Shown one piece after another: positions 1-64,000 of a stretch of DNA of 64,000 bases; positions within the stretch are counted from its first letter, which is position 1; every line of letters starts with the position of its first letter. The notes beneath the pieces are model-generated. The model did not search any database, was not told where the DNA came from, and saw nothing but the letters and a program-made list of their open reading frames with translations. Position numbers and translations under genes: made by a program. The DNA comes from Planctomycetota bacterium (GTDB lineage: Bacteria; Planctomycetota; Phycisphaerae; SM23-33): NCBI GenBank assembly GCA_030635145.1, contig DAOVZK010000003.1:38732-102731 (forward strand), written 5' to 3'.

Positions 1-999
1 TTTCAGGATCATTACCTAAACGTGCCGTTCTCGCTGCGAAACGTAATGTTCATCGGCACGGCAAACTACATGGGCGCCATCCCCGCCCCGTTGCGCGACC
101 GCATGGAAATCATCGAGCTGCCGGGTTACACGCAGCAGGAAAAACTGCAAATCGCCAGCCGATACCTTGTCGGCCGACAGATCAAAGAAAACGGCCTGAC
201 CGAAAAGCAAATGCGATGGAACGACCGCGGGCTTGAGAAGATTATCCGCGAGTATACGCGCGAGGCTGGGGTGCGCGAACTCGAACGCGAAATCGGATCT
301 GTCTGCCGCGGAGTCACCGCCATGATCGCCGCCGGTAAAGCCCGCCAGCGAACCGTCTCCCCAAAACTCATCACCGACCTGCTCGGCCCGCGCCGATTCG
401 AAGACGAACTCGCGATGCGAACATCGTGCGCAGGCGTGGCAACCGGCCTTGCATTTACCGCCGCCGGTGGAACGATAATCTTCATCGAGGCCACAATGTA
501 TCCCGGGCGTGGTGGGCTGATGCTCACGGGGCAACTGGGCAATGTGATGAGCGAGTCGGCCCAGGCCGCACTGAGCCTCGTAAAAACGATGGCCGAGAAC
601 GAAGGCATCGATGTCCGCGGGCTAATGAAAAACGATATCCACATCCACGTCCCAGCCGGTGCCATTCCGAAGGACGGCCCGTCGGCGGGGGTTTCGATTT
701 TCACGGCCCTGATGAGTATGCTGATAGAACGCCCGGTGCGTTCGGACGTCGCCATGACCGGCGAAATTACGCTGCGGGGTTTGGTATTACCAATCGGTGG
801 GGTTAAGGAAAAAGTGCTCGCCGCGCAGCAGGCCGGGATCAAAACCGTAATCCTGCCCGCCCAAAACGAAAAAGACCTCGTCGACGTCCCCGCCGAAACG
901 CAGAAAGCCCTGAACTTTGTCTTCGCCAAAACCGTCGACGACGTCCTCACCGCCGCCCTGAAACCGGAGAAGAAACGGCGCCGCAAAAATAGCCACTAG
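1..999 (+). CDS. lon: ATP-dependent Lon protease, C-terminal part (5' truncated by window edge)
   Basis: Frame open from base 1 (FQDHYLNVPFSLRNVMFIGTAN). Lon protease domain motifs HIHVPAGAIPKDGPSAG (catalytic Ser) and AMTGEITLRGLVLPIGGVKEK (catalytic Lys). Confidence 0.97.
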   Translation, partial: FQDHYLNVPFSLRNVMFIGTANYMGAIPAPLRDRMEIIELPGYTQQEKLQIASRYLVGRQIKENGLTEKQMRWNDRGLEKIIREYTREAGVRELEREIGSVCRGVTAMIAAGKARQRTVSPKLITDLLGPRRFEDELAMRTSCAGVATGLAFTAAGGTIIFIEATMYPGRGGLMLTGQLGNVMSESAQAALSLVKTMAENEGIDVRGLMKNDIHIHVPAGAIPKDGPSAGVSIFTALMSMLIERPVRSDVAMTGEITLRGLVLPIGGVKEKVLAAQQAGIKTVILPAQNEKDLVDVPAETQKALNFVFAKTVDDVLTAALKPEKKRRRKNSH

Positions 1000-1015
1000 C
1001 AGCTGAAGCGGGTGC

Positions 1016-1047
1016 CATGCTTCTGCTCGCAGAAGCATGTTTTGTTT
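1016..1047 (+). terminator. Rho-independent terminator after lon
   Basis: Perfect 11-bp inverted repeat CATGCTTCTGC-tc-GCAGAAGCATG followed by TTTTGTTT, 16 nt after the lon stop. Confidence 0.75.
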
Positions 1048-1055
1048 CTCCTCTG

Positions 1056-1142
1056 TGTCATGCTCGGCCACGACCGGGCATCCAGGGGATGTAGGAACGA
1101 TGTGGGAAAACCCCTGGATCCCAAATCGAGTTTGGGATGACA
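1056..1142. repeat. TGTCAT...ATGACA-bounded palindromic element (MITE/REP-like)
   Basis: Terminal TGTCAT/ATGACA, internal TCCAGGGG/CCCCTGGA arms, hairpin ATCCCAAA-tcgag-TTTGGGAT. A related right half (CTGGATCCCCGCCTTCGCGAGGATGACA) lies at 1261-1288. Confidence 0.7.
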
Positions 1143-1151
1143 GCTATGAAT

Positions 1152-1247
1152 TGTCATTGCGAGGAGCATAGCGACGCGGCAACCCTAGCAGGGGCGGCAA
1201 AATAAAGATATGAGAATCGAGATTGCTTCGCTACGCTCGCAATGACA
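1152..1247 (+). repeat. TGTCATTGCGAG...CTCGCAATGACA palindromic repeat, copy 1
   Basis: 12-bp terminal inverted repeats. Its last 43 nt are identical to the copy at 56741-56817; a third, inverted copy is at 35020-35096. Confidence 0.9.
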
Positions 1248-1479
1248 GCGGCAGAAAGAACTGGATCCCCGCCTTCGCGAGGATGACAGAAAAGAAAATT
1301 ACAATAACAGACGATACCAACACCCGTGAAGCCAGGAAAAAGATCACTTGCTATTCTGATGGCGAGCAGGTAACCGTAGCGATTATTTGTAATCCTCGCT
1401 GAGGCCGTAAATCAAAATCGAAACTTGCAAATTCGCAATCGCCAATTGTAAATTGCCACGCTTTTCCTGCAGAAAAACC

Positions 1480-1507
1480 TTGCAAATCGCCGAAATAGCA
1501 ATAGAAT
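1480..1507 (+). promoter_or_regulatory. Putative sigma70 promoter upstream of fusA
   Basis: TTGCAA-16 nt-TAGAAT about 210 nt before the fusA ATG. Confidence 0.4.
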
Positions 1508-1620
1508 ACTCGACCCGCATCGGAGAATCGTCACTATCTGGTGAAATTGGCTTATTCACTCAAAACTCTGCAAACGCAGTAGTTGTGTAGCCGGATCGGC
1601 GACGCCGACTCCTGAACTTG

Positions 1621-1698
1621 ATTGCATAGGAATTTGTATTTGTTGCCCCCGCATTGAGGTAGGGTCGACAGAGTTCGTCCGAAGGACGTTAATTAAAA
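1621..1698 (+). promoter_or_regulatory. Conserved ~78-nt upstream element, copy 1 (before fusA)
   Basis: 69/79 identical (hand alignment) to the reverse complement of 20815-20893 and about 59/78 to that of 49835-49911. Ends 22 nt before the fusA ATG. Confidence 0.85.
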
Positions 1699-1720
1699 GT
1701 ATGAGAAAAGAGCATTAGTA

Positions 1721-3820
1721 ATGAAAAAACGAGGCAAAATCAGAAACATCGGCATCTCCGCCCACATCGACTCGGGTAAAACTACCCTGACCGAGCGGAT
1801 CCTGTACTACGCGGGGCGAATTCACCGCATGCAGGAGGTTCACGGTAACGACGGCGGCGGCGCGACGATGGACTTCATGGAGCTGGAACGCGAACGCGGA
1901 ATTACGATTACGTCGGCGGCAACTCAGGTCGACTGGGACGATAAGCTCATTAACATCATCGACACCCCCGGCCACGTGGACTTTACCGTTGAAGTCGAGC
2001 GTGCCTTGCGCGTGCTCGACGGTGCGATCATGGTGCTGTGCTCCGTCGGTGGTGTGCAAAGCCAATCCATAACCGTCGACCGCCAGATGAAACGCTACCG
2101 CGTCCCGCGAATCGCATTCGTCAACAAGATGGACCGCACCGGAGCAGACCCCGAGCGCGTTGCGATCGACCTTCGCGAAAAGCTCGGGCTAAACGTCGTG
2201 CCGATTCAGCTGAACATGGGCACCGGCGATGATTTCGTCGGCGTGATCGATTTGGTTACGATGAAGGCGATGACGTTTGACGGTGGCAGCGGCGAAGACG
2301 TCGCCATCGCCGAGATTCCCGAGCAGTACGCAGACGCAGCTGCCACCGCACGCGAAGAAATGCTCGAAGCCCTGAGCATGTTCAACGACGAAATGATGGA
2401 ACTGCTGCTGGAAGGCGACGACGTCGAAGAAAAGATGATCCACGAAACAATCTCCGAAGCCACCATCACGCGAGAAATCGTTCCGATGATGATGGGTTCG
2501 GCCTTTAAGAACAAAGGCATTCAGCCGCTGCTCGATGCCATTTGTCAATACCTCCCCAGCCCGCTGGATCGCACGAGTTTTGCCCGCGACCACGACAACG
2601 AAGGGGCAGAAACTCCGCTGGTTTGCGATCCCGACGCGGCGATGGTCTGTATGGTTTTTAAGATCGTCGACGAAACTTTCGGGCAGCTTAGCTACACACG
2701 AATTTACCAGGGCACAATCACCAAGGGTCAGTCCTACATCAATGCCCGCACCAACCGCAAGGTTCGCATCGGCAGAATCGTGCAAATGCACGCCAACGAC
2801 CGCGGCGATATTCCCGAAGCCAAGGCCGGTGACATTGTCGCACTCGTCGGTGTCGATTGTGCCAGCGGTGATACGTTCTGCGACGCAAGCGTAAACTTCT
2901 CGCTCGAAAGTATCTTCGTTGCCGATCCGGTTATCAGCTTGGCCGTCAAGCCCGAAGGCTCGGCCGACCAGGACAAAATGGGCAAGGCCTTAAACCGATT
3001 CATGAAGGAAGACCCAACGTTCCGCGTATCAAGCGATCCGGAAACCGGCGAAACCCTCATCGCCGGAATGGGCGAGCTGCACCTCGACGTTTACATCGAA
3101 CGAATGCGCCGCGAATACAACGCCACCGTCACTGTCGGTGCTCCGAACGTAAGCTATCGCGAAGCCCCGATGGTAGAAGCAGAATTCAACTACCGCCACA
3201 AAAAGCAAACCGGCGGTTCGGGTCAGTTCGCACATATCGTCGGACGAATGCAACCGATGGAAGCCGACGAAGAATCGACCTACGATTTCGTGGACAACAT
3301 CAGCGGCGGACGAATTCCCCGCGAATACATCCCCGCCGTCAACAAAGGCTTCGAGGCCGCGATGAAGGAAGGCCCCCTTGCCGGGTACGAAATCGTCGGC
3401 GTACGCATGCAACTCGACGACGGTTCATATCACCAGGTCGACTCGAGCGAAATGGCGTTCCGCACGGCCGGTAAAGCAGCCTTCCGCGAAGTCTTCACGA
3501 AAACCAAACCCGTACTCCTCGAACCGCTGATGCTCGTGGAAGTCGAAACTCCTCTCGAGTTCCAGGGCCCGGTCGTTGGCGACCTAAACTCGCGTCGCGG
3601 GGTGATTCTCGGTACCGAAAACCGTGAAAACCACGCAATTGTCCGGGCAGAAGTGCCGCTGGCGAACATGTTCGGTTACGCGACGGTAATTCGCAGCCTG
3701 TCAAAAGGCATGGCGACCTTCACGATGGAAATGGCCAAGTACGCCCGCGTCCCGCAGAAGATTTCGGAAGAGATCATCGAACGCCGCCGCAAAATGAAGG
3801 AAGAAAAAACGAAAAAGTAG
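1721..3820 (+). CDS. fusA: Elongation factor G (stand-alone copy, spdEFG1/mitochondrial EFG1-like)
   Basis: RNIGISAHIDSGKTTLTERILYY, RGITITSAAT, DTPGHVDF, NKMD, HKKQTGGSGQF; 699 aa; not in the rpsL-rpsG-fusA-tuf operon. Confidence 0.96.
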   Translation: MKKRGKIRNIGISAHIDSGKTTLTERILYYAGRIHRMQEVHGNDGGGATMDFMELERERGITITSAATQVDWDDKLINIIDTPGHVDFTVEVERALRVLDGAIMVLCSVGGVQSQSITVDRQMKRYRVPRIAFVNKMDRTGADPERVAIDLREKLGLNVVPIQLNMGTGDDFVGVIDLVTMKAMTFDGGSGEDVAIAEIPEQYADAAATAREEMLEALSMFNDEMMELLLEGDDVEEKMIHETISEATITREIVPMMMGSAFKNKGIQPLLDAICQYLPSPLDRTSFARDHDNEGAETPLVCDPDAAMVCMVFKIVDETFGQLSYTRIYQGTITKGQSYINARTNRKVRIGRIVQMHANDRGDIPEAKAGDIVALVGVDCASGDTFCDASVNFSLESIFVADPVISLAVKPEGSADQDKMGKALNRFMKEDPTFRVSSDPETGETLIAGMGELHLDVYIERMRREYNATVTVGAPNVSYREAPMVEAEFNYRHKKQTGGSGQFAHIVGRMQPMEADEESTYDFVDNISGGRIPREYIPAVNKGFEAAMKEGPLAGYEIVGVRMQLDDGSYHQVDSSEMAFRTAGKAAFREVFTKTKPVLLEPLMLVEVETPLEFQGPVVGDLNSRRGVILGTENRENHAIVRAEVPLANMFGYATVIRSLSKGMATFTMEMAKYARVPQKISEEIIERRRKMKEEKTKK

Positions 3821-3861
3821 AGAAGTTTTGCTACGGGCTTTCGTGTAGAATTATTGCACTA

Positions 3862-5958
3862 ATGAAATCGTCCAGCGTGCGCACAATTCGAGCCTGCATC
3901 GTTGCTGCAGTTGCCATTGCCATCTCGGCTGCGAGCAGTAACGCCCTTGCCGCCAAATGGTGGAACACGAAATGGGCGTATCGTGTCGGTGTGGAGCTGG
4001 CGAGCAAACCGCTAAAGGCAACGCTGTCGGGGGACAACGTCGCCGTCGTTGATTTTCGCACGGGCGGGCATATCCAAGACGGCGGCGTCGACATTCGTGT
4101 TACCACGCAGAGCGGCCGAGAGGTTCCGCACCGTATAATGATGACCGGCCCGGGCGACCTCGCAAAAATCGCGTTCGCCACACGTCCCAACATCGCAAAC
4201 TACTACGTCTACTTCGGTAATCCAAAATCAGCACCCGCGAAAAAACCGCTCAAGATTAATCGCGGGGTGATGCTGCAAATGTGGAGGTATCGTGGAGGGT
4301 CTGCCAAGACCTACAAGCAGCTGAAAAAAACGCTCGCACTCGCCAAGGAGCACCCACCGCTGGGTACATGTTTTCGACGCTGGATTTTCAACGGGCATAA
4401 TCCATTCGGGCGACAGTCAGCCCTCGCCGCCGTCTATACCGCCTACTTCATCGCACCGCAAGACGGAAAATATCTATTCGTTACGTCGTCGCATCATGCC
4501 TCGTTTCTGCTGATCGACGATAAGCTCATCGTCAAAAACGGCGGATGGCATGGCCCGCAAAAAGACACGCACATCCGCGGGGTCGTTACGCTCAGGGCCG
4601 GGCTGCACAAGATGAGCTTCGAGCAAATTTCCAAATGGTGGTATCCCGTCGCCGTCGTTGCATGGCGCCCGCCGGGGCAGCGAAAAATTACGCTCATACC
4701 ACCCGCAGCCTTCACAAAAATTGCGAGTGGGGTTTCCGGGGCCATCCAAAAATACCGCCAAGCCAAGAGTGTCGACTTTCAAGTGCTTCGCGGTGGTGAA
4801 ACGTTCGTGGGCAATCGCTATTATCAGCGGCGCGTTTTTCGCGCGATGTCGGCGGGAATTTCGCAGCAGCGAATAGATGCCATGAAGTGGGAGTGGAACT
4901 TTGGTGACGGGCAGACCGCTACCGGCCCAGAGGTACAGCACGTCTATCTCAAACCCGGGTTGTACAGCGTAACGCTGCGGGCGAAAGTTTTGTCACGCAC
5001 GCTTACGCAAAAGCATCAGGTGCAGATCGATCGCAACTGGGATGCGGTAATTTTCAACCGGTTAGATTCGCTGGGGTCGCACGAGAAGATCATTTCGCAA
5101 TACAACTTCATCGCGCTTCCGACAAAGAATCTCACCGAGGCGTTGTTGTTTTTTCAGCGGGTGAAAAATCCTGAAATGATGCTGCGGGTTTGCAAGGCAT
5201 TTTTCAAGCGAGGCTCTGCCGATGACAGCGATCTTAAAATCGTAGTGCCAATCTGCGAAACGCTGCTGGTTCGTGAAAATTCACCAAAACTCGCCGTGCG
5301 GGCGTTAATCAAGGCAGCGGCCATGACCAAAACCCGCGACCTTTCCGCACGATATAGAATTCGCGCAGGGCGGCTGCAAAACGACGAACTGGGTGAGCCC
5401 GTCGACGCGATGAAAATTTACCTCGCGGTGCTGAACAATACAAACGGTGTCAGTAAACCCACGCTGCGATTAGCGCGTATCGCGTTGGGTGATATCTGGC
5501 GGTCAAGGGGCGACTACGCCAAAGCCCATGGCGAATATGAACGTGCCGGTATCGGAGGCGGCTACAAACCAACAGACCGGGCATTTGTGCGTGGGGACTT
5601 GGCGCGGCAGGTGGAGGATTATATTCGCACGCGCGACTTTATCTCGGCCGGCGCGGCCCTGGACAAATGGGCCAACGCGTTTCCGTGCGATAAGCTCGAG
5701 GGATATCTGACATTGCTGCGGGTGAAGTTGTTGCGAGCCCAGCGTCGATATCTCGCAGCTGGTCGCTTGGGGCAAATCGTCGCGAAGGCAAATCCCACCG
5801 GCAGCTACGCGGCTGAACTTTTTATGCTCGCCGCCGACTCGTACTTCAAGGCAAACGAACCTCTAAAAACTCGCGCCATTCTGAAAAAGGTTGTCAAAGA
5901 CTATCCCGAATCACCGCTGCACACCGAAGCCGTCGAAATGCTCAAGCCGGGGCGGTAA
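3862..5958 (+). CDS. Exported multidomain protein: DUF2341-like + PA14-like + PKD + TPR-like C-terminus
   Basis: Signal peptide; WWNTKWAYR and DGGVDIRV (DUF2341-like); YFIAPQDGKYLF...LLIDDKLIV...VTLRAGLHK (PA14-like); WEWNFGDG...HVYLKPGLYSVTL (PKD); helical TPR-like tail ending DYPESP. Confidence 0.7.
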   Translation: MKSSSVRTIRACIVAAVAIAISAASSNALAAKWWNTKWAYRVGVELASKPLKATLSGDNVAVVDFRTGGHIQDGGVDIRVTTQSGREVPHRIMMTGPGDLAKIAFATRPNIANYYVYFGNPKSAPAKKPLKINRGVMLQMWRYRGGSAKTYKQLKKTLALAKEHPPLGTCFRRWIFNGHNPFGRQSALAAVYTAYFIAPQDGKYLFVTSSHHASFLLIDDKLIVKNGGWHGPQKDTHIRGVVTLRAGLHKMSFEQISKWWYPVAVVAWRPPGQRKITLIPPAAFTKIASGVSGAIQKYRQAKSVDFQVLRGGETFVGNRYYQRRVFRAMSAGISQQRIDAMKWEWNFGDGQTATGPEVQHVYLKPGLYSVTLRAKVLSRTLTQKHQVQIDRNWDAVIFNRLDSLGSHEKIISQYNFIALPTKNLTEALLFFQRVKNPEMMLRVCKAFFKRGSADDSDLKIVVPICETLLVRENSPKLAVRALIKAAAMTKTRDLSARYRIRAGRLQNDELGEPVDAMKIYLAVLNNTNGVSKPTLRLARIALGDIWRSRGDYAKAHGEYERAGIGGGYKPTDRAFVRGDLARQVEDYIRTRDFISAGAALDKWANAFPCDKLEGYLTLLRVKLLRAQRRYLAAGRLGQIVAKANPTGSYAAELFMLAADSYFKANEPLKTRAILKKVVKDYPESPLHTEAVEMLKPGR

Positions 5959-6023
5959 CCCCTGGCAGGGGAGGCATATCTACCAACGGCGGCGGCCGAT
6001 TCGCTCAATCCCAAACGAAAAGC

Positions 6024-6052
6024 TTGATTCACCGCCCTTCTGCCAATACCAT
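6024..6052 (+). promoter_or_regulatory. Putative sigma70 promoter of the glycosyltransferase gene (near-leaderless)
   Basis: TTGATT-17 nt-TACCAT, 8 nt before ATG 6061, no Shine-Dalgarno. Confidence 0.45.
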
Positions 6053-6060
6053 GTAGGCCT

Positions 6061-7986
6061 ATGCATTTACCGCAATTTTACACCGAAAATACCGAAAACC
6101 GCGAACCGTCGCGCCAATGGCGAATCGCCGATCTGCTGCTGATCGCCTTCGTGATGGTGCTGCTGATCGGCCTGCGTGCCCGCGGGCCATCAAATACGTA
6201 CAGCTATGCGCAGTTCTGGCAGATTCGCGCGAGCATCGACCACATGAACGGTGGGAGCTACATCCTTCCGAAAATCACCGCAGAGGGTTCCGTCGCCCGC
6301 AAACCGCAGCTGTACGCATGGATGCTGACACCCGTGCTGAAACTCACCGGGGTGTACAACGACTTTACGTTTCGCATTCCGTCGATTGTTTCGGCCTTCG
6401 GTTTGGTGCTGCTGATATACCTGCTGGGTGTGCGATGGTACAATCGGACAGTTGGGTTGATGGCGGCGATTTTCTGGGCAACGGCGATGCACATGAACAA
6501 GCTCATCTACCTGACGACCACGGACATGCTGCTGGCGTTTTGGATCGGGATGTGCGTGTTTACCCTCGACCGCGTTTTGTTCCATCGCCCCTCGCGAGGC
6601 CGATGGGTATGGATGATCGCATTTTGGATTTCGATGATCTTCGCCGGGCTTGCCAAAAGCTGGGGCATCGTGAACCTTGCAATTATCGGCGGATTGGTTG
6701 CGTTTGCGTCTGCGATTTCTCCGGGATTTGCGGTGCTGCGGCGCGTCGACGGTGTTACGAAGTTTACGCTCGCGTTTCGACTGATTATGCGGCGTCTCGG
6801 CAAGGCCATACTCCTCACCGGCGCGTGGTGGGGCATTCCGCTGATGCTGACATTTTTCGTGCTGCTGTTTTGGGCGATGCTCCACATCGGCGGGCCGGAA
6901 TTTCAGGCGACGTTCGAACGTGAAGTCACCAACCGCTTTTTGGGCAAGGGCGTGCATAAACCAAACGGTCTGCGAGTACCGGGGATCATTCAACTATACT
7001 ACAACACCCTACCGATGTCGATTTTCGCCGGCTGTGCGTTTTTCATAATCCCGATTCGCCGCTGGTTAAAGTTTAACTCACCGACGGTGCTGCCGCTGTG
7101 GTGGATCATCGTCGTGCTAATCGCATTCGGTGTTCCCCGCGGGTTCCGCCCCGACTATCTCATGCCGTGCTATCCCGCAATTGCGATTCTTGCAGCGTGG
7201 GTGGTGGACAATATTTTAAAGTCGCAGTTCACCGCGAGGCCGTTGGCAAAACATCTGCGCCGCATCTGCTTCAGCGTACCGTTTGTAATCGGCGTCGGAC
7301 TCATCGTGGCCGGCGGGCTTTACATCGCAGAGGCGATGTTCCCCGAGGTGCTGAGCTTCGTCAAACAACCCGCGAGAATGAGCAGCGAAACATGGTACGT
7401 CATCGGAGCACTGCCGGGATTGGGATTAATCGCGATTTTGCTTTCGAGCATCGCCGTTAAAACTCGCAACATGCAGCGAATCGCGATCATCACATGCTTC
7501 TGCATGGTGGGCGTGATTTTCCTCTACGCCGACTTATGGTCGCGGGCTGCCCGCAGTGGAGACGGCGATACGATGGTCAAATTCTCGCAAGCCATCAAGC
7601 CCCTTGTCGGGAGTGAAAAATTTCTCGTCTGCCGCGCCGACAAGCTTGGCCCTGAAGTCTACATCGGGCGAATGGAACCCAGCATCCACAATTCGCTCCC
7701 GCTGACAACACCGCAGCATCCGAAATGGCTGATCATTTCCGATCGCGGGCTGGTGCATCTCGGTGCCTTTAAGCTCGACGAATATGGCCCGGGCACCACC
7801 TATCAAAAGGGCAAGAAAATTCGCTTTGTTCCATCACCGCAAGACCTGGGAATCGTGCGAATCCGCAGCGACGCCCCGATACAATACGAATACTGGGGCA
7901 GGTTGTACCTTATCGAACTGACCGGGGATATTCACCCGACCAGCAAACCAATCCCCGACGAATATATCGAAGACGAATTCCACTAA
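6061..7986 (+). CDS. ArnT/PMT-family (GT-C) membrane glycosyltransferase
   Basis: Many TM segments; N-terminal loop KPQLYAWM...FTFRIPS; TTTDMLLAF; LAKSWG; RPDYLMPCYPAIAIL. Confidence 0.8.
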   Translation: MHLPQFYTENTENREPSRQWRIADLLLIAFVMVLLIGLRARGPSNTYSYAQFWQIRASIDHMNGGSYILPKITAEGSVARKPQLYAWMLTPVLKLTGVYNDFTFRIPSIVSAFGLVLLIYLLGVRWYNRTVGLMAAIFWATAMHMNKLIYLTTTDMLLAFWIGMCVFTLDRVLFHRPSRGRWVWMIAFWISMIFAGLAKSWGIVNLAIIGGLVAFASAISPGFAVLRRVDGVTKFTLAFRLIMRRLGKAILLTGAWWGIPLMLTFFVLLFWAMLHIGGPEFQATFEREVTNRFLGKGVHKPNGLRVPGIIQLYYNTLPMSIFAGCAFFIIPIRRWLKFNSPTVLPLWWIIVVLIAFGVPRGFRPDYLMPCYPAIAILAAWVVDNILKSQFTARPLAKHLRRICFSVPFVIGVGLIVAGGLYIAEAMFPEVLSFVKQPARMSSETWYVIGALPGLGLIAILLSSIAVKTRNMQRIAIITCFCMVGVIFLYADLWSRAARSGDGDTMVKFSQAIKPLVGSEKFLVCRADKLGPEVYIGRMEPSIHNSLPLTTPQHPKWLIISDRGLVHLGAFKLDEYGPGTTYQKGKKIRFVPSPQDLGIVRIRSDAPIQYEYWGRLYLIELTGDIHPTSKPIPDEYIEDEFH

Positions 7987-8015
7987 AACAATTAACCCCT
8001 GTGGGGAGAACCGTT

Positions 8016-9545
8016 TTGAACAAAACAACACATCATATCCTTGTAGCCTTGCTTGCAATTTTTGTTTGCAGCAGCACTGCGATTTGTCAAACACCCAAAG
8101 TAAAACCCGCCAGCGTGAAGCAGGCTGTGAAATTTTTCAGCGACAAGCTCGCCGGTTCAAACGATCTCAACCGTGCCATCGTTTTGCGCGGGCTTGAATC
8201 CACCGAAGACAAACATCTATTGCCGCTCTTTGCCGCGCTGCTGGAAAGCGGCGACAAGGAATTGCGGTTGATGGGCACAGCTATGATCGCCAGCGTTGGT
8301 GGTAAAGATGCGGCACCGGCGCTACTGAAGCGGCTGCAAAAAGACCCGTCAATGGCGATTCGCGGCGAGGCGCTCGTACAGCTAGACGCTCTCGATGCGA
8401 TTTCGACGGCCGATCTGGAAAAAGCCGCGGGCATTGACGATGAAGGGATCAAAATCGTCGCGGCACGGATGCTCGCCAGCAAAGGTAAAACCAAAATCGC
8501 CCGCGGAATTCTCACGAAGCTTACCGAGTCGCGTGAACCAGCGAATGTTGCTTTTGCACGCATGACGCTGCTGGGTATGGGCGACCGGCGGCAATACGCC
8601 AAGCTGCTGCGGATTAGTCGTGACCCTAAAACGAGCAAGGACGTTTTGATTCGTCTGCTGAACCAGATCGCGCAGGACAAAATCTCCAGCGCCTTGCCGA
8701 TGGTCGAGTCGATGTGCTCCGACGACTATGCGTGGGATGTTCGGCTGCGAGCTTACGACGTTATTTCCAAGCTATCGCCCAAGGGCACACAAAAATTGAC
8801 ACAGGCATTCAACGCCACCACCAACCTGCTGCTGCGAATCAACCTGTTGCAGATGCTCGCCGACCGCGACGACTCGCGCGATCAGATCGACCACATCGCT
8901 GCCGGAAATGTAAAAAACCTAGTCACGATTGTTGCGAAATTTGAAAAAGCCCGCAATACCAAACCCTTCAATCCCAAAACTGCCGAAAAAATCGCACTCG
9001 AAATGGTAAACACCGGGCATCCCGTCTACATCGAATATCTGCTGACCCGCATGGCTGAGGACATCGAAAAAGATAAGTCCGCCGCCGCGTTCTACGCCAC
9101 CCCGATTATCACGTATCTTTCGTCAATCAAGCTAAACCCGCGCAAGATGACCGCAGAGCACGGGCGGGCGGGCAAGGCGGTGGAGTTGCTCGTGGACCTC
9201 GGAAACGAAACGGCGATGAAGGGTTTGTGGGATATTGTTTCTGCCCCGGGTAATTCGCCGCTCAAGCGAATGACGGTGGCGTCGATGTACAGGTCGGACA
9301 ACGACAAGGTTTGCGATTTCGTAAAACCACTGCTCAACAGCGGGTATCCCAAACTCCGAACCTACGCCGCCTTGCTGCTGGGTAAGCATCACAAACCCGA
9401 AGCCATTAGCGTACTGGAAGAAATCCAAAATTCCTTGGCGAAGAAAAAAGACCCGGGCCCAAAATCGCTAATAAACTGGTACATCATCAGCCTCTACGAC
9501 AATCCCACCGCCGCCGTCGCCGAAATCAGCAAAACCATCAAGTAG
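8016..9545 (+). CDS. Exported HEAT-repeat protein
   Basis: Signal peptide followed by HEAT-like helical repeats (LLKRLQKDPSMAIRGEALVQL; LLNSGYPKLRTYAALLLG). TTG start chosen from GGAG spacing; the ORF track starts at 8001. Confidence 0.65.
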   Translation: MNKTTHHILVALLAIFVCSSTAICQTPKVKPASVKQAVKFFSDKLAGSNDLNRAIVLRGLESTEDKHLLPLFAALLESGDKELRLMGTAMIASVGGKDAAPALLKRLQKDPSMAIRGEALVQLDALDAISTADLEKAAGIDDEGIKIVAARMLASKGKTKIARGILTKLTESREPANVAFARMTLLGMGDRRQYAKLLRISRDPKTSKDVLIRLLNQIAQDKISSALPMVESMCSDDYAWDVRLRAYDVISKLSPKGTQKLTQAFNATTNLLLRINLLQMLADRDDSRDQIDHIAAGNVKNLVTIVAKFEKARNTKPFNPKTAEKIALEMVNTGHPVYIEYLLTRMAEDIEKDKSAAAFYATPIITYLSSIKLNPRKMTAEHGRAGKAVELLVDLGNETAMKGLWDIVSAPGNSPLKRMTVASMYRSDNDKVCDFVKPLLNSGYPKLRTYAALLLGKHHKPEAISVLEEIQNSLAKKKDPGPKSLINWYIISLYDNPTAAVAEISKTIK

Positions 9546-9546
9546 T

Positions 9547-9709
9547 GAAATACGAAATGCGAATATCGAAATGCTAAACAAGCACGAAATTCAAATTGCC
9601 AAAATATCAAAGGAATACTGGCGGCATATTGCATTCCTGTATCTGTTTTGGAAATTAGAGTTTTTTAATTCGATATTGTTTCGAATTTAGATTTTAGGAT
9701 TTCGATTTT
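9547..9709. repeat. AT-rich imperfect inverted-repeat element with heptamer periodicity (CGAAATN-type), copy 1
   Basis: Left arm GAAATAC-GAAATGC-GAATATC-GAAATGC; right arm complementary (TTTCGAATTTAGATTTTAGGATTTCGATTT). CGAATATCGAAAT(G/C)CTAAACAA is shared with 38067-38232. Confidence 0.75.
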
Positions 9710-9758
9710 ATACGCATTGCTTCGTTTTTAGTAATCGCCGCAACGTAAAGGTTAAATC

Positions 9759-9983
9759 ATGGACATCACAGCAGTATCGAAAACGCATGAAATTGTCGTA
9801 ATTGCGATCCTCGTCGCAGCTGCGATCTTTTTACTGATCCGGCAGTTCTATCGCATGGCTAAAGGCAAAGATTCGGGGTGCGCCTCCTGCTCGAAAAGCT
9901 GCTCACTGAAAAACAGCGACTCGCAATGCCCCAGCGACGACATCAACGCCTCCAAAGACGAGAGTGAAAACAACAAGGGGTAG
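9759..9983 (+). CDS. Small Cys-rich membrane protein (FeoB-associated type)
   Basis: Single N-terminal TM helix followed by GCASCSKSCS; 74 aa. Confidence 0.7.
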   Translation: MDITAVSKTHEIVVIAILVAAAIFLLIRQFYRMAKGKDSGCASCSKSCSLKNSDSQCPSDDINASKDESENNKG

Positions 9984-10056
9984 CGCGCAGCTAAAAATGC
10001 ATCGGCAACATGCCTTCTTGTTAAGGCGTCGGCAGGGAATTTGTGCTGTTGCAACT

Positions 10057-11679
10057 TTATGCTTCGGGCAGCGTCCCGTCCATTGGCAGGTGCAGCACAA
10101 AAACCGTTCCGCTGCCGGGTGTGCTTTCCAGTGTAAGTTTGGCGTTGATAAGACCGGCAAGCTCCTTGCTGATGGCCAACCCAAGCCCCGTGCCGGTGGA
10201 TTCTTTTGTTAGCGTTTCCCCGGACTGGAAGAATTTCTCGAAGACCTTGCTCTGGTCGGCCTTGCTGATTCCGGGGCCCGTATCTTTGACTGAAAGGATC
10301 AGCTTTCCGCTGCGGTTGTGTCGCCTGCTGTTTTCGGCCGACGCTGTCAGCGTAACTTCACCACCCGGCGGGGTAAACTTCACCGCATTACTCAGCAGAT
10401 TGTAGAGAATCTGCTGCAACTTCCCACCGTCGGTGACGACCATCGGCAGTTCGGGGTCGATGTTACCGATAAGGTTGATGTTCTTTTTATCAGCCAGTGG
10501 CTGCATCAGCGTGATGAGCATTTGGCAGGTGTCGAGCACGGAAACCCTGTCCATGCGGACCTCGGATTTGCCGGCTTCGATTTTCGCCAAGTCGAGCATA
10601 TCGTTGATCATCATCAGCAGATTCTTGGCGGCAGTGGCGATGTTGTTTCCGTAGCGCGAAATTTTATCGTCGTCAGTACCGGCCAGCAAATCGGCGAATC
10701 CGATGATGCTGTTGAGCGGTGTTCGCAGTTCGTGCGAAACGTTGGCGAGAAATTCGCTTTTGACAAGGTTGGCCTGGTGCAGGGCGGTGTTGCGTTCCCC
10801 GAGTTCTACCATGCGAAGTTCGACGGCCTTGTTGGCGGCGCGAAGTTCTTTGTGCTGAGCGGCAATGGCGTCGAGCATTTCGTTGAAGCTTTCGCCCAGC
10901 CGTTGCAACTCATCGTCAGTCTTCAGCGTGCTGCGAACGGCCAGATCACCCTCGGTGACTTTGTCGGCGAGTACTCGAAGTTTTTTCACCGGCCGAAGCA
11001 CGAGACGATGCGAAATGATATCAAAAATCACAAGCACCACCATCCCGGCCAACAGGCTGCCAATAACGATCGCCCCGCGTGCCAGCCAAAGTTGCGTGGG
11101 GCTTGCAGATTTTTCGGGTAGCGTCACGCCGATCATCGCCACGAGCTGCCCGTGCTTGAATCGCGATTTGCCCGGCATCGCCGAGTCGGGGTTGTGGCAG
11201 CGCGTGCAGTCCCACGGTTTTTCGGAGGTTATCCGCACAGCGCGGAAACAGCTATAAACGGTTTTGCCTTGCTCGTTGCTGGTTTTGTACCACGTCAAAA
11301 GGCGGTCGGGATTTTGGAAGGTTTTGTAGGCTTTGCGGGCGGGGTTGTCGAGGGTGGCGGTGGGATTGGCCTGATCGAGCACCATAAACGATGGCCCGGT
11401 AATCCCCTCAGTGCCGCGGCCTTCGGAATACAGCGAATAGACCTCGCTGTTGGCGTCGCGGGCGGATTGGGCGGTTTCCTGGTTGTGATGAAACCGCGCC
11501 CACTCGTTTAGTCGCAGACGCGTCAGTTCGCGTGTGGGCCCTTCAAGGCCTTGCTCGGACAGCACCTCCATGGAATACCACGGCACGACGAGCGCAGCTG
11601 TGATCACTCCCAGCAACGCCAGGAAAAACAGCAACCGAAACTTCACTGCGAGCGAGATGCGTATGAATCGCTTGGCCAT
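10057..11679 (-). CDS. Sensor histidine kinase with periplasmic CxxCH (DUF3365-like) domain, HAMP, HisKA, HATPase
   Basis: Two TMs flank a domain containing CTRCH; HAMP (DDELQRLGESFNEM); FLANVSHELRTPLN; QILYNLLSNAVKFT; DTGPGI; GTGLGL. Confidence 0.92.
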   Translation of the reverse strand: MAKRFIRISLAVKFRLLFFLALLGVITAALVVPWYSMEVLSEQGLEGPTRELTRLRLNEWARFHHNQETAQSARDANSEVYSLYSEGRGTEGITGPSFMVLDQANPTATLDNPARKAYKTFQNPDRLLTWYKTSNEQGKTVYSCFRAVRITSEKPWDCTRCHNPDSAMPGKSRFKHGQLVAMIGVTLPEKSASPTQLWLARGAIVIGSLLAGMVVLVIFDIISHRLVLRPVKKLRVLADKVTEGDLAVRSTLKTDDELQRLGESFNEMLDAIAAQHKELRAANKAVELRMVELGERNTALHQANLVKSEFLANVSHELRTPLNSIIGFADLLAGTDDDKISRYGNNIATAAKNLLMMINDMLDLAKIEAGKSEVRMDRVSVLDTCQMLITLMQPLADKKNINLIGNIDPELPMVVTDGGKLQQILYNLLSNAVKFTPPGGEVTLTASAENSRRHNRSGKLILSVKDTGPGISKADQSKVFEKFFQSGETLTKESTGTGLGLAISKELAGLINAKLTLESTPGSGTVFVLHLPMDGTLPEA

Positions 11680-11812
11680 GCCGGTATCTTAGTCCGAATA
11701 TCCCGCAAAGTAAATCCAAAGGGCGCGATGCCGTGTAGTTTAATATTCCGTAGTGATTATTCGAGCACAATCTCGAGCGGAAGAAGCTGGTACAATTGAA
11801 TCAGGGTGGTAG

Positions 11813-12100
11813 TTATAAATCTTTGACATCTCGCAAAGCCCGGCCTTTGAGGTAAATTTCGCGGATATCGCGCAGGGCGTATCCGGTTTCGTTGAGGCGG
11901 CGGATGAGTTTGATGCGCTTGATGAGGCCGCTGTCGAAAAATCGCCCGTACCGCCCTGTCTCGCGCAGCGGGGTAACCAACCCGAGCATTATGTAGTACT
12001 CGACGGTTTGTGTGCTGACGGCGGCGGCGCTGGCAGCTTTGGATATACGAACCCAACCTTCGGGGAGGGTGTTTTTAGATTGTACCTTCTTTTTCGCCAC
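11813..12100 (-). CDS. MerR-family HTH transcriptional regulator
   Basis: RISKAASAAAVSTQTVEYYIMLGLVTP...GRFF...IKLIRRLNETGYALRDIRE. GTG start with GGAG 5 nt upstream; the ORF track starts at 12127. Confidence 0.8.
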   Translation of the reverse strand: MAKKKVQSKNTLPEGWVRISKAASAAAVSTQTVEYYIMLGLVTPLRETGRYGRFFDSGLIKRIKLIRRLNETGYALRDIREIYLKGRALRDVKDL

Positions 12101-12292
12101 AATACTCCAATTAGTTACTGGGGCCATCTAAAACGGCCTGCGATATAGAGTGTTATCGCACAGTTACCCCGAAATTCTTTAGCCCTTACCGCCCGAAATC
12201 TGTAACGCCCTGGGGCGGTCAGAAAACGGTCAAAACTTTCCGTTTTTTTTTGGTTCACAGCCCGGGCGGCTGATAGAATGCTCCGAACCACC

Positions 12293-13069
12293 ATGGACGA
12301 CAAGAATCGCAAATTGAAACTGGTCATCGCGTATAACGGCGCGATGTATCGGGGCTGGCAGCGGCAGGCCGACGGGATCGACACCGTTCAGCTGCGCGTG
12401 GAGACCGCCGCCAAGTATGTGTTGCGACATCCGTTGCATGTGCATGGTTGCAGCAGAACCGACAGCGGTGTTCACGCCGAGGGCCAGGTCGCACACATTC
12501 GCACCAGCAGTAGCATTCCTGTCGTTGGCATGCGAAAAGCGATGAACTCCCGCCTGCCGAAAGACATCGTAATTCGCTCGGTGTGTGACGTTCCGATGAG
12601 TTTCAATTCGTCGCTGTCGGCGGTGGGTAAAACGTATCGGTATCGCATTCATATGGGCCCGGGTCGGCCGGTGCATTTGGCGGGACAGGTTTACTGTCAT
12701 TGGAAATCGCTGGACACCGACGCCATGTCCGTCGCTGCCTGTAAGCTTGTCGGTGAGCACGATTTTCGCGGGTTTGCGTCGTCGGCCGACAAACGACAAA
12801 TTACCGTGCGAAAAATTTTCAGCTGCCACGTAGCCCCCATCGAACACGAAAACGAAATCCATGTAACGATCTCCGGTAACGGATTTTTGTACAACATGGT
12901 GCGGAATATCGTCGGCACGTTAATAGACGTCGGCCGCGGGCGATGGGCACCGACGCAGATCGACAAAATCATCGAAACGCGCGACCGCGATATCGCCGGG
13001 CCAACAACACCCCCCGACGGCCTGACGCTTATGTGCGTCAATTACCCCCCGGAAGCGTTGCAATTTTAA
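12293..13069 (+). CDS. truA: tRNA pseudouridine(38-40) synthase TruA
   Basis: AYNGAMYRGWQRQ, GCSRTDSGVHAEGQ (catalytic Asp), GNGFLYNMVRNIVGTL. The ATG at 12278 overlaps an extended -10 (TGATAGAAT), so 12293 is preferred. Confidence 0.95.
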   Translation: MDDKNRKLKLVIAYNGAMYRGWQRQADGIDTVQLRVETAAKYVLRHPLHVHGCSRTDSGVHAEGQVAHIRTSSSIPVVGMRKAMNSRLPKDIVIRSVCDVPMSFNSSLSAVGKTYRYRIHMGPGRPVHLAGQVYCHWKSLDTDAMSVAACKLVGEHDFRGFASSADKRQITVRKIFSCHVAPIEHENEIHVTISGNGFLYNMVRNIVGTLIDVGRGRWAPTQIDKIIETRDRDIAGPTTPPDGLTLMCVNYPPEALQF

Positions 13070-13200
13070 TTTATTACATTTTTCGAGGTGGGTAAATTGA
13101 ACGAGTCTTGCTTCGTCGGATGATTGCCTGTCTAATATGTCGCTTGGCGCCGACGGCGGCGTGTTGAAACAGGTTTTGGCCAGATTGAGAAGCAAACAGG

Positions 13201-15552
13201 ATGCATCCAGGAGAATTTGTATACCGTTGGCGTTGGGTGATAGTGGCGATATGGATTGCCGCTTGCGTGGGGCTTTTTGTATTCGTTCCGCATGGTGACC
13301 CGTCGGCCAGCGAGCATCGCAGTTTTCTTCCCGACGACACACCATCGCGAGTGGCTACCACGAAGTTGGCCAAGCTGTTTCCCGATTCGTGCGGGTTGTC
13401 GCAGGCGACGGTTATTTTCGAGCGCAGCAGCGGGGCATTGACAAAGTCGGACGAAAAGTACATCAATAAGATCGCCGGCAAAATAAAACGCCCGAATCCG
13501 AACCATCCAAGACCGGGCAAGGAGGAACTCGAACAGCTGACGGTTGTATCCCCCGGAATGCTGGACATTGCCCACCGCTTTGCCCAGACCCGCGCGAGTG
13601 CCCAAGCTATACTGAAGGGCAAAGCTGCTCCGGTGAAGGGAAAATTTCACAATCCGCTGAAAAGCAAAATCGATGCCAACGGACAAGCCGCCATCATTCG
13701 CGTAAACATCCCAGCCGACTACATCACGTCGCGCTCGGGACGCGTAATCAAACACATCCGCCGTCTGGTTGCCGAGAATTCACCACCGACTGGGCTAACG
13801 GCAGCGATTACCGGGTCGGGCGGATACGGGCACGACTACGCCGAGTTCGTCCGCCGCGGGCATACGCGAACCATGTACGCCACCCTCATCGCCGTCATCG
13901 TAATTCTGCTGATCGTATACCGCGCACCGCTGGCCTCGGTCATACCACTGATCGCCGTCAGCATCGCCGCAGCCATCGTCGTGAAAATAATGAATATTCT
14001 GCAGAACATGGGCTTCAGTATCGGAATGGCCGAGCAGATTTTTGTCTTCGTGCTGATGTACGGGGCGGGTGTGGATTATTCACTGCTGCTGATCAGCCGC
14101 TACCGCGAATTTCTCGCGTGCGGCGAATCGCATCGTGGCGCGATGAGTCGTGCGTTGGATGCAACGTTCCCGGCGATAACGGCGTCGGCGGCGACGGACT
14201 CGATTGGCATGTTGATGCTGGTGTTCTGCAGCTTTTTGATCTTCAAAACCACAGGCCCGATTGTGGCGATGTCGTTGGTGGTGGCGCTGCTGGCGGCGGT
14301 GACGCTGGTACCGGCAATGATCGGCATTTTCGGCCCACGAATCTTTTGGCCGACACGAATTGTAACTCATCACACCAAGGCGGGAAAATTCTCGCTCCAA
14401 CACGTCTGGCCGTTCATCGCGCGAAAAGTTACCAAACGACCCGCCATCGTTTTGGTCGCGACTTTGGTGCTGCTGCTGATTCCGGCCTCGCAGGTGCCGA
14501 AAATTACCTGGGTGTATGATGCACTGGCTGGAATCGACGAGGAAAATATCCAAAACGTCGGCAACGCCGCATCTGGTTTGGGCGTTGCAAAGCGCCATTG
14601 GCCAATCGGCGAGACCGGGCCAGTCAGCGTACTGATTCAGCAGGACAAAGGCCATACAAAGCTGACGAAAAAACAATGGAACGAACTTTCGCGAACGATC
14701 ACCCGACGCGTGGGCGATCTCGACGGGGTGCAAAACGTTCGCTCACTAACTCAGCCTATCGGCAACGACGTGACGGCAACGAACAACACGGCGATGGCGA
14801 AACTGCTGGACAATTTCGGAAAAAATCCCTTCTACAAAGGCGGGTTCCGCTGCATTCGGGTTGAGGTGCTGCTGGGTACGCACACGATGAGCAACGCCGC
14901 GATGGATACGGTAAAGCAAATTCGTGAAATTAGCGAGTCGGTTCTAAAAAACGCCGGGCTGGAAAAAACCGTGCATGTCTACATCGGTGGGTCAACGGCA
15001 CAGATGATGGATATCAAAACCGTCACGCAGAGTGACTTTCGGAGAGTGATTGTGCTGGTGCTGGGCGTGATCTTCATCATCGTGATGATCCTGTTGCGAG
15101 ATATCTTCCTTACGATTTTCATAATCGGCGCGATCATCTTGAGCTACCTCGCGACGCTGGGAATCAGTGCGTGGGTGTTCATCAACTTCCTCGGAATGGA
15201 AGGGCTTGACTGGAAAGTCGAAATGTTCCTGTTCGTGGTAATGGCAGCTGTGGGTGTAGACTACAGCATCTTTTTGGCATCGCGATTGGCACAGGAAGCT
15301 CGCAACTGCGAACCGCGCGAAGCCGTCCGGCGAGCAGTTGCGTTTACCGGCCCGGTGATCAGTTCGTGCGGATTGATAATGGCAGCTACGCTCGGGTCGC
15401 TGATGGCAGGACGCATCGAACTGCTCCGCGAACTGGGATTCGCGCTGGGGCTTGGCATGCTGGTGGATACTTTCATCGTTCGCCCGCTGCTGTTACCGTC
15501 GTTTGCGGCGCTGTTCAAACGCACCGGCAAAAAAAGCAAACTGATTGGATAG
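13201..15552 (+). CDS. MMPL-family (RND) transporter
   Basis: Two repeats of periplasmic loop plus TM bundle; GAGVDYSLLLISRYRE, GVDYSIFLASR, GPVISSCGLIMA, DTFIVRPLLLP. Confidence 0.9.
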   Translation: MHPGEFVYRWRWVIVAIWIAACVGLFVFVPHGDPSASEHRSFLPDDTPSRVATTKLAKLFPDSCGLSQATVIFERSSGALTKSDEKYINKIAGKIKRPNPNHPRPGKEELEQLTVVSPGMLDIAHRFAQTRASAQAILKGKAAPVKGKFHNPLKSKIDANGQAAIIRVNIPADYITSRSGRVIKHIRRLVAENSPPTGLTAAITGSGGYGHDYAEFVRRGHTRTMYATLIAVIVILLIVYRAPLASVIPLIAVSIAAAIVVKIMNILQNMGFSIGMAEQIFVFVLMYGAGVDYSLLLISRYREFLACGESHRGAMSRALDATFPAITASAATDSIGMLMLVFCSFLIFKTTGPIVAMSLVVALLAAVTLVPAMIGIFGPRIFWPTRIVTHHTKAGKFSLQHVWPFIARKVTKRPAIVLVATLVLLLIPASQVPKITWVYDALAGIDEENIQNVGNAASGLGVAKRHWPIGETGPVSVLIQQDKGHTKLTKKQWNELSRTITRRVGDLDGVQNVRSLTQPIGNDVTATNNTAMAKLLDNFGKNPFYKGGFRCIRVEVLLGTHTMSNAAMDTVKQIREISESVLKNAGLEKTVHVYIGGSTAQMMDIKTVTQSDFRRVIVLVLGVIFIIVMILLRDIFLTIFIIGAIILSYLATLGISAWVFINFLGMEGLDWKVEMFLFVVMAAVGVDYSIFLASRLAQEARNCEPREAVRRAVAFTGPVISSCGLIMAATLGSLMAGRIELLRELGFALGLGMLVDTFIVRPLLLPSFAALFKRTGKKSKLIG

Positions 15553-15577
15553 CGACGATTCTGCGGGAGACAGTCAC

Positions 15578-16363
15578 ATGCACGTTAACGAATATGGCAC
15601 TTCGGGGCGACGGGTAATTGTCCTTCATGGTGGCCCGGGGGCTGCGGGCAATGCAGAACCAATCGCCAAAGGCCTGGCCGATGAGTTTCGCGTTTTGGAA
15701 CCGTATCAGCGCAGCAGCGGCAAAACTCCACTGACCGTCGCAACGCATATCGCCGACATCAAAGAACTGATCGAAACGAAATGCACCGACGAATGCCCCG
15801 CAATTATTGGCGAATCATGGGGTGCAATGCTCGCACTTGCCTTCGCCACCGAACACCCTGCCCTCACCGGGCCGATTGTGCTGGTCGGCTGCGGAACTTT
15901 CGATCCGCAAACGCGACGAATTTTCGAGGAAACCGGCGAATCTCGCATGGATGAGGCACAGCGCAAACGTATCTCATCGCTGGAACAAAAATTTACCGAC
16001 CCCGACGAGCGACGCAAAGCTTACTTCGCAGAAATCACTCCACTGTATGCATATGCCCCGCTGCCGCGTCCACCGAAAGACCTGACCAACTTCGACATGC
16101 GCGGTCACAGCGAAACATGGAACGACATGTTGCAGCTGCAGGAAACCGGCGTGTATCCCAAAGCTTTCACGGACATCAAGTCGCCCGTGTTAATGCTGCA
16201 CGGAGACTACGATCCGCACCCTGGACTGCGCACGCGAGATTTACTGCAGCAGTATATCCCGCAGCTGGAATATCATGAGCTGGAAAAATGCGGGCACTCG
16301 CCATGGGAAGAAAAATTTGCCCGCGACGATTTTTTTGCGATCTTGCACGAGTGGTTGAAATAG
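15578..16363 (+). CDS. Alpha/beta hydrolase (proline iminopeptidase-like)
   Basis: VLHGGPG oxyanion motif, GESWGA nucleophile elbow, HGDYD, CGHSPW. Confidence 0.85.
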   Translation: MHVNEYGTSGRRVIVLHGGPGAAGNAEPIAKGLADEFRVLEPYQRSSGKTPLTVATHIADIKELIETKCTDECPAIIGESWGAMLALAFATEHPALTGPIVLVGCGTFDPQTRRIFEETGESRMDEAQRKRISSLEQKFTDPDERRKAYFAEITPLYAYAPLPRPPKDLTNFDMRGHSETWNDMLQLQETGVYPKAFTDIKSPVLMLHGDYDPHPGLRTRDLLQQYIPQLEYHELEKCGHSPWEEKFARDDFFAILHEWLK

Positions 16364-16381
16364 CGATCTTCCCACCGCGGA

Positions 16382-17170
16382 TCATGCCCCGTAGCTATGC
16401 CGCCCGGCGAAGATTTTCGCGAGGCTCACCAGCAGCAGCGTGCAGATGATTCCGCACATTCCGAGAAACACCAGCAGTGTCGCGGTTTTCGGGGCACTCT
16501 TGCCGTATTGGTAGCGGACGTGAAAATAAATTACGAACACCAGCCACGTTCCCAGCGACCACATTTCCTTGGGGTCCCAATTCCAGTAGTCGCCCCAAAT
16601 TTGCTTACCCCAGTAGGCCCCCAGCAGTAATCCGAGCGTTAGAAGCGGAAATCCTAACCGCACGAGATTGTAGCAGGCACGTTCGGATTGCGCCGATATT
16701 TGCGGAGACTTATATGACACCATTTGCAAAAAACCCTGCAGCGTTGCCTTGGCCATTACCACGTAGGCTACGACGTAAACCAGCACATGCGGAGCAAAAA
16801 CCGGAAACTGCAACGCCGGTGGTAACAGCTGCATCTGATCCGAAAACACAAAACCGCACGGAAACAAAATCACTGCCCCGATAAGCGGGTCAAACTGATA
16901 CCCGCGGGCAGCGAGCATGCGGTCGGCAAATAGCGACAGCGGAAAAATCAGCGCCCCCATCATCAACATAACCTCAAAAAGATTTTGCAGCGGAATATGC
17001 CCCACCGTCACCCATCGTAGCATAATCGCCGCCGCCGCAATCGCAAATCCGCACGCGTAAACGGCCCACGTAATTTTCGGACGTCTGAAAAACGATACTG
17101 CAAACGCAAGCAGATACGCACCCATCGTCAGGTAAATCAGCAGACCCAAGATATTCGTTTTAACGTGCAT
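16382..17170 (-). CDS. ccsA: Cytochrome c biogenesis protein CcsA (System II)
   Basis: GHIPLQNLFE, HVLVY, Trp-rich WGKQIWGDYWNWDPKEMW, C-terminal GRHSY. Confidence 0.9.
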   Translation of the reverse strand: MHVKTNILGLLIYLTMGAYLLAFAVSFFRRPKITWAVYACGFAIAAAAIMLRWVTVGHIPLQNLFEVMLMMGALIFPLSLFADRMLAARGYQFDPLIGAVILFPCGFVFSDQMQLLPPALQFPVFAPHVLVYVVAYVVMAKATLQGFLQMVSYKSPQISAQSERACYNLVRLGFPLLTLGLLLGAYWGKQIWGDYWNWDPKEMWSLGTWLVFVIYFHVRYQYGKSAPKTATLLVFLGMCGIICTLLLVSLAKIFAGRHSYGA

Positions 17171-17276
17171 GAATATGTCTGTTCATCAATTATCAGTCGG
17201 CTTCCGAAGATTCAGGTTCAACTCCATGCCGCTGATTGTCGCCCAATATCTCGTAAAAGTCAATCAGCCATTGGGT

Positions 17277-18962
17277 CTACGCATCGGGGAAAATCATCGA
17301 TTCGGCAAAGGCCATTTGAAATTGCATGTCACTGGAAAGCTCGATGTGCTGTGCGGTTTTGGCGATGCTTTCTGCCTTGCGCCTGGCAGCTGTCGACACG
17401 AGCACCCACTTGGCACCGTGCAGCGAAACGTTACCCACGTAGGTTATCCGCTGGGCGGGGATATCGCTTGGTATCAGCCCAATTCGCTGCGCATTTTGGC
17501 GGCGAATGAAACTTCCGAATCCGCCCGCGATCAAAACGCGGTTTATGTCGTCGGATGTCAGGCCTTGCTGCTTCAGCAGAATTTCGACACCGGCCTTAAG
17601 CGCACCGGTTGCCAGCTGCAATTCGCGAACGTCGCGCTGCGTGATCGTTACGTTCGGTGAATCGTCGCCGCTGCAGAGCACGAATTCTGTTTGGTTTTTG
17701 CTGTCTTTTCGCAGCCGTTGGCAAATGGCTGGCGGTGCGTCGCACAACTCGTCGCTGTTTGCGATTTTGCCCATCGAATCGATAATTTTCATTCGCAGCA
17801 TCTCGGCTGTGATGTCAACCAGCGCGCTGCCGCAAATTCCGATCGGCGACACCCCACCAATAACGCTGCACTTTATAGTTCCGTCGGGATCGATAACGAC
17901 TTTTTCGACTGCCCCGTTGGCCGCCCGCATTCCACACGAAATTCGCGCACCCTCAAACGCCGGACCAGCCGCCGCCGAGGCAGCAAGCAACTTTCCGTTT
18001 GCAGCTACGACGATTTCGCCGTTCGTGCCGATGTCGATCATTACCACCGGCCCGTCGGCGGAAAGCTCGGTGATGCTCGACGCGAGAATTCCCGAAACCG
18101 TATCACCACCGACAAACCCACCGATAACCGGCAAGACGTAAGCCCGCGCGGTTTCGGCGAGGGCAAATCCAAGCTCACCAGCCGGTACGTCAAGGGCTTC
18201 GTATCGCACCGGTTCAAACGGCAGCTGCGAAAGTTTCACCACGTCCCACCCGCAAAGCAAATGCTGCATTGTGGTATTGCCCGAAAAACTTATCCCGCGA
18301 ATTTCGCTTCTCTGCGCGCCGGTTTTTTCGCAAAGTTCGTCGATGAGCTTGTTCAATGCCTCCACGACAATATCGCGCAGCTCCTGAGCGTCAGCCGGTG
18401 ACGTGCAGGCCTTGCCGATCCGTGAAACAACATCGTCACCAAAAATCACCTGCGGATTAATCGCGGCGGCGATTCCCCGTTCTGTCCCGGAGGGCAGATC
18501 CAGCAGTTCGCCGACAAGCGTCGTAGTGCCGAGGTCGAAGGCGACAGCAAAATTTCGCGCACCGTCAACAATTTCGACCGGCAGCTCGTCGTGCGGTTCG
18601 TCGTCGACGGATTCTGCGATGGCGACGCTTTGGGTGAGAATTTGCAAGCGGTCGCTGAACAATGACGTTTCTGGAATCGCAATTACGGTGTCATGCAAAA
18701 CCCCGGCCTGGCATGCGAGTCGCCACCCGGCTGCGATTTCGTCGGCGTCGAGAACCTGCGATTCGGTTTCGTTGGGCTCGGGGGGATATGATACGAATCG
18801 TACGCGGCATTTTTCGCAAGTGCCCTGCCCACCGCACGGAGAATCAATCGCCAACCCGCAACGCCCCGCCGCCTCCAAAACCAACGTCCCCGGAAGCACC
18901 CACACCGACCGCCCCGTCGGTTCAAATGTAATACTGACCTGCTTGTTCTGCTCAACCATCAT
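17277..18962 (-). CDS. ASKHA-domain [2Fe-2S] protein, RACo/DUF4445 family (reductive activator of corrinoid proteins)
   Basis: N-terminal CGGQGTCEKC...RLACQ 2Fe-2S motif; AFDLGTTT, FGDDVVSRI, GGFVGGD, IDIGTNGE, AGPAFEG, GICGS, LIAGGFG. Confidence 0.92.
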   Translation of the reverse strand: MMVEQNKQVSITFEPTGRSVWVLPGTLVLEAAGRCGLAIDSPCGGQGTCEKCRVRFVSYPPEPNETESQVLDADEIAAGWRLACQAGVLHDTVIAIPETSLFSDRLQILTQSVAIAESVDDEPHDELPVEIVDGARNFAVAFDLGTTTLVGELLDLPSGTERGIAAAINPQVIFGDDVVSRIGKACTSPADAQELRDIVVEALNKLIDELCEKTGAQRSEIRGISFSGNTTMQHLLCGWDVVKLSQLPFEPVRYEALDVPAGELGFALAETARAYVLPVIGGFVGGDTVSGILASSITELSADGPVVMIDIGTNGEIVVAANGKLLAASAAAGPAFEGARISCGMRAANGAVEKVVIDPDGTIKCSVIGGVSPIGICGSALVDITAEMLRMKIIDSMGKIANSDELCDAPPAICQRLRKDSKNQTEFVLCSGDDSPNVTITQRDVRELQLATGALKAGVEILLKQQGLTSDDINRVLIAGGFGSFIRRQNAQRIGLIPSDIPAQRITYVGNVSLHGAKWVLVSTAARRKAESIAKTAQHIELSSDMQFQMAFAESMIFPDA

Positions 18963-18967
18963 TTTTT

Positions 18968-18999
18968 TCTCTGCGTTCTTTGTGTTCTTTTGCGGTGAA
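18968..18999. repeat. Half element CTCTGCGTTCTTTGTGTTC...GCGGTGAA (non-autonomous repeat remnant)
   Basis: Periodic CTCTGCG/CTTTGTG/TTTTGCGGTG motif in the truD-RACo spacer; single copy in the window. Confidence 0.35.
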
Positions 19000-19011
19000 T
19001 AAAAAAATTCT

Positions 19012-20241
19012 TTATCGGTTCTTCGTAATTTCTTCTACGGCGACGGTGGCGTAGCAACCCGAGGATGCGGCGAACGTCAATTCGAGAAACTCACCATACG
19101 CATCGCAACCGGGGGTTATGGTAGGTTGTTCCAGCTTGTACCGCAAGGGACGCCGCGTGCCTTTTACCTTAAGCGATCCGATTTTGCCGAAGCTATCCAG
19201 CGATACTCCGTGCGATTCGATGGCGCGATTTTCGATTTCGCCCGGTTGTCCACCAGCCAACTGGCTTCGCGATCCGGGTAAGATTCCCGTCGCGCTTATC
19301 TCGAAATTTTCCGCCCGCAGCTGTTCGGCCTGCAGGTCTTCGATCGCAAACACTCCCCCGCCGTCGATTTTTTGCGCGAAGTCTCCGAGCATTACGCTAT
19401 CAAGCGATTCGATTCGCTCGGCGAGGATGTCGTTGAAGATCGCGCTTTGAAATGCGGAGATATAGAATCGTTTCATTCGTTTGTCAATCGCGCCAATCGC
19501 CGGGCCGGGCCGATGCTTTTTCTTGTAGGCCGACAACGCCTTTCGCTGATCGGCGTAATGGCGAGGCCAACGCTTGAGGGCACGGTCGAGCGTGTCTACG
19601 TCGAACGCATCGCGGGCTGCTTTGCAGTCGGGTGGGTCGCATTCCATCGGCCGTCCGAGAAAAATTTCCACGAACTCCTGCAACTCGTCGCACAAAAGCG
19701 CCTTTCCGAGGGCAGCTGTGTCACCGCGTGCGCCAAATCGCTGCGAACCAAAATAATTCGGCACGCCGCGCCGGGTAAGTACGTCTAATGTAGCTTGCCC
19801 CGCCGCTGCCTGCGACTGGCCAACCCCGCGAATTTTGATATTGAAAACATTACCCGCCAAATGTCCCGTCCGCAGCTTGTTCGTGTGCAAACCAGTCCAG
19901 ACGACCTGCATTTGCGGGTCGGTATACCCCGCGAGCTTTTCGGCGTCGGCGTGTTCGAGCGACATCATTTGCGAAGTTACCCCCACCGCATCTTTTAACC
20001 CCGCAACGCCAATGTCGCTCCCGCGAACGCCCATATATTTACCCAGCCGCGCCACCGCCACCGGCGTGGGAATCCCGCGTTTCTCGATGCGAAAATAAAC
20101 ATGCGACCCCTCACCGCAGGCGTCGTACAGCGGAATTTCCGTCACGCGAAAATCCTCCACTCGCTGTTTAATTTCACCGCCGATTCCAGGGAGCCCGCTA
20201 GTTAGGTATGGTAGGTCACGCATAAAGTTCACTTCGTCCAC
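19012..20241 (-). CDS. truD: tRNA pseudouridine(13) synthase TruD
   Basis: EDFRVTE, AGLKDAVGVTSQ (catalytic Asp), LAGNVFNI, GVPNYFGSQRFG, GCYATV. Confidence 0.95.
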   Translation of the reverse strand: MDEVNFMRDLPYLTSGLPGIGGEIKQRVEDFRVTEIPLYDACGEGSHVYFRIEKRGIPTPVAVARLGKYMGVRGSDIGVAGLKDAVGVTSQMMSLEHADAEKLAGYTDPQMQVVWTGLHTNKLRTGHLAGNVFNIKIRGVGQSQAAAGQATLDVLTRRGVPNYFGSQRFGARGDTAALGKALLCDELQEFVEIFLGRPMECDPPDCKAARDAFDVDTLDRALKRWPRHYADQRKALSAYKKKHRPGPAIGAIDKRMKRFYISAFQSAIFNDILAERIESLDSVMLGDFAQKIDGGGVFAIEDLQAEQLRAENFEISATGILPGSRSQLAGGQPGEIENRAIESHGVSLDSFGKIGSLKVKGTRRPLRYKLEQPTITPGCDAYGEFLELTFAASSGCYATVAVEEITKNR

Positions 20242-20786
20242 ATAACATCTGCAAATCCGCCTTGCTTGTTGGCCAGCCTTGCAAAAACAAACAGTAAATC
20301 GCCCAGTCGGTTGAGATACTGCAAAATTATCGGCGGCACATCGACTCCACTATCGATGAGCGTTACGACGGTTCGCTCGGTGCGGCGGGCGACGGTGCGG
20401 GCAACATGAAAGCGGGCTGCCAGTTCCGTCCCGCCGGGTAAAATGAAAGTCTGCAGCTCGCCGACGGTTTGCATTCCGTCGTCGATTTGTTTTTCCAAAC
20501 GTTCGATTGACGCGACGTTAATCAGATCCCCGAAGGCACCGAACAGCGGAGTTCCCACAGCCGCCAGCTGCGACCCGACATTGAACAGTTCGTTCTGAAT
20601 TTTCACGAGCACCTCGGCGAGGCTGGGGAGATTGTCCTTACCCGCTCCGCTGGCGCACAAACCCAGGTGCGAGCTTAGCTCGTCGATCGTGCCGATGGCC
20701 TCGATTTGCGGGGAAGCCTTGCTGACGGTCTCGCCGTCCATTCTGCAGGTTTTTCCCGCGTCGCCGTTTTTCGTGTACAGTGTCAT
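20229..20786 (-). CDS. ATP:cob(I)alamin adenosyltransferase, PduO type
   Basis: LYTKNGDAGKT, GTIDELSS, IQNELF, FILPGG, HVARTVARRTER, YLNRLGDLLFVFAR. Confidence 0.95.
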   Translation of the reverse strand: MTLYTKNGDAGKTCRMDGETVSKASPQIEAIGTIDELSSHLGLCASGAGKDNLPSLAEVLVKIQNELFNVGSQLAAVGTPLFGAFGDLINVASIERLEKQIDDGMQTVGELQTFILPGGTELAARFHVARTVARRTERTVVTLIDSGVDVPPIILQYLNRLGDLLFVFARLANKQGGFADVMWTK

Positions 20787-20814
20787 TCGCGATTCTCCGT
20801 GATTTTTCGCGCCA

Positions 20815-20893
20815 TTTTAATTACCGTCCTTCGGACGAACCTTATCGGCCCTACTTCAAACACGGGGCCAACAAATACAAATTCCTATGCAAT
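20815..20893 (-). promoter_or_regulatory. Conserved ~78-nt upstream element, copy 2 (before pduO-truD)
   Basis: Reverse complement ATTGCATAGGAATTTGTATTTGTTGGCCCC...GTTCGTCCGAAGGACGGTAATTAAAA; first 25 nt identical to 1621-1645; ends 28 nt before the pduO ATG. Confidence 0.85.
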
Positions 20894-20969
20894 GGACTTT
20901 TCGTATGCGTTGGTTATAATCGATTTCGATTTCAAAACAAAATTCAATCGCTGAAAGGCAGACGCAAAA

Positions 20970-21758
20970 ATGAAAATAGATCAGATTCCGAACATATTGG
21001 GGTGCGATTGCGGGAACAGTTCGATAAAAATCGGCTGGGTCGCGGGAGATATCGTGTGCGATACGCAGCGGATTGCGATCACCGACCGGGACAAACTCGC
21101 CACCGCCCTGCGTGAGGTCTGGGAAAAAATGCCCGACCCCAAACAGCTCGTCGCCGCCAGCGTAAACCCCTCCGCCCTGAAAGTTCTGGAAGAAGTCGCC
21201 ACCGAGACTATCAGTGCCAAAGCAATTATCGTTGGTATTGACACCCCAATACCAATGGAGGTCACAGCGGAAGTCGAAAATCCCAAATCGATCGGCATGG
21301 ATCGTTTATGCACCGCGGCGGCGGCCTATGACAAACTTGGCGTCGGATGTATCGTTGCCGATTTCGGCACTGCTGTTACGGTGGACTGCGTCAGCGAAAA
21401 GGGCGTGTTTATCGGCGGCGCGATTTTACCGGGGCTGCAAATGAGCGCCGATGCACTCAGCGAAAAAACCGCACTGCTGCCGCGCGTAAAACTTCGCGAC
21501 CCTGACTGGATCTTCCCCCGCAATACCGACGAGGCGATTATCGGTGGAATTATTTACGGGGTGCGCGGAGCCGTGCGTCAGCTAAGCGAACTATACGCCA
21601 CCGAGCTTGGCAGCTGGCCGCTGGTAATCGTCACCGGGGGCGATGCGGAATTGGCCTTTCCGCACCCCACCGAGGATGGACTGGTGCAGGCCCGCGTAGA
21701 CGATTTGTCGTTGCGTGGAATCGCGATAGGCTTCTTTCAAATGTTGCTGAAAAAATGA
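20970..21758 (+). CDS. coaX: Type III pantothenate kinase
   Basis: CDCGNSSIKIG, IGMDR, VADFGTAVTVD, GGAILPG, TGGDA. Confidence 0.93.
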   Translation: MKIDQIPNILGCDCGNSSIKIGWVAGDIVCDTQRIAITDRDKLATALREVWEKMPDPKQLVAASVNPSALKVLEEVATETISAKAIIVGIDTPIPMEVTAEVENPKSIGMDRLCTAAAAYDKLGVGCIVADFGTAVTVDCVSEKGVFIGGAILPGLQMSADALSEKTALLPRVKLRDPDWIFPRNTDEAIIGGIIYGVRGAVRQLSELYATELGSWPLVIVTGGDAELAFPHPTEDGLVQARVDDLSLRGIAIGFFQMLLKK

Positions 21759-22894
21759 CATCGCGCGAAAAAACAACAGCGTCGCTGCAAACCCCGCCAG
21801 GCCGCGGTGGCATTGCGCTGATTTCGCTTGTCGGGCCTGCGACCGTCGATGTGCTGCAGCGCGTGTTTCAACCGCGTAAAACCGGCGCGAACCTACCAAC
21901 CGCCGGCGAACTGCAACTCGGGTTCCTGATCGATGGAACCGAACGCCTCGACGAAGTGATTGTATCGCTTAACACCAGCTCGGCCGAGATCAATATCCAC
22001 GGTGGATCGGGAATCGCACATCGCGCGATGAAATTGCTGGTGGGCTGCGGGGTTGAGGTCACCGCGCCGCACTGTGCGGGCTTTCCGAAGTCGCACCCGA
22101 GATGGGACAACCCCGCGGTCGGTGCGGAAATGCTCGACGCTCTGGCAGCTGGGCGGTCGCTAAAGGTTACCCGCTCGATTTCGCATCAGTGGGCCGGTGG
22201 TATCAGCAAGCTCGCCCGCGAAATTCTCGATAATCCGTCCCCCGACAGCAGCAAATTACTACGCGCCGCTGCCGACGGTTTTGCGACGATGCAAAAACTG
22301 CTCGATCCGATGGAGGTCGTGCTCGCCGGGCCGCCCAACGCGGGAAAAAGTACGCTGGGCAACGCCATCGTCGCCCGCCCCGTCAGCATTGTGCACGACC
22401 ACGCCGGAACGACGCGCGACTGGATTCGCGAACTGGCGTTGATCGACGGAATTCCGATATGGTGTACGGACACAGCTGGGCTTTGGACGACGGATCACAC
22501 CGTCGACGCCGAGGCAGTGCGACGGGCATGGGATAAAATCGCCCAGGCCGACCTCGTGGTGCTGGTTTCACCCGGCGGTGATATCCCCATCGAACTGCCG
22601 CAACGAATATGCGCGAAAAAAATTCTGCATGTCGAAACAAAAAGCGACATTCACGGCGGGGAGAAATCGGCAAATCCGGAGGCCGTGAAAGTGTCGGGGA
22701 TGACCGGAGATGGGATGGACGCGCTGGGAAAAGCGATTCTCAAATCTCTGGAGCTGGAAAATTTTGAACCTGCCATTCCGCGAGCGTTTACGAAGCGTCA
22801 AGCAGAGCTGCTGAACCGCGCCGCCAAGGCCATCGACACTGGCGACTCCGCAAAAACTACAGCTACCTTAAAGAAACTCCTCGGAGAAACCTGA
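21755..22894 (+). CDS. MnmE/TrmE-like GTPase, shortened and divergent
   Basis: TPPGRGGIALI, EINIHGG, G1 GPPNAGKS, GTTRD, DTAG, TKSD; 379 aa and no C-terminal FCIGK. Confidence 0.75.
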   Translation: MTSREKTTASLQTPPGRGGIALISLVGPATVDVLQRVFQPRKTGANLPTAGELQLGFLIDGTERLDEVIVSLNTSSAEINIHGGSGIAHRAMKLLVGCGVEVTAPHCAGFPKSHPRWDNPAVGAEMLDALAAGRSLKVTRSISHQWAGGISKLAREILDNPSPDSSKLLRAAADGFATMQKLLDPMEVVLAGPPNAGKSTLGNAIVARPVSIVHDHAGTTRDWIRELALIDGIPIWCTDTAGLWTTDHTVDAEAVRRAWDKIAQADLVVLVSPGGDIPIELPQRICAKKILHVETKSDIHGGEKSANPEAVKVSGMTGDGMDALGKAILKSLELENFEPAIPRAFTKRQAELLNRAAKAIDTGDSAKTTATLKKLLGET

Positions 22895-22896
22895 GT

Positions 22897-24126
22897 TCAT
22901 ATGGTAGCGGAAATTCGTTTGGGATTTTGTGTCTTGGCGATTGGTTTTGCCTGGGGCCCAAGCACTTTCAGCAAGGCGGTGAGAATTCCGTGAAGCGAAA
23001 ACGGCTTCTTGATGAAGCCCGCCAAGTCTTCGTTGGCGAAAAGTTTCATCGCCTCATGCTCCTCGCACCCGCTGCACAAAACCACGGGGAGGTTCGGGTA
23101 TAGCTGCCGCGTTCGCTGCAAAATTTCCCGCGCCGTCATGCCATTCAGCGTCATGTCCAGCAAAATAATATCGACTGGCGTGCCACCAGTTAAAATCTCT
23201 ATGCACTGTTGCCCGTTTTCCGCGGGAATGGCGTCAAAACCCTGATGCTGCAGCATTGCCTGCGTAACCGACAGCACGTTTGGTTCGTCGTCGACGACGA
23301 GAACGGTTCCCGAGCCAGATACGGCTTGGATTTTCGCGGGCGTTTCTACCACGCATTCGCACGACTTCTGCGAGCAGGGAAACCAAACCGTAAATGTCGT
23401 CCCGGATCCGGGTTTGGTGTCAAGCTCGATGACGCCGTTATGCGCACCGACTATTCGTGCGATGGCGGCCATGCCTAATCCGTGGCCGGTGGGCTTGGTC
23501 GTGAAATGCGGTTCGTAGATTTTCTCCAGAGTTGCAGAATCAATTCCGCAGCCGGTGTCGGTAACCTTAACGTAGCAGTATTCACCACCTGCAGGCTTGG
23601 CGTGCGATGGTACCAGCGACGATTTCGGGACAGCTGCCCCGGAGCAAATGGTAATCGATCCTGATTTTTGCCCGACGGCCTCGGAGGCGTTGGCTACGAG
23701 GTTCATCACCACCTGTTGGATCTGCAGTGGATTGGCTTTGATTGGCGGGATCGGTTCGGTAAGTGCGTAGTTGAGGCGAACATGTTTTGGAATCGACACC
23801 GCCATGAGTCGTCCGGCGTCGCTGATGATTTTGTTCAGGGCAGTTGACTTTACTTCCACGGTGGTGTTGTCGGAATACATCATCATTTGGTTGCTGAGTT
23901 CGGCGGCACTGTTGGCGGCGCTACAGATTTCTTCGATATGCTCCCTGATGGGGTCGCCCGGTGGTAGGTGCGAAAGGGCCAATTCGGTATGCCCCAAAAT
24001 ACTCACCAGCAGCGTGTTGAAATCGTGCGCGATGCTCTCGGCCAGGGCCCCGAGGCTTTCCAACATTTGAGATCTGTGCATCCGACCAGTTTTAGATGCG
24101 TGCTCCGCGGAATTTTTTTGAATCAT
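22897..24126 (-). CDS. Cytoplasmic hybrid histidine kinase (HisKA-HATPase-REC), no sensor domain
   Basis: IAHDFNTLL, QVVMNLVANA, DTGCGI, HFTTK, GHGLG; receiver VLVVDDEP...LLDMT...KPF. Confidence 0.9.
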   Translation of the reverse strand: MIQKNSAEHASKTGRMHRSQMLESLGALAESIAHDFNTLLVSILGHTELALSHLPPGDPIREHIEEICSAANSAAELSNQMMMYSDNTTVEVKSTALNKIISDAGRLMAVSIPKHVRLNYALTEPIPPIKANPLQIQQVVMNLVANASEAVGQKSGSITICSGAAVPKSSLVPSHAKPAGGEYCYVKVTDTGCGIDSATLEKIYEPHFTTKPTGHGLGMAAIARIVGAHNGVIELDTKPGSGTTFTVWFPCSQKSCECVVETPAKIQAVSGSGTVLVVDDEPNVLSVTQAMLQHQGFDAIPAENGQQCIEILTGGTPVDIILLDMTLNGMTAREILQRTRQLYPNLPVVLCSGCEEHEAMKLFANEDLAGFIKKPFSLHGILTALLKVLGPQAKPIAKTQNPKRISATI

Positions 24127-24414
24127 ATTGTTGCCCCTGTCTGTTTATCTGGATTCCCAGTGATACAATCATCAAGATGGTGCATGTTCCCACAACGACC
24201 CGCCGCTCCAACGGGTCGCTGTGGGTTGATTCCCAAAAAACATCGGTTGATTACACCAAGCATCGCTCGCTGCAATAACCGACAAATTCGTAGGTGTGGA
24301 AAATTTCGCGAAACCATACGCTCAATTGCTCTCTAACTTTTCACGATTTGAAACGTCTCTAACAAATTCCAAATCTTACCCAGATGTTTGCCCTACCATG
24401 GGAGTTGAATTGAG

Positions 24415-24434
24415 CTTACCTCCGTGATGTGCCC
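24415..24434 (-). promoter_or_regulatory. GGGCAC-NN-CACGGAGGTAAG motif, copy A
   Basis: 18/20 match to 40942-40961; about 290 nt upstream of the hybrid kinase on the same strand. Confidence 0.3.
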
Positions 24435-24766
24435 CTGCGTGGGGTGCTCAAAACGTAATCAAAACAAAAACTCGGCCGCGCCGGCCAAAGTTATCATACG
24501 CTGCGAGGACAACATTTTTCTATAGGGGAATATGGAGGTACGACTAAGGGGAAAGGCAGGATGGTTTTTAGACGCAAATCGGGCGAAAACTTTGCGAAAT
24601 CGGCATGAAACAACCCATGTTTCAGACAAAACAAGGGAACCCCCTAGCCCGAGTCAGGAAATGCCTTGTGGGGGAGACAACTGAATATAGAAAAAAATTA
24701 CCCGCTTTTTTTATGGCAAAATAAGCGCAACCGAAAATTCCGATTTTTGCGAATTTTGTCCTGTCA

Positions 24767-27412
<2,646 letters not shown>

Positions 27413-27602
27413 TTACATTTCCACGCCCGTAAAACGGGGGTAAAAGCGACCTGAGCATTATCTCAAAACGTACCGCAAAACTCAAACCCAAAGCGCGAAT
27501 TTTGGCCCTCTTTTTTTCATCCATTTCCCGTCATCAAACCCGTTTTGTGAGGCCGCTAAATTTTCCTTTACTATTGGTCAGTAATTACACACAATTCCTC
27601 CT

Positions 27603-28460
27603 ATGAAAGACTCTTTAGAACATCTACCGAAACCAAAACAGGCGGAACTTGAGCGTGTCGTTAAAAAAATATGCTCATACATCAACCCGGAGATGATAAT
27701 TCTCTACGGGTCATATGCACGCGGGGATTACAAGGAAGCAAAAGACATTGCTCCGGATTCCAAATCCGGCCACGCCTCCGATTACGATATTCTCGTTGTG
27801 ACGATGGGCGAATCGGTGGCCGAGGACGCGGGGTTATGGCATACGATCAATTCGGAATGCTGGAAGATGAAGCTATCCGCACATCCGAAAATTATCAGGG
27901 AAGATATCGAAAAACTTAACCGCCACTTCGAGCTGGGTTACTATTTTTACGTCGATATAAAAAGAGATGGCATAATCCTCTACGACACCGAAAAAATAAC
28001 CCTCAAAGACCGGCGCGAACTGACCCCGCAGGAAGACAAAAAACTTGTTCAGGAATACTATGACCATTGGTTTGAAGGGTCTCAAAGATTCTACAGGCAT
28101 TTTGAAATAGGTATGGAAGAAGAAGATTTTAAGGGTGCTGCCTTCCACCTGTTTATGACTGCCGAAGCCTGTTACAAATCTATCCTTCTTGTTTTTACAA
28201 AATACTGCCCGAAAGAGCATCATTTGGGATTGATCGGTGAGCTGATATTCCAATTTAACGTTGAGTTGAAAGACATTTTTCCCAATGACTCCCAAGAGCA
28301 TCAGCAGTTATTTGAATTACTTGATTACGCCTATATCGGGACAAGATACGACCCGAAATATACGGCTACCAAAGAGCAGTTGGAGTATTTGGGAAATCGA
28401 GTCCAGCGGCTGCGAGGTATCACTGAAAAGATGTGTACAGAAAAAATCGAAAACTTATAG
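27603..28460 (+). CDS. Fused minimal nucleotidyltransferase (MNT) + HEPN protein
   Basis: ILYGSYARG and SDYDILVV (Pol-beta-like NTase), then a helical HEPN-like half (AAFHLF...EACYK...EHHL...LDYAYIGTRY); AT-rich. Confidence 0.85.
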   Translation: MKDSLEHLPKPKQAELERVVKKICSYINPEMIILYGSYARGDYKEAKDIAPDSKSGHASDYDILVVTMGESVAEDAGLWHTINSECWKMKLSAHPKIIREDIEKLNRHFELGYYFYVDIKRDGIILYDTEKITLKDRRELTPQEDKKLVQEYYDHWFEGSQRFYRHFEIGMEEEDFKGAAFHLFMTAEACYKSILLVFTKYCPKEHHLGLIGELIFQFNVELKDIFPNDSQEHQQLFELLDYAYIGTRYDPKYTATKEQLEYLGNRVQRLRGITEKMCTEKIENL

Positions 28461-28540
28461 GAAATAGGGGGTGGAATGCTTTTCTGTCATTCTTTCTCCA
28501 TCTTTCGTTCATATCTACGAACTGATAGCAATGCTCTTAC

Positions 28541-28596
28541 TTTGGGTCTTGGGGTTTGGTGCTTCAATGGGTATTGAGGCTTGGACATTGGGCATT
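28541..28596. repeat. TTGG-periodic half element, copy 1
   Basis: TTCAATGGGTATTGAGGCTTGGACATTGGGCATT is similar to TTCAATGGTCATTGTGGCTTGGGCATTGGTCATT at 35198-35252; both lie between convergent genes. Confidence 0.6.
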
Positions 28597-28616
28597 CCGC
28601 CAACGGCGGTCGCCGG

Positions 28617-29759
28617 TTATTCGTCTTCGATGGACGCCAAAATGCGGAGGTAGCTTTCGAAGCGGCGTGGGAGAATTTCCCCAGACTCAGCGGCGGCGAT
28701 GACGGCACATTGGGGTTCGTGGGTGTGCGAGCAGTTACGAAATTTACAACCGGCGGAAAACTGTTCGATTTCCGGGAAGTACCAGGAAAGCTCCTCGGGC
28801 TTGAGGCCAACGCCAAGCTCGCGAATTCCGGGCGTGTCGATCAGAAGTCCCCCGCCCGGTAAGTCGTAGATGACTGATTGCGACGTGGTATGCCGCCCTC
28901 GTTGATCCTTCTCGCGAACTTCCCGCGTCGCGGCCTCGACATCCGGGAGCATCGCGTTTACAAGCGAGGTTTTTCCCACACCCGATGCCCCGGTAAACAC
29001 GCTTCGCTTGCCGGTCAGCTCAGCTGCCAGTGCGTCAAGCCCCTCGCCGGTTTCGGCAGAACATTTCAGCACCTTTACGCCTTGTGCAGCAACGTCCTCG
29101 ATGATTTCTTCGTCGCCGCTGTCGAGATCGATTTTGTTGACCACCAGCAGCGGAATTAGCTCGCCGCGCTCGGCAATGATCAAAAATCGGTCGATCAGCC
29201 CGCGACGCATCGGGGGTTTGACGGTGGCTGATACGATCAGCAACACGTCGACGTTGGCGGCGATGACCTTGTGGAAAATTTCGGTATCGTAACTTTCGCG
29301 CCGTTTACCGCTACGAGGTTCGGGGCGTACCAATAGTGTGCGGCGTGGCGAGCGAGACAGAATCATTCCGTCCATGCGGTTGCGGTCGAGGTGCGTTTGG
29401 CCCTGCATATGCTCCTTACGCGTCAGGGCAATGGTTACGTCGTCCCCGACGGCAAGCGGTGTGGTGTTTTCCGCGCCGTCTGGTGCGCGAAAGGTTTTGG
29501 CGATCCCGCAGAACAGCTGCTCGGTGCCGACTCGAACGTAAACCCCGCGTCGAAACACGCCCGCCACAACGCCTTCGCGCTGATCCATACCCACAAGCTC
29601 ATCCGCCCCGCCGGCGGCGAAACTTCCATCACCGAGTTTTATCTCGCGCGGGGAGAATTTCTGCTTGTTGGCTGCTACGTCCTCGACATCTTCGCCGGAT
29701 TCGTACCGCACCTGCCAGTCTTTAACGCGGCGTTTGGATTTTCCTTTGTGTTTAGCCAT
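28617..29759 (-). CDS. rsgA: Ribosome small subunit-dependent GTPase A
   Basis: Circularly permuted GTPase order NKID...GASGVGKTS...GRHTT...DTPG; Zn site CKFRNCSHTHEPQC. Confidence 0.95.
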   Translation of the reverse strand: MAKHKGKSKRRVKDWQVRYESGEDVEDVAANKQKFSPREIKLGDGSFAAGGADELVGMDQREGVVAGVFRRGVYVRVGTEQLFCGIAKTFRAPDGAENTTPLAVGDDVTIALTRKEHMQGQTHLDRNRMDGMILSRSPRRTLLVRPEPRSGKRRESYDTEIFHKVIAANVDVLLIVSATVKPPMRRGLIDRFLIIAERGELIPLLVVNKIDLDSGDEEIIEDVAAQGVKVLKCSAETGEGLDALAAELTGKRSVFTGASGVGKTSLVNAMLPDVEAATREVREKDQRGRHTTSQSVIYDLPGGGLLIDTPGIRELGVGLKPEELSWYFPEIEQFSAGCKFRNCSHTHEPQCAVIAAAESGEILPRRFESYLRILASIEDE

Positions 29760-29779
29760 GGTTTGTGTCTGCTGCTGCG

Positions 29780-31180
29780 TTAGACCAGATATCGTTTATC
29801 TTTTCGCTGGTACGGTCTGATTTTAGCAGCCATGTCTTCGTATCCTTCGCGATTCATCAGGGCAAAGGTCGCTTGCTTGCCCAGCTCGACGGCGGGTTGG
29901 TCGTAGGCGTTGATGTTCATCAGCTCGCCCATAATCGACGTGGTAAATTCGTAGAGATACAAAAACTCGCCGATATGCTTGGCGTTGATTTCGGGGAAAG
30001 TAATCGTAACGCTGGGGCGTTGTGAGACCACCATCGCATATTCCGTAGCCTCTTTTTCGCACGCCAGAAGTTTCGACAGCCTCTGTTTACGCAGGTACGT
30101 CAATCCCGGAATAGACTCGAAATCGTCGGGAATTCTGATATCGCGCGGATGTTTTTTGACATCGAGAAACACGGTTAGTTTGTCGTTAGGCCCTTCGCGG
30201 TACAGCTGCACCTGCGAATGCTGATCCGTCGCGCCCAGCGCCTTGATCGGCGTAGGGCCGGTAAAGATTTCGTTCCCGTCGCGGTCGAACTGTTTCCCGA
30301 GCGACTCTGCCCACAGCTGCCGATACCAGTCGGCGAGCATGTAGAGGCGATTGGAGTACGGCATCATCACGTGCATGGATTTGTTCTTCTCGGTGTAGGC
30401 GATGTACTTGATGGCTGCGAGAATCGTCGCCGGATTCTGCATAATGTCCATAACCTCCACTCGCTGCCGCATGGCCTCAGCCCCGGCGAGCAGTTCGTCG
30501 ATATCAATGTTGCACATCGCCGCCGAGAAAAGCCCCACCGGCGACAGCACGCTGAATCGTCCGCCAACGTCGCCCGGAACCGGCAGCATCGCGAACCCGT
30601 CAGTCTTGGCGATATCGTGCAGCGTGCCTTTTTCCATGTCGGTGGTGGCTACGATGCGGTCTGCCCAATTACCCCGGAGCTTCTTGCGAAGTATATCGCG
30701 AACGATCATAAACTGCGAGGCCGTCTCAGCTGTCTCGCCCGACTTGCTGATAACGTTAAACAACGTCGTGCCAAGCCGCCGCGAAACCTGCTTCAGCACA
30801 TCGCCGACCAGCACGGGATCTACGTTATCCAGCACGTAAAGTCGCGGGCCCTTTCGGCGGCGGTCGGTCTGAAGATTGTACGTCGACGGATTCAGCGCCG
30901 TCTGCAGCGCGATGTTACCCAGCGCACTTCCGCCGATTCCCAACAACACCATGTCGGTAGTATTGTCCTTGTAGCGATCGACGAGGGTTTGCACCTGCTG
31001 TTTATATTCGGTATTGCCCGGCAGCGCGGCGTACCCGAGCTTACCTTCGCGGGATGCGGTTACGACCGCTTTGTGCGCTCGCTTCAGCGGACCTTCAATC
31101 GTGCTAAGGTCGGTCGGGGTTATTCCGTTTTCGGGGCCAACTACTTTGCCTGTGGCATTTTTCCAATAAAGTTGAAGCAT
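29780..31180 (-). CDS. pgi: Glucose-6-phosphate isomerase
   Basis: GIGGSALG, ISKSGETAET, VGGRFSVLS, QLWAESLGK, DQHSQVQ, YDQPAVELGK. Confidence 0.96.
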   Translation of the reverse strand: MLQLYWKNATGKVVGPENGITPTDLSTIEGPLKRAHKAVVTASREGKLGYAALPGNTEYKQQVQTLVDRYKDNTTDMVLLGIGGSALGNIALQTALNPSTYNLQTDRRRKGPRLYVLDNVDPVLVGDVLKQVSRRLGTTLFNVISKSGETAETASQFMIVRDILRKKLRGNWADRIVATTDMEKGTLHDIAKTDGFAMLPVPGDVGGRFSVLSPVGLFSAAMCNIDIDELLAGAEAMRQRVEVMDIMQNPATILAAIKYIAYTEKNKSMHVMMPYSNRLYMLADWYRQLWAESLGKQFDRDGNEIFTGPTPIKALGATDQHSQVQLYREGPNDKLTVFLDVKKHPRDIRIPDDFESIPGLTYLRKQRLSKLLACEKEATEYAMVVSQRPSVTITFPEINAKHIGEFLYLYEFTTSIMGELMNINAYDQPAVELGKQATFALMNREGYEDMAAKIRPYQRKDKRYLV

Positions 31181-31464
31181 TCGTTACCTCACATCGTTCG
31201 TTTGTGTGTTTGTACTTGTCGGCCGAGGCATACTTTAAATGTCCCGTCAGCCGCTGGCGAGTTTATTCGGTATCCTACCGATTGGCAAGGATTTCGGGGG
31301 ATATTTTACAAACTCCCCAGGGCACACACACCACGGTTGCATAATCGCGTAAGGTTCGCTCAACACCTCGGGCGCGACCAGCCGATACTATAAACAGGTG
31401 ACAGGTGCGCCGTCGGTGTGCCCGAATCGTCACGTATGTAAGGCCTTGGAACTGGAGAAAAAAA

Positions 31465-31875
31465 ATGCGTCGCTGCGTTATTATGAGTTTGGGATTAATC
31501 CTGCTGGTGGGCTGCGGTGAAGTTACAACGGTTAACTTCGTTGCCCCGAGCGGGACGAAAATGGCAATTGATGGCGAACGCTACGTCTGGCCGGTCGGGC
31601 TGGAGTTCAGCCGCCCCATGAAAGCACCAACCGAAAAAGCCTATCCGTTTACCATCTCGCTGCCGACAGATTCCGGGCTTTTGAATCTCAAGGGCACGCT
31701 GAGCATTGTGGCGTTTCCGGTGGACGATCCCGAAATGGACGCCTACGCATTTTCCAGCTTCTTTCTGACCGACGAAGACATCGCCAAGCTGCAAAAAGGC
31801 GCGGGCGTCAGAAAAGTCGGCCACTCGCAAGGGCACGGGAAGATCGTGTACCGAATTCAACTGGAAAAAGAATAG
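31465..31875 (+). CDS. Hypothetical lipoprotein
   Basis: GGAG before ATG 31465; signal peptide ending in lipobox LVGC. Confidence 0.65.
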   Translation: MRRCVIMSLGLILLVGCGEVTTVNFVAPSGTKMAIDGERYVWPVGLEFSRPMKAPTEKAYPFTISLPTDSGLLNLKGTLSIVAFPVDDPEMDAYAFSSFFLTDEDIAKLQKGAGVRKVGHSQGHGKIVYRIQLEKE

Positions 31876-31968
31876 CCCCCGCAGCCACATCGATTTGTCG
31901 TTCACGGAACTCAGGTGTGTCTGAAGTTTATTTTGAACAATCACGAAACCAATTGGTAGCTTCACAAC

Positions 31969-33156
31969 ATGGATATAATTTCAATCATTTTCGTATTTCT
32001 GTTCGGTGCATGCATCGGAAGTTTTCTTAACGTCGTAATCTGGCGGTTACCGCGCGGTGAAAGCCTCGCCTTTCCCGGTAGCCATTGCCCGTCTTGCGGC
32101 CGCGCGATAAGATGGTACGACAACGTCCCGATTCTCAGCTGGTGCATCCTCCGCGGAAAATGCCGTTTTTGCGGCGTGCAAATTTCTCCGCGATATCTCA
32201 TCGTCGAGGCCGTCACCGGATTGCTGATGGTGGGGCTTTGGGTGTGCTACTACATAATGCACGTTCGCAACGGGATCACAATATTTTCCAGCACCTGGCC
32301 GACATTTATCGCACACGCCATCCTAATCTGCGGACTGCTGGCGTGCTCGCTGATCGATATCGAAACATTCACCGTTCCGCTGGGAATCTGCTGGTTCGTG
32401 GCCTTAGTCGGGATTGTATTCGCAGCTGTGTTCCCAAACTCCGACGTTATTCCAAACATTACGCCCGCAGCTGGTGCGCTTGGAATCGGTGCAGTAGCTG
32501 GGCTGATCATCGCACTGGTACTTTTGCATCGCGGGCTGATGCAGCCGAGCTTCATCGATGCCGATTATGGGGCGAAGAACGAAAACCAAACCGACAGCGG
32601 TGATGGCAATTCGCAAAAACAACCGCGCCAGGAGCATGGCGTGGCGCTTTCGTCAAGGCATGGGATAAATCCGCGAAAGGAAATTTTGCGCGAGATTTTG
32701 TTTTTGGCACCGGCGATCATTTTGGGAATCGGGGCCTACATGCTGGTAAAACATGTGCAACCCGTAAGCGAACTCTGGACGAGCTGGCATAGCGACGCTC
32801 ACGGTAATTGGTTTGCGCGGCACTTGTGCGGTTTTGAGACGGCGTTGTTCGGATATCTTATTGGCGGATTGTGCGTGTGGGGTATGCGAATACTCGGGAC
32901 GCTCGGTTTTGGGAAAGAGGCCATGGGCATGGGCGACGTTCACATCATGGCTGCCGTCGGGGCCGTCACCGGATGGATGATTCCGACAGTGGCGTTTTTT
33001 CTGGCACCGATTTTCGGGCTGCTGTGGGCGTTTTACCTGCTGATCCGAAAAAATCAGCACGAGCTTCCGTACGGGCCATGGCTGTCGGCGGCGTCGCTGG
33101 CGGCAATGATATTTCACGATAAAATCGCAGCCTATTTCAAAAACTTTGGACACTGA
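31969..33156 (+). CDS. pilD: Prepilin peptidase / N-methyltransferase (A24)
   Basis: GSFLNVVIWRLP, SHCPSC, WYDNVPILSW, GKCRFC, LIDIE, GMGDV (catalytic Asp), LPYGPWL. Confidence 0.93.
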   Translation: MDIISIIFVFLFGACIGSFLNVVIWRLPRGESLAFPGSHCPSCGRAIRWYDNVPILSWCILRGKCRFCGVQISPRYLIVEAVTGLLMVGLWVCYYIMHVRNGITIFSSTWPTFIAHAILICGLLACSLIDIETFTVPLGICWFVALVGIVFAAVFPNSDVIPNITPAAGALGIGAVAGLIIALVLLHRGLMQPSFIDADYGAKNENQTDSGDGNSQKQPRQEHGVALSSRHGINPRKEILREILFLAPAIILGIGAYMLVKHVQPVSELWTSWHSDAHGNWFARHLCGFETALFGYLIGGLCVWGMRILGTLGFGKEAMGMGDVHIMAAVGAVTGWMIPTVAFFLAPIFGLLWAFYLLIRKNQHELPYGPWLSAASLAAMIFHDKIAAYFKNFGH

Positions 33157-33185
33157 TTCTGACATGAAAGAACGCAGGTGAGATT

Positions 33186-33518
33186 ATGACGGTAAAAGGC
33201 ATAACAGGATATGTACTGGTTGTACTGACGGGGCTTTACATGGTGGCGGCGATCACTCTGGTGCTGCTGAATATCAAGAACACGGCGAGCATCTGGTTCG
33301 GGCAAAATCTCGACGGCAGCAGTACGGGATGGGTCATGATTTTCTCGGCGTTGGTGGGATTCTCGTTCTACTGGGGCATCAAGTGGATGTTCCTGGGAAT
33401 CAAAGACATCCGCGCCGGGGCGATGCGAGACAAAGTCAATCGCGTCGGTAAGCTGGACAAGATCGCCAAGTCGAAACCAGCGGCTGCGCCATCGCCCACC
33501 GAAGAAAAACCGCAGTAA
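33186..33518 (+). CDS. Small two-TM membrane protein (LapA-like topology)
   Basis: Two hydrophobic helices and a basic C-terminal tail; fills the gap between pilD and thrC. Confidence 0.55.
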   Translation: MTVKGITGYVLVVLTGLYMVAAITLVLLNIKNTASIWFGQNLDGSSTGWVMIFSALVGFSFYWGIKWMFLGIKDIRAGAMRDKVNRVGKLDKIAKSKPAAAPSPTEEKPQ

Positions 33519-33577
33519 CTCTGCCGGGAGTTCAAAATCGGATTGGCTTTTGCCGGTAAAAATGTTAATTTGTCGCA

Positions 33578-34969
33578 ATGAAATACATATCCACACGCGG
33601 ACAAATTGAACCGACCGATTTTCAGGACGTCGTCCTTATGGGCCTTGCCGATGACGGCGGGCTGACGCTACCCGAGTCGATCCCCGACGTTTCGGCGCAG
33701 CTGGGCGAGCTGCGCGAACTTCCCTACCCGCAGCTGGCGTTTGAAATCATCAAACTCTTCGCCACCGACATTCCCGAAGACGACCTCCGCGGATTGATCG
33801 ACAAAACCTACGGTGAGCAATTCGTCGGCGGCGTGGCACCGGTCGTGCCGGTTGGCGACATTTTCATTCAGGAGCTATGGCACGGCCCAACGCTTGCGTT
33901 TAAGGATGTGGCCCTGCAGCTGCTGGGGAATCTGTTCGAGTACATCCTGGCGAAGCGAGGTGGGAAGCTGCGAATTTTAGGCGCCACCAGCGGGGATACC
34001 GGCAGCGCTGCGATTTACGGCTGCCGCAACCGCGCGGGTGTGGATATTTTCGTGATGCATCCCGACGGTCGCGTGTCGCCAATTCAGCATCGCCAGATGA
34101 CCAGCGTGCTGGACGCCAACGTGCACAACATCGCCATCGACGGTAGCTTCGACGACTGTCAGCACATCATGAAAACTATCGCCGCCGACTTGGACTTCAA
34201 ACGCGAGTACTCGCTCGGGGCCATCAACAGCGTAAACTGGGCACGCGTGCTGGGGCAGATCGTGTACTACTTTTCCGGAGCGTTTGACGTTTGCAAAGCC
34301 ACCGGCGCAGAAAAAATTCGCGTATCGGTACCGACCGGCAACTTCGGAGATATCCTCGCCGGGTGGATCGCCGTGAAAATGGGCGCACCGATCTCGCAGC
34401 TGATTCTGGCCACGAACGAAAACGACATCCTCGCACGATTCTTCAACACCGGTGAATATTCCATCAGCGAGGTATTCCAAACGCTCAGCCCGTCGATGGA
34501 CATCCAAGTCGCCAGCAACTTCGAGCGATACCTGTACTATCGCGTCGGAAGCGATCCTGCAAAACTTCGCTCGCTGATGGAAACGTTCGGTAAAACCGGG
34601 ACACTCCGCGTTGACGTCGGACTTGGTGGAACCGTGGATCACGATATCGTCTCCGACAGTGCCGAACGCGAGCAGGTAATCGACGCCATCGCACGCTACA
34701 GCGAAAAGTACAACTATACCCTCGACCCGCACACAGCCTGCGGAGTGGTGGCAGCTGAGCAGTTTGGCGCGGCCGATGGTGACCCCGTGCTGTGCCTCGC
34801 CACCGCGCACCCGGCGAAATTCCCCGAAGCTATCGAAGAGGCAACCGGGTCGGCGGCGCTGGCGAAACATCCGCAAATCGAAGCAATTATGAACCTACCC
34901 ACCCGCTGCGAAAATCTCCCCAACGATATCGACGCCGTCAAAAAATTCATCGCCGATAATGCATCGTAG
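33578..34969 (+). CDS. thrC: Threonine synthase
   Basis: MKYISTRG, GLADDGGL, ELWHGPTLAFKD (PLP Lys), ATSGDTG, SVNWAR, PTGNFG, PSMDIQVASNFER, DPHTA, ATAHPAKF. Confidence 0.97.
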   Translation: MKYISTRGQIEPTDFQDVVLMGLADDGGLTLPESIPDVSAQLGELRELPYPQLAFEIIKLFATDIPEDDLRGLIDKTYGEQFVGGVAPVVPVGDIFIQELWHGPTLAFKDVALQLLGNLFEYILAKRGGKLRILGATSGDTGSAAIYGCRNRAGVDIFVMHPDGRVSPIQHRQMTSVLDANVHNIAIDGSFDDCQHIMKTIAADLDFKREYSLGAINSVNWARVLGQIVYYFSGAFDVCKATGAEKIRVSVPTGNFGDILAGWIAVKMGAPISQLILATNENDILARFFNTGEYSISEVFQTLSPSMDIQVASNFERYLYYRVGSDPAKLRSLMETFGKTGTLRVDVGLGGTVDHDIVSDSAEREQVIDAIARYSEKYNYTLDPHTACGVVAAEQFGAADGDPVLCLATAHPAKFPEAIEEATGSAALAKHPQIEAIMNLPTRCENLPNDIDAVKKFIADNAS

Positions 34970-34990
34970 TAGGGTCGGCCATCCCCGACC
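34969..34990 (+). repeat. GTAG-type REP sequence
   Basis: GTAG followed by hairpin GGTCGG-ccatcc-CCGACC directly at the thrC stop. Confidence 0.5.
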
Positions 34991-35019
34991 ACCGGCAACG
35001 CCGGAGGTAATATCAGCGT

Positions 35020-35096
35020 TGTCATTGCGAACGTAGTGAAGCAATCTCATCTTCAGCCTTTTAGATTGCCGCGTCGCTGCGCTCCTCGCAATGACA
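35020..35096 (-). repeat. TGTCATTGCGA...TCGCAATGACA palindromic repeat, copy 2 (inverted)
   Basis: TAGATTGCCGCGTCGCTGCGCTCCTCGCAATGACA is the exact reverse complement of the left arm at 56741; lies between convergent thrC and hypE. Confidence 0.9.
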
Positions 35097-35197
35097 AACC
35101 GCGAGCCTCGGTGGCAATTATTATCCACGCCTTCGTCGCTGGCGACGGGGACCCAGTAGGGTGCAAGTCGGGAGTGACACAGGGAAAGCCAACACCA

Positions 35198-35252
35198 TTT
35201 GGATTTGGAACTTGGGTTTTCAATGGTCATTGTGGCTTGGGCATTGGTCATT
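35198..35252. repeat. TTGG-periodic half element, copy 2
   Basis: Similar to 28541-28596. Confidence 0.6.
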
Positions 35253-35258
35253 TCTGCT

Positions 35259-36281
35259 TTAGCAAATCCTTGGTAGCTCTTCACCGTATGGGCGGTTGAT
35301 CATGCGTCGGCCACCGGCGCGGGTGACGAGTTCCACGAGCGGCGGGGTGGCGCTAACGAATTTTCCGATAACGGCGGCGGATTTACCGAGCGGATGTTTG
35401 CGGGCGGCGGTGAGAATTTTTTCGGCGTCGGACTCGGCTGCGACAATTATCACTTTTCCCTCGTTGGCGATGGTCATGGGGTCTAGCCCGAGCATATCGG
35501 CGGTATTTCGCGCTACGGGCGTCAGCGGCACGGCAGCCTCGTCGACCTCCACGCTGAGTTGCGTATCTTCGGTTAAGTCGACCAGCACGCCCGAAACTCC
35601 GCCGCGCGTCGGGTCGCGAAGAAACTTCACATCCGCGCCGGTGTCGAGAATTTCACCGATCAGTCCGTTTAGCGGCGCGGCGTCGCTGACAAGATCAGTG
35701 TCGAATGCGAGTCCTTCGCGGGCGCTCATGACAGCTAACCCGTGCTCGGCGATTCCGCCGTTTACGATTATCACGTCGCCCGCGCCGATTCGCGCGGGGT
35801 TAAGATTCACACCGTCGCGCAGCTGCCCCACACCCGCCGTCGTAATTATCAGCCCGTCACCGCCCCGCCGCTCGATTACCTTCGTATCGCCGGTGACAAT
35901 ATCGACCCCCGCCTCGCGGGCAGCGAGGGCGATGGAGTCGACCATTCGTTCGAGCAGCTCAATCGAAAGCCCCTCCTCGATAACGAGCGCCAGCGAAAGC
36001 CCCAGCGGCACGGCCCCGGCCACGGCCAGGTCGTTCACCGTTCCGCAGACGGCCAGCCGTCCGATGTCACCACCGGGAAATTCCAACGGGACAACGACGA
36101 AGGCATCGGTTGTCATGCAAATCTTTCCGCCCGGGCGCGGCAGCACAGCAGAGTCGCTCAGCGGGTTGAGAAACTCGTTGCTCAGCTTCGGAATAATCCG
36201 CTCGCTTAACAGTCGCCGCGTAAGTTCGCCACCACCACCGTGGGCCATGATTATCTGATCGTTATTTGGTTGCTCTGGCAT
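35259..36281 (-). CDS. hypE: Hydrogenase maturation protein HypE
   Basis: MAHGGGG, DSAVL, TTDAFVV, GTVNDLA, VTGDTKV, RDPTRGG, ANEG, C-terminal GEELPRIC. Confidence 0.96.
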   Translation of the reverse strand: MPEQPNNDQIIMAHGGGGELTRRLLSERIIPKLSNEFLNPLSDSAVLPRPGGKICMTTDAFVVVPLEFPGGDIGRLAVCGTVNDLAVAGAVPLGLSLALVIEEGLSIELLERMVDSIALAAREAGVDIVTGDTKVIERRGGDGLIITTAGVGQLRDGVNLNPARIGAGDVIIVNGGIAEHGLAVMSAREGLAFDTDLVSDAAPLNGLIGEILDTGADVKFLRDPTRGGVSGVLVDLTEDTQLSVEVDEAAVPLTPVARNTADMLGLDPMTIANEGKVIIVAAESDAEKILTAARKHPLGKSAAVIGKFVSATPPLVELVTRAGGRRMINRPYGEELPRIC

Positions 36282-36436
36282 TACAGCTCCAAAAAAGAAA
36301 GTCGTAAATTCATTTCGCGCAGTATATCACGCTCGTCGAAGACGAACAAGCGCGGTATGGAGCGGCGCAGGCAGTGCGCATAAAAAACGGTAAGCATTCA
36401 CATTCTTTTCCTGTCAATCTGCCCAAAACATCTTTT

Positions 36437-36605
36437 TTTTGACAGGATTACAGGATTAACTATGAATTATTAAAAAGAAAACAAGAACCAAAACTATTAA
36501 CTGCCAACTGCAAACACCATTGCAACGAAGACAAATTCCTATGTAAATTAATCCTGATTAACAGGATTTTTTTGGCCTATATTCTATCCTGTGATCCTGT
36601 CAAAA
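36437..36605. repeat. TTTTGACAGGAT...ATCCTGTCAAAA inverted-repeat element (MITE-like), copy 1
   Basis: 20-bp terminal inverted repeats with 1 mismatch; the right 23 nt are identical to copy 2; contains a degenerate 5' half of the 78-nt element (about 36500-36547, minus strand). Confidence 0.8.
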
Positions 36606-36682
36606 TTCTTCTGTGAATGGTTACAAAAAACGCGACACAACCGAAGTTGCGCCGCGATTTTTGAATCGTACAATTCGAGAAT

Positions 36683-38044
36683 CTACAGCTCAGCGGCGAT
36701 TTCTTCCAGCACGCCGAGACCTTCGCGGAGGGCTTCTTCGCTGATCGTTAGCGGCGGATTGATTTTGATGGCACACCCACCAACACCGACCGGTGCGAAC
36801 AGCATTACGCCCTTCTGGATAGCCTTTTCGACCATCGTGTGGGCGAATTCGGGGTTCGGATCGCAGGTTCCCGGTTTGGTGAACTGCATCGCAACGACCA
36901 GCCCGGTACCTGCAACGTGTGTGATTTTCCCGCCCGAGGCAGCTTGGATTTTCTTAGCACCTTCGAGGAGAACCGCTTCGAGTTTGGCGGCGTTTTCGAC
37001 GAGATTTTCTTTCTCAATAACTTCGATGTTTGCCATCGCCGCCGCCGAGCAAATCGGGTTTGCCGAGTGCGTCGACGTCATCTCGCCGGGGCCGTACATG
37101 CTCATGAGTTCTTCGGTGCCAAGCACTGCCGACAGCGGCATACCGCCCGAAATGCCCTTGCCGCAGGCAACGAGATCGGGAACGATGCCGAAATGCATGA
37201 ACCCGAAAAGTTTGCCCGTTCGCCCGAACCCGGCCTGCACTTCGTCGAAGATTAGGACTGCTTCGTGCTTGTCACACCACTTGCGAAGTGCCTGTCCGTA
37301 CGCCGCCGGGAACAACGTCGCGTTGCAACCCTGATACGTTTCGCCCATTACACCGCAAACGTCATCGGGGTTTATGCCCTGATCGGCGAGCGATTTTTCG
37401 AACACGTCAAAGCTGGTGTCGGCTTGGCGGAAACCGTCGGGGAACGGAACCTGCACGAAGTCGGCGGACTCGCCCGCCCAGTCTTTAAGTCCGGGTGATC
37501 CACCGGCGAGTTGTGCACCGAGCGTTCGGCCGTGAAAATCGTTCTCGAACGTCACGATGATTTTTTTATTGGGCTTACCCGCGCGGAGCGATTTGGTCCT
37601 GGCCAGCTTGATGCAGCACTCGGTGGCCTCGGAACCGGTGGTCACGAGGAACACTCGTGCAAGCGGGGCTGGGAGCATCGAGGTGATTTTCTCGACGAGC
37701 TTGATGCGTGCCTCCGTCGGAAAGCAATACGAGTGGTACATGCCCTGATTCGCCAGGTCGGTTATGGCTTTGACGATTTCCGGCCGCCCGTGCCCGACAC
37801 TTGTAACCAAAACACCAGCCGAAAAATCCAACCACTTATTACCGTACGCGTCAGATACCGTGCAGTCGCTACCGCTGTGCCACACAACCGGGGGCTGACC
37901 GCCCATGCTGCGAGGTTCGAGGTCGCGAAGTTTTTTCATCATCGGCACCGACTCTGGTACGGGAATCTGCGTGCAGATTTTGCGATATTTCGTTTCGACG
38001 GGTTCAACCGTTACGGGCGTGAGTGAAAATTCTTTCGAAGCCAT
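36683..38044 (-). CDS. Class III PLP-dependent aminotransferase (GabT/ArgD-like)
   Basis: TTGSEATE, FHGRT, IFDEVQAGFGRTG, GKGISGGMPLS (PLP Lys), STHSANP. Confidence 0.92.
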   Translation of the reverse strand: MASKEFSLTPVTVEPVETKYRKICTQIPVPESVPMMKKLRDLEPRSMGGQPPVVWHSGSDCTVSDAYGNKWLDFSAGVLVTSVGHGRPEIVKAITDLANQGMYHSYCFPTEARIKLVEKITSMLPAPLARVFLVTTGSEATECCIKLARTKSLRAGKPNKKIIVTFENDFHGRTLGAQLAGGSPGLKDWAGESADFVQVPFPDGFRQADTSFDVFEKSLADQGINPDDVCGVMGETYQGCNATLFPAAYGQALRKWCDKHEAVLIFDEVQAGFGRTGKLFGFMHFGIVPDLVACGKGISGGMPLSAVLGTEELMSMYGPGEMTSTHSANPICSAAAMANIEVIEKENLVENAAKLEAVLLEGAKKIQAASGGKITHVAGTGLVVAMQFTKPGTCDPNPEFAHTMVEKAIQKGVMLFAPVGVGGCAIKINPPLTISEEALREGLGVLEEIAAEL

Positions 38045-38066
38045 GTTGTTATCTCCAATTCTTGGT

Positions 38067-38232
38067 AAATTCTAATCCCGAATATCGAAATCCTAAACAA
38101 ATTCAAATATCTAATTTCTAAGCGCTAAACAAGAAAGCATTGCTCCTCATTGATTTATAGCTCGCTTGTTTTGAACATTCGGATTTTAATTTTCGTATTT
38201 GTTTCGCTTTTCGATATTCGTATTTCTTATTT
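38067..38232. repeat. AT-rich heptamer-periodic inverted-repeat element, copy 2
   Basis: CGAATATCGAAATCCTAAACAA...TTGTTTCGCTTTTCGATATTCG; related to 9547-9709; fills the spacer between the oxidoreductase and the aminotransferase. Confidence 0.75.
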
Positions 38233-38233
38233 C

Positions 38234-39499
38234 CTACTTATATTTCTTAAAATCAACGGTGTTGTCGTCGTAGTTGATTTCGACTTCACGTCCGCCGTTG
38301 AGGATGCTCAGGCGGCCGGCCTCGACGACAAGTTCGTTGTAGTTGCTGTTGGCCGGTGTCGCCATGATCCCGTCGGCGTCGAGCTGCTTGAGGAACTTCT
38401 GGCGTGCCTCCAGCGAATCCATCTGGCGAGCAGTACAGCCTTGCTGGATGATGAACTCGGCACTGCGGTGTCCGTAACCGACCGGCACAAGCCCATCACC
38501 GCCCTGGTCGATCATCTGGAAGTAGTCGGGGTTCGGCTCGGCGTAGAGGGTGTCACCGGGATCGTCGCCTTTGAATTCGTAGTGGGTTTTGACACCGCGG
38601 AATTGATCGGAATGCACCAGCAGCGTGGCGTCTTTGGAACCCTGGTTCCACATCGTCATGCCCTGTGCATTGCCACCAGCCGCTTCGTCCGGGTAACCCA
38701 TCGCGTCGACAACGCTCAGCGATGCGCCGTTTTCCCACACCACGCGAGCGTCCGTCCAAAGGTATCCCATCTTGCCGTTGGGGTATTTGTCCTCAATGCC
38801 GTACACGCTGACGCTCTTGGGTTTCAAACCCGTGATGAACGCCACGATGTCTACGTAATGGCACCCGACGTAGGTGAACATGTCGCTGTGTTCGCAGGTG
38901 CACCAGTTCTGAAAGTTCGAGTCGCGGTAGTAGTACGGTTCGATCATCTGTGCCTGCGCGAGGCGGAACTCTCCGAGCTTACCGGCGCGATATGCCTTGC
39001 GGGCCATCAGGTTGCGATAGTCGAATCGCTTGTGATACTCCACGCCGATGACGAGACCCTTGGCGTGAGCTTCGGTTTCGATCTCCAACGCCTCAGCATG
39101 CTTCAGCACCAACGGTTTGACAACGCAAACGTGCTGGTCGAATTCGATGGCTGCCTTCAGCGCACTGTAGTGCAACTGGTCGGGAAGTGCGATGACGCAG
39201 ATTCCGCCCTTGGGGGCAGCTTCCAAAACTTCGCGGAACATGTTGGGGAATTTTTCGTCGGGCTTTGCGGTGGCGGGGTCGGGATGCGCAATGAAGCTCT
39301 GGCCCGGAAACGCCTGCTGCAACGACTCGTCGTCCTGAATTACCTTCAGCGGAGGAGTATCGAGCGCACAAATGTGAATGTCACCGACGATCCCTTCCCG
39401 CTGCATGTGATACACGGTCGGAAGCAATTGAATCTGCGTAATCATACCACCACCGACGATGGTTACCTGCGGTTTGTCTGCGTTATTTGCGTTGCCCAT
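38234..39499 (-). CDS. Gfo/Idh/MocA-family oxidoreductase
   Basis: Rossmann VTIVGGG, ALPDQLHY, VCVVKPL, YHKRFD, GCHYVD. Confidence 0.85.
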   Translation of the reverse strand: MGNANNADKPQVTIVGGGMITQIQLLPTVYHMQREGIVGDIHICALDTPPLKVIQDDESLQQAFPGQSFIAHPDPATAKPDEKFPNMFREVLEAAPKGGICVIALPDQLHYSALKAAIEFDQHVCVVKPLVLKHAEALEIETEAHAKGLVIGVEYHKRFDYRNLMARKAYRAGKLGEFRLAQAQMIEPYYYRDSNFQNWCTCEHSDMFTYVGCHYVDIVAFITGLKPKSVSVYGIEDKYPNGKMGYLWTDARVVWENGASLSVVDAMGYPDEAAGGNAQGMTMWNQGSKDATLLVHSDQFRGVKTHYEFKGDDPGDTLYAEPNPDYFQMIDQGGDGLVPVGYGHRSAEFIIQQGCTARQMDSLEARQKFLKQLDADGIMATPANSNYNELVVEAGRLSILNGGREVEINYDDNTVDFKKYK

Positions 39500-39657
39500 G
39501 CATGATCCTTTCGTATTTTGTCTCTGTTGCGAGGTTTTTTACAACTTGGCGAACCAGTAACAAGATAGCATACCTTCGGAAAATCGACGATATCAGAACG
39601 TGGAATCATAACCCGATTTCATTGAATAATCGTCCAGTTGCGGGGTATTGTCCCCGG

Positions 39658-40587
39658 TTAGTTTTTGTCGGCGTGCGGCATTTTCGGTGCCCCGAACGGC
39701 AGCGTCTGAACGGGATGCGCCTGCGCCCCCAGCCGAAACGCTTGGGGAGTTTGCTTGGTGGCGGCTTTGAAAGTTCGCACAAGATGCGGTGCGTCGGAGA
39801 ATCCCCAGCGTTGCGCGATGGCGAGTAATTTCAGGTCGGTGCTTTGCAGATCGCGCATGGCCCCTGCCAGCCGTCGGCGCTGACAGTACTTGGCAAAGGG
39901 TACGCCCATGGTCTTGCGAAACATCTCCGAAAATTTACTGCGCGACATATGCGACGCACGGGCAGCGTCGGCGACGGTGATGTTGGCGTGCGGGTTGTTT
40001 TCAAACATCAGCAACGCCGGTAATAGCGTTTGCCGGTCGGAAAAACTCGCCGTTTCGTTTTTGTTTGTCCCGCCGGGTTGCTTGTCTGCGAAATACAGCA
40101 GCAGCTCCTGCAGCAATATTCGCAGCCGTACCAGCCAGTGCGGGTTTTTCGAGTTGAGCAAATCTACGATGCGATTGGCGATCTGCAAAACAAATTTGCG
40201 GTCAGCCTCGCTCGAAACCCGAATGCGGTCGCGCGGGGCAGCGCGAAAAAAATCCAGCCAATCGCACGAGGCGTACGGATCGTTGAGGTCGAGAAATTCC
40301 GGGAGCAACCCCAGCACTAAATGCCGCGTATTTTTCCGGACGACCTGCATTCCGTGCGGTTCCCATAATCCTACCAGCCACATATCCCCGCGAGTTGCGG
40401 TAAACGTGCAGTCGGAATAAAGCCGCTTGCTAGACCCGCGGAGCACAATCCCCAACTCCAACCCTACATGGATGTCGAAGTAGCGACCCGTCGTGCGCGG
40501 ATAATCGTTTACACTCCACGCCACCGGATGCTTTACATCGCTGAGAATGTCAAAGTATTCGTAGGATTGTTCCGACAGCTGCGACAT
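39658..40587 (-). CDS. AraC-family transcriptional regulator (cupin + HTH)
   Basis: FDIHVGLELG...WEPHG cupin; C-terminal AARASHMSRSKFSEMFRK...IAQRWGFSDAPHLVRTFK. ATG 40587 preferred. Confidence 0.9.
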   Translation of the reverse strand: MSQLSEQSYEYFDILSDVKHPVAWSVNDYPRTTGRYFDIHVGLELGIVLRGSSKRLYSDCTFTATRGDMWLVGLWEPHGMQVVRKNTRHLVLGLLPEFLDLNDPYASCDWLDFFRAAPRDRIRVSSEADRKFVLQIANRIVDLLNSKNPHWLVRLRILLQELLLYFADKQPGGTNKNETASFSDRQTLLPALLMFENNPHANITVADAARASHMSRSKFSEMFRKTMGVPFAKYCQRRRLAGAMRDLQSTDLKLLAIAQRWGFSDAPHLVRTFKAATKQTPQAFRLGAQAHPVQTLPFGAPKMPHADKN

Positions 40588-40630
40588 GGGCGTTGCAATG
40601 CTCCTGTTTGAATAACTGTTCACGCGAAAA

Positions 40631-40748
40631 TTTTGACAGGATAACAAGATGGTCTGATTGATAATTTTCAATTTCCAATTTCAAATTTACAATTGGAATT
40701 CGTAAATGGGAAATTGCCAATTTGCTCTATCCTGTGATCCTGTCAAAA
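40631..40748. repeat. TTTTGACAGGAT...ATCCTGTCAAAA element, copy 2
   Basis: Left TTTTGACAGGATAACAAGAT, right ATCCTGTGATCCTGTCAAAA; the interior is an AATTTCC/AATTGG heptamer-like palindrome. Confidence 0.8.
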
Positions 40749-40941
40749 AATGATCGACAGAAAAAAACTGTTAACGCTCACCTGTTTGGACGAGGGAATC
40801 ATACCAGATTCTGGACGATTATTCAACTCGATCCAGCAGAATCAGCGACAGGAATTTGGATGGCACAGCAAAAATTCTGTATAAAGATTCGGTAAAAATT
40901 CGGTAAAAAATGCAAAAATCGCGAGTAGTATGGGGGTTTGC

Positions 40942-40961
40942 GGGCACTGCACGGAGGTAAG
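40942..40961 (+). promoter_or_regulatory. GGGCAC-NN-CACGGAGGTAAG motif, copy B
   Basis: 18/20 match to the reverse complement of 24415-24434; about 150 nt upstream of the prepilin-like gene. Confidence 0.3.
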
Positions 40962-41109
40962 GCTTATTCTTAATTTGAGGCTTATCCTCATTTAAAAATA
41001 TGTCGCATTTTATTAAGCTACCTCATGTGTAAGGGCAGATTTTACTTTTTCTGATGATTTTCGCAAATAATTGCAATAATTAATCCCGCAATACGTTACT
41101 AAAAAGACC

Positions 41110-41721
41110 ATGATGAATAAATTCACATCATCAACACGGTTTGGCACTAGAGGAGCGAGTCGCCATCAACGTATTTGCTTAAAAGGCTTTACGTTGATTG
41201 AGCTGCTTGTTGTAATTTCCGTTATCGGCCTGCTGGTAACCATTATGCTCCCGTCGCTGGGCAGGGCCAGGGGTCTCGCTCGCCGGGTTGCCTGCGCCGG
41301 GAATCTCCACGCCATAGCTGTCGGGTTCCGCATGTATCTCGACAGCAGCAACGACATCATGCCATACGCCGCCGAAATGCCGTCTCTGGGGCTTGTCTAT
41401 TCAGGAGCGACGATTCCATATCCGCGAATCGTGGACGTTTTGGCAAAGTCCGTGGAGGATGGTAATACCTTCAAGTGCCCCGCCGACACCGAGCCGGCTG
41501 CCAAAACCGGGAAAACCTACTTTGAATCCGAAGGCAGCAGTTATGGGTATTGGACAATTCACGGTGGACAGCATGTAGATCGAGGATTTCTTACCGACCG
41601 ATTTGGCGCGGCGAATGTTCCTGTTATGAACGACTACGAGGCCTTCCACGGAGAACCGGGAACGCTTGGGTCAGCCAATTATCTTTTCGCCGATTGTCAT
41701 GTCGGGGATATGATCGACTAA
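41110..41721 (+). CDS. Prepilin-type N-terminal cleavage/methylation protein (DUF1559-like, H-X9-DG-type C-terminal motif)
   Basis: KG/FTLIELLVVISVIGLL...LPSLGRAR...CAGNL; FKCPAD; C-terminal FH...NYLFADCHV. Confidence 0.88.
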   Translation: MMNKFTSSTRFGTRGASRHQRICLKGFTLIELLVVISVIGLLVTIMLPSLGRARGLARRVACAGNLHAIAVGFRMYLDSSNDIMPYAAEMPSLGLVYSGATIPYPRIVDVLAKSVEDGNTFKCPADTEPAAKTGKTYFESEGSSYGYWTIHGGQHVDRGFLTDRFGAANVPVMNDYEAFHGEPGTLGSANYLFADCHVGDMID

Positions 41722-41770
41722 AAACGTGAAAGAAGCACTGGACAACGCAAACTAAATGATGAGGTCAATT

Positions 41771-42403
41771 ATGAGTAAATCGAAATGGATAATACTTGGA
41801 GCGGTGGGCGTAATTTTGGTCGCTGGTGCTGTTGCGGGTACGATGTGGTTTTTCAGCGACGACGAACCGGCGCCGAAGATTTTGTCGGAAGAGGAAATTG
41901 GCGACGAAGAGGCCATGCAAACCGCCAGATTTATGGCCAGCGAAGGCTTCGCTAAACTTCCCGACGACCAACAGCAGAGGTATCTTGACGTGGTCATCAC
42001 CAACCACGAAAAGCGGGCGGAACTTTTTGGCCTCCGCAATCAGCTCAGCGAGGCCGAGCAGAAACAGCTGGGAAAGAACATGCGCCCTGTGTTCGAAAAA
42101 CGCCTCAAGCGGCACGTTGACGAGTATAACGAACTTCCACTCGACGAGCGTGAAGGATACCTCGATAATCTGATCGACATGATGCAGGAAATGCGCGATA
42201 AGACTCCGCCTCCATCTGGTGGCCGAGACCGTCAGGCTCACGCGCGACGTGGTGGATCTTCGGGGCGGGGAAAAGCCGGCCGCGCGCGGATGAAAAAATG
42301 GGTGGAGACTACCTCACCCCGCGACCGTGCCAAGATGATGAATTTTGCAATGGGTATGATGGCTCGCCTGCGGGCACGCGGAATTAACACAGGCCCGCGA
42401 TAG
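41771..42403 (+). CDS. Hypothetical protein with N-terminal membrane anchor
   Basis: GAGG before ATG 41771; single TM followed by a helical charged domain; directly follows the prepilin-like gene. Confidence 0.65.
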   Translation: MSKSKWIILGAVGVILVAGAVAGTMWFFSDDEPAPKILSEEEIGDEEAMQTARFMASEGFAKLPDDQQQRYLDVVITNHEKRAELFGLRNQLSEAEQKQLGKNMRPVFEKRLKRHVDEYNELPLDEREGYLDNLIDMMQEMRDKTPPPSGGRDRQAHARRGGSSGRGKAGRARMKKWVETTSPRDRAKMMNFAMGMMARLRARGINTGPR

Positions 42404-42468
42404 CAGACCGGCACTGACACAACCAGTCGACAACGCCGGTGGCTATTATTTACCAGCCACACTCAACT

Positions 42469-42498
42469 CATGCCATCACTACGGGCTGACGCCACCCG
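42469..42498 (+). repeat. CATG(G)CC...CTGA(CC)RYGCCACCCG repeat, degenerate copy
   Basis: Similar to 43310-43345 and to the reverse complement of 43187-43222. Confidence 0.5.
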
Positions 42499-42552
42499 TC
42501 AAACAAACAAGCTATTCCCAACACCCAACTCCACTGGACTAGAACACACCCT

Positions 42553-43119
42553 CTAGGCCTTCCAATGCCATCCATTTCCCTCACTTATAGCATCGTTGTT
42601 AATCTTTTCAGCTGCCTTACGGTATTTTACGGCCAACTTGACAACTAAAATTATTTCAAATGCAAGACCGCTGACAACGAATCCGACAATCAAGGCATCG
42701 TTCCACCCTCCCCATTCCAAGGGTTGCTGGGTCAACATTTTTTTAATGGTGGCAATTGCCATAAGCAACAGACCATAAATACCTACTATCCAACAAGCGA
42801 TCATTCCAATTCTTGCACGAATGGCAATATCCACTGATTTCTTTTTTAAGAGCCAAGCCGTACCAGCTACGAGAAAAACAAAAAGAAACAATATGCCTAT
42901 TAAATAGTCTGATAAGCTAGGGGTTGAAACCAAAGGTTCATTTATCTCAAATGTTCTCCATCCATAAGATAGCGTATTGCCAGATTCACTACCTATGAAT
43001 GGAAATCCAAAAAGTATGATTGAAACAAACAGTTGAAAAAATAGGGTGCAAAGAACTATTTTGGATGACAATACCTCAATGCTCTTCTGGATTTTTACTT
43101 GGTATTCATTTAATAACAT
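42553..43119 (-). CDS. AT-rich hypothetical integral membrane protein
   Basis: 188-aa ORF with about four TM helices; markedly lower GC than neighbours; GGAG upstream. Confidence 0.65.
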   Translation of the reverse strand: MLLNEYQVKIQKSIEVLSSKIVLCTLFFQLFVSIILFGFPFIGSESGNTLSYGWRTFEINEPLVSTPSLSDYLIGILFLFVFLVAGTAWLLKKKSVDIAIRARIGMIACWIVGIYGLLLMAIATIKKMLTQQPLEWGGWNDALIVGFVVSGLAFEIILVVKLAVKYRKAAEKINNDAISEGNGWHWKA

Positions 43120-43186
43120 GGGTCAATTACTCCTAAACTAAAGGACACCTTAGTGTTTCAGGCTTCTGTCAACTCAGTAGAGATGG

Positions 43187-43345
43187 CGGGTGGCGTGGTC
43201 AGACCTGAAAGGGATGGCCATGGTTTTATATTATTCACTCAATGGTACATTATCCCGATTGACGATGCATGAGAATATTATAGTTGCAGCATCTCCAGAT
43301 TCAATCATTCATGGCCGTCGGCTTCGCCGCTGACCGTGCCACCCG
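43187..43345. repeat. REPIN-like inverted doublet
   Basis: 36-nt arms CGGGTGGCGTGGTCAG-acctgaaagggat-GGCCATG and CATGGCC-gtcggcttcgccg-CTGACCGTGCCACCCG around an 87-nt AT-rich spacer. Confidence 0.75.
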
Positions 43346-43496
43346 CATACGAACTACCCGTGCCGAATCTCCCGCCTTGCAAATCGGTGTGTTTGGCTGT
43401 AGCATCCGTGCAAGCCTTGCTGTAAAGGCTGCAAACTCTCAAAGAGTAATAGTCGTGATGACAAATGCCCCCATGCGCGGGTGTCGGATGTAACGG

Positions 43497-44891
43497 ATGC
43501 AACTACAACCCAGTTTTACCGAAGGGCCTGTGGGACGAACCCTATTCGTGAAAACCCTCCCGATGGTGGCGGGAATCCTCGCTCTTGTTGCATACAATCT
43601 CGCCGATACGATTTTCGTTGCACACCTGGACAAAGGTACCGGCAACTCGCATTACCTCGCCGCGATGGGTTTTATTTTTCCCGTAGTCATGCTGATAATT
43701 TCCGTTTCGCTGGGTTTGGGGACGGGAGTTTCGTCGGTAATTTCCCGAACCATCGGAAGCGGAAATCTCAAACGCGTCCGCCGCCTGACTACGCACAGCC
43801 TGATCCTCGCACTGCTGGTCGTGATTTTCTTCGCCACCATCGGCCTGCTGACGATGGACCCGGTTTTTCGCCTGCTCGGTGCCACCCCGGAAACGATACC
43901 GCTTATCAAGCAATACATGAATATCTGGTACGCAGGCGTAATTTTCATCGTGATCCCGATGGTCGGTAACAATGCGATTCGGGCGTCGGGCGATATGAAA
44001 ATTCCGGGCCTGATCATGTGCGTCGGTTCTGTGCTGAACATTGTGCTCGACCCGATCATGATTTTCGGATGGTGGGGCTTTCCGAAAATGGGCATCGCGG
44101 GTGCTGCCCTTGCGACGGTAATATCGCGGGCCGTGGCGACGTGTTTTTCGCTGTGGGTGCTGTACCACCACAAAAAGATGCTCGAAGTTTCGCGTAAAGT
44201 CTTTCACAAGATGTTCGACTCGTGGGGCAGAATCACCTACATCGCCGTTCCCGCCGCCGCCACGACAATTCTGTTTCCCCTCTCGCTGGGCGTACTGACG
44301 AGGCTTGCTGCCGATATCGGCGGGCCGGTAGTCGCCGCCGTCGGGGCAGGTAACCGAGTGTTGGCGTTTGCGATGATTCCAATCTGGGCGCTGGGTTCTA
44401 CGCTAGGCCCGTTCGTTGGGCAGAACTGGGGCGCGAAAAATGCCGCCCGTGCCAAGCGGGCAGCTATGCTGAGCTGCGGGTTCTGCATCGTGTGGGGATT
44501 GCTCTGCACAGTAATCTGCATCGCCACTGCCCGACCCATCGCTGAACTTTTTGGTGAAGACGGCGAGGTCATCACGCACTTTCGGCGCTTCATGTGGATC
44601 TTACCACTCGGATTAGGCTTGCGGGGTGTATGCGTGCTGGCGTGCTCGTGGTTCAACGCCGTCAACAAACCGTTCATATCCGGTGCCATCGATATCCTGC
44701 GAATGTTCATCCTGACGATTCCGCTGGCGTGGTTAGGCAAGGTGTTGCTGGGCAGCTGGGGACTTTTCTCCGGGGCCTCGCTCGCCAGCATCATCGCCGG
44801 AATTTTCTCGTACATGTGGATAATCAAAACCTGCAAAAAATACGTCGCCCTCGAAACGGCACAACATCTCGACCCAGCCTCCAATGAATAA
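43497..44891 (+). CDS. MATE-family efflux transporter
   Basis: 12-TM pattern; YNLADTIFV, NAIRASGDMKIP, LNIVLDPIMIFG...MGIAGAALATVISR. Confidence 0.93.
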   Translation: MQLQPSFTEGPVGRTLFVKTLPMVAGILALVAYNLADTIFVAHLDKGTGNSHYLAAMGFIFPVVMLIISVSLGLGTGVSSVISRTIGSGNLKRVRRLTTHSLILALLVVIFFATIGLLTMDPVFRLLGATPETIPLIKQYMNIWYAGVIFIVIPMVGNNAIRASGDMKIPGLIMCVGSVLNIVLDPIMIFGWWGFPKMGIAGAALATVISRAVATCFSLWVLYHHKKMLEVSRKVFHKMFDSWGRITYIAVPAAATTILFPLSLGVLTRLAADIGGPVVAAVGAGNRVLAFAMIPIWALGSTLGPFVGQNWGAKNAARAKRAAMLSCGFCIVWGLLCTVICIATARPIAELFGEDGEVITHFRRFMWILPLGLGLRGVCVLACSWFNAVNKPFISGAIDILRMFILTIPLAWLGKVLLGSWGLFSGASLASIIAGIFSYMWIIKTCKKYVALETAQHLDPASNE

Positions 44892-44978
44892 TGATTACTC
44901 GTGGCGAATAGGCTACTCTTTCCATTTTTGGCTATCCGTATGGCATGTATTATTGTCGCGTCTCGATAATATCGCCCC

Positions 44979-45007
44979 TTGACAACTTAGCTGAATAAGT
45001 ATAACAT
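44979..45007 (+). promoter_or_regulatory. sigma70 promoter of higBA
   Basis: TTGACA-17 nt-TAACAT, 8 nt before GTG 45016. Confidence 0.6.
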
Positions 45008-45015
45008 CTACAGGT

Positions 45016-45297
45016 GTGATTCAGTCATTTAAATGTAAAAAAACAAAGGCCCTGTTTCAGCGGCAAAAACACAAACGCCTACCGGGCGACTTGCAGCGAG
45101 TTGCGTACCGCAAATTGGTTATGCTTCATAGTGCTACCGGACTGAAGGACCTTCGAGTGCCTCCGGGAAACAGGCTCGAAATTTTGAAAGGTGCCCGCAA
45201 AGGGCAACACAGTATACGAATTAACGATCAATGGCGAATTTGCTTTGTGTGGCGAAACGCGAACGCATATTCTGTCGAAATCGTCGATTATCATTAA
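45016..45297 (+). CDS. higB: HigB toxin (RelE/ParE superfamily)
   Basis: MIQSFKCKKT, DLRVPPGNRLEILKG...QHSIRINDQWRICFVW...VEIVDYH. Confidence 0.93.
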   Translation: MIQSFKCKKTKALFQRQKHKRLPGDLQRVAYRKLVMLHSATGLKDLRVPPGNRLEILKGARKGQHSIRINDQWRICFVWRNANAYSVEIVDYH

Positions 45298-45311
45298 GTG
45301 AAACGAGGTAT

Positions 45312-45614
45312 ATGATGCCCAGAAAAATGAAACCGACACATCCAGGTGAGATTCTGCAAGAAGACTTTCTCAAGCCGTTGGGGCTTAGCCAGTACAGAGT
45401 GGCGAAAGATATCGGCGTTCAGCCGACCCGAATAAATCAGATTGTTAAGGGCAAGATGAGTATTACGGCCCAGACTGCTTTGCGTCTTGGGAAGTATTTC
45501 GGCATGTCGGCACAATTTTGGTTGAACGCTCAATCTTATTATGATCTGGAAGTCACTTTGGACAAGGTCAAAAATAAGCTTGATAAGGAAGTAACCGTCT
45601 TTGACGCCGCGTAA
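45312..45614 (+). CDS. higA: HigA antitoxin (HTH_3/VapI)
   Basis: PTHPGEILQEDFL, RINQIVKGKMSITAQTALRLGKYFG, FWLNAQ; GAGG before the ATG; toxin-first gene order. Confidence 0.93.
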   Translation: MMPRKMKPTHPGEILQEDFLKPLGLSQYRVAKDIGVQPTRINQIVKGKMSITAQTALRLGKYFGMSAQFWLNAQSYYDLEVTLDKVKNKLDKEVTVFDAA

Positions 45615-45639
45615 TGGGTATGGGTTCAAGGTGCTGATA

Positions 45640-46551
45640 GTGAAATATTTATGTCTACTGGCCGTCATGGCGGCGATGTTTGGTGGGTGCAATTCGCAGC
45701 CGTTCGTTAATCCCGAGCGACTCGAGCGCGGCCTGGTCGTGGTGCTGCCCGGCATTGAAGGCCGTGGAATACTGAACGCCGCTATCTGTCGCGGTTTGAA
45801 CGACGGTGGTGTTTCCTGCGCGATCGAGCTGTACGATTGGACCTCGTCGCTGGGGCCGTTGTACAATCTTCGTGCCGAGGAGCATAATCTTCGCAAGGCC
45901 AAGGAACTTGCGCGGCACCTTTTGCGGTATCAGCTCGATTATCCCGATCGGCCGATCCTGATCGTGGGGCATAGCGGGGGTGGAGCGATGGGCGTGTGGG
46001 CGGCGGAGGCGATGGAAGACAATCGCAAGATCGACGGGCTGATTTTGCTGAACACGTCGCTGTCGCCGGACTATGATTTGTCGAAGGCCCTTGATCGCAC
46101 GCAGCGCGGGGTTGTCAACATCTACTCGCCGCGCGATTGGCTTTTGCTGGGCTGGGGGACGAGTGTTCATGGGACTATGGACGGTAAGCACCAGGCGTCG
46201 GCTGGGATGATGGGATTTCGCATTCCTGACAGTATGCCCGAAGCCTACATAAAACTTTTCCAGATGGGGTGGACCAAGCAGATGGCCAATGCCGGTCATC
46301 GCGGGGGACACTTCTCCAGCAGTGCCCCGGAATTTGTCGCTCGCTATCTTGCTCCGCTCGTCAAAAACCCCGAATGGTCACCGCAGCTCATCGAAAATAT
46401 CATAAACGGAGTCAGCGGCGAAACGTTTGATTCGCCCACAAGTGCTCCAGCTGAAGATGAAACTCCAACCACGCAGCCGGCAGAAGACCACGACGAAAAT
46501 CCCGGGATTAAGGCCGTCCCGACAAATCAGCTTCCAGAGACATGGCTGTAA
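45640..46551 (+). CDS. Lipoprotein with alpha/beta-hydrolase fold
   Basis: Lipobox FGGC; VLPGIEG; GHSGGG nucleophile elbow; C-terminal PTTQP low-complexity tail. Confidence 0.7.
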   Translation: MKYLCLLAVMAAMFGGCNSQPFVNPERLERGLVVVLPGIEGRGILNAAICRGLNDGGVSCAIELYDWTSSLGPLYNLRAEEHNLRKAKELARHLLRYQLDYPDRPILIVGHSGGGAMGVWAAEAMEDNRKIDGLILLNTSLSPDYDLSKALDRTQRGVVNIYSPRDWLLLGWGTSVHGTMDGKHQASAGMMGFRIPDSMPEAYIKLFQMGWTKQMANAGHRGGHFSSSAPEFVARYLAPLVKNPEWSPQLIENIINGVSGETFDSPTSAPAEDETPTTQPAEDHDENPGIKAVPTNQLPETWL

Positions 46552-46832
46552 CTGTCGCTGTTGCAAAATGTTGCAGCTAAATATTGCTAAAAACATAACG
46601 ACTAAGTATAATCGCCAAGTTCTATTGCATATTTATGGCAAGAGTATAAGATTAGAGCATTGAAAAGTTGAGAGTTCGTATTTTTGCGATGCGGGTTTGT
46701 TCGTGGCAAGGAAGAAGCATGAGGCATATTCATCCATATTCCGAAATGTTTCTGACACCCCCACGGGCAAAGCACGCCAGCAAAAAGCGAACTATCAAGT
46801 TTGAGATGCTCTGAGACAAAAGGAATAGCGTT

Positions 46833-48284
46833 TTGCGCATTTTGTTAATACAACCTGAGTATCAAATTGTCGGATTCGGTTTCCGCCTCGCCGCGATGCC
46901 CGAACCGCTCCATCTCGAAATTTTGGCCGCGTCGATCCCCGATCACGAAGTCAAAATCCTGGACATGAGGATCGAGGCCAACTTACCCGGCGTGCTGGAA
47001 TCGTTTACCCCGGATCTGGTCGGTGTTACCGCCTTAACGACGGAAGTCTACACAGCCCGCGACGTTCTGATGGCCGTCAAAGGTTTTTCCAAGGACATCT
47101 TCACCGTTATCGGTGGACATCACGCCACGCTCATGCCGGAAGACTTTTTCATACCGCAGGCCGACGCCATTGCACTTGGTGAGGGCGAGGGCGTGTTCGC
47201 TGAACTGATCGACGCTGTCGAAAAAGAAAAACCGCTGGGGAATGTGCCGAACCTGATCTGGCAGTCCAAGGATCATCGATTCGTTCGAAATCCACGAGGG
47301 GTTGTTGATCTGAATATGGACGATATGCCGCTGCCCCGGCGCGACTTGGTCGAGCAATATCGCAAGGATTATTTTTTCCTGTTCGACAAGCCCGACTCCT
47401 CCGTAGCCACCGGCCGCGGATGCCCGTACCGCTGCAATTTCTGCAGCGTCCACGAATTTTACAACGGCAAGACCCGCCAAATGTGTGCCGAACGGGTGCT
47501 AAAAGAAATCAAAGATATCGACACGCATCACATAACGTTTGTCGATGACAATTTCCTCATGAACTATCGTCGCGAGGACAAAATTGCCGACATGGTCAAG
47601 GCTGAGGGCATCGAAAAAAGCTTCTCCATGGAATGCCGAACCGATTCAATCGTCCGGCATCCGGAACTGGTCGAAAAATGGGTCGACCGCGGGCTTTATG
47701 CCTCGCTGCTGGGGCTTGAAGGTGCCACCGACGCTGCACTCAAGGACGTCAACAAATCCAACTCCCTGGCCACCAACGACGAAGCCATCCGCATTCTCAA
47801 AGATAACGGCGTGATTATATGGGGCGCGTTTATTGTTGATCCGACGTGGGAGCTTGATGATTTCAAACGGCTGCGCGATTACGTAAACGAAAAGGAAATC
47901 ACGCATACGCAGTTTACGGTTTTGACACCGCTGGTCGGCACGGAACTGTATCGCCAGCGTTTCAACGAACTGCTGACGTACGACTACACCTGCTACGACA
48001 CACTGCATGCTGTTACGCCCACGAAATTACCGCGCGAAGAGTTCTACAAGCAGTTTGCCAACTTATATCAGCAGACCGACCTTGGGCCTTACTTCGATTT
48101 AGTCAGCGAGGGTAAACTGAGCGTCGATGATTGCCGTCGCGGCAAGAGAATGCTGGACGCCATGAGCCATTGGGAATACTATATCGACAAAGACCCCGTG
48201 CTTGGAACTGTGCGGGATCAGTCCGAGGCCTTACCAGGTGCAGAGTTGGCCGCCCACCGAGACAACAAAATTCGGCTGGCGTGA
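46833..48284 (+). CDS. Cobalamin-binding radical SAM protein (class B methyltransferase-like, HpnR-like N-terminus)
   Basis: EPLHLEILAA...VKILDMR, GGHHAT (B12-binding domain); RGCPYRCNFC; FVDDNF; TQFTVLTPLVGT. Confidence 0.9.
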   Translation: MRILLIQPEYQIVGFGFRLAAMPEPLHLEILAASIPDHEVKILDMRIEANLPGVLESFTPDLVGVTALTTEVYTARDVLMAVKGFSKDIFTVIGGHHATLMPEDFFIPQADAIALGEGEGVFAELIDAVEKEKPLGNVPNLIWQSKDHRFVRNPRGVVDLNMDDMPLPRRDLVEQYRKDYFFLFDKPDSSVATGRGCPYRCNFCSVHEFYNGKTRQMCAERVLKEIKDIDTHHITFVDDNFLMNYRREDKIADMVKAEGIEKSFSMECRTDSIVRHPELVEKWVDRGLYASLLGLEGATDAALKDVNKSNSLATNDEAIRILKDNGVIIWGAFIVDPTWELDDFKRLRDYVNEKEITHTQFTVLTPLVGTELYRQRFNELLTYDYTCYDTLHAVTPTKLPREEFYKQFANLYQQTDLGPYFDLVSEGKLSVDDCRRGKRMLDAMSHWEYYIDKDPVLGTVRDQSEALPGAELAAHRDNKIRLA

Positions 48285-48318
48285 ATTAACTATAAATTTG
48301 GCGGGACAAAACATGTGC

Positions 48319-48630
48319 ATGAGATTTGTCATTCTGAAGCATCAGGGCGGCGAGGCCGAGCACTACGATCTGATGCTTGAAGGCCCGCAGGAGCTGATTA
48401 CCTGGAGCTGCTCGGCAAATCCGTTGACTAATTCCGAGGTCAAGTTTAAACGCATTGTCGACCATCGCAAAGCCTATCTCGATTACGAAGGCCCGGTTTC
48501 GGAAAATCGCGGAACGGTGCATCGCGTCGAAAGCGGAAAATACGAGCCCGTCGAAATCGGCGAATCGCAATGGGTGGTTAAGCTGGCGGGTAAAAGTGCG
48601 TCAAAGCAGCTGAAACTTCCGGCCCGCTAG
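48319..48630 (+). CDS. Stand-alone LigD 3'-phosphoesterase-like (DNA ligase D N-terminal) domain protein
   Basis: FVILKH...HYDLMLE, DHRKAYLDYEG...NRGTV...G.Y resemble the LigD PE domain. Confidence 0.75.
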   Translation: MRFVILKHQGGEAEHYDLMLEGPQELITWSCSANPLTNSEVKFKRIVDHRKAYLDYEGPVSENRGTVHRVESGKYEPVEIGESQWVVKLAGKSASKQLKLPAR

Positions 48631-48760
48631 CAGCGGAGGCAATTAAACAGGTAGCTTGTAGGCCGGTGCGGTTCAGCTTGATATCAGCCTCGCAGTGACA
48701 TAAAACCTATGAAAACAAGGCTTCATCTATTGCTGTGTTCTACACAGAAAGGAGCGAGGG

Positions 48761-49144
48761 GTGATTATTCCGAAAAGTCTCAGTGGTGTAGTGCTCAGTG
48801 TAAAAGATATGGACAAAACGCTCGCGTGGTATCGGAAGAAGTTCGGATTCGAGAAACTTTATGATGATGCTCCCAATTCGAAGGGAATCATCATTGGGAC
48901 AAACGGGATCACTCTGGTACTCAACCCTCTCGAGGATCCGAACAGAGCGACAGCTGTTGACAATGCACGTCAGGTTTGCTTGCAACTCTTCTGTCTGGAA
49001 GTCGACGAAGCAGATCTTGCTCGTGTGACTATAGAATTCCCGGAAGACAAGAACATTGTCGTGCTCGACGATCATCCCAAATACAAAAGCTGCATTATCG
49101 AGGATCCTGATGGCCATTCAATAGAACTTGTCGCGTGGAAATAG
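48761..49144 (+). CDS. VOC (glyoxalase/bleomycin resistance) family protein
   Basis: VVLSVKDMDKTLAWYRKKFGF...FCLEVD...IEDPDGHSIEL; AAGGAG RBS. Confidence 0.85.
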   Translation: MIIPKSLSGVVLSVKDMDKTLAWYRKKFGFEKLYDDAPNSKGIIIGTNGITLVLNPLEDPNRATAVDNARQVCLQLFCLEVDEADLARVTIEFPEDKNIVVLDDHPKYKSCIIEDPDGHSIELVAWK

Positions 49145-49172
49145 AATTACAAGCTCAATGAGGCTGCCGGGT

Positions 49173-49835
49173 CTAATCGAACGTGTTCGCCGACGGGCAG
49201 AGCTTTTTGGCAGACAGTGGACAGGCTTGGCAGTCGGGTTTGCGAGCGTTGCAATGCGATCGCCCGAGAAATACAATCAGGTGCCCGAAAAGTCCCCAAT
49301 CTTTTTGCGGAACAAGATCCATTAAGTCGATCTCGATTTTTTCTGGGGTGGTTTGCTTCGTCAGGCCCAGCCGTGCCGAAATTCTTTTAACGTGCGTGTC
49401 TACCACGACGCCTTCGTTTTTGCCGAACGCATTCGACAGCACGACGTTGGCGGTTTTGCGAGCCACGCCTGGTAGCAACAGCAGTTCGGCCATCGTCTGC
49501 GGAATCTTGCCTCCGAAGTCTTTGATGATCATCGCCGCTGCCCCGCGAATATTCTTGGACTTGTTGCGATAAAAACCCGTCGAACGGATATCCTGCTCGA
49601 GAGTTTCCTGCGGAACGCCCGCGTAATCTTCAGCTGTGCGATACTTGCGGAACAGATCCTGGGTAACAATGTTTACCCGCTTGTCGGTGCACTGGGCCGA
49701 CATAATCGTCGCCACCAGCAGCTCCAGCGGGTTGGAATGAACCAGTTCGCAGTGAGCGTTTGGGAAGTATGACTTCAGCGAGCGAAAAATTTTTCCCGTT
49801 CGCTGGCAGCGTGTGGTTTGTGATTCTCGCGGCAT
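49173..49835 (-). CDS. nth: Endonuclease III
   Basis: ELLVATIMSAQCTD, HhH LPGVARKTANVVL, VDTHV, 4Fe-4S CNARKPDCQACPL...C. Confidence 0.96.
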   Translation of the reverse strand: MPRESQTTRCQRTGKIFRSLKSYFPNAHCELVHSNPLELLVATIMSAQCTDKRVNIVTQDLFRKYRTAEDYAGVPQETLEQDIRSTGFYRNKSKNIRGAAAMIIKDFGGKIPQTMAELLLLPGVARKTANVVLSNAFGKNEGVVVDTHVKRISARLGLTKQTTPEKIEIDLMDLVPQKDWGLFGHLIVFLGRSHCNARKPDCQACPLSAKKLCPSANTFD

Positions 49836-49911
49836 TTCAATAACCGTCCTTCGAACGAACTTTATCTACCCTATTTCAGCGCGGGGGTAATAATACGAAT
49901 CCCTCTACATT
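49835..49911 (-). promoter_or_regulatory. Conserved ~78-nt upstream element, copy 3 (abuts nth ATG)
   Basis: Reverse complement ...TTACCCCCGCGCTGAAATAGGGTAGATAAAGTTCGTTCGAAGGACGGTTATTGAAA(TG); fills nearly the whole 80-nt intergenic gap. Confidence 0.8.
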
Positions 49912-49915
49912 TGAA

Positions 49916-51328
49916 TTAGTCGGTGGGTTGAGTTGTCGGTTGTTTTTGCTTCGCCGCCGGTTTCGTCGTCGGTTGAGTTGTCGTTTGGGAAACCGCCCGC
50001 TGGACTTTCTGCTCCATGGTTTCTCCGCTTTCGTAAGACTGCGAGTGGATTTCGACAGACAGCGGAGGTTTCCACGCCTCGGGTGGTAAAGCAAATTCTA
50101 CTTCCGGGAGGTCGAGTTTGCGAACGCGAACGGTGCTGAGTTCGGGGACCTCGGCGACGTATTTTTCGTCTGGCGACAGAGCCCATGTTCGTTCGGCAAA
50201 GGGTATGATATATTTTGCCTGGTAGTCGACGGCGTATGTTTTTCCGTCGTCGCGAGGAATCACCGCCAGCCATCCCGGGCGAAGCGGCCTGATGTCGCGA
50301 ATTTGGGCCTGGTACAGCGGAAGTCGCGTTTGATGTTTGGTTTCGAAGATGTCAACCTTCCACGGATCGAGTTGGATGATGCAGGTCCCCAACGCCATAG
50401 TCCAACCGAGGACGTAGTTCCCGTCCTTCGTCCAGCCATGCACGTAAAATTGGTCGACACCGAAATATTTTCCGATTTCGTCGCTAAAATCTTTGGTCTT
50501 GTAGGTTTCGCGATCTACAAGAATCGCTCCGCCTTGTCCCGCCTGATCCCAAGGCCAACCGAACGCGCAAAATACCTTCGAGCTGTCGGGGCTCCACGCC
50601 ACGCCCTTGCTCTTAGCCGACGTCTGCCGCAGCGACGGTGAGATTTCGCCCGTCTTGACATCCAGAATTCGCATGTCCAGCTGCCCGACAATAAGCATCG
50701 CCTCGCGATCCGGCGCCCAATACTCCTCAAACGGTTCGATATCGTTGCTGGTAATTGACGAGAACAGCTCCACTCGTTCAGGCAGCGGCTTGGTTACAAG
50801 TTGGCGATAAATTTTCTTTACTATGCTGCGGGAACCATCGGTTGTTGATTGCAGCTGTACTGAATAAACGAGAGTGTCGGGGCCTGTCCAGTGGCAGGTG
50901 TCGATAAGCTCTTTTTCGCTGCGTTTTTTTTCGGGCGTCACCCGCCAATAATCTCCGCTGGCGATGTCGACGACGTCGATTCGCTTTTCACGAACCAGAA
51001 GTATCGACCGCCCATTAAGCGAAAATTCGATATGCTTGAGTTTCGCACGTGAAAGGTAGCTCGGTGCCTTGACGACTTTCTTGACACGTACAACTTTGGA
51101 TTTTTCCGGGAAGTCGACGCTGCTAAGACCGACGGACTCCGTTCGTTCCATCGCAAAATATCCCTCGTCCATGGTTTGCACGAGTTTTTGCTTTTCCCAG
51201 ATGTAGGCCACCATCGTTCCGTCGTGCGAAAACGCGACTTCCGTGGCGTCGTAGACGTAGCGAACGCATCCGCCAAACGGCAAGGCAATGATACCCAGCA
51301 GAAACAAAACTGTAAGACGGTATGTCAT
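49916..51328 (-). CDS. Lipoprotein with TolB/WD40-like beta-propeller repeats
   Basis: Lipobox FGGC; AFSHDG, FSLNG, WAPD, AWSPDS, LSPD repeats; C-terminal TTTQP/TTQP tail. Confidence 0.75.
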   Translation of the reverse strand: MTYRLTVLFLLGIIALPFGGCVRYVYDATEVAFSHDGTMVAYIWEKQKLVQTMDEGYFAMERTESVGLSSVDFPEKSKVVRVKKVVKAPSYLSRAKLKHIEFSLNGRSILLVREKRIDVVDIASGDYWRVTPEKKRSEKELIDTCHWTGPDTLVYSVQLQSTTDGSRSIVKKIYRQLVTKPLPERVELFSSITSNDIEPFEEYWAPDREAMLIVGQLDMRILDVKTGEISPSLRQTSAKSKGVAWSPDSSKVFCAFGWPWDQAGQGGAILVDRETYKTKDFSDEIGKYFGVDQFYVHGWTKDGNYVLGWTMALGTCIIQLDPWKVDIFETKHQTRLPLYQAQIRDIRPLRPGWLAVIPRDDGKTYAVDYQAKYIIPFAERTWALSPDEKYVAEVPELSTVRVRKLDLPEVEFALPPEAWKPPLSVEIHSQSYESGETMEQKVQRAVSQTTTQPTTKPAAKQKQPTTQPTD

Positions 51329-51333
51329 ATTTC

Positions 51334-54300
51334 TCATTTATTTTTCCCGGCGAGATACTTGTTGATTATGCTAGCAGTGCGTCGGCCTGAATCTATAGCA
51401 GTCGCCACGTACGCCTGCGAAGCTATCAGGTCGCCCGCAGCGAAAACTCCGGGTCTGCTCGTGGCGTCATTTTCGTCAACTTCGAGCGAACCGTTCTCCG
51501 TCAAAACCAGCCCAAGCTGTTCGGCGACCTTTTTATCAACTTTCGGCTCAAAACCCATCGCAAGTACAACAATATCTGCAGGAATATCGAATTCGCTGCC
51601 ATCGATTTCCTCGCACACCTGCTTAGCTCCGTTGGAATTGTAGCTTACGCGCACCGCTCGCAGCGACCGAACCTGCCCGCCGTCCCCGGACAACACTGTC
51701 GTTTTGACGCTCCAATGCTTCTCTACGCCCTCGGGTGTGGCGGAGTTGGCGACTTTGTATTGCGGCAGGATTTCCAGCTGATGAATCTCGCGGGCACCTT
51801 GTTTTAAGGCGGCCTCGACGCAGTCTTCGCCCGTCAGGCCTCCGCCGATAATCGCCACAGTCTTACCGCTTGCGTTGATGCTCGGAATCCCATCGCCCGC
51901 GAGAATTTGCGACCGCAGATAATCCGAGGCTGTCACAATTCCGCCAAGGTCGCACCCGGGAACGTTCAGCTGGCGCGATAACTGACGGCCGGTGGTAAGG
52001 CAGGTCGCGTCAAACTCGGCGGCCAGCTCGGCAGCGTTGATGTCAACACCGACTTGCGACCCGCATTTAAATTCTATGCCCTCGCCGCGCAGCTGTTCCA
52101 ATCGCCGGTCGATCAGCGTCTTGTCTAACCGCTCAGCTGGAATTGCGTAACGAAGCAGCCCGCCGGGTTCATCATCTTTTTCGAATACCGTTACGGCGTG
52201 ACCCTTGCGAGCGAGTTGTTGCGCCGCAGCCAGCCCGCTCGGGCCAGCACCAACGATGGCAATCTTTTGGCCGGTGGAAGTTTTCGGGGCTTGCGGAGTG
52301 ATCCATCCATTTTCAAACGCGATGTCGATGATCTGCTTTTCGGTCTGCATGATTCCCGACGGGAAATCGTGCAGGGCATTGTGGCAGGTGTCCTGGCAGA
52401 ACGCGGGGCAGATCAGGGCAGTGAATTCGGGGAAATTGTTGCTTTCGTGCAGCACGGTGGCGGCTTGTTTCCACTTACCGCTCTCGGCGAGTTCCATCCA
52501 GCGAGGGATGTCGGACTTCAGCGGGCACCCGCGGTCGCTGCACGAGGGCGATTTGCACGACATGCACATTGGCGAACCAAGTCGCGCGACACCCTGAGCG
52601 TATTGCTCAGGCGAGGCGTAGGCAAACTCGGCGATGTGTTTTTCGTACCGCGCGCGATAGCTTAGTTCGCGCCGGTTCCATCTTTTCAACAACGGACGAA
52701 TCCACGCCATGCGTTTCAGCAGTTCCAGCTGATGTTTCTGCAGCGACAAACGAAGCAAAACTTCGCGCCCGGCGAACGACAGTTTGCGCTTCCACAGATA
52801 TCGATACGAAATCCGGTCGCCGTTGGCTGGGTTGACGTTGTACTTTTTGCGGTCGTGGGCAAATTTCTCAGGTGCCGTCCCAAGCTCGGCCTCGAATACG
52901 CTATCCTTGATTAACATCGCACTGGCGAGGTTGTGGATGACGGCTTTGGTGGCGGCGTAGTCGTGCTTGGAGGTGTCCTTGGCGTAAATTTCGGTGACCT
53001 GATCCAAATACCGTTTGGCGTACGGGATTCTGCCCCATCGCATGCAATCGTAGCTGCGAACGACGACGTCGCGCTTGAGCTGCTCGTCGAGGTTGGGCAT
53101 GTTTTCGATGCTGGTGGTGACCATTTCGCGCAGCTGTTCGGGGAGCTTGCTGCCCTTGCCGTATCGCCGCGTCGCCCAACGAATTTTTGAGTCCAATGTT
53201 TCTTTCCACCCATTTGGTTCGGGTGCACCCAGAAAAAGATCCTGCTGCTCGACGAGTTTTCGCCCCATGTTGAAGGCGTAGAGATTTTTCTTGAAGTCGA
53301 CGCGGATGGCGTCTTTGATCGACCACGCCATCGAGTGCATCGAGATCGGAATCAGGCCCTGCTGGAAGGCGTAACCCATCATCATGATGTTCGCGTAGAT
53401 TTTGCTCCCGAGATACTTTTCGCAAATTCGCGAAATGTCGCGGGCGAGGAAATATTCTTTGCGGGTGTGATGGCGGATGAACTCGACGAGCTGATCGGTA
53501 TCGAAATCATCCCAGCCCATGAGAACTGTGCTGGTTGCAACTTTTGCGGTGTTGATGACGGCGGCGGTTTGTTGCGACGAGGCAGCCCGGGTTCGGCCTT
53601 TCGGGTCAAGCACGCGGGCGGCTTCGAGAACGTCGACGCCCAGTAGCAGGTCGGCCTTGCCGTAGGGCATGATGCCGGTGACGGGTTGCTTGGCGATGTT
53701 AAACACAACCTGCGACGTTACACCACCGTTGCGGATGGCCATGCCCTTCTTGTCGAAAAACGTCACATCGTAGCCTTCGTAATGCCCCGCCCGCACGAGA
53801 ATGCTCGTCGCCAGGCCGATACCCATCCCCCCAACACCCGTCAGGCAGCACCACCACGTGTCACTCGTGGGACGTTTGCGAGGTTCGGGAATTTTGTCAA
53901 GCCCCAGCTCGGGAACCAGCGACTTCGGGGGACGTTTGCGATAGACGGTCAGTTTTTCGAACGAGTCGCAGGCACCCACTCTTTCGCAGGCACCGTCGAC
54001 GACGCACCAGCTCATGGCGGTGTCCACTTTCGGGCCGTAATCGGTTTGCACGTGTTGCAATCCCGGGCACCCGGTAATTTCGGTACACGAAAGACAGAAG
54101 CAGCAGATGTCCTGATTGACATTCATGTACTGTTTTTTGGGCAGGAAGTTTTTTTCCTTAACGAGTGCACGTTCGTCGCGGCGGCGCCGGCGGATACGGG
54201 TAATTCCGCATTCCTTGTCGGAGATCACAACCTTCACTCCGTCGGCGAGGAACATGTGTTCGAGCAGTTCCGTGTAGGCCTTGCGGTCTTCGGGGTTGGT

Positions 54301-56070
54301 CGAAACGATGTTGATGTCGGTTCGGCTGGCCATACCGCGAAGCACGTCCTGAATATCCTGCCGCGGAGTCACGTTCCCCAGCAAATCGTATTCCACACCA
54401 GGTGTCGGTTGATGCCCCGTCATGCCGGTGGTGCTGTTGTTGAGAATTATAAACGTAATGTCCTGCTTGAGCTTGATCGCCTGCGAAATCGCAATCGCAC
54501 CGGAGTGGAAAAACGTCGAGTCGCCCATGAAGACGACTTCCTTGTTGGTTGTAAACGGATCGGTGCCCGACCCGGTTCCGCCACCAAGCCCCATGCCGGA
54601 ATAGTCGTGCATGAGATCGTTTGTCGGTGGAAACATCAGCAGCGTGTAGCAGCCAGTGTCGCCGTGGAACATCAGGTCGACGGGTTCGCTGTTGTGGGCC
54701 TTCTTCATGTATCGCGGATCCATGAAGCGGCGTTTGATATCGAGGCAGAGCGAGGCCGAGTCGCGGTGCGGGCATCCGGGGCAGAAAACCGGCAGCCGCA
54801 GGGGTATATTCACGTCGCCGAGGTCAACGTTTTGCGTAGACTGCAGCATTTGCAGCTCTTGCGAGATGCTGTCCGATGCGCGAGTCGAGACGCTGCTATC
54901 CACGCCGAATTTCTGAATCAACGGCCCGACGTGAAGCATAATAATCGACGGATCCAAACCGAGGTTCGCCGGGATGCCTTTGAGGTCGCCGGGGAACTGC
55001 TTCCCGTAGACTTCGGTGTTGGCAAATGCGCCGTTGGGGTCGGCTTGGCGCTGTCGCATTACGATTTGGGCTACTTGTTCTTCGAGGAATCCGCGGCGTT
55101 CTTCGATGACGACGATTTTTTCGCATTGCTGCGCGAGTTCTTCGATAAGCTGCGGGTCGGCTGGGTAGCTCATGCCGAATTTAAGGATCGGGAATTCGCC
55201 CAGTACGCCCAGCTCGAACAAACCCTGCACAAGATAGTCGTGCCCAAGCCCGGCGCTGATGAATCCCAACGGCCGTTTGCCGTTTTTCGCGGGATGATCG
55301 ATGCGGTTCATGCCACACTCGCGGGCGACCTGCATTGCGATTGCGTGACGTTTCGGGAACGACGCTTCGCGCCACCAGGTTCGTGGTGGTAATAGGACGC
55401 GTTTGTCGACATCGATATTTTTGGTCACGAGGTCGAACTTGTTCAACACGCCGACTTCGGGATAGTGGTTGGGGGAGCATTGCACCGTTCCCCCGCCGTC
55501 GGCGAGGTTGGTCGTCAACACGAAACCGGCGATCAGTTCGCTTCTGCTGGAAATTTTAAATGATATATCGACGAAGTCTTTTACTTCCTGCGCGTTGGAC
55601 GGTTCGATGACGGGAATGTACAGATGCTTCGACAAAAAGCGGCTGTCGGATGGCACCTGAGTCGAGTCGCTCCATGGATCGTCGCCGTAGACGACGATGG
55701 CTCCGCCTTGCTTATGTGCCCCTGCCAGATTCGCCAGCGCCAGCGCATCGGCAGCTACGTGCAGCCCGACGCTTTTCATGGTTATCATCACGCGCACGGG
55801 CAACGTTTGCGACCCGTTAAGCATCGCCGCCGACAGGGCTTCGTTGTTGTTGATAACAGCCCGGATGCCCTTTTCGGCCAGCAGTTCCTTAAGCGCCGTC
55901 AGGGAATCGAAATAACCCGCAATCGGGCTGCCGGGATATCCGCCCAGCAGGTGCACTCCGCCTTCAGACTCCAAGGCGCCCTTCACCAGCAACTCATTGC
56001 CGGTAAAGATCTCAGTGCCGCTTTCCGCTAAAAATCTGCGTTCAGTTTTCATCAGCGATATTGTACGCAA
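51334..56070 (-). CDS. Fused indolepyruvate:ferredoxin oxidoreductase-type enzyme (IorA-IorB-DUF6537-like) + GltD-like Fe-S flavoprotein
   Basis: GYPGSP, FCPGCPHR, GDTGCY, GDSTFFHSG (TPP), CCFCLSC...GCP ferredoxin, GVGGMG (gamma/IorB); then CMSCKSPSC...GCP, ICPAFC...C, GAGPSGL (FAD), IIGGGLTGEDC, GVFAAGD. Confidence 0.9.
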   Translation of the reverse strand: MRTISLMKTERRFLAESGTEIFTGNELLVKGALESEGGVHLLGGYPGSPIAGYFDSLTALKELLAEKGIRAVINNNEALSAAMLNGSQTLPVRVMITMKSVGLHVAADALALANLAGAHKQGGAIVVYGDDPWSDSTQVPSDSRFLSKHLYIPVIEPSNAQEVKDFVDISFKISSRSELIAGFVLTTNLADGGGTVQCSPNHYPEVGVLNKFDLVTKNIDVDKRVLLPPRTWWREASFPKRHAIAMQVARECGMNRIDHPAKNGKRPLGFISAGLGHDYLVQGLFELGVLGEFPILKFGMSYPADPQLIEELAQQCEKIVVIEERRGFLEEQVAQIVMRQRQADPNGAFANTEVYGKQFPGDLKGIPANLGLDPSIIMLHVGPLIQKFGVDSSVSTRASDSISQELQMLQSTQNVDLGDVNIPLRLPVFCPGCPHRDSASLCLDIKRRFMDPRYMKKAHNSEPVDLMFHGDTGCYTLLMFPPTNDLMHDYSGMGLGGGTGSGTDPFTTNKEVVFMGDSTFFHSGAIAISQAIKLKQDITFIILNNSTTGMTGHQPTPGVEYDLLGNVTPRQDIQDVLRGMASRTDINIVSTNPEDRKAYTELLEHMFLADGVKVVISDKECGITRIRRRRRDERALVKEKNFLPKKQYMNVNQDICCFCLSCTEITGCPGLQHVQTDYGPKVDTAMSWCVVDGACERVGACDSFEKLTVYRKRPPKSLVPELGLDKIPEPRKRPTSDTWWCCLTGVGGMGIGLATSILVRAGHYEGYDVTFFDKKGMAIRNGGVTSQVVFNIAKQPVTGIMPYGKADLLLGVDVLEAARVLDPKGRTRAASSQQTAAVINTAKVATSTVLMGWDDFDTDQLVEFIRHHTRKEYFLARDISRICEKYLGSKIYANIMMMGYAFQQGLIPISMHSMAWSIKDAIRVDFKKNLYAFNMGRKLVEQQDLFLGAPEPNGWKETLDSKIRWATRRYGKGSKLPEQLREMVTTSIENMPNLDEQLKRDVVVRSYDCMRWGRIPYAKRYLDQVTEIYAKDTSKHDYAATKAVIHNLASAMLIKDSVFEAELGTAPEKFAHDRKKYNVNPANGDRISYRYLWKRKLSFAGREVLLRLSLQKHQLELLKRMAWIRPLLKRWNRRELSYRARYEKHIAEFAYASPEQYAQGVARLGSPMCMSCKSPSCSDRGCPLKSDIPRWMELAESGKWKQAATVLHESNNFPEFTALICPAFCQDTCHNALHDFPSGIMQTEKQIIDIAFENGWITPQAPKTSTGQKIAIVGAGPSGLAAAQQLARKGHAVTVFEKDDEPGGLLRYAIPAERLDKTLIDRRLEQLRGEGIEFKCGSQVGVDINAAELAAEFDATCLTTGRQLSRQLNVPGCDLGGIVTASDYLRSQILAGDGIPSINASGKTVAIIGGGLTGEDCVEAALKQGAREIHQLEILPQYKVANSATPEGVEKHWSVKTTVLSGDGGQVRSLRAVRVSYNSNGAKQVCEEIDGSEFDIPADIVVLAMGFEPKVDKKVAEQLGLVLTENGSLEVDENDATSRPGVFAAGDLIASQAYVATAIDSGRRTASIINKYLAGKNK

Positions 56071-56121
56071 TCGGGTTGCGTGTCGATAGTGTTTTTCGAT
56101 AATTTGGGGTTGTACGGGCTT

Positions 56122-56409
56122 TTATCCCCTTGAGAGGCAAACCGCGCACCAAGCTGCTATCATACTCAACAAGGCTATTACTGCTGCTACAACCGCGACA
56201 ACACTCGAACTGTGGGCGCTATTAGTCCGGATAACATCCCGAATTCGATCATGCAATTCTTCATTTGTAGCTGGTCTGTAACCATTGGCATTTCCCTTAG
56301 ATGTCTGTGTACATGCCCCAGCATCTTTTGCTAATTTTGTCAATTCCTCAAATTGCTCACTACTTTCTTTACTTGAAATACGCTTCAATTTTTTTCCAAT
56401 ACTATTCAT
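56122..56409 (-). CDS. AT-rich hypothetical protein with C-terminal TM helix
   Basis: 95-aa ORF whose start overlaps the upstream stop by 4 nt; low GC. Confidence 0.5.
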   Translation of the reverse strand: MNSIGKKLKRISSKESSEQFEELTKLAKDAGACTQTSKGNANGYRPATNEELHDRIRDVIRTNSAHSSSVVAVVAAVIALLSMIAAWCAVCLSRG

Positions 56410-56648
56410 TGCTCCTGTCCTTTCGTTTTGGTCCCATTATTCTTATCCCTGCCGTGTTTTCTGATGTAGAATCGCAGAATTTGGGGGAGGATGAGAATGA
56501 AGATGAGGAGGGCTATGCATATCTGGGGGTAGACATAAAGGCGGGGTTTGCGAAAGAAAATGGGGGCGAGAAATATTCCAAGAAGGAGGTAGATCCCACT
56601 GGTGAGGAGGAGGTATTTGATAATTTGTGCAGTTATTTTTGACATCAT
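56406..56648 (-). CDS. AT-rich small two-TM membrane protein
   Basis: MMSKITAQIIKYLLL...; two hydrophobic helices; translationally coupled to the next ORF. Confidence 0.5.
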   Translation of the reverse strand: MMSKITAQIIKYLLLTSGIYLLLGIFLAPIFFRKPRLYVYPQICIALLIFILILPQILRFYIRKHGRDKNNGTKTKGQEQ

Positions 56649-56677
56649 TTTTTTTCGGAATGACGCAGGGAGTCGCC

Positions 56678-56699
56678 GCCGCCCGTACGGGCGGCCTAC
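56678..56699 (-). repeat. GTAG-type REP sequence
   Basis: Reverse complement GTAG-GCCGCCCGTACGGGCGGC (perfect palindrome after GTAG). Confidence 0.6.
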
Positions 56700-56740
56700 A
56701 AAAAAATCCGTTTTGCCTTGTTGAAAACATGACTTTAGCT

Positions 56741-56817
56741 TGTCATTGCGAGGAGCGCAGCGACGCGGCAATCTAAGATATGAGAATCGAGATTGCTTCG
56801 CTACGCTCGCAATGACA
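56741..56817 (+). repeat. TGTCATTGCGAG...CTCGCAATGACA palindromic repeat, copy 3
   Basis: See 1152-1247 and 35020-35096. Confidence 0.9.
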
Positions 56818-56852
56818 TAAAAACATGCTTTCTACAGAGTATATTCAGTTTT

Positions 56853-58283
56853 TTACAGCTCAAACGAGTCGCCTTGTGCGGGTATATAGACGTTTTCGCA
56901 CCCAGCTTCGTTGAGAATCTTCTGCATGGCTATCGGCTGCGGGCCTTCTCCGTGGACCACGAATGCGCCTTTGAGTTTCGGGGCTAGCGGCGTGAAGGCT
57001 TTGATGAAATCGTTGGCGTCGGCGTGTGCGCTGAACCCGTTGAGAATTTCCACACGGGCCAGCAGCGGATAGAGCCGGCCGAAAATTTTCAGCTCCATCT
57101 TCCGCTCCACAATTCGCCGCCCCAACGTGTGCTGGGCCATGAAACCAACAACGCAGATCGAATTATTCTCGTCGGTAACGTTGTTTTTTAGATGGTGCAA
57201 AATTCGGCCTGCTTCGCACATGCCCGACGACGCGATGATAATGTGCGGTTCGGTCATGAAGTTCAGGGCCTTGGACTCCTTGACGTCGGTAATGTACTTG
57301 ATCAGCTTGCCGCCGAAAATCCCGCCCTCTTCCATCCAAAAGTCGCTGGCCTCGGTGTCGTAGCACTCAGGGTGCTTCTTGAAAATTTCCGTCGCGTTCG
57401 TACTCAACGGCGAGTCGACGAAAATCGGCAAGGGCTCGATCAGCCCTTCGTGAATCGCCTGCACGAGATAGTAGGCAACGTTCTGAGTTCGCCCGACGCT
57501 GAACGACGGGATGATAACCTTACCACCGCGCTCGACGGTTTGGTTTACGACGTCGGCGAGCTGATTTTTCATGTCGGTGGGGTTGTGGTGAATGCGATTG
57601 GCGTAGGTGCTTTCGGTAATCAGATAGTCAACCTCCGGCAGCGGGTCGGTGGGGTCGCGCAGAATCGGCATGTCAAATCGCCCAAGGTCGCCCGTGTACA
57701 AAATTCGCGTGGTGTCGCTGTTTTTTCCCAGCTCGACCAAAACACACGCCGACCCGAGAATGTGGCCAGCCTCAATAAACGTAGCCGTCGCGTTTTCGGC
57801 AATGGCAAACGGTTGATCGTAGGGAATGTGCTGAAAGTGGGCCATCGCGGCGTGGGCGTCTTCGACGGTGTAGAGCGGTTCGATTTCGTCGGCCTTGGTT
57901 TTGGCGCGTTTTTTGTTCCAGTAGGCGGCGTCTTCCTCTTGTATATGGCCCGAGTCGGCGAGCATGACTTCGCACAGGTCGCTGGTGGCGGGCGTGGCGA
58001 AAACCGTTCCGTCAAATCCACGTTTTACCAGCTGCGGAATGTTTCCGCTGTGGTCAATGTGCGCGTGAGACAACAGCAGTGTGTCGATTTCCTTCGGGGG
58101 GACGGGGAAGTTCTTGTTGTGTCCGAGGCCTTCGTGCCGCCGGCCCTGAAAAAGCCCACAGTCCATCGCGATGAGTTTGTCTTCCAGCTTCAGCAGGTGC
58201 ATGGAACCGGTTACTGTCTGGGCAGCACCGTGAAATATCAAAGATGGGGTGTGAGAACCAAATAACTTTTTGATCGTGCTCAT
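56853..58283 (-). CDS. Metallo-beta-lactamase/beta-CASP ribonuclease (YSH1-like)
   Basis: GAAQTVTGS, LSHAHIDHSG, AGHILGS, YTGDLG, ESTY, SSGMCEAGRILHHL, FSAHAD. Confidence 0.93.
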   Translation of the reverse strand: MSTIKKLFGSHTPSLIFHGAAQTVTGSMHLLKLEDKLIAMDCGLFQGRRHEGLGHNKNFPVPPKEIDTLLLSHAHIDHSGNIPQLVKRGFDGTVFATPATSDLCEVMLADSGHIQEEDAAYWNKKRAKTKADEIEPLYTVEDAHAAMAHFQHIPYDQPFAIAENATATFIEAGHILGSACVLVELGKNSDTTRILYTGDLGRFDMPILRDPTDPLPEVDYLITESTYANRIHHNPTDMKNQLADVVNQTVERGGKVIIPSFSVGRTQNVAYYLVQAIHEGLIEPLPIFVDSPLSTNATEIFKKHPECYDTEASDFWMEEGGIFGGKLIKYITDVKESKALNFMTEPHIIIASSGMCEAGRILHHLKNNVTDENNSICVVGFMAQHTLGRRIVERKMELKIFGRLYPLLARVEILNGFSAHADANDFIKAFTPLAPKLKGAFVVHGEGPQPIAMQKILNEAGCENVYIPAQGDSFEL

Positions 58284-58322
58284 GGTTACTTCTTTCTATT
58301 TGTGACAAACTATTTCAAGTTT

Positions 58323-58391
58323 GTAGGCCGGGTCTTGACCCGGCAAAATAATGGTGCTGCTAAAAAACCGCCGGGTCAAGACCCGGCCTAC
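58323..58391. repeat. GTAG-type REP doublet (REPIN)
   Basis: GTAGGCCGGGTCTTGACCCGGC and its exact reverse complement GCCGGGTCAAGACCCGGCCTAC separated by 25 nt. Confidence 0.9.
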
Positions 58392-58395
58392 GCAT

Positions 58396-60045
58396 TCATC
58401 TTTCTTCGATTATTTCCGTCAGGAGATATTGATGCTTGTATTGTTCTGATCGGCCTTTTTTGCGGCGGATATTTTCGTGTTCGATTTTCGCAAGCGTCCC
58501 AGCCGCCAGCAGCACGACCTGGATCGGGCCTAACCGGTCGGAATGGCATTTCGAGGCGTATTCAATATTCAAACCCCGCAGGGCAGCGTCGAATTCGTCG
58601 CGAATTTGCTCGGCCTGCTGCGCGGAGTCGGCCTCGAGTCGCAATTCGTAATGCGGCGGCGCGGCGAACCGGCCCTGAACAACAAACCGCTCGATACCTA
58701 AGCCCAACTTGCTGCGAACCTGCGACATGGCCTGCACCACCTGATGCTCGGTCAACTTCTCGCCCGTAATGCTCGACGTATGCAACCCGCGCGACAAAAA
58801 TTCAAACACCGGGCTTTGTCCGCACATGCCAGTTACGCGAATTCGGTCGTCGAGATTGTAGCGGAACAACCCGGCTTGGTTGCTGACGACCAAAAAGTAC
58901 TCAGCCCCAACCTGCAGTTCGTGCGCCCGCAAAATTGGGGGACTCGCCTCGCCGTAATTTTCGGCTGGGATGAACTCGAGGAAGCTCGACGTAATTTCCG
59001 CCACGCCGGCGGCGGTGTTTTTCTCCAGCGGTACACTAAACCGACCTTCGCTGGCCAACAATCCGATATCATATACCGGCAGGTCGCCGTAAAGCTCTCG
59101 CAGCTGGTGGAAATACAATTTCAGCGTGCCACCCGTCCAGTTCGTCAGAAACGACAAATTCCAGAAATGCCGCGGGAGCAATTTGCCATCGGCAGCGATC
59201 CCGGCTTCAAGCTGTTTGGCGAGCTTCGGATTCGGCTTGAACTTTTTCGCTTTGGTTTTTTCCACGATTCCCGATTCAATTTCACCGGGCGGATTGAACG
59301 TTCCGTCGGTGATATCGCGGATAAGCTGCTCGCTGAACCGCTGGCCGGTCTCGATGAGCTTAATCGTGCTCGACGGATTCGCCGTTGTGATAAACGCCAC
59401 GTCTTTGTCGATGCTGTATCGCAGCAGCGAGTAGAATCGCGTGTCGGGGTTGTGTAGTTCAGTTATCCACGACGGGGTGCAGTACATGCGGCGGACGATT
59501 TTCTTTTGCGTTTGGGCGAGCAGTCCGCTGATGGCACCGCAGGGCAGACCGGTGGGGCTGGTTTCTTCGTGCATGGACGACGAAATTTGCACGATCGGGC
59601 GCAGCCATGCGTCGGGCTGATTTTGCAGAACGTTGATGCCGAACAGGTTCCATCCGCGGCGGATAGTGTCGAGAAATTGTTGAGTAACGGGAATGTATTT
59701 CGGCTCGCCGGTGGTTCCGCTGGTCATGGAGAACATCAGCACGGGCTGATCTGCTGGTAGCAATGCGGTGGTTTCGCCCTGCAGCACGCGGTCGACGTAA
59801 GGGCGTAGCTGCGAATAGTCGCGAACCGGCACGGCCTCGGTGAAATCTTTGTAGTTTGCGATTTTCGCGAATCCATGGTCGCGGCCGAAAGCTGTTTCGC
59901 GATGCGCGGCCAACAACTGCTGCAAAAAATCGTCCTGCGTTTGCTTCGTGTGTTCGTGGGCGCGCATGAAGCTTTTCAGCTCGCGTCGCGCGCTCCATGC
60001 ACCGACTCTTGCGATCGGGCGGAGGATGGTTTGGCGAAGGCTCAT
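58396..60045 (-). CDS. GH3-family (auxin-responsive-type) acyl-adenylating amido synthetase
   Basis: MTSGTTGEPKYIP, LLASEG, NQAGLFRYNLDD, GEKLTE. Confidence 0.9.
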   Translation of the reverse strand: MSLRQTILRPIARVGAWSARRELKSFMRAHEHTKQTQDDFLQQLLAAHRETAFGRDHGFAKIANYKDFTEAVPVRDYSQLRPYVDRVLQGETTALLPADQPVLMFSMTSGTTGEPKYIPVTQQFLDTIRRGWNLFGINVLQNQPDAWLRPIVQISSSMHEETSPTGLPCGAISGLLAQTQKKIVRRMYCTPSWITELHNPDTRFYSLLRYSIDKDVAFITTANPSSTIKLIETGQRFSEQLIRDITDGTFNPPGEIESGIVEKTKAKKFKPNPKLAKQLEAGIAADGKLLPRHFWNLSFLTNWTGGTLKLYFHQLRELYGDLPVYDIGLLASEGRFSVPLEKNTAAGVAEITSSFLEFIPAENYGEASPPILRAHELQVGAEYFLVVSNQAGLFRYNLDDRIRVTGMCGQSPVFEFLSRGLHTSSITGEKLTEHQVVQAMSQVRSKLGLGIERFVVQGRFAAPPHYELRLEADSAQQAEQIRDEFDAALRGLNIEYASKCHSDRLGPIQVVLLAAGTLAKIEHENIRRKKGRSEQYKHQYLLTEIIEER

Positions 60046-60056
60046 GGTACGAATTC

Positions 60057-61115
60057 CTACTCTGCCTCGGTTCCGCCGGGATCAGCCGAGATTTTACTCT
60101 CGGGAACATCTTCGTTGTTGAGGTGCTTGTCAAAAAACGCCACCGTTCGCGACGCGTAGGCATCGGGTGCGATGATCGCGGCCTGGTTGTGCTTGGCCTT
60201 GTTGACAATCCACATATATTTCGGTTCCGGGGCGGCGGCGTGCAACAGCTCGGTCTGGTCGACGCGAATATAGCTGTCGCGCTGCCCGTGAATGAACAGT
60301 ATCGGCCGAGGTTCCATCTCCTTAAGGGCCTTGCGAACCGACGGAAACCGCCGTCCGAGTTTCGGCTGTGCGAATCGCATGAGTAACCACAGCAGCAGCC
60401 TCCAGAAAACCTCGGGGTAGTTGGTTTTGAGCACCTTTATCGCTTCGAAGATCGACGCCCAGCGTTTCATCAGTGCAATTAGTGTGGTGTCGGTGCTGAA
60501 TGCTCCGTCGCAGACGATGGCCTTGATTCGCGAGTCGCTCGCCGCAGCCAGCAGCCCGCTACCCGCACCCCTGCTAATGCCGAACAGCCCGATGTCTTGC
60601 GATTTTCCGTCCTCGGCGAGTTGGGTTTGGATATACGCACACGCACCAAGCGCGTCGCCGAGTTCTTTATCGCTGGGCCATTGCACGGGGCGGTAGTCTA
60701 CATCCCCGGACTCCCCGTGCGCGCGGAAGTCGAAGGTGAAGATGTCGTATCCGCTTTCCATCAGCGCCTTGGTGTAGCGGGCACAGCTGTACATGTCGGA
60801 TCCGTATTCGTGGCAAAACACGATGGTGCCTTTGTAGTCGGTGCCTTCGGTGCGGGATAGGAGCATTCCGCGGAGGCTTGTTCCGTCGAAGCTGCGGAAG
60901 CGGACGATTTCGCCTTGTTGTTCTTCAAAGTCGCGGGGTTTGTGCGACATCGGGGGTGGGGTGTCGACGAAAATATTGAGGCAAATTTTGACGTAGTATC
61001 CCAGCAACCACATCGCCGCGATCAGCAGCGACGCGCAGGTAATGGCGATGGCGAGAATCGCCCAATGGTCGCTTACCCATGTCCAAAAACCCAGGATTAT
61101 CGGAAGTTCTACCAA
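60057..61115 (-). CDS. Membrane-anchored alpha/beta hydrolase
   Basis: N-terminal TM; FCHEYG, FDFRAHGES, GISRGA nucleophile elbow, FIHGQRD, HNQ. TTG start with GGAG 7 nt upstream; the ORF track starts at 61187. Confidence 0.85.
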   Translation of the reverse strand: MVELPIILGFWTWVSDHWAILAIAITCASLLIAAMWLLGYYVKICLNIFVDTPPPMSHKPRDFEEQQGEIVRFRSFDGTSLRGMLLSRTEGTDYKGTIVFCHEYGSDMYSCARYTKALMESGYDIFTFDFRAHGESGDVDYRPVQWPSDKELGDALGACAYIQTQLAEDGKSQDIGLFGISRGAGSGLLAAASDSRIKAIVCDGAFSTDTTLIALMKRWASIFEAIKVLKTNYPEVFWRLLLWLLMRFAQPKLGRRFPSVRKALKEMEPRPILFIHGQRDSYIRVDQTELLHAAAPEPKYMWIVNKAKHNQAAIIAPDAYASRTVAFFDKHLNNEDVPESKISADPGGTEAE

Positions 61116-61257
61116 ATTCGCACTCCGCGGTGGCCACTCGGCCAATATTACCCGACGAGGATACCCGAAAAAGCAGCAAAAAATCAAGGACTAACGGCGG
61201 GAAGGTTGGGGCGGTAAGAAGCTGGTAAAATTTGGCCGCGGTGGATACCATGTCGGC

Positions 61258-63534
61258 ATGGGTATGTTGTTTGGAAATTTTGAAGATGGCGATGCCCCAC
61301 CACCGGCGGAGACACAAAGCGACTGCACCGTAGTTGCCGTTGCGCTCAACGCCAATGTTTGGGGGCAGTACAGTTATCTTTTCCCCGCCGCGATGGGCGA
61401 GGTGTTTGTCGGGCAACGAGTGAAGGTACCTTTCGGCCGAGGGAATCGCGAAACGCTGGGGTTCGTTACGCAAATCGCCCCGCCGGTAACCGCGCACAAA
61501 CTAAAACCCATCGCAAGCGTCGTCGACAAGACCCCGCAATTCGACAGCAGCATGTTGGAGCTGGGCAAGTGGATCAGCAGTTATTATTTAACCCCGCTGG
61601 GCATGACGTTGGCCGGAATGATACCGTCGGTAATTGGAAAAATTGCTCCGAAGCATCAGACGGTGGTGTTTCTCAACGCCCCGCGTGGCGATTGGCCGAC
61701 ATCGCTGGGGCTGCGGCAGTCGAAAATTCTCGACGAACTGCTCGAGGCGAAAAAACAAGGCGTCGAACCCTTACCGCTCGAGGCGTTGGTGCGACATAGC
61801 GGTGGCGGGCGCGACACCATCCGCCGCCTGCTGAAACGCGAACTTATCCGCACCGAAATGCGCGAAGTGAAAATCGAAGATCATTCCGTCGGGCCCGACG
61901 GGGTGGCGGAAGATCCGTTTGAACTGAACGAAGATCAAAAAAATGTGCTGGCGGGGATTGAACCTAAGCTGACGGCTGGGAAATTTTCGGCGACGCTGCT
62001 GCATGGTGTCACCGGCAGCGGAAAGACGGAAGTTTACGTCCGCGCGATTCGCGAAGTTGTCGCCGCCGGGAAGCAGGCGATTTTGCTGTCACCGGAAATC
62101 GCACTGGCCACACAAACGATGCAACGGCTGATCAGCCGCCTGCCGCGGGTGGCTGTGCTGCATAGCGGGCTGGCACCGTCGCAGCGGGCGTTTTACTGGG
62201 AGCAGATCCGCAATGGTTCCGCCTCGGTCGTCGTCGGCCCGCGAAGTGCGATATTCGCGCCGATTTCTACCGAGCGGTTGGGGCTGATAATCGTCGACGA
62301 GGAGCATGAGTCGAGCTACAAGCAGGACACCGCCCCGCGATATCACGGGAGAGATGTGGCGGTAAAACGCGCGGCGATTTCAAATGCACCGATCGTTCTC
62401 GGGTCGGCGACACCGTCGATGGAGTCGCTGCACAACGCGCAGCAGGGAAAGTACTCGCTCGAAAAACTTCCCTCGCGCGTGCGAAACCTCCCCATGCCGA
62501 AATTGGAAATCGTTCACCTGAGGCGCGAAATGTCGAAGGGCGCCATCGAGCTGCTCGGTGCCACGCTGACTCGCAAAATCGCCGGCGCACTCGACCGCGA
62601 GGAACAAACGATACTGCTCATGAATCGCCGCGGATACGCCAGCTACATTTTCTGCCCGTCGTGCCAATGGATGATGGAATGCGACAGCTGCGTCCGCCCG
62701 ATGGTCTATCACCAGTCGCTGCAAATGGTCATCTGCCATCACTGCGACAAACGCACACTCGTTCCGCCGGCCTGCCCGGCGTGCAAAAAAAAGATCGTGC
62801 TGTTCGGTTACGGCATTCAGCGGATCGAAGACGAACTCGCACGAAAATTTCCCGTCGCCCGCGTTGCCCGAATGGACAGCGATACGATGACCTCGCCCAA
62901 GCAGTTCCAGAAAGTGCTGGGCGAGTTTGGGGAAGGCAAGATCGATATTCTGCTGGGTACGCAGATGGTGGCCAAGGGTCTGGACTTCCCGAAAGTTTCG
63001 CTCGTGGGAATCGTCTCAGCCGACACCTCGCTGATGGTGCACGACTTTCGCGCGTCGGAGCGAACGTTTCAGCTTATCGTTCAAGTTGCCGGCCGGGCCG
63101 GCCGCGGAGATGTGCCCGGTGAAGTCGTCGTCCAAACATTGCACGCAGACGACCCGGCGATTACCTTCGCGGAACATCACGACTACGAAAAATTCGCCGA
63201 GTTTGAACTGGCTGACCGGCGTGAGGGGCACTTACCCCCGTTTGCGAGAATGGTTCGCTTTGTCGTGCGGTCTGCCAAAAGCGATGTTGCGGAGTCAGGA
63301 GCAGAAAAACTCACGCAGATACTCAAGCAAACGCTACCAAACGAAGGGGTGCAAATTATCGGGCCAAGCCCAGCGGAGTTCATCAAAATCCGCAACATGT
63401 TCCGCTTCGATATTCTGCTGATTTGCGATAAACCGGGCGTTGTGCAGCAGGTGTTGCACGGCCAGATGGGCAGCATCGCACACGACATCCACGCCGAAAT
63501 TCTCACAGACGTCGACCCGATGAATTTGCTGTAA
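61258..63534 (+). CDS. priA: Primosomal protein N' (replication restart helicase)
   Basis: LHGVTGSGKTEVY, VDEEHE, LGSATPS, NRRGY, four CxxC pairs, GTQMVAKGLDFP, QVAGRAGR. Confidence 0.97.
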   Translation: MGMLFGNFEDGDAPPPAETQSDCTVVAVALNANVWGQYSYLFPAAMGEVFVGQRVKVPFGRGNRETLGFVTQIAPPVTAHKLKPIASVVDKTPQFDSSMLELGKWISSYYLTPLGMTLAGMIPSVIGKIAPKHQTVVFLNAPRGDWPTSLGLRQSKILDELLEAKKQGVEPLPLEALVRHSGGGRDTIRRLLKRELIRTEMREVKIEDHSVGPDGVAEDPFELNEDQKNVLAGIEPKLTAGKFSATLLHGVTGSGKTEVYVRAIREVVAAGKQAILLSPEIALATQTMQRLISRLPRVAVLHSGLAPSQRAFYWEQIRNGSASVVVGPRSAIFAPISTERLGLIIVDEEHESSYKQDTAPRYHGRDVAVKRAAISNAPIVLGSATPSMESLHNAQQGKYSLEKLPSRVRNLPMPKLEIVHLRREMSKGAIELLGATLTRKIAGALDREEQTILLMNRRGYASYIFCPSCQWMMECDSCVRPMVYHQSLQMVICHHCDKRTLVPPACPACKKKIVLFGYGIQRIEDELARKFPVARVARMDSDTMTSPKQFQKVLGEFGEGKIDILLGTQMVAKGLDFPKVSLVGIVSADTSLMVHDFRASERTFQLIVQVAGRAGRGDVPGEVVVQTLHADDPAITFAEHHDYEKFAEFELADRREGHLPPFARMVRFVVRSAKSDVAESGAEKLTQILKQTLPNEGVQIIGPSPAEFIKIRNMFRFDILLICDKPGVVQQVLHGQMGSIAHDIHAEILTDVDPMNLL

Positions 63535-63543
63535 CGGCGGGCG

Positions 63544-63999
63544 CTAGACGATTTGCAATGGGTCGCGGTCGGTTTTTGAGAGAATGGTTTCCAGCTGCGG
63601 GTGGACGGATTTTACGCGTGCGGCTAGCTGCGCAAGTGCGATGCGTTCGGAGTTTGAATGCCCAACGCAAACGCAGATAAGTCCGGCGGTGGCGGCGGCG
63701 AGTGCCTCGTGATGCCGCATTTCGCCCGTCAGATAGAATGTTGCACCGGCGGCGGCGGCGGATTTCCACATTGCTCCGCACGACCCGGCGGCCACGGCGG
63801 CGATTTCAATTTTCGCTTTGGATTTCGGATCACCGGCCACCAGCACCTTGTCCACACCGAGGGTTTTGCGAATTTTCGCGATCAGTGTCGCCACCGTTAT
63901 CGCCCGAGGTAGCTTGCCAACTCGCCCCTGCCCGACGGTTGTGCTGGATGCGATCAGCGGGTAGATATCGACGGCCGGTTCTTCGTAGCTGTGGGCGGA
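63544..63999 (-). CDS. NIF3-like dinuclear metal centre protein (YqfO/YbgI type), 3' part; 5' end outside window
   Basis: HSYEEPAVDIYPL...GQGRVG, AGSCG, YLTGEMRHHEAL, GHSNSE. Confidence 0.9.
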   Translation of the reverse strand, partial: SAHSYEEPAVDIYPLIASSTTVGQGRVGKLPRAITVATLIAKIRKTLGVDKVLVAGDPKSKAKIEIAAVAAGSCGAMWKSAAAAGATFYLTGEMRHHEALAAATAGLICVCVGHSNSERIALAQLAARVKSVHPQLETILSKTDRDPLQIV

Positions 64000-64000
64000 G

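Follow-up and report, generated by a model that had tools for sequence, protein, structure and literature searches.

A dispersed hairpin-forming repeat of about 85 nt in intergenic spacers of Sedimentisphaerales-like Phycisphaerae

An undescribed family of dispersed, hairpin-forming repeats of ~85 nt, small and lineage-restricted, is present in a Sedimentisphaerales-like clade of Phycisphaerae. Three homologous copies (c1, c2 and c3), with 75-87% identity among themselves, were found in the 64,000-nt stretch of planctomycete DNA that was analysed (the window; assembly GCA_030635145.1, contig DAOVZK010000003.1), and three further members lie outside it, two in the Phycisphaerae MAG CAXXMC01 and one on a metagenome contig. 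All copies sit in intergenic spacers and run in the direction of the gene that flanks or follows them. The family is shown to exist and to have spread, and its structure is likewise shown; the element itself is tentatively read as a portable, transcribed leader or intercistronic RNA module, a reading given somewhat less than an even chance.

Copies of the repeat and their distribution

The copies in the window, the parts of c1 and the members elsewhere are as follows (CM, covariance model score).

1614-1700, + strand: copy c1, within the fusA 5' leader, ending ~22 nt before the fusA ATG (1721); CM 100.5 bits, nhmmer E 8e-26
20813-20900, - strand: copy c2, between the divergent coaX and pduO genes, 26 nt short of the pduO ATG (20786); CM 98.9 bits
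49833-49918, - strand: copy c3, the whole spacer from a 473-aa lipoprotein-like gene to nth (ATG 49835); CM 81.6 bits
36490-36554, - strand: copy c4, decayed; CM 17 bits, E 0.15-0.22
1621-1645, + strand: 5' box of c1, ATTGCATAGGAATTTGTATTTGTTG, identical to c2 at 25/25 positions and to L012 of another genome at 24/25
1639-1672, + strand: hairpin P1 of c1, long and imperfect, arms 1639-1651 and 1660-1672 (RNA fold)
1676-1688, + strand: hairpin P2 of c1, CGTCC-GAA-GGACG, with a Shine-Dalgarno-like AAGGA inside
CAXXMC01: member L012; CM 105.6 bits
CAXXMC01: member L006 (same site as L013); CM 78 bits
Metagenome contig: member L003; CM 80 bits

An earlier note on this DNA had proposed the homology of c1, c2 and c3 at these positions and strands, and it was confirmed by nhmmer on the window (E 5e-23 to 8e-26, the next-best match having E 0.6), by the covariance model (82-100 bits) and by shuffling, as the 21-nt 5' box and the 25-nt 3' box had zero matches in 100 shuffles of the window. 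The identities claimed for c1 against c2 (69/79) and c3 (about 59/78) were re-measured as 68/78 (87%) and 58/77, and the first 25 nt (1621-1645) are indeed the same in c1 and c2. The count of three copies had to be extended by c4, which is 77% identical to c2 over 43 nt (36504-36546; repeat family D8) and is flanked by a class-III aminotransferase gene and an AIR-synthase-like gene, to both of which it is sense; it retains the 5' box and part of P1 and has lost P2. Copy c3 occupies an 80-nt spacer between co-directional genes, and its 5' end contains the stop codon TAA of the upstream lipoprotein-like gene.

The genes downstream of c1, c2 and c3 encode EF-G, a PduO-type adenosyltransferase followed by TruD, and endonuclease III (Nth), respectively, and are functionally unrelated, as the note had stated; the other copies precede an AIR-synthase-like, a glycoside-hydrolase-like and one unknown gene. 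Sense orientation upstream of genes, also claimed, holds in all five informative copies (c1, c3, c4, L003 and L006), a count that leaves out c2 (divergent spacer) and L012 (upstream side not retrieved). The claim that all three copies adjoin a start codon is not supported as put: the adjacency is partly an artefact, since the ATG at c1 is native, that at c2 is apparently nth-derived, and c4, L012, L003 and L006 lie ~60-210 nt from the next start codon. Over all copies this distance ranges from 0 to about 210 nt, so no one translational mechanism suits all of them.

The 5'-box scan of the genome collection returned nine matches, of which two, both in CAXXMC01, were real; the other seven, in unrelated phyla, were discarded (profile E at least 0.36, or no score). 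The 3'-box scan of the same collection gave 0 matches. With strict patterns, the 5' box matched twice in the CAXXMC01 genome and the 3' box once in 241 million metagenome records. No copy was found in ~115 kb of relatives' DNA or, by blastn, among plasmids and phages. One viral-contig match (L017) was set aside as chance, downstream similarity being absent, and a second viral-contig scan found nothing.

Hairpins and sequence conservation

The two boxes are 78-100% conserved even between genomes as diverged as those of c1 and L012, whose fusA third codon positions are only 44% identical; overall, 64/77 positions of c1 and L012 agree. The 5' box of c1 is AU-rich and mostly single-stranded, its last 7 nt forming the 5' foot of P1.

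Across the six full members, 82% of the cells of P1 are paired and five of its pairs are changed on both sides, while 97% of the cells of P2 are paired and the hairpin forms in every full copy (RNA fold). Taken together, the helices of the six sequences have 86% of cells paired, compared with 36-50% when the partners are slid, and contain six pairs with double changes, a number equalled in 1/500 shuffles; with only six full members, this covariation is suggestive and not statistically secure. The tip of P1 reads CCC/GGG, UCCA/UGGA or UCCGC/GCGGG depending on the member, and in c2 the hairpin is a continuous 11-bp stem. Since a U-G pair (alignment columns 31/56) is kept in 5/6 members and many further G-U pairs occur, the sense strand folds 3-8 kcal/mol better than the antisense strand, and the compensatory and G-U substitutions between the boxes fit the sense strand only. 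The hairpins also form when the full fusA leader is folded. Fold z-scores are modest (-0.4 to -2.3; +1.6 for c3), and the antisense strand of two copies reaches z ~ -3.

The middle hairpin may be dispensable, as L003 has unrelated sequence in place of P1; in L006 little of P2 is left. For a further, closing stem, 79% pairing was counted in one register (that in which alignment columns sum to 90), and in L006 the change of AAUU to AGUU on both strands keeps its pairs as G-U; a closing stem giving a three-way junction is weakly supported.

The hairpins described in the earlier note were partly revised. Hairpin 2, CGT(C/T)C-GAA-GGACG with a single G-U change, was found exactly as described. For hairpin 1 the compensatory pairing stood, whereas the 5-bp stem turned out to be the tip of a 10-13 bp imperfect hairpin (TTTGTTG.../...CGACAGA), and TGCCC/GGGTC is not a full pairing, its outer pair being a T-C mismatch. 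The constant 13-nt loop holds for the window copies but not for L012 and L006, in which it closes to 8 and 6 nt.

Lineage-specific gain and likeness to known repeats

Additional features bearing on the origin of the copies are listed below.

20799-20815, - strand: c2 3' flank, ATGGCGCGAAAAATCAC, resembling the first 16 nt of nth
49916-51337, - strand: 473-aa lipoprotein-like beta-propeller gene, outside the repeat and given as context

The element is absent from the orthologous fusA leaders of L004, L005, L007 and L006, from upstream of fusA in relatives with 82-89% EF-G identity and from upstream of nth in relatives with 81-83% Nth identity. Its absence from these regions of the closest relatives indicates a lineage-specific gain rather than a conserved gene-specific leader. 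That it has spread without the genes beside it is supported. A diverged copy in the fusA leader of L007 and L004 was considered and dropped, as the covariance model finds nothing there. A gene-specific riboswitch is unlikely: orthologous fusA and nth leaders lack the element, the downstream genes have no common theme, and no expression platform was seen.

At nth, c3 sits on an insertion junction. In relatives nth directly follows a POR/GltD-like gene with no element between; in the window this ancestral neighbour was located by tblastn at 51334-52035, and the 473-aa gene and c3 together part nth from it. The 473-aa gene returned no homologues in a word-index search and only distant ones (31-44% identity) in an exhaustive search. 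The ATG and first codons of nth are native, because MPRESQ... is conserved in its orthologues, and the ATG beside c1 is part of the leader native to fusA (GTATGA...GAGCAT is also present in element-free L007); the idea that the element carries a start codon was rejected on these grounds. The c2 3' flank matches the start of nth (ATGCCGCGAGAATCAC) at 14/17 positions, a score reached by 69/20000 shuffles, and the match takes in the second codon CCG, which in nth is specific to the window. Copy c2 thus appears to carry ~17 nt of nth coding sequence, which suggests imprecise, recombination-like copying. This flank opens a 10-codon uORF whose TGA overlaps the pduO ATG.

Rfam 15 gave no match at the gathering threshold in the whole window, and permissive scans of c1, c2, c3 and L012 gave unrelated matches with E > 1 and no recurring family; the note, too, had not recognised the element as a known Rfam family. 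ARAGORN found no tRNA or tmRNA in the window. The resemblance to lambda nut boxB and rrn boxA is superficial only. The sequences, read directly, do not fit integron attC sites: RYYYAAC is lacking, the 3' GTTAATT and GTTATTG differ from GTTRRRY, and there are two separate hairpins. Nor are the copies MITEs, having neither a consistent target duplication nor convincing terminal inverted repeats; the complementarity of their ends is limited to short AT-rich TAATTcAa / TAATTaAc, and the absence of terminal inverted repeats reported earlier was upheld. Repeats with true terminal inverted repeats do occur in the window (D7, D9, I3 and I5) and belong to a different family.

PATEs of the IS200/IS605 type and IS91-type elements have asymmetric ends, subterminal hairpins and strand-specific structure and lack terminal inverted repeats, and IS91-type elements can carry 3' flanking DNA along. 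The element resembles them in these respects, but differs in having no conserved target, mutually unrelated hairpins, no replication-strand bias and no cognate transposase in the DNA available. Specifically, the 5' junction flanks vary (TTCA, TTTA, TTCA, TTAA, TTTA, CTTG and GTCC) and P1 and P2 differ in sequence and size, as would not be expected of an IS200/IS605-derived PATE. A replication-strand bias was rejected, as GC skew is flat across the window and copies on either strand are oriented with the genes. The window genes include no transposase, integrase or reverse transcriptase, and the annotated genes in ~72 kb of the source genome no transposase.

ERIC/IRU, Correia and pneumococcal BOX elements are short dispersed repeats of transcribed spacers that form RNA stem-loops and, depending on their orientation, can alter mRNA processing or stability or the expression of genes nearby. 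A BOX element is built of modules, those at the ends conserved and the middle one variable, the same plan as the 5' box, variable hairpin and 3' box of the present element. Terminal inverted repeats mark both ERIC and Correia elements, the latter with TA target duplications as well. The element has neither, shows no sequence similarity to ERIC, Correia or BOX, and has an apparently much lower copy number. All three are listed as promoter- or RNA-active repeats in a commentary on putative mobile promoters (PMPs; PMC3575422).

PMPs (Matus-Garcia, Nijveen & van Passel 2012; commentary PMC3575422) are an operational class and not a mechanism. The class is defined by an identity of 80% or more across 50 nt or more, shared by the upstream DNA of genes that are not paralogues within a single genome, and c1 and c2, with 87% identity over 78 nt before EF-G and PduO/TruD, fall within it. 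Like PMPs, the element is a highly similar non-coding sequence ahead of non-paralogous genes and is shared with another genome. The copies lie at ~-107 to -22 from the start codon, in partial overlap with the -150 to -50 window of the PMP authors, who also report that copies can reach into coding sequence and that a good number of PMPs may act as RNA elements and not as promoters (PMC3575422). In the present copies no promoter consensus is found, there are signs of strand-specific RNA-type pairing, and c1 lies downstream of the gene's own promoter.

REPs (Di Nocera et al. 2013; PMC3733652) are small, hairpin-forming and probably transcribed repeats, reported from the Planctomycetes/PVC group too, whose GTAG or CGTC tag stays unpaired beside one end of a stem of 5-13 bp (GTAG) or 8-9 bp (CGTC); they lie mostly downstream of genes, often as head-to-head dimers. 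P2 of the element starts with CGTC, and P1 has GTAG in two copies. However, this CGTC is paired within a 5-bp stem, GTAG occurs in 2/6 members (ATAG, GTGG or GCGG in the others), and each copy stands alone, ahead of a gene and in its sense orientation, so they were not assigned to REPs.

Multi-copy riboswitches such as c-di-GMP-I/GEMM are structured 5'-UTR RNAs found before many unrelated genes of one genome. The element resembles them in its conserved junction nucleotides and in stems with suggestive covariation, and differs in its very narrow phylogenetic spread, its absence from orthologous leaders and its lack of an Rfam match and an expression platform.

Candidate roles of the element

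Two promoters near the copies were located by promoter scan.

1480-1507, + strand: native sigma-70-like fusA promoter, TTGCAA-16-TAGAAT, upstream of c1 and outside the repeat
20893-20920: divergent coaX promoter, outside the element

The reading preferred in the earlier note was a mobile promoter. The element would then carry, besides a ribosome-binding site, a promoter perhaps read by an alternative or lineage-specific sigma factor, and would rewire transcription of the gene behind it. Such a role would suit the position of the copies upstream of and sense to unrelated genes, as well as the PMP-like identity of c1 and c2. It would also suit nth, where the element stands in place of an ancestral tight coupling with the gene before it and new expression signals are consequently needed. 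Moreover, YARRGT (TAAGGT, CAGAGT, TAAAGT, CAAAGT) is conserved at one aligned position, with A2 and T6 as in a -10 hexamer, and for c2 no convincing promoter lies upstream on the same strand. However, on neither strand did promoter scans of the copies find an internal sigma-70-like -35/-10 pair spaced by 16-18 nt, and the best by-eye pair, TTGNCN to YARRGT, has a 20-nt spacer. The cassette CCCCG-17/18-(T/C)AnnnT put forward in the note did not survive comparison, as CCCCG is replaced by ACTCC in L012 and L006. The clade uses canonical promoters: that of fusA is conserved as TTGCAT-16-TAGAAT in element-free L004, and c1 begins 107-114 nt downstream of it. Checked by eye, sigma-54 (TGGCAC-N5-TTGC), ECF (GGAAT-N18-GTT), Bacteroidetes (TAnnTTTG) and extended -10 motifs are not conserved across copies, and a sigma-28 match (GCCGATAA) is confined to c2. 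In L006 the element is followed by a promoter-like site before the next gene begins, which would place the element there in a 3' UTR or read-through transcript and not in a 5' leader. Strand-specific G-U pairs and compensatory changes are, finally, unexpected in a double-stranded promoter, and this role is judged improbable.

Non-autonomous selfish or neutral mobile DNA is an unlikely explanation that nevertheless carries appreciable weight. A transposase or recombinase encoded at another locus of the genome, such as a single-strand Y1 enzyme (IS200/IS605 or RAYT type) or a rolling-circle IS91-like enzyme, would then recognise the boxes and hairpins, and the sense bias would come from purifying selection against harmful insertions rather than from host function. 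IS200/IS605, RAYT and IS91-like systems lack terminal inverted repeats, as does the element; conserved ends around a variable or swapped middle (L003) are expected from transposase recognition as well, and compensatory hairpin change is a need of single-strand transposases too. The non-orthologous positions of the copies, the co-copied 3' flank of c2, which resembles one-ended rolling-circle read-through, and the high similarity of the boxes between genomes, compatible with horizontal spread, point the same way. Less easily reconciled with it are the lack of the relevant enzymes among the window genes, the varied tetranucleotides at the 5' junction and the ragged 5' and 3' ends without target-site duplication. 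Orientation tracks the genes on both strands and not one replication strand, the two hairpins are dissimilar whereas the left and right ends of IS200/IS605 share a hairpin type, and copy number looks low by the strict box patterns. A sensing RNA, i.e. a riboswitch-like or protein-binding aptamer for a global signal copied to many genes, is very improbable. It would fold as a three-way junction of a weak AU closing stem (5' AAUUG / 3' UAAUU), P1 and P2, with the conserved 14-nt junction strand as binding core. Second-messenger riboswitches offer a precedent for a module copied to many genes, and the diversity of the downstream genes, the strongly conserved boxes, the unpaired conserved nucleotides flanking covarying helices and the G-U-preserving change in the closing stem of L006 are all consistent with such an aptamer. 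Yet the copies show no expression platform: on the strand of the element, scans found no terminator-like site within a copy or immediately behind it, and start-codon distance is variable. P1 is wholly replaced in L003, very few members were found in large collections, and the absence of the element from orthologous leaders of close relatives and the lack of an Rfam relative weigh against it as well. The closing stem, all A-U/G-U inside self-complementary AATT, could be chance, and it overlaps an alternative small hairpin (P0).

For the portable leader or intercistronic module favoured here, transcription and a molecular role can be outlined conditionally. The copies would be transcribed within mRNA, the RNA beginning with a single-stranded, AU-rich box (AUUGCAUAGGAAUUUGUA), followed by a long imperfect hairpin that would tolerate changes at its tip provided that pairing holds, a short GC hairpin with GAAGGA, and a UAAUUAAA tail. 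The family would spread through rare, imprecise DNA copying rather than as a transposon with defined ends, and recombination or template switching may drag a few flanking bases along. Copies would persist through the action of the module at the RNA level, its most likely role being to set mRNA processing or stability, or to bind a general RNA-binding factor; the AU-rich box has two RNase E-like sites (R-N-A-U-U), immediately followed by a hairpin that would be protective. A module landing directly before a start codon, as at nth, may also supply a Shine-Dalgarno sequence. Weighing against this reading, upstream promoters are convincing for c1 alone, those of c2, c4 and L003 being weak by-eye matches. 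A more far-reaching proposal, held to be a long shot, is that the repeat represents a new class of portable cis-regulatory RNA, in which the conserved AU-rich junction strand of a ~85-nt three-helix module would bind a global factor (protein, small RNA or small-molecule signal) and, copied between leaders, would gather unrelated genes, among them fusA, nth and pduO-truD, in a single post-transcriptional regulon.

Phycisphaerae are abundant and mostly uncultured, and their gene-expression signals are almost unknown. The element is ~90% conserved between genomes with saturated silent sites, and its strand-specific hairpin is kept through compensatory change. If it is merely a low-copy selfish repeat, its value would be limited to annotation. 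A leader module copied among unrelated genes would, if true, be a concrete case of regulatory rewiring by the reuse of non-coding DNA, and would help to find the factor by which it is read or serve planctomycete genetics as a portable part.

Members of the family in the window and beyond

A profile built from the three full copies of the element (c1 to c3) and run on the window confirmed the three homologous stretches reported in the earlier note (E 8e-26 to 5e-23), the next-best match in the window being at E 0.6. No match to the 5' 21-mer or the 3' 25-mer of the element was found in 100 dinucleotide shuffles of the window. A decayed fourth copy (c4) was detected with a covariance model.

Copies of the element in the window and the genes beside them
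c1: 1621-1700, forward strand, full copy; EF-G gene fusA (1721-3820)
c2: 20813-20893, reverse strand, full copy; PduO-type adenosyltransferase gene (20229-20786, reverse strand), then TruD
c3: 49833-49911, reverse strand, full copy; endonuclease III gene nth (49173-49835, reverse strand)
c4: 36490-36554, reverse strand, decayed copy (17 bits, E 0.15-0.22); between class-III aminotransferase and AIR-synthase-like genes, sense to both

c1 was identical to c2 at 68 of 78 positions, the first 25 nt being the same in both as previously noted, and to c3 at 58 of 77. The copies were mosaic, as c2 equalled c1 in the 5' box yet was c3-like around GGACGG, a pattern that suggests gene conversion. c4 kept the 5' box (TAATTTACATAGGAATTTGT) and shared 77% identity with c2 across the 43 nt of 36504-36546; its hairpin 2 was gone.

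The host is a Sedimentisphaerales-like Phycisphaerae metagenome-assembled genome. Scanning for the 5' box pattern returned two true matches, both in the Phycisphaerae MAG CAXXMC01 (loci L012 and L013, the latter being the same site as L006), whose EF-G was 82% identical to that of the window; seven other matches, from other phyla, were judged to be chance. The 3' box pattern had no match in 185,579 species genomes and one in 241 million metagenome records (contig L003). L012 was a full-length member (covariance model, 105.6 bits), L006 retained the 5' box and hairpin 1 with a weak hairpin 2, and L003 possessed two near-perfect boxes around an unrelated middle of 33 nt. No further copies were found in ~115 kb of DNA from relatives (EF-G 77-89% or Nth 81-83% identity). 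Given these sparse matches, the family is real, narrow in distribution and seemingly present in few copies. The element was not found in known plasmids and phages.

Other features were recorded near these members. In L006 (4640-4730), the element was separated from the next gene by a palindromic MITE-like pair (TGTCATACCCGCGCAAGCGGGTATCC ... GGATTCCCGCTTGCGCGGGAATGACA), and after this pair came a promoter-like ATGACA-16-TATTAT. In L003, downstream of rsfS, the element was followed by ~110 nt (875-980) with terminator-like hairpins (GCTCTGGTTGGCGAGGGC then TTTTGTT), ahead of a gene beginning MASELKKELTERF..., and this stretch could be an attenuator-type leader. In the window, a second, MITE-like repeat family (1151-1247, 35061-35097, 56740-56817; copies 94-100% identical) possessed inverted termini (TTGTCATTGCGAGGAGC(A/G)(T/C)AGCGACGCGGCAA ... 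TTGCTTCGCTACGCTCGCAATGACA), one copy sharing the lon-fusA spacer with c1. An AT-rich ~55-nt repeat (...CGAATATCGAAATNCTAAACAA...) had one copy at 9.5 kb (9547-9602) and two at 38.1 kb (38067-38121, 38178-38233), the latter inverted relative to each other with a spacing of 56 nt. The motif AATTTTGACAGGAT(C/A)ACA(G/A)GAT, which includes TTGACA, was common to 36586-36623, just upstream of c4, and 40613-40650, in inverted orientation, and could be a lineage promoter or operator motif. Next to gyrB lies a gene (27603-28460, forward strand) whose 285-aa product carries a HEPN domain at its C terminus and could be a toxin or defence-type RNase.

Anatomy, folding and sequence constraint

Parts of the element, 5' to 3'
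Lead-in: TAATTYA, short and AT-rich, in 5 of 7 copies
5' box: ATTGCATAGGAATTTGTATTTGTTG
Hairpin P1 (hairpin 1): long and imperfect, with a conserved foot (TTTGTTG/CGACARR) and a variable tip
Linker after P1: GTT
Hairpin P2 (hairpin 2): CGTCC-GAA-GGACG
Tail: TTAATTRAAA

The tip of P1 was CCC/GGG with a loop of 12-13 nt in the window copies, UCCA/UGGA with a loop of 8 nt in L012, and UCCGC/GCGGG with a loop of 6 nt in L006. Over six members, 86% of cells were paired compared to 36-50% in slid controls, and six pairs showed changes on both sides, which 1 of 500 shuffles matched. Alignment columns 29/58 went from G-C through G-U to A-U, and a U-G pair (columns 31/56) was kept in five of the six members. 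Owing to the many G-U pairs, the antisense strand folded 3-8 kcal/mol worse than the sense strand. The hairpins were still present in the fold of the whole fusA leader; fold z-scores were modest, and c3 folded poorly. A weak stem of A-U and G-U pairs (5' AAUUG with 3' UAAUU) that would close the element was 79% paired and retained by an AGUU/AGUU double change in L006; it could form a three-way junction, which is taken as unproven because the stem is of low complexity and shares sequence with a possible small hairpin, P0.

At unrelated loci, c1 and L012 were identical at 64 of 77 positions overall, 24 of 25 in the 5' box and 29 of 32 in the 3' box, and the middle of the element showed 45-80% identity with mostly pair-preserving changes. 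Between the same two genomes, fusA third codon positions were only 44% identical and the fusA leaders unalignable. Box conservation despite such silent divergence points to either selection on sequence (boxes) and structure (hairpin), or recent transfer of the element between genomes.

The copies at fusA, nth and pduO

The fusA promoter (TTGCAA-16-TAGAAT, 1480-1507) lay in a region conserved in two relatives with 89% EF-G identity (L004, L005) as CCTTGCA(A/T)AT...AATAGAAT, and the last ~30 nt before the ATG were also conserved there (AAAAT/GTA.GAGAAAAGAGCAT..TAATG). As both relatives carried ~45-55 nt of unrelated leader between these stretches in place of the element, c1, 107-114 nt downstream of fusA's own promoter, is a lineage-specific insertion or replacement within the 5' leader. 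Its neighbouring ATG belongs to the native leader. The element was likewise absent from the fusA leaders of L007 (EF-G 87%) and L006 (82%). The native leader also holds a tiny uORF (1694-1723, ATG AGA AAA GAG CAT TAG), with a counterpart in L007 (~1031-1063, ATG AAA CAA GAG CAT AAG TAA) where stop codon and fusA ATG overlap as TAATG; in L004, ACG replaces its ATG. This uORF may serve translational coupling or leader-peptide control of stand-alone fusA.

At nth, the ATG abutted by c3 is native, as Phycisphaerae share a conserved N-terminus (MPRESQ...). The start-codon adjacency reported in the earlier note is largely incidental. In relatives, a POR/GltD-like gene is followed directly by nth (gap of 4-58 nt, no element); in the window, where the former ends at 51334, a 473-aa lipoprotein-like beta-propeller gene and c3 part the two. 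The whole spacer before nth is c3: the TAA stop of the inserted gene falls within the 5' end of the element, and 11 nt separate AAGGA from the nth ATG. Compared with three related metagenome contigs, the region 49916-56070 (reverse strand) has the 473-aa gene as an insertion that parts a 1578-aa POR/TPP/GltD-like fusion gene from nth. The start codon of the inserted gene and the stop before it overlap as ATGA; the signal peptide of its product ends ...LPFGGC, and its homologues are only distant (best 31-44% identity).

The 17 nt after c2 (ATGGCGCGAAAAATCAC) matched the nth start (ATGCCGCGAGAATCAC) at 14 positions, equalled by only 69 of 20000 shuffles, and the match extends to the G of CCG, the second nth codon in the window, where nth of the relatives has CCA. 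On the simplest reading, the nth locus was the source of c2, and a short piece of flanking coding sequence was copied with it, which would imply an imprecise, recombination-like mechanism. The nth-like fragment makes a 10-codon uORF whose TGA overlaps the pduO ATG, and the 5' edge of c2 is the exact point at which a predicted divergent coaX promoter begins. The ends of the element are ragged, and copying can take flanking sequence along.

Nature of the element

No Rfam family matched the element, in agreement with the earlier note. Identity as a tRNA or attC site was rejected, as was a MITE, terminal inverted repeats and target duplications being lacking. The element also differs from tagged REPs, its CGTC being paired, GTAG not conserved, and location and organisation different.

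The earlier note had proposed an undescribed 5'-UTR RNA or a mobile promoter/RBS cassette. The element is indeed undescribed, structured, sense-oriented and spread independently of genes, whereas the promoter cassette did not hold up: sigma-70-like promoter prediction on both strands of every copy found none inside the element (those predicted outside were native fusA, divergent coaX and, in L006, one downstream site), and L012 and L006 do not share the CCCCG proposed as '-35'. The conserved YARRGT is a possible -10 hexamer, with its sole -35-like partner 20 nt off, and a non-canonical mobile promoter is improbable. The family falls within the operational definition of putative mobile promoters (Matus-Garcia et al.), whose authors emphasise that families of this sort could be RNA elements (PMC3575422). 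Selfish mobile DNA of a single-strand or rolling-circle type is less likely than not; the window genes are ordinary chromosomal ones (gyrB, priA, pgi, thrC, rsgA and others), none of them for a transposase, integrase or reverse transcriptase, the window has a flat GC skew, and copies on both strands are oriented with genes. A riboswitch-like sensor RNA is likewise improbable.

All five informative copies were in sense orientation, a weak bias (one-sided p ~0.03), and copies sat within a leader or between co-directional genes. Together with strand-specific pairing that shows apparent compensatory change, a conserved single-stranded box, ragged ends with co-copied flanks and the absence of a mobilising gene from the window, this fits best a portable RNA-level module, seldom copied and kept when useful. 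RNase E prefers sites of the R-N-A-U-U kind. Tentatively, and with somewhat less than even confidence in the mechanism as a whole, the module would be transcribed as part of the mRNA, its AU-rich box, with two R-N-A-U-U sites just upstream of stable hairpins, would act as a processing, stability or factor-binding site, and P2 and the tail would supply Shine-Dalgarno context where, as at nth, the element directly adjoins a start codon. What is new here is an undescribed repeat, of a known kind: dispersed intergenic repeats or reused leaders.

Follow-up and report, generated by a model that had tools for sequence, protein, structure and literature searches.

For unfused IorA-IorB proteins ferredoxin is the presumed electron acceptor, and in the pyruvate:NADP+ oxidoreductase (PNO) of Euglena and Cryptosporidium an OFOR and an NAD(P)-reducing flavoprotein lie on one polypeptide. 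Two further NAD(P)-reducing enzymes, the 2-oxoglutarate:NADP+ oxidoreductase of Azoarcus evansii and the phenylglyoxylate:NAD+ oxidoreductase PadEFGHI, reportedly contain FAD, with the flavin located on a dedicated subunit. Published work groups one subunit of the A. evansii enzyme with GltD/NfnB homologues (PMC10134865) and cites PadEFGHI (PMC5109826).

Here we describe a gene in which an IOR-type core and a GltD-type module form a single chain. Like the Azoarcus enzymes, its product has OFOR-type TPP and Fe-S sites and is predicted to reduce a pyridine nucleotide; judged by their descriptions, the Azoarcus enzymes are multi-subunit, of Kor/VOR type, from Betaproteobacteria and act on other substrates, whereas the fused protein is one IOR-type chain. 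PNO is made of unrelated parts, i.e. a PFOR-type core and a cytochrome-P450-reductase-like FMN/FAD module instead of an IOR-type core and a GltD-type Fe-S/FAD module, and Pfam detects no flavodoxin or FNR domains in the fused protein. The fused IorA-IorB family PRK13030/PRK13029 (~1170 aa, C-terminal DUF6537) has the same domain order over residues 1-1156, but the fused protein carries an extra 420-residue GltD module. As an earlier note on this DNA had supposed, a characterised enzyme of this exact architecture was found neither in the literature nor in the PDB, Pfam or NCBIfam, and literature searches on the fusion, DUF6537, Phycisphaerae IOR and fused IorAB returned nothing. The novelty suggested there is overstated: the logic is already known from the Azoarcus enzymes and Euglena PNO, and there is also an independent IorA::GltD class (see below). 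The fused enzyme may be regarded as a new build of a logic known from multi-subunit and eukaryotic enzymes.

Gene and reading frame

The gene lies on the minus strand of the window, i.e. the whole 64-kb stretch of DNA that was analysed. The mechanical ORF (51334..56070, -) comprises 1578 aa from a TTG at 56070 and had been listed as uninterrupted, which translation confirms: 51334..56052 (-) is one continuous reading frame with no internal stop and no frame change. In an alignment with 19 homologues these open at the methionine of an MK(T/V)(E/D)xRF motif, and we thus place the likely start at the ATG at 56052, yielding 1572 codons and a protein of 1572 aa, with the stop codon at 51334-51336. 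Along the protein the order is Pyr domain, domain II, TPP domain, Fe-S insert, gamma/CoA domain, DUF6537, Fer4_20 and FAD/NAD(P) domains. The sub-regions outlined in the earlier note proved right to within a few codons, and the motifs quoted there (CMSCKSPSCSDRGCP, ICPAFCQDTC, GAGPSG and GGGLTG) are all present in the translation. A promoter and terminator scan gave no signal over shuffled background. At present, annotations name such proteins 'indolepyruvate ferredoxin oxidoreductase' or simply 'FAD-dependent oxidoreductase'.

The fusion in Planctomycetota

All of the best 120 database matches are full-length (1546-1632 aa), have the same domain set and come from independent assemblies. The full-length fusion is found in at least 120 database clusters (56-64% identity) and in 24 species-representative genomes, and all carriers are MAGs of Planctomycetota/Phycisphaerae. 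The doubt that the junction might result from an assembly or frameshift artefact joining two separate genes can thus be dismissed, and we consider the chance of such an artefact negligible: the same continuous ORF recurs in these clusters and species genomes, which stem from unrelated projects, and the linker can be aligned across homologues without a stop or a frame change. An assembly artefact is ruled out by the full-length homologues in independent assemblies, and the junction is genuine.

In the tree all fused sequences (25/25) fall into a single clade, which is nested among unfused relatives from Planctomycetota and has these as its sister, i.e. the fusion arose once within Planctomycetota. 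The fused protein belongs to a divergent PVC-group branch related to the PRK13030/PRK13029 family, and the unfused PVC-group relatives have the same Cys/Asp ligand pattern and 45-51% identity to it. No GltD gene is adjacent to the genes of the unfused relatives and, therefore, we regard the C-terminal module as a lineage-specific added electron outlet. The residues of the predicted TPP, Fe-S, FAD and NAD(P) motifs are kept across the 120 homologues, the exceptions being residue 686 (Asp in 117 sequences, Glu in 3) and E1427 (present in 119 of the 120). Thus, selection maintains the cofactor sites in both halves, and the domain reading given at the outset, with full cofactor motif sets in both halves, is upheld by Pfam, NCBIfam and conservation.

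The OFOR half

Domain I, the Pyr half of the TPP site (residues ~10-200; 55453..56025, -), contains GGYPGSP (37-43) and N70-E71, invariant in the alignments and in the 120 homologues, and gives a weak profile match to 1YD7, the alpha subunit of a 2-keto acid:ferredoxin oxidoreductase; the role of E71 in this domain is presumptive. Domain II (transketolase-C-like, residues ~255-400; 54853..55290, -) shows a weak Transketolase_C match (296-345) and lies within the match to IOR_alpha TIGR03336 (15-695). It is followed by the TPP (PP) domain (54193..54810, -; PF02775/TPP_enzyme_C at 465-601), which also supplies the predicted ligands of the TPP-proximal [4Fe-4S] cluster and in which the TPP motif G510-D511...N539, invariant in 120/120, has the form GD(G/S)-x(~27)-N typical of the OFOR superfamily. 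C424 and C427 (FCPGCPHRD), C468 (GDTGCY) and C615 (KECGIT) are also invariant in 120/120 and reproduce the four-Cys set of OFORs, namely CxxC, GD(I/T)GC and a Cys ~100 residues beyond the GD motif; by analogy to the PFOR pattern, they are probably the ligands of the TPP-proximal [4Fe-4S] cluster.

The ferredoxin-like insert (53953..54123, -) contains the motifs C650-x2-C653-x2-C656-x5-C662-P and C683-x2-D686-x2-C689-x5-C695, i.e. seven invariant Cys residues and D686 standing in for the second Cys in motif 2, a Cys/Asp pattern that is also found in the unfused relatives. It is predicted to hold two clusters, one of them with Asp replacing the second Cys, which may be a [3Fe-4S] or an Asp-ligated [4Fe-4S] cluster. 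The gamma or IorB-like CoA domain (residues ~735-935; 53248..53850, -) with its glycine-rich loop GVGGMGIG is the best-conserved region (71% mean identity among the 120 homologues) and is recognised as an OFOR gamma domain by PF01558 (POR; 741-931, 53 bits vs. a cutoff of 27.4) and by IorB models (737-937). Besides the DUF6537 helical region, residues ~940-1155 (52588..53235, -) hold a long beta-hairpin and, at 1086-1155, a variable linker with only 32% conservation. The match to PF20169 (998-1156) is borderline (27.3 bits vs. a cutoff of 27), and the AF2 model of the DUF6537 region (pLDDT 81) has no fold match in the PDB at E<=0.001.

PRK13030 matches residues 35-1061 (NCBIfam, E 8e-122) with 408 bits vs. 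a cutoff of 816, and PRK13029 reaches 307 bits vs. 952; the IorA, IorB and DUF6537 architecture of this family is present. IOR_alpha TIGR03336 (293 bits vs. 650.9) and IOR_beta TIGR03334 (60.6 bits vs. 205.8) stay below their equivalog cutoffs. A phmmer search returned no solved structures similar to the OFOR half, and its family profile gives faint matches to OFOR subunits only, 1YD7 being the best (E 7e-6). The designation 'IOR type' used previously thus holds for fold and domain order but not as a proven substrate, as both IOR models score under their curated cutoffs. From the similarity to the IOR family one may guess that the substrate is an amino-acid-derived aryl or branched-chain 2-oxoacid.

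The GltD module and its nucleotide site

The N-terminal Fe-S domain of the GltD module (Fer4_20; 52303..52587, -; PF14691 at 1156-1249) contains the motifs C1163-x2-C1166-x4-C1171-x4-C1176-P and PEFT1211...C1215-x3-C1219-x3-C1223, invariant in 120/120. The FAD and NAD(P) Rossmann domains (51337..52290, -) are matched by PF07992 (Pyr_redox_2; 1263-1553) and TIGR01317 and include the FAD motif GAGPSG (residues 1268-1273; 52234-52251, -) and the nucleotide site GGGLTGEDC...HQLE1427ILP (residues 1403-1430; 51763-51846, -). The module thus has all elements of a GltD protein, i.e. the Cys clusters of Fer4_20 and the GxGxxG motifs for FAD and NAD(P). These domains are shared with GltD of the TIGR01317 type (B. 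subtilis GltB, PDB 7MFM; A. brasilense, 2VDC/6S6S), and the B. subtilis protein has the same 7-Cys ligand pattern.

TIGR01317 (glutamate synthase small subunit) matches residues 1154-1570 in NCBIfam (E 2.5e-118) with 396 bits, just short of the curated cutoff of 447.7, and the identity to B. subtilis GltB is ~50% over ~285 residues. This closeness would suit a module that is still a glutamate synthase small subunit and docks GltB, so that electrons from the 2-oxoacid feed glutamate synthesis. We give this purely speculative scheme very little credence: no gltB-like gene (Glu_synthase/GXGXG) is present in the window or conserved beside the fused genes, and the fully conserved NAD(P) site would be superfluous. 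Unlike GltD, the module is not a free subunit. Because neither the IOR models nor TIGR01317 reach their curated cutoffs, homology is no guide to the substrate or the coenzyme.

The earlier note had called the flavoprotein half NfnB-like and possibly bifurcating, which the scores do not support. NfnB/SudA large subunits (4YLF, 5JCA) have the same fold and cofactor set (FAD and two [4Fe-4S] clusters), and both GOGAT beta and Nfn large subunits are found by fold comparison, the best matches being GOGAT beta subunits. The module scores 410 bits with 7MFM and 396 with TIGR01317 vs. 266-268 with 4YLF/5JCA and 238 with TIGR01316 and, thus, in sequence is clearly nearer to true GOGAT small subunits than to NfnB/SudA types. 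Moreover, an NfnA-like FAD/[2Fe-2S] partner is neither fused nor present in the 64-kb window nor among the conserved neighbours of the 24 fused loci. On these grounds NfnB-type bifurcation was rejected as leading model. That the GltD FAD bifurcates or confurcates as in NfnB, coupling NAD(P)(H), the OFOR clusters and a third carrier, e.g. ferredoxin, is quite improbable, even though NfnB, SudA and GltD share one fold and external ferredoxin might still bind at the ferredoxin-like domain of the OFOR half. GOGAT beta subunits, the closer relatives, are non-bifurcating, a single Fe-S path leads from the flavin, and the oxidative reaction has no thermodynamic need of bifurcation. It would be a long shot, too, to regard the protein as the first single-chain electron-bifurcating 2-oxoacid oxidoreductase. 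In one version of such an enzyme NAD(P)H and a high-potential acceptor would drive reductive carboxylation of acyl-CoA; in another, the electrons of the 2-oxoacid would be divided between NAD+ and ferredoxin.

In the nucleotide site E1427 lies at the end of strand beta-2 within an HQ(L/F)EILP motif. The site has neither the LYRR(D/T)R nor the GKHPK basic motif of NADPH-binding relatives, i.e. acidic EILP is found where these GltD relatives carry basic residues, and compared to GltD the site lacks ~20 residues just beyond strand beta-2 of the NAD(P) domain. HQ(L/F)EILP corresponds to NFELLP of a 2126-aa fungal-type single-chain GOGAT, a class that is NADH-specific. The acidic motif most likely indicates a preference for NADH/NAD+. 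Among relatives, gene order is conserved only for a NAD kinase gene upstream and an endonuclease-III-like gene downstream, the former lying immediately upstream of the fused gene in 12 loci and of the unfused gene in 3. NAD kinase makes NADP+, and its presence could point to a connection with NADP or could merely reflect inherited gene order. In the window the neighbours are unrelated housekeeping genes that provide no pathway context.

Proposed mechanism

We suggest, with a probability of roughly two in three, that this single chain works by itself and without bifurcation as a 2-oxoacid:NAD+ oxidoreductase, with acyl-CoA as product. The enzyme is probably a homodimer, as other OFORs are. The 2-oxoacid would be oxidatively decarboxylated at the TPP site and the acyl group transferred to CoA on the gamma domain, while two electrons would travel singly along five Fe-S clusters, i.e. 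the TPP-proximal [4Fe-4S] cluster, a pair in the ferredoxin-like insert and another pair in Fer4_20 of the GltD module. They would then reduce FAD and finally NAD(P)+, most likely NAD+. For the net reaction we infer the direction 2-oxoacid + CoA + NAD+ -> acyl-CoA + CO2 + NADH, which would make the protein a functional equivalent of a 2-oxoacid dehydrogenase complex based on OFOR chemistry. As in glutamate synthase, the flavoprotein would simply be an adaptor between NAD(P) and Fe-S clusters, without a bifurcating flavin.

The domain content is complete and the domain order is sensible (Pfam, NCBIfam), and domains and cofactor motifs lend support to the original proposal that the 2-oxoacid:NAD(P)+ oxidoreductase would be self-contained and might resemble Euglena PNO in logic. 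GOGAT beta subunits, the closest solved relatives of the GltD module, move electrons between NADPH/FAD and Fe-S clusters. An AF2 model of residues 620-1572 (953 residues), made from a shallow alignment, has a pTM of 0.51 and leaves the gamma domain unmodelled; we assume that the OFOR clusters and those of the GltD module are in contact.

Oxidation of a 2-oxoacid (~-500 mV) by NAD+ (-320 mV) is strongly downhill. Operation mainly in reverse, i.e. as a 2-oxoacid synthase in which NAD(P)H enters at the GltD FAD and acyl-CoA is reductively carboxylated for amino-acid biosynthesis, would be uphill by ~180 mV (~+35 kJ/mol) unless coupled, and no coupling device is fused to the enzyme or found among its conserved neighbours. 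The predicted NADH-type site also suits catabolism better than NADPH-driven biosynthesis. We consider the synthase unlikely, if worth bearing in mind, as OFORs are reversible, anabolic IOR/VOR enzymes exist in methanogens, the GltD module in glutamate synthase runs from NAD(P)H to Fe-S, and no catabolic partner genes are found nearby.

A second IorA::GltD class and implications

A second class of IorA::GltD fusions (P0260, P0275, P0277, P0287 and others) occurs in MAGs of Dehalococcoidales, Bradymonadaceae, SAR324 and Polyangiaceae. Like the Planctomycetota fusion, these proteins combine an IOR alpha part with a GltD-like Fer4_20/FAD/NAD(P) module. They differ in having a classical IorA (TIGR03336, with P0287 above the cutoff) without DUF6537, in the insertion of a PRK12771-type module ahead of the C-terminal ferredoxin domain, and in a basic, NADPH-like YRRxK-type motif at the nucleotide site. 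IorB is usually a separate gene alongside, and a fusion gene of this class adjoins iorB and a Liv-type amino-acid ABC transporter. The second class is of independent, convergent origin; a search for a paper or a solved structure on it found none.

If the proposed oxidoreductase is real, these Phycisphaerae gain NADH, not reduced ferredoxin, from the oxidation of 2-oxoacids, which alters the redox and energy balance on which metabolic reconstructions rely. Pathway engineering, too, could profit from a self-contained enzyme that yields acyl-CoA and NADH from a 2-oxoacid without a carrier. As a Rosetta-stone hint, the fusion points to a possible destination of the electrons from the fused IOR family, which is poorly understood. 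Taken with the second IorA::GltD class, it also suggests NAD(P) linkage as a recurring, unstudied solution among IOR-type enzymes.

Results

The minus-strand gene at 51334-56070 is translated without interruption, in line with the earlier note, whose sub-region coordinates and quoted motifs are likewise correct. As the N-termini of 19 homologues align from the Met at 56052 (MKTERRF...), the protein most likely comprises 1572 residues. Pfam recognizes TPP_enzyme_C (residues 465-601), the OFOR gamma domain PF01558 (741-931), DUF6537 (998-1156; borderline, 27.3 bits vs a cutoff of 27), Fer4_20 (1156-1249) and Pyr_redox_2 (1263-1553). Of the NCBIfam models, the fused IorA-IorB family PRK13030 matches residues 35-1061 and the glutamate synthase small subunit model TIGR01317 residues 1154-1570, both with E ~1e-120 and both below their curated cutoffs (408 vs 816 and 396 vs 447.7, respectively), and the IOR equivalog models score far under cutoff. 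We found no structure of this OFOR branch; the model of DUF6537, a helical bundle with a long β-hairpin, has no counterpart in the PDB.

The junction, flagged in the earlier note as a possible assembly artefact, is genuine. In a collection of 5.8 billion proteins the best 120 matches are all full-length (1546-1632 aa), share 56-64% identity and an identical Pfam set with the window protein, and derive from NCBI, ENA, JGI and Logan assemblies; the named ones are labelled 'FAD-dependent oxidoreductase' or 'indolepyruvate ferredoxin oxidoreductase' and come from Phycisphaerae/Planctomycetota MAGs. In one-genome-per-species contigs the full fusion occurs in at least 24 loci (a lower bound), all from Planctomycetota among the matches listed. 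Clustering at 50% reduces the fused family to one full-length representative plus fragments, so that it forms a single, tight clade. Neighbour joining of the OFOR part likewise places all fused sequences in one monophyletic group (25/25), whose sister group consists of unfused Planctomycetota proteins of ~1200 aa. Unfused relatives (45-51% identity), found in Verrucomicrobiota, Phycisphaerae, Tepidisphaerales and Methylacidiphilales, end just past DUF6537, and none has an adjoining GltD gene. Together, monophyly, the unfused sister group and the lack of an adjoining GltD gene show that there was a single fusion event, in which the GltD module was gained at the C-terminus.

Across 120 homologues, the OFOR domains are 63-71% conserved, DUF6537 56%, the linker (1086-1155) 32% and the GltD half 50%; both halves are maintained. 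E71 in the N-terminal Pyr domain, the TPP motif G510-D511...N539 and C424, C427, C468 and C615 are invariant; pattern and spacing of these Cys residues, as in PFOR, suggest that they ligate the TPP-proximal cluster. Also invariant are C650/C653/C656/C662-P and C683/C689/C695 of the ferredoxin-like insert, C1163/C1166/C1171/C1176-P and C1215/C1219/C1223 of Fer4_20, and both GxGxxG nucleotide motifs. The second motif of the insert (53953-54123, minus strand), C-x2-D-x2-C-x5-C, is common to the unfused relatives (L025-L080). Its second Cys position, residue 686, is D in 117 and E in 3 of the 120 sequences and is conserved to an equal degree in unfused relatives, i.e. D686 is a trait of the whole OFOR branch, and it suggests that the cluster is either [3Fe-4S] or Asp-ligated [4Fe-4S]. 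In the seven-Cys pattern of the GltD part PEFT replaces PEIC of Azospirillum GltD, which is no defect because B. subtilis GltB, solved and functional, has the identical pattern.

The neighbouring genes in the window are uninformative on the substrate. The stop codon of the fusion overlaps (ATGA) the start codon of a 473-aa ORF (49916-51337, minus strand), which has a lipoprotein-like hydrophobic N-terminus plus Cys and no Pfam family; this ORF is missing in relatives, where an endonuclease-III-like (HhH-GPD) gene lies directly 3' of the fusion. This gene (window 49173-49835, minus strand) is immediately downstream in 15 of the 24 related loci (within the fused set L004-L024; 58-68% identity), probably reflecting inherited gene order and not a functional link. 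Just upstream of the fusion, where the DNA is AT-rich (GC 0.44), lies a 95-aa ORF (56122-56409, minus strand) whose C-terminus is a hydrophobic tail and which matches no family. Two genes upstream is a bacterial gene of the GH3 family (acyl-acid amido synthetase-like; 58396-60045, minus strand), which is not conserved beside the fusion in relatives. Two further genes, one for a RACo-like protein with Fer2 and RACo domains (a reductive activator of corrinoid proteins; 17277-18962, minus strand) and one for a B12-binding radical SAM enzyme (46833-48284, plus strand), hint at an anaerobic, corrinoid-using lifestyle. The gene at 27603-28460 (plus strand) encodes a protein of 285 aa that carries a HEPN domain at its C-terminus.

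Discussion

Complete domains, invariant cofactor motifs and a GOGAT-type module support the core of the earlier interpretation, i.e. that the protein would act as a carrier-free 2-oxoacid:NAD(P)+ oxidoreductase. The 2-oxoacid would be decarboxylated on TPP and its acyl group transferred to CoA, while two electrons would leave singly, passing the proximal cluster, then the pair of clusters in the insert and the pair in the GltD part, and reach FAD, which would reduce NAD+ with no need for free ferredoxin. From established potentials this reaction is downhill by ~180 mV. This scheme assumes that the OFOR clusters are in contact with those of GltD, which a 953-residue model (pTM 0.51) was too poor to assess.

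The earlier note regarded the flavoprotein as NfnB-like and possibly bifurcating. The module does match NfnB/NfnI/NfnABC chains (265-274 bits), but it scores higher against B. subtilis GltB (7MFM, 410 bits) and A. brasilense GltD (6S6S/2VDC, 340 bits), and TIGR01317 outscores TIGR01316 (396 vs 238 bits); an AF2 model of the GltD half superposes on all these structures. By sequence and by profile, the module is thus nearest to true glutamate synthase β subunits. Moreover, an NfnA-like flavin/[2Fe-2S] protein is neither fused to it nor encoded within the 64-kb window nor conserved beside the 24 fused genes, and only one Fe-S path leads from the flavin. Given this affinity, the lacking partner and the single path, bifurcation is unlikely.

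In the nucleotide site of NADPH-binding relatives, strand β2 is followed by basic residues: A. brasilense GltD reads LYRRDRKNMP, 9BOV LYRRTREEMP and B. subtilis GltB QFGKHPK. The corresponding motif of the window family is HQ(L/F)-E1427-I-L-P, its Glu being present in 119 of 120 sequences, and a 2126-aa fungal-type single-chain GOGAT matched in the search has NFELLP at this position. This GOGAT class is NADH-specific, and an acidic residue ending β2 is the classic NAD determinant. We therefore predict, with moderate confidence, a preference for NAD+ over NADP+. A counter-hint comes from an NAD kinase gene that immediately precedes the IOR-like gene, in the same orientation, at 15 loci (L004:7069-7914, L008:7017-7898 and 13 others), of which 12 are fused and 3 (L079, L064 and L032) unfused, but that is missing from the window; it may also hint at a pyridine-nucleotide link older than the fusion.

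The logic of an NAD(P)-reducing OFOR is already established. PNO of Euglena and Cryptosporidium, a PFOR fused to a CPR-like module, is a single-chain precedent. GltD-like modules are NAD(P) entry points also in DPD, Nfn/Stn complexes and formate dehydrogenases. One subunit of A. evansii 2-oxoglutarate:NADP+ oxidoreductase falls among GltD/NfnB homologues in a phylogeny (PMC10134865), and PadEFGHI, phenylglyoxylate:NAD+ oxidoreductase, is another NAD-reducing OFOR (cited in PMC5109826). The new element is the combination of an IOR-type single chain with DUF6537 and a GOGAT-type GltD, for which our literature and database searches found no paper, PDB entry or dedicated Pfam or NCBIfam model. To this extent the novelty claimed earlier stands, but it was overstated in view of the known logic and of a second fusion class.

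In this second class (P0260, P0250, P0275, P0277, P0287; ~1000-1190 aa, ~45 clusters among the matches listed) a PRK12771-type GltD-like module is inserted into a classical IorA before its C-terminal ferredoxin domain. Hosts are MAGs of Dehalococcoidales, Bradymonadaceae, SAR324 and Polyangiaceae. A 1384-aa member has IorB fused too, and at one locus (L081:6001-9962) the gene has an overlapping downstream iorB and is preceded by a Liv-type amino-acid ABC transporter. The nucleotide motifs are NADPH-like basic (FYRRTK or LESR). As this class is independent of the Planctomycetota fusion, the same solution has evolved at least twice, which lowers the claim to uniqueness and strengthens the functional reading.
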